Below are positions 1 to 17,088 of a DNA stretch of 17,088 nucleotides, piece by piece. The notes beneath the pieces were generated by a model. It saw only the letters and a program-made list of their open reading frames with translations, had not been told where the DNA came from and did no database searches. Every line of letters starts with the position of its first letter. The stretch's first letter is position 1. Where the stretch lies: assembly GCA_964619725.1 (NCBI GenBank), contig CAZUFC010000160.1:1-17088 (forward strand), read 5' to 3'. This stretch comes from an uncultured bacterium. Lineage in GTDB: Bacteria > CSSED10-310 > CAZUFC01. The position numbers and the translations under genes are program-made.

Positions 1-179
1 GCCTTGCCGTGGAAAAAAATTTGCCCTGTGCATGCTTACCGGAAGGACACGAAATATTACTCCGATACCGATATATTTTTCGAGTTTCTTTCTTCTCAGG
101 CACTGAGTTATGCTTTCCGGCATTTCCGCAAAATTGTAAGGATAATCGTACTTTCGGACGGAAAAAAGATTAATGACTG

Positions 180-209
180 TTGACAGGTTATGAACCTTTA
201 TCTCATAAT
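180..209 (+). promoter_or_regulatory. sigma70-type promoter of the OmpA-family gene
   Basis: TTGACA (180-185), 18-nt spacer, CATAAT (204-209); RBS AAGGAGG at 228-234 precedes ATG 240. Confidence 0.6.
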
Positions 210-239
210 CCTTATGTGTTTGCAATTAAGGAGGTTTCT

Positions 240-1712
240 ATGAGACGTTATCACATTTTAATTTCACTTTTTTTGATTACATTTGCAGCCGTTGCCACAT
301 GCAGGGGATATCCCGTGACATGGACCGGCCCGACGGGGTTATTCGAAATTGTGACAGCGGAAGGATTGGAAGGCAGGGACTACAGCTTCAGTTTTTATTT
401 CAACAATTTCGACAGGGAAATAGCTGAAGGCGATTATTCAATCGACTATACGTATTTGTCTTTGCCTTTGGCATACGGGATCACGGACCGTTTTGAGGCG
501 TCCTTTGCGCCTGAATACTTGATGATCCGCCAGGATGAGGTTGAAGATACGGACGGATTCGGCGATATCCTGGTGAACTTAAAGACGACGCTTCTGAGAG
601 AGAACAAAGCGCCGGGAATAGGCCTGCTTCTGTTCGGTAAAGTACCGACAGCGGATGAGGAGGAAGGATTGGGAACGGGCGAGCCTGACTACGGGATCAA
701 GGCGCTGTTGAGCAAGTCTGTGGGGAGCGCCGGTTTACATGCGAATTTCGGATTCATCAAGAAGGGTGATCCCGACTATGTTGATTTTGATGATCAGTTC
801 ATGTACGGCTTGGGATTGAATTTACCTTTGGAAAGCGATTTGCAATTCATCGTGGAGTTGTTAGGCGAGACTGCGTTCAGGGATGATTACGAAGAGCCGC
901 TCGACTTCACGGTCGGCGCCAGGTATACCATGTCGAACGGTCTGACGCTCGGGGGCGGAGTTCGTTACAATCTTTTGATGGATTACGACCATTGTCCTGT
1001 GGGCGGCGTGTTCCACATAGGTTACGCTAAGCCTGAACCGACGCCTGAACCTGTTCCGACGCCTGTGCCGAACAGGCCGCCGCGTGTGACCTGCAGGATA
1101 GAGTCTGCTGAAGTCATACAGGGGCAATATACCAGGGTCACAGCTGAGGCTTACGATCCGGATATGGACATGTTGACCTACGAGTGGAGCGTTGACGGAG
1201 GCAGGATTGAGGGAGAAGGAGCCAGAGTGCGGTATCAAACTGACGATACCGAACCGGGCGGATTTACTATATCGCTGACGGTGAGTGATCCCCAGGGGCT
1301 TACGGACACCTGCAGCCTGGAGGTCCAGGTGATAAAGAAAGCGCCGGAACGCAAGAAGGTCAGGTTGCCGATGTCGCCTATTCCGTTTAAGAAAGGGTCG
1401 AGAGTCGACAATGTTGCGAAAGCATTGCTGGATGATATTGCTGTGACGATCAAGAAGCATCCCGGTGTGAATGTCGCCATAGTGGGTCATACGGATTCCA
1501 CGGGTTCGGAGGAGATCAACCGCAAGGTCGGAAAAAAAAGAGCGGAAAACGTGAAAAAGTATCTTGCAGACCGCCACAACATCAATCCTGACCGTTTAAC
1601 GGTTTTGAGCGCCGGAGAGTCGCAACCCGTTGCGGATAATGATACCGCAGAGGGCCGGGCGAAAAACAGGCGCGTTGAAATCGTTATGGAAGTGTGGCAG
1701 GAAGTGGAGTGA
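240..1712 (+). CDS. OmpA-family outer membrane protein: N-terminal beta-barrel, P/T linker, PKD/Ig-like domain, C-terminal peptidoglycan-binding OmpA-like domain
   Basis: Start moved to ATG 240 (AAGGAGG RBS; signal peptide MRRYHILISLFLITFAAVA). Amphipathic strands with DGFGDI..K, GLGTGEPD and ELLGE motifs of MetA-pathway/'transporter'-type barrels; PEPTPEPVPTP linker; NRPP..AYDPDMDMLTYEW..LTVSDPQG Ig/PKD pattern; OmpA_C motifs GHTDSTG, KRAENV, GESQP, NRRVEI. Confidence 0.9.
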   Translation: MRRYHILISLFLITFAAVATCRGYPVTWTGPTGLFEIVTAEGLEGRDYSFSFYFNNFDREIAEGDYSIDYTYLSLPLAYGITDRFEASFAPEYLMIRQDEVEDTDGFGDILVNLKTTLLRENKAPGIGLLLFGKVPTADEEEGLGTGEPDYGIKALLSKSVGSAGLHANFGFIKKGDPDYVDFDDQFMYGLGLNLPLESDLQFIVELLGETAFRDDYEEPLDFTVGARYTMSNGLTLGGGVRYNLLMDYDHCPVGGVFHIGYAKPEPTPEPVPTPVPNRPPRVTCRIESAEVIQGQYTRVTAEAYDPDMDMLTYEWSVDGGRIEGEGARVRYQTDDTEPGGFTISLTVSDPQGLTDTCSLEVQVIKKAPERKKVRLPMSPIPFKKGSRVDNVAKALLDDIAVTIKKHPGVNVAIVGHTDSTGSEEINRKVGKKRAENVKKYLADRHNINPDRLTVLSAGESQPVADNDTAEGRAKNRRVEIVMEVWQEVE

Positions 1713-1715
1713 TGC

Positions 1716-3590
1716 ATGCCCGTTCGGGGTAAAAATCGACGGATAAGTCTGATTTTATTATTTCTTCTGGGGGTTTCAGAAGTTTGTTTCGCCGCTGTCT
1801 GCACAGGAGAAATAACGTTTTTGGGACCGCCGGGAGGAAATTTTAAATGTATAACTCACGCTCAAGAAGGGATACTGTTCTGCGGAACTCATAACGGACG
1901 GATATTCATGTCGTTGAATTACGGCGAAAAATGGCGCGAAATAACTCCTGAACCATTATCGCACAACGATATTATCGAACGGATCGTCGTGCATCCGAAA
2001 ACGGCGGAGGTTTACGTTTTGGTCCGGAGTTTCGAGGACGGCATGGCGCTTCGGGCGGACCTGCAAAGTATCAGCAACGGAGATGCCGCCTGGGAAACGG
2101 TCATGAACGGCATATCCATTCGTTCGATTGCACTGGTTCCCGACGACCCGCAGACGATATATCTCGGCACGGACGACAGGCCTTATTATACCTATGACGG
2201 CGGAGCGCAATGGCATATTCCGGAATTCGAATTCCCGCATCCGCAGATAGAGTCAATGACAGTCGATCCGCAGGAGGAGGGAACCGTTTACGCGGGCACC
2301 TGGCAGAGAGCCTACAAAAGCATCGATGCCGGTAAAAACTGGTTCCCCATACACGGCGGTATGGCTCCCGATTCTGATGTTTTCTGCCTTATGTTCGACA
2401 AAAAAGGTAATTTATACGCCGGAACATGCGGATATGTCTATATCAGCAGTAATCGGGGAAAAATCTGGGAAAAACTGAGTAAAGGACTGAAAGGAAAAAG
2501 AATACATTCCCTTAAAATCGCCCCTGACGGAAGAATATTGGCCGGGGGAGACACCGGAGCGTATTGCCTGGATGAAAGCAATTCGACCTGGAATGAGCTG
2601 ATTACAGGCATAGTCGTTTACGATATGGCGGTTGATGATGAAGGCGTCATTTACTGCGCAACGGAAAGCCCGGGTATTATTAAACTTCAGGAAAACAAAG
2701 AAGGTTACGTCGCCCTCAACGACGGACTGAACGCTACTTCGCCCGGACGGATAGTCGAGACCGCTCAGGGCAGCCTTGTCGTCGGATTGCACCACCAGCA
2801 TAAAAAAAGCGGGTTATGGATACGGCAGAATGACCACTGGACGCAGCTCGATTTCGATATGCCGGAGGGCAGCATAAATGATTTTCTTACAATGGATAAC
2901 CGGCTTGTCCTGGCGACCAACCGAGGCTGCTTCATTTTGGAATCCTCTCAGGGACTGGGGCGGATTCATTTGCTTGCGGATAAACTGGTTACTTCCATTT
3001 CAAAAACGGGAACAGGCAAAACGATCGCCGCAGGCACGCTGACAGGACTGTACTATATTGACCTCGTCGATTACAGCGTTTTGCCCATAGAGGAGTTTAA
3101 TACAAAAAAAATCAATGCTGTGTGGATGACGTCTCATTTTCCCGGACGTGTTTACGTCGGTTGTGACGATGGACTGTTCTTCTATTCGACTGAACTGGAA
3201 ACCTGGATGAAAAGCGATCTCAAAGCTGAGAATCTGAAAATCTCGGAAATATCCGGCGATCTGTCGCAGAAGAAAATATTCATCGCCTCGGAAGATGGGC
3301 TCCTGATGACCGAGGATCAAGGAATTACCTTCAGCAGACAAACCATGAACCTGCCCGATCTGCCCTGCCGTTCAGTTTCTATGTCTAATACTCATTTATT
3401 CGCCCTATTCAGCGACAACACCATATATGCACGCAAACTGGACAGGTTTGAATGGAAAAAAATAGAACAGGGCAGAGATATACCTTTATGGTCGCTCACC
3501 GCCTCGATATCCGGCGATACTCTGTATGCCGGAACGCACGGTTACGGTGTGCTGTGCATTAAAAAAAGCCTGTGGAATTCCTCAAAATAA
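1716..3590 (+). CDS. secreted BNR/Asp-box (YCF48/sortilin-like) beta-propeller protein, probably two propellers
   Basis: 624-aa ORF starting 3 nt after the upstream stop; signal peptide; Asp-boxes SLNYGEKW, TYDGGAQW, SIDAGKNW, SSNRGKIW, TEDQGITF; repeated (L/V)YAGT blade motifs ending LYAGTHGYGV. Confidence 0.85.
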   Translation: MPVRGKNRRISLILLFLLGVSEVCFAAVCTGEITFLGPPGGNFKCITHAQEGILFCGTHNGRIFMSLNYGEKWREITPEPLSHNDIIERIVVHPKTAEVYVLVRSFEDGMALRADLQSISNGDAAWETVMNGISIRSIALVPDDPQTIYLGTDDRPYYTYDGGAQWHIPEFEFPHPQIESMTVDPQEEGTVYAGTWQRAYKSIDAGKNWFPIHGGMAPDSDVFCLMFDKKGNLYAGTCGYVYISSNRGKIWEKLSKGLKGKRIHSLKIAPDGRILAGGDTGAYCLDESNSTWNELITGIVVYDMAVDDEGVIYCATESPGIIKLQENKEGYVALNDGLNATSPGRIVETAQGSLVVGLHHQHKKSGLWIRQNDHWTQLDFDMPEGSINDFLTMDNRLVLATNRGCFILESSQGLGRIHLLADKLVTSISKTGTGKTIAAGTLTGLYYIDLVDYSVLPIEEFNTKKINAVWMTSHFPGRVYVGCDDGLFFYSTELETWMKSDLKAENLKISEISGDLSQKKIFIASEDGLLMTEDQGITFSRQTMNLPDLPCRSVSMSNTHLFALFSDNTIYARKLDRFEWKKIEQGRDIPLWSLTASISGDTLYAGTHGYGVLCIKKSLWNSSK

Positions 3591-3606
3591 ATAATGCAGA
3601 AACCGC

Positions 3607-4821
3607 TTATTCAACGGATAAATCGTACGAAATGCCGAAATCGACGGAATAAGCCGTCGGGGGAGAGCCGTCGCCTTCTTCGGCATAGATGCTTCCGCCC
3701 AGCTTTATTGTTAGGGCAGAGGTTTCCAGGACAGTTCTGATGCAGGTACGATGGATATGTCCGCTTAACTCGAAATGCCGCCACTCTTCAGAATCATCAG
3801 GATAAGCGATGAATTCGTAACCCGCAGCGATGATGAGCGAAGAACGGAGCGTTCTGATATAACCCAGGCCGGTTTTGAAGGTGTGTTCGATCACAGGGGG
3901 CTGCAGGTCTATCTCAGGAGTAAGCTGTTTGTAAAGATTGCCGCCCCAATACCCGTATTCCATGCTAAGCTGAATGATGTTGGACTCGTCCCGGGAAATA
4001 TCAAAGCCGGCATTGATCTTCAGGGGCATCCTCATGCTGATACGGTCGGTCGAACGGGAATCCCCCAATTCGGTTTCGCCTTCCAACCTGAAATTCGAAG
4101 CGTATTCGGCAAATGTCCTGAAATTGAAATGAGAACCCTCATATATCAGGCCGCATTGTATTCCCGTAGCGTAACCGGAATAGCGTCCGTCAAGGTTTAT
4201 CTCATAATCGGCAAAACGATCGGAAGCCCCGTAGAAACGGTATTCTTTTTCAGTATGAAAACGCATTTCACCGAAATAAATAACCGGAGCGAATGCAGCG
4301 GTAATCCGTTCCGTGAGTTTTCTGCCCAGGGCAGAACGGAACCGGTAAAAATGAATATTGTGATTGACGGCGAGGCGTATGGAATCCATGGTGCCGGTTT
4401 CATAGTTGATAAAGTAATAATAATCGCTGAATTTGAAAATGTTGACTCCGGAAAGTTGGAATTCTGCAGACCAGAACCAGTTCGATATCCTTCCGCTCAA
4501 CAGTAACGAAAAGGGAAATAAATCATCATCTTGCTCAGGCGCCGGAAACCTGTCCGGTTCAATACGGTACCTCTCATGAAAGAATGTCCGGTTTTTTTTA
4601 ACCTTAATACCTGTTCTCCGGCGGTTATAAAACCACGAAAAAGAAAATTGTATCGTTGAAGCGTCGGTAAAAAAAGCGGGATTCTCATCGGCAGAATCCG
4701 GCATAAGACTTGACAGACAGGGAAAAGGACGCAACGGGGCGAATTGAGCGTTTGCACTCTCCTCGACCGGGACCAGGAGTAAAAATACTAGAAAAAGGGC
4801 AGGTTTTAATGAAAATTTCAT
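3607..4821 (-). CDS. outer membrane beta-barrel protein, OmpP1/FadL/TodX-like
   Basis: 404 aa; signal peptide ending ANA; NPA motif near the N-terminus (DSADENPAFF) as in the FadL hatch; aromatic alternating strands; terminal strand YSVDFGISYDL. Confidence 0.65.
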   Translation of the reverse strand: MKFSLKPALFLVFLLLVPVEESANAQFAPLRPFPCLSSLMPDSADENPAFFTDASTIQFSFSWFYNRRRTGIKVKKNRTFFHERYRIEPDRFPAPEQDDDLFPFSLLLSGRISNWFWSAEFQLSGVNIFKFSDYYYFINYETGTMDSIRLAVNHNIHFYRFRSALGRKLTERITAAFAPVIYFGEMRFHTEKEYRFYGASDRFADYEINLDGRYSGYATGIQCGLIYEGSHFNFRTFAEYASNFRLEGETELGDSRSTDRISMRMPLKINAGFDISRDESNIIQLSMEYGYWGGNLYKQLTPEIDLQPPVIEHTFKTGLGYIRTLRSSLIIAAGYEFIAYPDDSEEWRHFELSGHIHRTCIRTVLETSALTIKLGGSIYAEEGDGSPPTAYSVDFGISYDLSVE

Positions 4822-5009
4822 GGCGGTTACTCAACCTCACTGCAAAGCGCTCGATAAAACTTTTGTTCTCAATGAGCCGGACCGGCTTTCGGAGTAAAAA
4901 CGTACAGTAATGCACAGCTCTTTTCAACAGAAATCGAGACCTAAAAGTTCCGATATAAGAAAAATGAAAATTGAGAAAAACGCCGCAAATTGTGTGGTAA
5001 AGCCTTTAG

Positions 5010-5494
5010 CCCCTATTTCTCATGCCAAACCTGTTACGAACATCCATATCCATGCACCTTCAAACACTGCTCCCTGTGGACTTGCTCAACATAGCGCCGC
5101 TATGCTTCCGCAGGCCTTCGGTCCGCCGCAATCGAATCTGCAGAGGAGTCGTGTTTCTTATACGTTGACTGAGCAAATCCGCAGCCTGACGCAGTATTGG
5201 GGGAAATTCGCCTTTTATGGGCAAAAACTAACTGAATCCAGCCGCATGCGGCTTTGGCATTAAAATAATAGGAACAGATCATTACGTTTAAAGCAAAAAA
5301 CATTAAAAATGGATTCGTTGCCGTGAGCGTGATCGAAATCGAAACAAAATGAAGGAAAAAGCCGACCGGACGACATGAAAAGCATGATTATTTCAATAGA
5401 TTAACAGAAACCAGGAAGCGACAATTTGGAAGCGCAAAAAAAGCCTTTAAAAACGATGGGTTCTACATTCGTTAAATTTCGTGAGAAATCCGGG
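5010..5494. mobile_element. putative non-autonomous element (MITE) with IS1380-like ends and 4-bp TTAG target duplication
   Basis: Left end CCCCTATTTCTCATG (5010-5024) vs reverse complement of right end CCCGGATTTCTCACG (5480-5494), 12/15; TTAG directly flanks both sides (5006-5009, 5495-5498); no transposase-like ORF inside. Confidence 0.55.
5074..5184. repeat. nested inverted repeat / REP-like hairpin
   Basis: CTGTGGACTTGCTCA (5074-5088) vs TGAGCAAATCCGCAG (5170-5184), 13/15 complementary; inner hairpin CATAGC-GCC-GCTATG (5090-5104). Confidence 0.6.
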
Positions 5495-6610
5495 TTAGCC
5501 GCCCGACGCCGGCAAACGTGCAGAGAATACATATAAAAGGCTCTGGTAATTCCGTTGTCCGAGGAACATGTCGCTGCGAAATACTGCAGCTTTTTCGAAG
5601 CCGACGGCTGCATGGAAACGGATTGATGCAGCATTACATCTTGGGTGCAGTGCGACGAAAGCGCATGGAAGCAGTTCTGAATGCTTTTTCAGCAACCAAC
5701 GATAGAAGCTTCTGCCTATGCCCCGGCCGTCATGCACGGGATTCACAGCCACTTGTTCAATATGGAGGATATCCCGATTGCGGACGCCCTGCTCAAGATG
5801 CGGGTCGAGCCAGATGAGGGAGGAAAGGATGTTTTCATCTATTTTCCAGTCTACCTTTGTGTATGCCATAACAGCCGTGCCCTTTGTCGCCGCGTAAAGT
5901 CTTGCAGGACGATCAGTTAAAAGTTTGTTCAGGTCAGGCTCCGAGAGTTCCTCCAGGAGAAATGCGTCATCAAGGTTATCTTCCAGGTAGGCCCGGTTAA
6001 TCGCTGATATCTGCGTGACGTCATCCGGCAGCGCGGCGCGGAACGTCAGAATATTCTCACGACGAACATCACGGAAACAGAAAATCCTGACCAGCAGCGC
6101 CGTGAGCATGACGATTGCGCCGAGCTGCACCGTACTGAACGAATGTTGCAGCCAGATAACCATGAAAAATCCTGTACCGTAGCCGGTGAGTCCCAGGACT
6201 TTCTGTACAATCCACCACTTACGGAGTTTATAAGATTGTTCGGGGCTCTGGCGGATGTGATTGATCACCCAGAAGAAGTCTACGACGCCCAAGGCAAGAA
6301 AAGTGGCCGCAAGCTTTACCGGCTCCTGGAAATGGACAAAGAGAAACTCAAGTACGATAAGTCCGGCAAAGTCAATGCCGAATTCGGCTGGGGTGGCTAT
6401 GAACTGCTTCTCGACGTAACTCGCCCAGTCCCACCAGTAAAGCGCTACGATTACAGTCACGAAGAGCGCCAGAACGATACGGAACCAGTTCTCAATGCTC
6501 AGTTCGAGAGTGAAGATGACGTTGGTGATGCCTATGCCTATCAGGATTGCATACAGCACTCCGACGAATTTTGTAATGAATTTTTTATGCAGTGTCTCAT
6601 CAGTGTTCAT
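5495..6610 (-). CDS. integral membrane protein (~6 TM) fused to a C-terminal GNAT N-acetyltransferase
   Basis: First ~180 aa are successive hydrophobic helices; GNAT start FRAALPDDVTQISAIN, motif A HIEQVAVNPVHDGRGIGRSFY, motif B NAASIRFHAAVGFE; GGAGA RBS upstream. Confidence 0.85.
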   Translation of the reverse strand: MNTDETLHKKFITKFVGVLYAILIGIGITNVIFTLELSIENWFRIVLALFVTVIVALYWWDWASYVEKQFIATPAEFGIDFAGLIVLEFLFVHFQEPVKLAATFLALGVVDFFWVINHIRQSPEQSYKLRKWWIVQKVLGLTGYGTGFFMVIWLQHSFSTVQLGAIVMLTALLVRIFCFRDVRRENILTFRAALPDDVTQISAINRAYLEDNLDDAFLLEELSEPDLNKLLTDRPARLYAATKGTAVMAYTKVDWKIDENILSSLIWLDPHLEQGVRNRDILHIEQVAVNPVHDGRGIGRSFYRWLLKKHSELLPCAFVALHPRCNAASIRFHAAVGFEKAAVFRSDMFLGQRNYQSLLYVFSARLPASGG

Positions 6611-6996
6611 TCGACATCTCCCGGACCCGGACTATGGCCGCATAGAAACTCGCAACACCTCCCCAATTTGGATTTTTCATTGCCGAAACAAGTCTCAGAC
6701 ATTCGCTGTCGAACGCACTTAAATCTCTTGATTTCTTGCGCACGAAATGTTTGCTGATCAGCGCTTTTCGTTCTGAAGTAAATTTTCTCATGTTTATTCA
6801 AACCGCCTCAATTTTGTGGGGATGTCGTATGGAAGCAACATTGAACAGCGCGTTGTCGGTCCTCCATCCTTTCGGTCAGTCTATTTCCGCCTGCGTTCAT
6901 CATTGAAAATCAATGACTTTTTATCAGATTTTCCGTGTGGAGTCAATTCGCTTCAAGGAACTCTTAAATTCAGATTTTCGAGCCTCAAGAAATAAT

Positions 6997-7025
6997 TTGA
7001 GAACATACTGTTTTTTGAGTATAGT
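6997..7025 (+). promoter_or_regulatory. sigma70-type promoter candidate for the large surface protein gene
   Basis: TTGAGA (6997-7002), 17-nt spacer, TATAGT (7020-7025) in AT-rich intergenic DNA. Confidence 0.5.
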
Positions 7026-7190
7026 ATTTTTCGGAGATTCAACAAAAACAAAGGCGTTTGGAATTGAACGGCATATTTTTTTGGGAGAACGGTAGTGGAT
7101 TTCTTCATACTTCGAATGCATCGTGAAAATTTCACAGAGTTCTGATCGGTCATTCGAGGGGCGGCAGGATTTTTTAAGGGAGTCAGTTTG

Positions 7191-10100
7191 ATGAGAGAAC
7201 AAATATGTTTTGTTGTGGTTTTACTGATGGTTGCGTTGTTTCCTTATGTGTCCGTTATGAAAGCAGCCGTTACACAGGATAAAGCGGTGGGAGAATCAGT
7301 CGGGATCATACACGGGAGCTGTCTTGCGTTCATTCCGGAACATGCTGATATGTCGATCAAAGGTCTTGGATTCTCGGCTGACGATTACGGGGTTCGAGAA
7401 GGAATATGGTCTTCGGAAGGAAGTCAACGGTCTCCGGGTGATCATTTCTTTTCCGCCATGCTGAGTCAGACGCCTTCGCCCGTTTTTACGGCTACGCCGG
7501 TTCCCACACCGGCTCCGACGACGGCCTGGACGGATGATCCGGTTGAAAACATCAAGGTAACAGCGCTTTCGGGTGATTTCTGGGGACATCGTATCATATC
7601 GGACGGTATGGGCGGATACATCGTCAGTTGGTGCAGTGAAGAGGGCGCGTTCGCTCAGAAATTCAACGATGCGGGTAACCGGATGTGGGGAGAGAACGGA
7701 ATCAGGATAGCCGGCGATGCGACGGATTTTTATGGCAGTCCGAGATTGTGCACAGACGGCATGGGCGGCGCTTTATTTTTCTGGTCGGCTTATCACGAGG
7801 GTGGAGAATATGAGGTTTGGGGACAGAGGGCGGATGCTGCGGGAAATTTACAATGGGGATTGAACGGCCAAAGGATAGGCGACGCCGGCGAAGAAGCTGT
7901 CTGTCCTGCGGCGGCGACGGATGGAAACAACGGCGCGTATGTTTTCTGGGCGGGGGAGCTTATGTATGCTCAGAGAATAGACGCCGAGGGGAATTCTCTC
8001 TGGTCGGAAAAGATTCTAATCGATACCGGCGGATATTCGCCTCAGATCGTTAGCGACGGACGCGACGGCGCAATATTAACCTACAAAAAATGGACCTACA
8101 GTTATTATGATATATGGGCGCAACGGCTCAATCCGCTCGGTATGAAGCTGTGGGGAAACAATTCATTACTGGTGAGCGGCGCTTTCAATTATCAGGAATG
8201 TCCCAGGGTCGTATCCGACGGCGCGGGCGGCGGGGTATTTGCGTATAAAAGCCGGAGCGTAGGCCTCTACAGCATTTTTATGCAAAGAGTTGAATACGAC
8301 GGGACCCCTTCGTGGATTGATGATGGGATTTGCTTTTATGACGGAGAGGTTGATGAGACTCATCTGGTTTCCGACGGAGCTGGCGGCGCTGTCGTCGTCT
8401 GGCGGGCAGCATCTGATTCCAACATATATGCCGGTCGCGTCGATGCCGACGGCAATTCCGTATGGAACGATCCCGTGCCGTTAACGGACCACGGAATGGT
8501 GGATGATTTTGCAAATTCTCCTCCGGCGGCGGTCACAGACGGCATGGGCGGCCTTATTGCCTTTTTTACCGTCTGGGACACGACAATTTACAAATATAGA
8601 TTGATGGGACAGCGAGTCGATTCATCGGGCAATCTCCTCTGGGGTATGAACGGGATAACCGTCAGCGGCGATCATGATACTGCGAAGAGTTGCGCTCGTG
8701 CAGCAGCCTGCGCAGAAGGTTGGGGAGGCGCAGTAGTTTGCTGGCAGGACGACCGCGATGGATTCAGCGACATTTATATAATGGGCGTCGATTCAGACGG
8801 CGGCCTGGGGGAGCCATGCACTCTGCTGCTGACCCCGATACCCTCAACTCCAGTATCCCCCACTCCGATCCACACCTTCACACCAACGCCGAATACCACC
8901 TGGAGCGTCGATACTTCTGAAAACCTTCTGGTCAGAGAATCAAGGACTGACGATGCTTATGCCCACAGAATCATTTCCGACGGCTTCGGAGGATTCATAG
9001 TTGTATGGTCATATGAAATGAGAATCAGCAAGGGCAATCGGTACTACATTGCAGCGCAGAAATTCAATGAATTGGGAAACAGAATGTGGGGACCCGACGG
9101 CGTTCTAGTCTGTGATTATCCTACAGAACCCTTTGGACCGCGGGTATGCGCCGACGGTTCGGGCGGCGCTTACTTCGTCTGGTATGACTATAATGATGAG
9201 GTTAGGGCTCAAAGAATAACCGCCGCCGGCGTCGTCGCCTGGCAGCCGAACGGCGTCCGGTTGTCGTCTGAGGACGAATACGGATATTGCCCGTTCGCCG
9301 CTTCGGGCGGAAACAACGGCGCTTATTTCGTCTGGACGGGATACAAGACTCTTGTGCAGAGAGTCAGCCCCAGTGGAACAGTTTGCTGGAACTCGCCGGT
9401 CGAGGTCGGAGCAGATTACGGATGGAGCGGCAAAATAACGGAAGACGGCACAGGCGGTTGCATCGTTGTGTGGATGCAGTACGGCAATGATTGGGACGAC
9501 GATATTTATATGCAGCGGCTGGATGCTAATGGAGTGAAGAAATGGGGCGAAGGCGGTTTCTGCGTATGTAATGCGGTCGATGATCAGGAATGTCCGAGGA
9601 TTATTTCCGATGGAAAAGGCGGCGCTTTTGTCATGTGGACGGATGAAAGAGACCCGGAGGACGCAATTTACGTGCAAAAAGTACGACCTCGCGGTTCTGC
9701 CGCCTGGGAAACGAATGGAGTTTGCGTTTCCGATTTTCCCGCACGTTCCTGGGGAGGACACTATATGGTCCATGACGGAACCGGCGGCGTTATAGCCGTC
9801 TGGCGCACTACGGACTATACTTTAAGAGCTAAGCGGATAGATTCATCCGGGGATAATGCCTGGCTCGGCAGCGAAGCTTTATCGACCATCGGCAGCATTA
9901 TTGATGTCGCCTACTCGCCTGTTCATGCCGTAACAGACGGCTTCGACGGCGCTATAGCTGCCTGGGTCGGGTATGACGAAACACTGGACCAGGATGTCGT
10001 TTATGCACAGAGAATTACCGGCAGAGGTTCTTTTCCCTGGGGACCCGGAGGTATAGTATTATGCGACAACAGTGAAGAGGAAATGAGCTGCGTCAGGGTC

Positions 10101-10844
10101 GCTCCATGTTCTGAAAACAAAGGCGGAGCATTGGCATGCTGGTGGGATGAAAGAAAATCTTTCGGACAAACGTTATTCGTCATGGGCATCAACCATCACG
10201 GCATTATAGGCGATCCGTGCGCCTGGCTTATCTCGCCGACGCCGGAACTGACTCCTTCAGAAATTCCTACGCCGCCTCCATCTGCAACGCCAACACAATC
10301 TCCCACAATGCCCCCGACCCTCACGCCCACTCTGTCCCCTACCCAGGCTCCAACCGATACCCCGACTTTAACGCCCACTCTCGTCCCGACAGATACCCCC
10401 ACATTAACGCCGACATTCACCCCGACCGATACGCCCACTCTGACGCCGACACTCGTCCCGACCGATACGCCTTCTTCAACCCCCACCTCGTCTCCTACAG
10501 ATTCACCCTCTCCATCTCATACACTAACGCCGACCCAAACCCTGACGCCTTCGCACACTCTCTCGCCCTCCCCTTCACTATCGCCAACCTTCTCACCCAC
10601 TTTAACTCCCACTTTTTCTCCCACACTTACTCACACCTTCTCCCCTACAGAAACTCCCACTAATTCGCCCACATCCTCCCCCACCAATTCGCCCACGCAT
10701 ACTTTCACTCCAACACCGCTCGAAACGCCCACGCCTACACTATCGCCGACGCCGCCTCCTGTTCCTGCAGCCGGCTCTTTCGGTGTTGCATTACTCGCAC
10801 TGTTGACAGGCCTCATGCTGGTGCATTCCAAATTTAAAAGTTGA
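7191..10844 (+). CDS. large surface protein: two tandem 8-repeat beta-propeller-like domains, P/T/S-rich stalk, IPTL-CTERM-like sorting tail
   Basis: ATG 7191 with RBS AAGGGAG (7176-7182); signal peptide; 16 repeats of the form (S/T)DGxGGhhhhW...hxxQRhDxxGxxxW; P/T/S tract; ends [27 protein letters not shown] (VP motif, TM helix, basic tail). Confidence 0.85.
10231..10760 (+). repeat. low-complexity Pro/Thr/Ser coding tract (PTDTPTLT-type units)
   Basis: Translation is PTxT/PSxS tetrapeptide periodic, including repeated [10 protein letters not shown] units. Confidence 0.9.
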
Positions 10845-11043
10845 CCGGTTTGATATCCAAGCCTCGGTGATTGCAGACGGAAACTGTTCAAAAAATCACA
10901 CCTTTTCGAGCAATATAATTCGAAAAGTTACTGTAAACGATTATCGAGCCGAATGAACCCTGTCGTCGTCAAACCGTTCGGACGCCTTATGAACAGTACA
11001 TAGACGATTTTAAAATGAATGACGAAGCGATGTCGTCGCCTGC

Positions 11044-11209
11044 GGGACTGATCAAACAGGGGTTACACTTCTTTCAAAACTTTGAAGGTTTGTTTCAGTT
11101 ATCGGGGGCGGGACCAGTATCGGGTTCGCAAGCGCAATTGAAATCGAAACAATTTGATGGAAGCTTCCGTCGAATTGTAACCTCAAAAGTCCTTTTTTTG
11201 ATCAATGCC
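11044..11209. mobile_element. MITE copy 1 (166 bp), IS1595-family-like ends
   Basis: TIR GGGACTGATCAAA vs reverse-complemented right end GGCATTGATCAAA (11/13); flanks TCGCCTGC / TGGCCTGA (6/8); homologous along its length to 14047-14201. Confidence 0.7.
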
Positions 11210-11650
11210 TGGCCTGAAAAAATTTTTTCTCTCTTGACACTGTTCAGAATAGGTGATAAAAAATTCTTATAATGCTTGATTTTTTGATTTTACATGTCCT
11301 GCTTGCACAAATTTCAATCGAAACTTTCTCTGATGTTTGAGAGGGTTTTAAGGAAGTCCGAAGATGTAATATTAAAAGGAAATTTCAATTCTCTGCGAGA
11401 TGATTGCCGTTCCCGGCGCTTAAAAATCCATCCGGGCGAATCGGACATTTCAGGAACGGGATTGAGATGGAGAAAGGGCGTGTGCAACGGGACAAGAAAA
11501 TTTTAATCGGCCGTGACTAGAGAGTCGGTACTGTCATTATTCAATGAGGGGAGAATGTAAGCGGCTCTTTTACATAGATTCTAAAGTTGTCGGTCCGATG
11601 AACGGACCGGAAAGTTAACCTATTTTTCGTTAAATTATAAGGAGGGTTAT

Positions 11651-13741
11651 ATGAAGAAATCATATTTACCGACCATCGCGGCGACATGCATTTTAATGAT
11701 CATGTCGCTCGCGCAATTCAGCGGCGTATCGGCAAGAGACCTTGTGCCTTATGAGCCGGTCGTCATTGATGATCCCAACAATCCCGGAACGGGCGTCATG
11801 ATCATTCCCCTGGTTGATGACGGTTCTTCCGGCGCCAAATCGGATACGGCATTCCATTCATTCGTCCGTTATCCTTCGGAATGGGACACGCAATATTTCG
11901 AGGAAATGACGGATAACATCGCTTATACCAGGGACCTTTTGTTCGGCGGGCAAGCATCGATTTCCAGTCCGGCGGACGGCGAGACCTGGCATTGCAAGAT
12001 GGTCAGGCCCGACGGTTTGACCGCGACGTGGAACAAGTTGACGTTCTATGAGAATTATGAAGGGCAGACGAATTGTTTTATGACGCCCAACTGGGTTGAA
12101 CCTTTGTGCAACGTGACTTCCATATTGATGACCTGGTATACCGGCGGTCAATGCGGGCCGAAGGGAACCTGGACGATGACCTTTTACAACGACGATGTCG
12201 TCTATTATGAAGGTTCGTTCGAGGTTTATCCCCGGATTCCGCCCACGAAACCCAGCGGCGAGATAACGGTTCCCCGGTATAATCAGGGTTCCTGCACTGA
12301 TGCGTACGATAATATCTGCCGAACGGGAACCAGCCGTAATTCTTACCCCTGCGACGGGCGTCAGGGCGAGGTCCCCTGGACTGTAGCGGGTAAAGGTTGC
12401 GCCATGACCAGCGCCTGCATGGTGATGGCTTATCATGGCGTCTCGGTAACGCCTGCGGGATTCAACACCTGGTGTAAATCCAACAAAGGTTATGATCTCA
12501 ACGGCAATATCTTCTGGAATTCCGTCAACAGGTATTCGGCTTTGCAGGGAGAAGATAAAACCGTCTCTTTCCGAGGTTTCGGCGGCAATCTCAAAAACCT
12601 GATCTGCACTTACGGTCCCCAGATAATCAGCGTTAAAAACAACGGACACTGGGTGACGGCAATAGGACAGGTGGAAGATGAATCGACCTATATCATTAAT
12701 GATCCTGCAGGCGGCGTCGAAACGACTCTAAACGCTTACAGCAATACTTACAAGAGTATCAGGGCTTTTTCCGGGCCGGAACATGTGTTCGTCGACACGA
12801 TGTGCGGCATTACCATCAGATACCATTCGCCGGGCGAGTTGATCATCAGCGATTCAGACGGAAGGATGACGGGTTATGATCCCGATACGGGAGTTTTTTA
12901 CAACGAAATTCCCCAATCCAACTATGAATATATCGCTCTGCTTGAACCGGGAGAAGATTACCCCCCTGATTACGATATCGTAACGAAGTCCCTGGAAATC
13001 ATTAAGCCGCCGGACGGCCTGTTTTCGCTGGACGTCATCGGAACCGGCACAGGAACGTATGATCTGGAAATTCATGCTTTTGATCTTAATGGGAATCCCT
13101 CTTCCGGAATCTATAGAAACGTTCCGATCGCACCGGGAGACCTGCATAATTACGAATTCCTCTTTAAACAGGACGGCGGCAGCGAAATACCCACTCCTTT
13201 CCCGCCCACAGGTACGCCGTCGCCCGCACCGCCCACAGAAACGCCGACAGCAGCTCCGCCCACCGACACTCCTGCGCCGCCAACCGAAACCCCAACCCCC
13301 GCGCCTCCCACAGAAACGCCGACTCCAGCCCCTCCCACAGAAACTCCAACTCCTGCACCTCCCACAGAAACGCCGACACCTGTCCCGCCTACGGAAACTC
13401 CGACTCCCGTTCCCCCTACCGATACTCCAACGCCTGAAACTCCGACCAATACACCGACTTTCACTCCAACCTCGGAACCGACGAACACCCCTGCAGCCGT
13501 CGAATGCGAAGTAGAAATCGTAAACGCCCAATATTATAACAAACAAAAATGGTTAATGGTGATAGCTCTTTGCGATAAAAAAGGAGCCACTTTGACGCTC
13601 TGGGATGACGCCGGACATTTCCTGGGCACAATGACTTCGCACGGCGCTCAAAATCACAGGTGGAGAGGAACAGTAGACCATAAACCAGAATTCGTTGAAG
13701 TTCGCAGTGATTGCGGAGGCGTTGACACGGCCAAGTTGTAA
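11651..13741 (+). CDS. secreted multidomain peptidase C39-like (papain-fold) protein with PT-rich linker and small C-terminal beta domain
   Basis: RBS AAGGAGGG; signal peptide; Peptidase_C39_2-like motifs YNQ (12284), GCAMTSACMV (Cys 12398), GHWVTAIG (His 12647), YIINDP (Asp 12701); then HSPGELIISDSDG..GTGTGTYDL beta-sandwich, PT repeats and an ~80-aa terminal domain. Confidence 0.85.
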   Translation: MKKSYLPTIAATCILMIMSLAQFSGVSARDLVPYEPVVIDDPNNPGTGVMIIPLVDDGSSGAKSDTAFHSFVRYPSEWDTQYFEEMTDNIAYTRDLLFGGQASISSPADGETWHCKMVRPDGLTATWNKLTFYENYEGQTNCFMTPNWVEPLCNVTSILMTWYTGGQCGPKGTWTMTFYNDDVVYYEGSFEVYPRIPPTKPSGEITVPRYNQGSCTDAYDNICRTGTSRNSYPCDGRQGEVPWTVAGKGCAMTSACMVMAYHGVSVTPAGFNTWCKSNKGYDLNGNIFWNSVNRYSALQGEDKTVSFRGFGGNLKNLICTYGPQIISVKNNGHWVTAIGQVEDESTYIINDPAGGVETTLNAYSNTYKSIRAFSGPEHVFVDTMCGITIRYHSPGELIISDSDGRMTGYDPDTGVFYNEIPQSNYEYIALLEPGEDYPPDYDIVTKSLEIIKPPDGLFSLDVIGTGTGTYDLEIHAFDLNGNPSSGIYRNVPIAPGDLHNYEFLFKQDGGSEIPTPFPPTGTPSPAPPTETPTAAPPTDTPAPPTETPTPAPPTETPTPAPPTETPTPAPPTETPTPVPPTETPTPVPPTDTPTPETPTNTPTFTPTSEPTNTPAAVECEVEIVNAQYYNKQKWLMVIALCDKKGATLTLWDDAGHFLGTMTSHGAQNHRWRGTVDHKPEFVEVRSDCGGVDTAKL
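13202..13492 (+). repeat. coding tandem repeat, ~9 x PPTETPTP(A/V)
   Basis: Nine PPT(E/D/G)TP-type units, mostly 27 nt, followed by PTNT units. Confidence 0.9.
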
Positions 13742-13797
13742 AGACTGCGGTACGATGGTTTTTACGACCGTCAGCAATTGTGTATAAATGAGCTAAG

Positions 13798-13835
13798 GGC
13801 TTTTTACGCCGGGAAAACCGGCGTAAAAAGCCTTT
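13798..13835 (+). terminator. strong hairpin, probable intrinsic terminator of the peptidase gene
   Basis: Perfect 15-bp stem GGCTTTTTACGCCGG / CCGGCGTAAAAAGCC, loop GAAAA, followed by TTT, about 56 nt after the stop. Confidence 0.65.
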
Positions 13836-13874
13836 AAATTCCCTGTTCGCGTAGAATCGCATAAAAAAAGAAAA

Positions 13875-13897
13875 GTAGAAGCGGCATCCTGCCGCTT
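13875..13897 (+). repeat. GTAG-type REP-like palindrome
   Basis: GTAG followed by AAGCGGCA-TCC-TGCCGCTT (perfect 8-bp stem). Confidence 0.45.
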
Positions 13898-14046
13898 TCC
13901 GAAGCCCTTTCAAAATCGATCACGCCGATGCGGCCCCGTAATCCTGAATGAAATAATAAAAAACCGTAAGCGTAACCAGCTTCCCGATGCATCTCTGAAA
14001 TCCATTTCCCGTCAAGGCGAAAAAAAGATCAGCAATATGCTAACAT

Positions 14047-14201
14047 AGAACTGATCAAACCGGGATTACACTTCTTCCATAACTTTTGACAGTTTGTTTC
14101 AGTAATCAGTATCGGTATCGCAATCGGGATCGAAATCGAAACAAAATGATGAGATATTCTTTCGAAATGCAACCTCAAAAGACGCATTTTTGATCTATGC
14201 C
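14047..14201. mobile_element. MITE copy 2 (155 bp), same family and orientation as 11044-11209
   Basis: Shares ACTGATCAAAC, TTACACTTCTT, GTTTGTTTCAGT, GAAATCGAAACAA, AACCTCAAAAG and TTTTTGATC.ATGCC blocks with copy 1; flanks GCTAACAT / GTTAATAT (6/8). Confidence 0.7.
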
Positions 14202-14274
14202 GTTAATATGATGTACAGATTAAATAACGACAACGACAGCAGCAACGATTATAAATAAACATATTTACTTTTAA

Positions 14275-14287
14275 AATCAATTACTTG
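14275..14287 (+). promoter_or_regulatory. possible IHF-binding site
   Basis: AATCAATTACTTG matches WATCAANNNNTTR, preceded by an A/T tract. Confidence 0.3.
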
Positions 14288-14505
14288 TATTCCTGATCCT
14301 GATGCCGGAGCCGCCGGCGGGGGAATTGGACAATCTTCATGCTTTACGGCGTTGCATGTAAAAAATTGGATTCAATAAGTCGTAGAGCTTTTGTCAAAAG
14401 CAATAAATTTGTCGACTGATGCAGAAAAAAGTGTGGGTGCAGCCATTTCTGCTACCCTTATATCGAATGCCCAACCAGGCGGCTAAACAGGGACAAGCGG
14501 CCCCC

Positions 14506-14533
14506 TTGACTAAAAAGTGAAAAAAGGTAGGAT
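14506..14533 (+). promoter_or_regulatory. sigma70-type promoter candidate for the phosphoesterase-NACHT gene
   Basis: TTGACT (14506-14511), 16-nt spacer, TAGGAT (14528-14533); AAGGAAGGA RBS before ATG 14615. Confidence 0.45.
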
Positions 14534-14614
14534 ATATCAGTAATAACGAGCAATGCGCCGTTCAACCCTGACCGGCCCGGACAACACGAAAGCGGCAAAA
14601 CAAGGAAGGATAAA

Positions 14615-15577
14615 ATGACCGAGGTCAATATACTTCATCTCTCGGACACTCACTTCAAAGAAGGTGATGAGAACAAACAGAAGACTTATGCGGCAGACGT
14701 GACGACGAAATTAATAACAGCCGTATCTGAGCACATAGAGGAGCATTCGCCCCATGTCGATTACGTAGCTTTTACGGGCGACATAGCGTTCAACGGCCGC
14801 GATTACGGCGAAGCGTGGAAATTCTTCAGTAAGTTGAAGGAAAAATTATCCCCGGATGCTGTTTTTCTTATCGTGCCCGGGAATCATGATGTCGACCGGA
14901 AAAAGGTAAAAGGGCATATATCTCTCCACGACATGGTTGAAAATCAAAAAACAGATAACTTTCTTGAATCGAAAGAAGACATAAATTATCTCCTCATCCC
15001 CAAATTCAAAGCCTATCGAGAGTTCGTGGACAGGATTCAACCCGGATTATACGAATTAGAGGACGATTATTACTGGGTTCACAATGACGAGGACCGCCGG
15101 GTGACGTTTTTGGGACTCAACAGCGCCTGGGCCTGTCAGGACGACGATGACCGGTTCAAAATAACGCTCGGATATCCGCAGGTCATGGGGGCCCTGGACG
15201 AGTCACTAGCCGCTATGCCGTTTAAGATCGCCCTGATGCATCACCCGCCGGAAAACTGGTTCGAAGGAAGAGATTTCGGCCGTTACTACGGTGAACTTGA
15301 GCATCACTGTTTTTTAATCCTGCACGGTCATAAACACAAGGATGATGCAAGACTCGTAAACACACCGACAGACCGCTGCATAACCCTCGGCGCCAACGCT
15401 TCTTATACGAAAGAGGGCGACGGTTTCGTAGGTTTTCAGTTTATCCGTATAAACTGTCGGAAAAGAAGATCGACGTGCGCGTTTATCCCTACAAACTGGA
15501 AAAGATCGAGCGGATTCAGTTTCTGCCCGCCAGGAACCGCTGGCGGGGACAGAAAGGATGCGATTACTTCGATCTGA
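14615..15577 (+). CDS. calcineurin-like metallophosphoesterase domain; N-terminal part of a frameshifted phosphoesterase-NACHT fusion
   Basis: All five motifs present: HLSDTH, FTGDIA, VPGNHD, MHHPP, LHGHKH; the last ~40 aa (after GFQFIRI) look out of frame. Confidence 0.9.
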   Translation: MTEVNILHLSDTHFKEGDENKQKTYAADVTTKLITAVSEHIEEHSPHVDYVAFTGDIAFNGRDYGEAWKFFSKLKEKLSPDAVFLIVPGNHDVDRKKVKGHISLHDMVENQKTDNFLESKEDINYLLIPKFKAYREFVDRIQPGLYELEDDYYWVHNDEDRRVTFLGLNSAWACQDDDDRFKITLGYPQVMGALDESLAAMPFKIALMHHPPENWFEGRDFGRYYGELEHHCFLILHGHKHKDDARLVNTPTDRCITLGANASYTKEGDGFVGFQFIRINCRKRRSTCAFIPTNWKRSSGFSFCPPGTAGGDRKDAITSI

Positions 15578-17088
15578 CGATAGAGCAGGCTTGCGAAGAA
15601 GAAAGGGAATCCCGTTCATCCCTTACTATTCCCGAAGGATACAGGCAATGGTTGAAGGATGATAATTCCATATTGCGTTTCGATGAGTTGGCCGCCAGTG
15701 GAGAAGCCGTCGTCCTCAGTCTCCCGAAATTGTACATTCCATTGGAAACCGCGAATCCGGACTACAAACCGAAAGAACGGGAGGGGATGCATAAAAAAGA
15801 AATGTTTGAAGAATTCGTCGGTGAAGAGGATGCGGACGAAACCGTTGAGGAGGCCGGTGAAAGCCCCACAATCAGCATAGAAGAACTCCTGATGAAAAAG
15901 AAGTGTATTCTTCTGCGCGGAGAAGCCGGCACAGGCAAAACAACCCTGGTCAGGCACCTGGCTTACTCACTGGCCCAAAGCAGATGCCCGGCGGGTATGC
16001 AGTTCCGGCTGCCGGTCCCGGTGTTTTTCAAAACGTTCTGGTCTGTTTTCGACAAAGAATACAAAGAGAAACGGGACTGCATCGACATGACGGAGCTGCT
16101 GGATAAATATTTTCAGCACGCCGAATGCCCTTTAACCATGGAAACAGTGAAAACCTGGGCGAATCAGAACAGGGCCGTTTTCCTGTTCGACGGACTCGAC
16201 GAAATACCCAAACATCTGCGCCCGGAATTAGTGGAAAAAACCGCGAATTTTCGTAAGGCCCACAAGGAGAACGTATTCCTGTTCACGGGACGCAGTCACG
16301 GGGTCGCCGGCAAAGCCGCCCAGAGCTTCGGCAAACATCTCCACGATATTAATCCGTTGAACAGGGACCAGGTAAACTCGTTCATCGGTCGCTGGTTCGC
16401 TTCCGTTAAAAAACAGGCCAAAGGTATGGCGCAAGCAACCGCAGAATCCATGATCTCCGACATGGAGCGGCATGAACACATCGGACCGTTCTCCGAGAAT
16501 CCCCTGCTGCTGACCGCCCTGTGCATCCTTTACCTGGACGGCAACCGTTTCCCCGATCAGAGGGCCGATCTGTATGACAGGACGGTAAATAACCTGATTT
16601 TCCGCAAGTTCCACGATCCCGCCGATCCCGAAATGGAAAACCGAGTCGATGACTACCTGATGCGAACGGCATTTTATGTGCATGAAGAGAGAAAACGGGA
16701 ATTCGACGAACATATTGCCGAAGAACTGATTAAGGAATCATTCCCCAAAAAGAAAGAGGAAAAAGAAGTCGATTACAAAATGCGGCAGAAAGAACTTTTC
16801 CGAAGCATTGAACCCGATTGCGGACTCTTGAGACGGCTCGACAGCGGACAACTGGAGTTCTTCCATTTGAGTTTCCAGGCGTTCCTGGCGGCAAAACGAA
16901 TTAGAGATGCGGTATTGGACCATAATACCTTCCTGGATGACGAATGGTGGGAAGAAGCTCTTCTGCTCTATGCCGGCTTGCGCAACAAAGGATCGAAAGT
17001 ACTCAGCGCCCGGATAATCGAAGAAATCATGCGGCATGCATTGATGCCGGGTAAAGACAAAGAACGGCTGCTGCTTCTGGCCGCAAAA
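15451..17088 (+). CDS. NACHT-family STAND NTPase region (partial, runs off the window; -1 frame continuation of the 14615 gene)
   Basis: Hand translation: frame is stop-free from 15334 to 17088; LPKLYIPL, Walker A GEAGTGKTT (15919-15945), LPVPV, Walker B AVFLFDGLDE (16174-16203), FLFTGR, NPLLL (16498), RADLY, LEFFHLSFQAFLAA (16852), WWEEALLLYAG. Confidence 0.9.

Follow-up and report, generated by a model that had tools for sequence, protein, structure and literature searches.

The downstream end of the DNA analyzed in this study (hereafter the window, an entire contig of 17,088 nucleotides) is likely to carry the frameshifted beginning, approximately 825 codons in length, of an NLR-like STAND gene of approximately 1,130 codons that sits beside a decayed DGR cassette. 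The gene occupies positions 14615 to 17088, and it is cut off at 17088 because the window is the whole contig and reaches the contig end. Its recognizable features, all of which are on the + strand, are as follows.

14615..15463, +: Metallophos calcineurin-like phosphoesterase domain (putative effector), encoded in frame 2 as far as the frameshift (PF00149)
14639-14656, +: phosphoesterase metal-binding motif LSDTHF
14774-14791, +: phosphoesterase metal-binding motif TGDIAF
14876-14896, +: phosphoesterase metal-binding motif PGNHDVD
15233-15250, +: phosphoesterase metal-binding motif LMHHPP
15320-15343, +: phosphoesterase metal-binding motif LHGHKHKD
15446..15474, +: frameshift zone, judged by spacing (29 nt, versus 30 nt or 10 codons in homologues)
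15464..15577, +: out-of-frame tail of the phosphoesterase ORF in frame 2, ending with TGA at 15575-15577
15475..15906, +: last phosphoesterase strand (VRVYPYKL) and linker to the NTPase, in frame 1 (homologue alignment)
15907..16401, +: NACHT NTPase domain (PF05729; residues 153-317 of the frame read from 15451)
15919-15945, +: Walker A motif GEAGTGKTT of the NACHT domain
16177-16203, +: Walker B motif VFLFDGLDE of the NACHT domain
16402..17088, +: post-NACHT helical region, reaching the contig end near residue 826 of homologue P0002 (1,129 aa)
17034..17088, +: terminal 55 nt, an identical suffix of exactly 55 nt shared with the paralogous contig C226

The contig belongs to a metagenome bin of 344 contigs and 9.17 Mb, estimated to be 90.9% complete with 6.5% contamination. 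The source of this ~9-Mb genome is a microbial mat. Other genes in the window encode OmpA, BNR/sortilin-like, GNAT and C39-like peptidase proteins, none of which are defence genes, and an Rfam scan of the whole window gave 0 matches at gathering scores. In a search of 30 other genomes for relatives suited to a synteny comparison, the nearest are related only at the level of 'same phylum'. Any match was observed in 3 of these 30, and a strong match in one (G005, 39% identity).

A complete phosphoesterase domain in frame 2

The ORF at 14615-15577 (+ strand, 320 aa) matches the Metallophos family PF00149 with an E value of 2.5e-7 and a score of 31.8 bits (cut-off 21.5), and the match spans profile positions 2-190 of 191. 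Calcineurin-like metallophosphoesterases bind metals through the motifs DxH, GD, GNHD/E, H and GHxH. All five are kept in the window. The ORF encodes a complete domain, as originally proposed. In an alignment of 35 sequences, the residues D11/H13, G55-D56, G89-N90-H91-D92, H209-H210 and G238-H239-x-H241 are either invariant or at least 90% conserved.

An AlphaFold model of the phosphoesterase (pLDDT 81.7, pTM 0.87) adopts the expected beta-sandwich phosphoesterase fold. Foldseek returned 201 PDB matches at E<=1e-3, and all of the matches listed are metallophosphoesterases. The top match, 9a6c_B (TMq 0.77), is an uncharacterised modelled protein, and a literature search on it (YydB/YydD) revealed nothing on function among the matches listed. 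GpdQ, Rv0805, SMPDL3 and Mre11 all score TMq 0.43-0.54, and thus the fold does not separate a nuclease from a nucleotide phosphodiesterase. A sequence search against the PDB gave only weak matches, to Rv0805/Icc (E 0.0045-0.045).

A NACHT domain in an uncalled frame

The NACHT frame is open from 15346 to 17088, which gives 581 codons to the window end. Position 15451, where the original prediction began this frame, is no frame boundary, and the ORF listing starts it at GTG 15475. When read from 15451 to 17088, the frame matches NACHT PF05729 with an E value of 3.1e-17 and a score of 63.3 bits (cut-off 26.7), covering profile positions 3-165 of 167. This Pfam result, together with the Walker A and Walker B motifs, confirms that a NACHT domain lies in the uncalled frame. 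Homologue P0002 aligns by tblastn through residues 267-826 with nucleotides 15424-17079, and the segment 15475..15906 aligns to 'VKVWPY...RW.GQEGP.FEL...IP..YK.W' of P0001 and P0002. The phosphoesterase and NACHT frames overlap and are one base apart, and together they comprise 825 codons if joined, just as had been claimed.

The two frames align as halves of one gene

Homologues of the window gene are single Metallophos-NACHT-FGE-sulfatase chains of about 1,100-1,130 aa, to whose N-termini the phosphoesterase is 50-54% identical. There are 592 longer proteins that match at E<=1e-3, and among the best 120 of these, 107 carry PF00149, PF05729 and PF03781 together, mostly in chains of 1,095-1,160 aa. 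Because the homologues are single polypeptides of this architecture, the two frames are, as judged by sequence comparison, halves of one gene. The proposal that the phosphoesterase and NACHT frames belong together is thus well founded, and so too is the guess that an FGE-sulfatase/CLec sensor would follow, since this domain is carried by the homologues and by both contigs that might continue the window. The family has a patchy distribution that spans domains of life, with members in ANME-1 archaea, Aminicenantes and Clostridia.

The frameshift is present in the source DNA

In homologues, 10 residues separate 'FQFI' from 'VRVWPY'. In the window, frame 2 still encodes the conserved Arg of this interval (cgg, 15458-15460), and frame 1 encodes 'IDVRVYPY'. 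A tblastn search with a homologue gives one HSP in frame 2 and an overlapping one in frame 1. By this alignment, exactly one base is missing between 15446 and 15474 relative to homologues, and it most likely belongs in the A-run at 15461-15464. Past the shift, frame 2 encodes a stretch (...STCAFIPTNWKRSSGF...) to which nothing in the homologues corresponds. No uninterrupted frame runs through Metallophos, NACHT and FGE-sulfatase, as frame 2 stops at 15577.

Assembled contigs (in which rare variants are dropped) from three runs of a single study cross the frameshift site at depths of 3-9. These are X1 (depth 8.6-9), X2 (3.3) and X4 (3.2), whose contigs span 15274-16242, 15179-15530 and 15331-15656, respectively, with 0 other letters and 0 gaps. 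Parts of the stretch are uncovered in X2 through X4. Because independent contigs of three runs cross the site unchanged, we conclude that the frameshift is real DNA. One of the runs may itself have yielded the window. Run evidence of this kind, which consists of assembled contigs at low depth, is compatible with an intact minor allele.

We consider it very unlikely that the frameshift arose as an error of sequencing or assembly, or represents a minority allele, in an organism whose Metallophos-NACHT-FGE gene is intact. Homopolymers are a classic site of indel errors, and the A-run places one at the site, which is covered to a depth of only 3-9 in a metagenome bin of the completeness and contamination given above. 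The dN/dS value reported below (0.22) is also indicative of long-term constraint. However, the three separately assembled runs are identical across the site with no indel, and at 4 nt the run is short for an error that recurs systematically. Furthermore, the neighbours (a second copy of the gene and an RT) have independent inactivating lesions, such that the simpler explanation is a cassette that has decayed in its entirety. The window gene is probably a recent pseudogene. It is not a working hidden gene, in that the frameshift is genuine DNA, the copy is most likely a pseudogene and the DGR is dead.

It also seems unlikely that the locus functions as a split system, wherein a free 320-aa phosphoesterase would be accompanied by a NACHT-FGE protein whose translation restarts at GTG 15475 or the first ATG of frame 1 (~15781), or wherein occasional -1 slippage at the A-run, either ribosomal or transcriptional, would yield some full-length protein. 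Such an arrangement is consistent with the retention of all catalytic motifs in both halves, with the overlap of ~230 nt between frames 1 and 2, with the purine-rich stretch before the GTG, and with short relatives that reside on long contigs (P0128, 326 aa, on 49.9 kb; P0155, 293 aa, on 35 kb). However, the break falls inside the phosphoesterase module and leaves the nearly invariant 'V.VWPY' strand in the other frame, and the three-domain fusion is full in 107 of the 120 best longer homologues. Most short relatives (260-400 aa) either form clusters of one member and come from short contigs or carry a 'partial' label, and decay is plain in both the sister copy and the DGR. Slippage is further disfavoured because CGG AAA AGA is not a slippery heptamer of the form X XXY YYZ, and a run of four A's is too short to slip efficiently. 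Programmed frameshifting was considered separately and rejected, given the absence of a canonical heptamer, the presence of four A's only, and the fact that homologues are in frame.

Proposed continuation past the contig end and a decayed DGR

The identical 55 nucleotides at the window end are found at the start of C226, and the ends of C226 and C295 have an identical 55-nt prefix in common. These shared ends show that the assembly graph branches into a collapsed repeat. The repeat linking the window to the FGE-bearing contigs (~0.5 kb, unassembled) was not found in the bin. Both continuation contigs begin inside the FGE domain, at about residue 990 of P0002. The window may continue into the C226 end, which carries an intact FGE and a DGR remnant, or into the C295 end, which carries an FGE fragment with a deletion. 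We prefer the C226 end for the sole reason that the more decayed pieces then group together.

Nucleotides 8551-8129 (- strand) of C226 match FGE-sulfatase with an E value of 3.3e-34, and downstream of this domain are HRDC (2e-17), bAvd (3.7e-18) and then the RT. The RT matches only positions 8-131 of the 205 in RVT_1 and aligns to residues 1-216 of a 334-aa RT, thereby ending before YMDD. A blastn search of the genome (word size 7) for a TR corresponding to the FGE 3′ end, and an adenine-tolerant ungapped scan of C226, C295 and C160, each recovered the self-match only. The original prediction had pointed downstream for a sensor, a reverse transcriptase and a template repeat; of these, the FGE and a truncated RT are in place on C226, along with HRDC and bAvd, and a TR is not.

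Of the final 135 nt in the C226 FGE gene, 11 are A (8%), compared to 99 of 291 upstream, and in relatives the VRs have 7-14 A and the TRs 24-31. This adenine depletion hints at a former VR. The putative fossil VR shows only generic identity (~66%) to the TRs and VRs of other loci. The DGR beside the window gene is decayed: no TR to pair with a VR was found, and the catalytic core of the truncated RT is incomplete despite the presence of bAvd.

Related copies in the same genome and in close relatives

A second tandem copy (B) is more heavily broken than the window copy, as evident by a 1,306-nt deletion whose joint is seen in contigs of both X1 and X2 (depth 9.06 vs 9). Copy B also carries a TGA stop. 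Between the two copies dN/dS is 0.22 over 311 codons, a value indicating that they diverged mostly under purifying selection, and the lesions of the window copy and the cassette are recent.

Intact paralogues with Metallophos, NACHT and FGE domains are encoded in this genome at C23 8962-12714 (1,250 aa) and C9 100822-104442 (1,206 aa). Live-looking DGR-targeted loci are present on C9, C26 and C280, and no DGR was found for the intact C23 copy. The suspected link to DGRs is real: adenine-specific mismatches mark the TR/VR pairs of paralogues in this genome and of the close relatives L044 and L047, all of which are accompanied by RT and Avd. Both L044 and L047 have the layout gene-HRDC-Avd-RT-TR-gene, and their VR mismatches lie at TR adenines in 12/14, 16/19 and 17/19 cases.

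The window copy was probably one of two tandem DGR targets in a target-HRDC-Avd-RT-TR-target cassette, and was inactivated when one base was lost in or beside the short A-run. The cassette has decayed to its present state, with an RT that lacks its catalytic half, no TR found, and a second target that has a 1.3-kb deletion and a stop. A more speculative reading, which we consider improbable, is that the locus reflects birth-and-death turnover of a hypermutating receptor cassette, in which DGR loss selects for receptor loss or reversible silencing. Loss of the RT and template would leave two NLR-like targets frozen and possibly self-reactive, and these would be quickly silenced. A deletion would have struck one of them, and in the window copy a single-base change in the A-run, revertible in principle, would have had this effect. 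If true, this turnover would parallel the birth-and-death evolution of NLRs in plants and animals.

Proposed function of the family

We infer an immune role for this family, in which the phosphoesterase would be the effector, NACHT the switch and oligomeriser, and the FGE-sulfatase/C-type-lectin fold the ligand sensor. In intact members, a ligand on the lectin-fold sensor would release the NACHT domain to bind NTP and oligomerise. Oligomerisation would in turn switch on the phosphoesterase, which is predicted to hydrolyse phosphodiester or phosphoanhydride bonds of nucleotides or nucleic acids. Nucleotide hydrolysis could take the form of dNTP/NAD-type depletion or of signal degradation, and the outcome would be growth arrest of the infected cell.

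Among PADLOC models, the phosphoesterase matches the candidate PDC-S60 (model PDLC05051) with an E value of 1.7e-35 across the N-terminal 283 positions of its profile. An 'Effector / Endonuclease' model is also matched by the phosphoesterase, with an E value of 2.3e-19. The NTPase part matches PDC-S60 faintly (E 0.0058, profile positions 364-542), and its matches to PADLOC models are at P-loop level only (best 4.7e-6). Beyond P-loop level, the only defence system matched in this library is the candidate PDC-S60, and the immune function and effector chemistry originally predicted stay putative.

A non-immune role for the family is doubtful. Under such a scheme, a STAND ATPase would be coupled to a class-III-type phosphodiesterase that tunes cNMP levels when the lectin fold binds a ligand from the environment. 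Some source annotations do name relatives 'CpdA', the best sequence matches to solved structures are the cNMP phosphodiesterases Rv0805/Icc (weak, E 0.0045-0.0083), and no defence-island context is seen in the window. Moreover, in describing one DGR target, Dore et al. (PMC10907252) call the same domains 'signal transduction domains'. However, the matches to PDC-S60 and the 'Effector' model are much stronger than that to Rv0805, and the patchy, cross-domain spread, tandem arrays, DGR targeting and rapid pseudogenisation are typical of conflict genes. Nucleotide-depleting calcineurin-type effectors have also been demonstrated in defence, as reported for one such system (bioRxiv 10.64898/2026.01.15.699771). 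We therefore continue to favour an immune sensor whose window copy has been broken.

The finding is ordinary in the sense that it adds a further copy, here a broken one, of a widespread, described NLR-like architecture. Metallophos-NACHT-FGE proteins are abundant, and published work already covers both the architecture and its association with DGRs, and hence novelty is low. If the phosphoesterase ORF and the uncalled NACHT frame are a single pseudogene, as seems probable, neither should be annotated separately. The genome nonetheless holds a series comprising live-looking DGR copies (C9, C26 and C280), an intact C23 copy for which no DGR was found, and a decayed two-target cassette. This receptor series could be used to study the gain and loss of hypermutated bacterial immune receptors, and the intact paralogues are candidates for learning what the phosphoesterase effector hydrolyses.

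Comparison with known systems

We know of no Metallophos-NACHT-FGE protein that has been tested by experiment, and the bNACHT proteins that have been tested reportedly carry effectors and sensors other than Metallophos and FGE. The closest library entry, PDC-S60, is a candidate rather than a validated system, and its name was not found in a full-text literature search. Its matches suggest that effector and NTPase follow each other as in the window gene, whereas the 1,027-position profile of PDC-S60 has no match to the FGE region of full-length P0002.

Avs proteins, as portrayed in the main text of a recent report (Nature 2026, PMC13581612), share with the window gene a tripartite logic of effector, STAND and sensor. 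Defence-associated STAND clades are reported there to include FGE-sulfatase-like sensors, but most characterised sensors are TPR-like repeats that are paired with nuclease effectors. The terms phosphoesterase, metallophos and calcineurin have no occurrence in that main text.

PUA-Cal-HAD (bioRxiv 10.64898/2026.01.15.699771), an example of the Calcineurin-CE conflict effectors, is an oligomerising, sensor-coupled anti-phage system whose killing module is a calcineurin-superfamily phosphoesterase that converts dNDP to dNMP and also cleaves NAD+ in vitro. Unlike the window gene, it has a PUA sensor and no STAND NTPase, and it requires a HAD partner.

bNACHT proteins resemble the window gene in placing NACHT centrally, between an enzymatic effector at the N-terminus and a sensor at the C-terminus. 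In Kibby et al. (bioRxiv 10.1101/2022.07.19.500537), calcineurin-like phosphoesterases are listed among NACHT effectors, and FGS (FGE-sulfatase) is one of two antigen-receptor-type sensors. In contrast to these proteins, the window copy is frameshifted, and it matches no PADLOC NACHT-defence model beyond P-loop level.

The nearest parallel to the cassette as a whole is provided by the DGR-diversified 'antigen sensors' of multicellular bacteria (Dore et al., PNAS 2024, PMC10907252). These are NACHT/STAND proteins in which the VR lies in a C-terminal CLec/FGE domain, and a single DGR often has two of them as targets. A target combining Metallo (PF00149), NACHT and CLec domains is described for DGR 7 of Thiohalocapsa PB-PSB1, which differs in having an extra vWA domain and in belonging to a MoxR ternary system. 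The window locus is distinguished from these DGR-diversified STAND-CLec sensors by a dead DGR and by the breakage of both of its targets.

Two offset frames form one gene

The 3′ end of the window carries two overlapping open reading frames, which the ORF listing gives as follows.

14615–15577, +, phosphoesterase ORF, 320 aa
15475 (GTG start) to the window end, +, NACHT ORF, open at its 3′ end, in a frame one base behind that of the phosphoesterase ORF

Both frames are real and lie far beyond chance expectation. In Pfam searches, the first matches Metallophos (PF00149, E 2.5e-7, above the cut-off and over nearly the full profile) and the second matches NACHT (PF05729, E 3.1e-17, with weaker nSTAND3 and AAA matches), as the original prediction anticipated. 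The metal-binding motifs of the phosphoesterase (5/5) and the Walker A and B motifs of the NACHT domain are intact. Joining the frames does give the predicted 825 codons; the predicted NACHT frame start at 15451 is not a boundary, and the frame is open already from 15346.

The proposal that these frames are halves of one fused gene is borne out by homologues. Among longer proteins, 592 relatives were found at E≤1e-3, and 107 of the best 120 of these are single chains carrying Metallophos, NACHT and FGE-sulfatase domains together, mostly 1,095–1,160 aa in length and 44–54% identical to the phosphoesterase ORF. The rest of the 120 comprise partial proteins, a few proteins with other ATPases (PDDEXK_9/AAA-ATPase_like) and one protein that lacks NACHT.

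The homologue consensus across the junction, ‘...GANASYT..K.GFIGFQFI-(10 residues)-VRVWPY...RW.GQ.G..FEL’, has its window counterpart in ‘GANASYTKEGDGFVGFQFIRINCRK’ in frame 2 and ‘KKIDVRVYPYKLEKIERIQFLPARNRWRGQKGCDYFDL’ in frame 1, and the spacing from ‘FQFI’ to ‘VRV’ is 29 nt in the window versus 30 in homologues. Frame 2 still holds at a conserved Arg (cgg, 15458–60), and frame 1 has taken over at ‘ID’ (15469–74), which puts the lost base within or next to the A-run at 15461–15464. A tblastn search with P0002, a full-length fused homologue, yields two overlapping HSPs at the window gene that agree with a one-base shift.

This stretch of the window is present in four runs of one microbial-mat study, and separately assembled contigs from three of them span the frameshift site without any difference or indel.

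Run contigs across the frameshift site (window coordinates)
15274–16242, run X1, depth 8.6
15179–15530, run X2, depth 3.3
15331–15656, run X4, depth 3.2

Although the run evidence consists of low-depth contigs rather than reads, from a single study in which X1 is possibly the source of the window itself, a slip in the bin’s own assembly is an unlikely cause of the frameshift. Programmed recoding is likewise unlikely, because no canonical slippery site is present at the frameshift and homologues are in frame.

Other features of the window

Just 5′ of the phosphoesterase gene (14048–14205), and again at 11047–11209, there is a dispersed intergenic repeat of ~150 nt that resembles a MITE/REP-type element. 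A blastn search detects it in 616 HSPs, spread over 216 of the 344 contigs; near-full copies (≥130 nt) account for 223 of them and occur on 136 contigs. The median identity is 80%, with the two orientations in about equal numbers, and no Rfam match was found for the repeat. A secreted-looking protein of 696 aa (11651–13741, +) combines a Peptidase_C39_2 domain with a long PTETPTPAPP-type repeat, rich in Pro and Thr, close to the C-terminus. Pfam searches at E≤1e-3 matched neither the ORF at 7188–10844 (+, 1,218 aa) nor that at 3607–4821 (−, 404 aa). GC skew passes from +0.17 to −0.35 across 9–11 kb.

A tandem copy and the probable 3′ end of the gene

A 90% identical paralogue, copy B, occupies C226:1–1174(−) on another contig of the genome (the region is also given as 1–1273, minus strand, of locus L015). 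Internally it lacks 1,306 nt (14847 to 16154 in window coordinates), and it contains a TGA stop. The deletion joint is seen in X1 and X2 contigs, at a depth equal to that of the window copy (9.06 versus 9). Over 311 codons, the two copies differ with dS 0.286, dN 0.063 and dN/dS 0.22. By this ratio, constraint acted over most of their divergence, and the inactivation is thus recent.

The window makes up the whole of contig C160. C160 and C226 end at the same homologous base, with exactly 55 terminal nucleotides identical. The other end of C226 shares exactly 55 starting nucleotides with an end of contig C295, and both begin at P0002 residue ~990, within the FGE domain. Such paired ends are characteristic of a de Bruijn branch that enters and leaves a collapsed repeat of ~0.5 kb. 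This repeat, which corresponds to P0002 residues ~826–990, is absent from the bin. The probable continuation of the window gene is accordingly one of two termini.

C226 8551–8129, −, intact FGE-sulfatase end (E 3.3e-34)
C295, 41-residue FGE fragment, followed by deletions and an HRDC fragment

Of the sensors suggested beyond the window, the FGE-sulfatase/CLec domain is the one that homologues carry and within which both candidate continuations begin. A single tandem array in the order C160, C226, C295 is the more likely arrangement, because it places lightly damaged parts together and heavily damaged parts together and reproduces the gene order of relatives. The presumed 3′ end of copy B is at 3865–3979 of L016 (C295), where further deletions fuse the FGE fragment to the HRDC fragment.

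An apparently dead DGR and its live-looking counterparts

Downstream of the FGE end, C226 encodes an HRDC protein, then bAvd, then a truncated reverse transcriptase (RT). This RT matches only RVT_1 positions 8–131 of 205, aligns with residues 1–216 of the 334-aa RT on contig C9 and stops short of YMDD, and none of the reading frames contains the remaining part. Neither genome blastn nor an adenine-tolerant scan of C226, C295 and C160 turned up a template repeat (TR) matching the FGE 3′ end. Judged from its sequence, this diversity-generating retroelement (DGR) is dead. The last 135 nt of the FGE gene contain 11 adenines versus 99 in the preceding 291 nt, and variable repeats (VRs) of relatives contain 7–14 versus 24–31 in their TRs; this VR-like depletion weakly suggests that the 3′ end was once mutagenised. 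A 944-aa ORF on the opposite strand (L015 1981–4815, +) separates the truncated RT from copy B. It contains Pro/Thr linkers, and its only domain match, to Disaggr_repeat, is faint (E 0.0067); it may mark the rearrangement in which the TR and the 3′ half of the RT were lost.

Searches of the whole genome gave 38 HSPs on 27 contigs for P0002 and 12 RVT_1 matches, 10 of them above the cut-off. On contig C9, an intact 1,206-aa Metallophos-NACHT-FGE gene, which shares the architecture of the window gene, precedes bAvd, a TR and a complete RT. A second FGE target lies close by, and TR adenines account for 8/11 and 13/15 of the VR mismatches. C26 has one TR and two VRs (18/18 and 19/19 mismatches at TR adenines, together 37/37), and C280 shows 19/21. 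The DGRs on C9 (about 100.8–108.5 kb), C26 (about 28.9–35.9 kb) and C280 are live-looking by these patterns, and each has one or two NACHT/STAND-FGE-sulfatase genes as its targets. C23 encodes an intact 1,250-aa three-domain paralogue, with no RT match on the contig and no repeat pair found in the 8 kb surrounding the gene. Further RT ORFs of 436–506 aa on C274, C247 and C66 match RVT_1 far more strongly than the DGR RTs (E 1e-43 to 6e-35) and probably belong to another retroelement class, such as the group II intron type.

At least 77 related loci from species genomes were examined, with at least 178 of 600 pattern matches confirmed, and 3 of these loci have an RT. Among 25 close loci, six have tandem gene copies and two (L044 and L047) have the order gene-HRDC-Avd-RT-TR-gene, with VR mismatches at TR adenines in 12/14, 16/19 and 17/19 cases. 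This order and the adenine-specific mismatches indicate that the layout inferred here is a known, working one elsewhere. Together with C9, C26 and C280, these loci uphold the suggested DGR link. The family is patchy, with a match in 3 of 30 other genomes searched (strong in only one), and ranges over ANME-1 archaea, Aminicenantes, Acidobacteriota, Deferrimicrobium and Clostridia.

Effector, mechanism and relation to known systems

Bacterial NLR-related proteins and Avs proceed from sensing through NTP-dependent oligomerisation to effector activation. By analogy, the C-terminal sensor would bind a ligand, the protein would then oligomerise in an NTP-dependent manner, and the N-terminal enzyme would be switched on. 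For the putative role in defence, a library check had been proposed; in it, the effector matches PDC-S60 at 1.7e-35, a PADLOC model of a candidate system only, and an ‘Effector / Endonuclease’ model at 2.3e-19.

In a fold comparison with the predicted effector structure (pLDDT 81.7), 9a6c_B, which is an integrative model of YydB, comes nearest at TMq 0.77, and GpdQ, Rv0805, SMPDL3, purple acid phosphatases and Mre11 follow at TMq 0.43–0.58; by sequence, Rv0805/Icc are the sole matches and are weak. Hydrolysis of the nucleotide pool is an even prospect for its chemistry, nucleic-acid cleavage is a less probable one, and degradation of a cyclic-nucleotide signal seems unlikely. For a calcineurin-type conflict effector, one report shows conversion of dNDP to dNMP, and cleavage of NAD+ in vitro (bioRxiv 10.64898/2026.01.15.699771).

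Kibby et al. (bioRxiv 10.1101/2022.07.19.500537) list calcineurin-like phosphoesterase effectors and FGE-sulfatase sensors among NACHT proteins. Dore et al. (PMC10907252) describe NACHT-CLec sensors that DGRs diversify, one of the targets being Metallo+NACHT+CLec. Kaur et al. report FGE-sulfatase and calcineurin domains in related conflict systems. The window gene is an inactivated copy of an architecture already described, and the individual copy is new. Its main value lies in the graded series, from live to decayed DGR-NLR cassettes, within a single genome. The tripartite order of the family matches that of bacterial NLR-related proteins and Avs (bioRxiv 10.1101/2022.07.19.500537; PMC10907252; PMC13581612).
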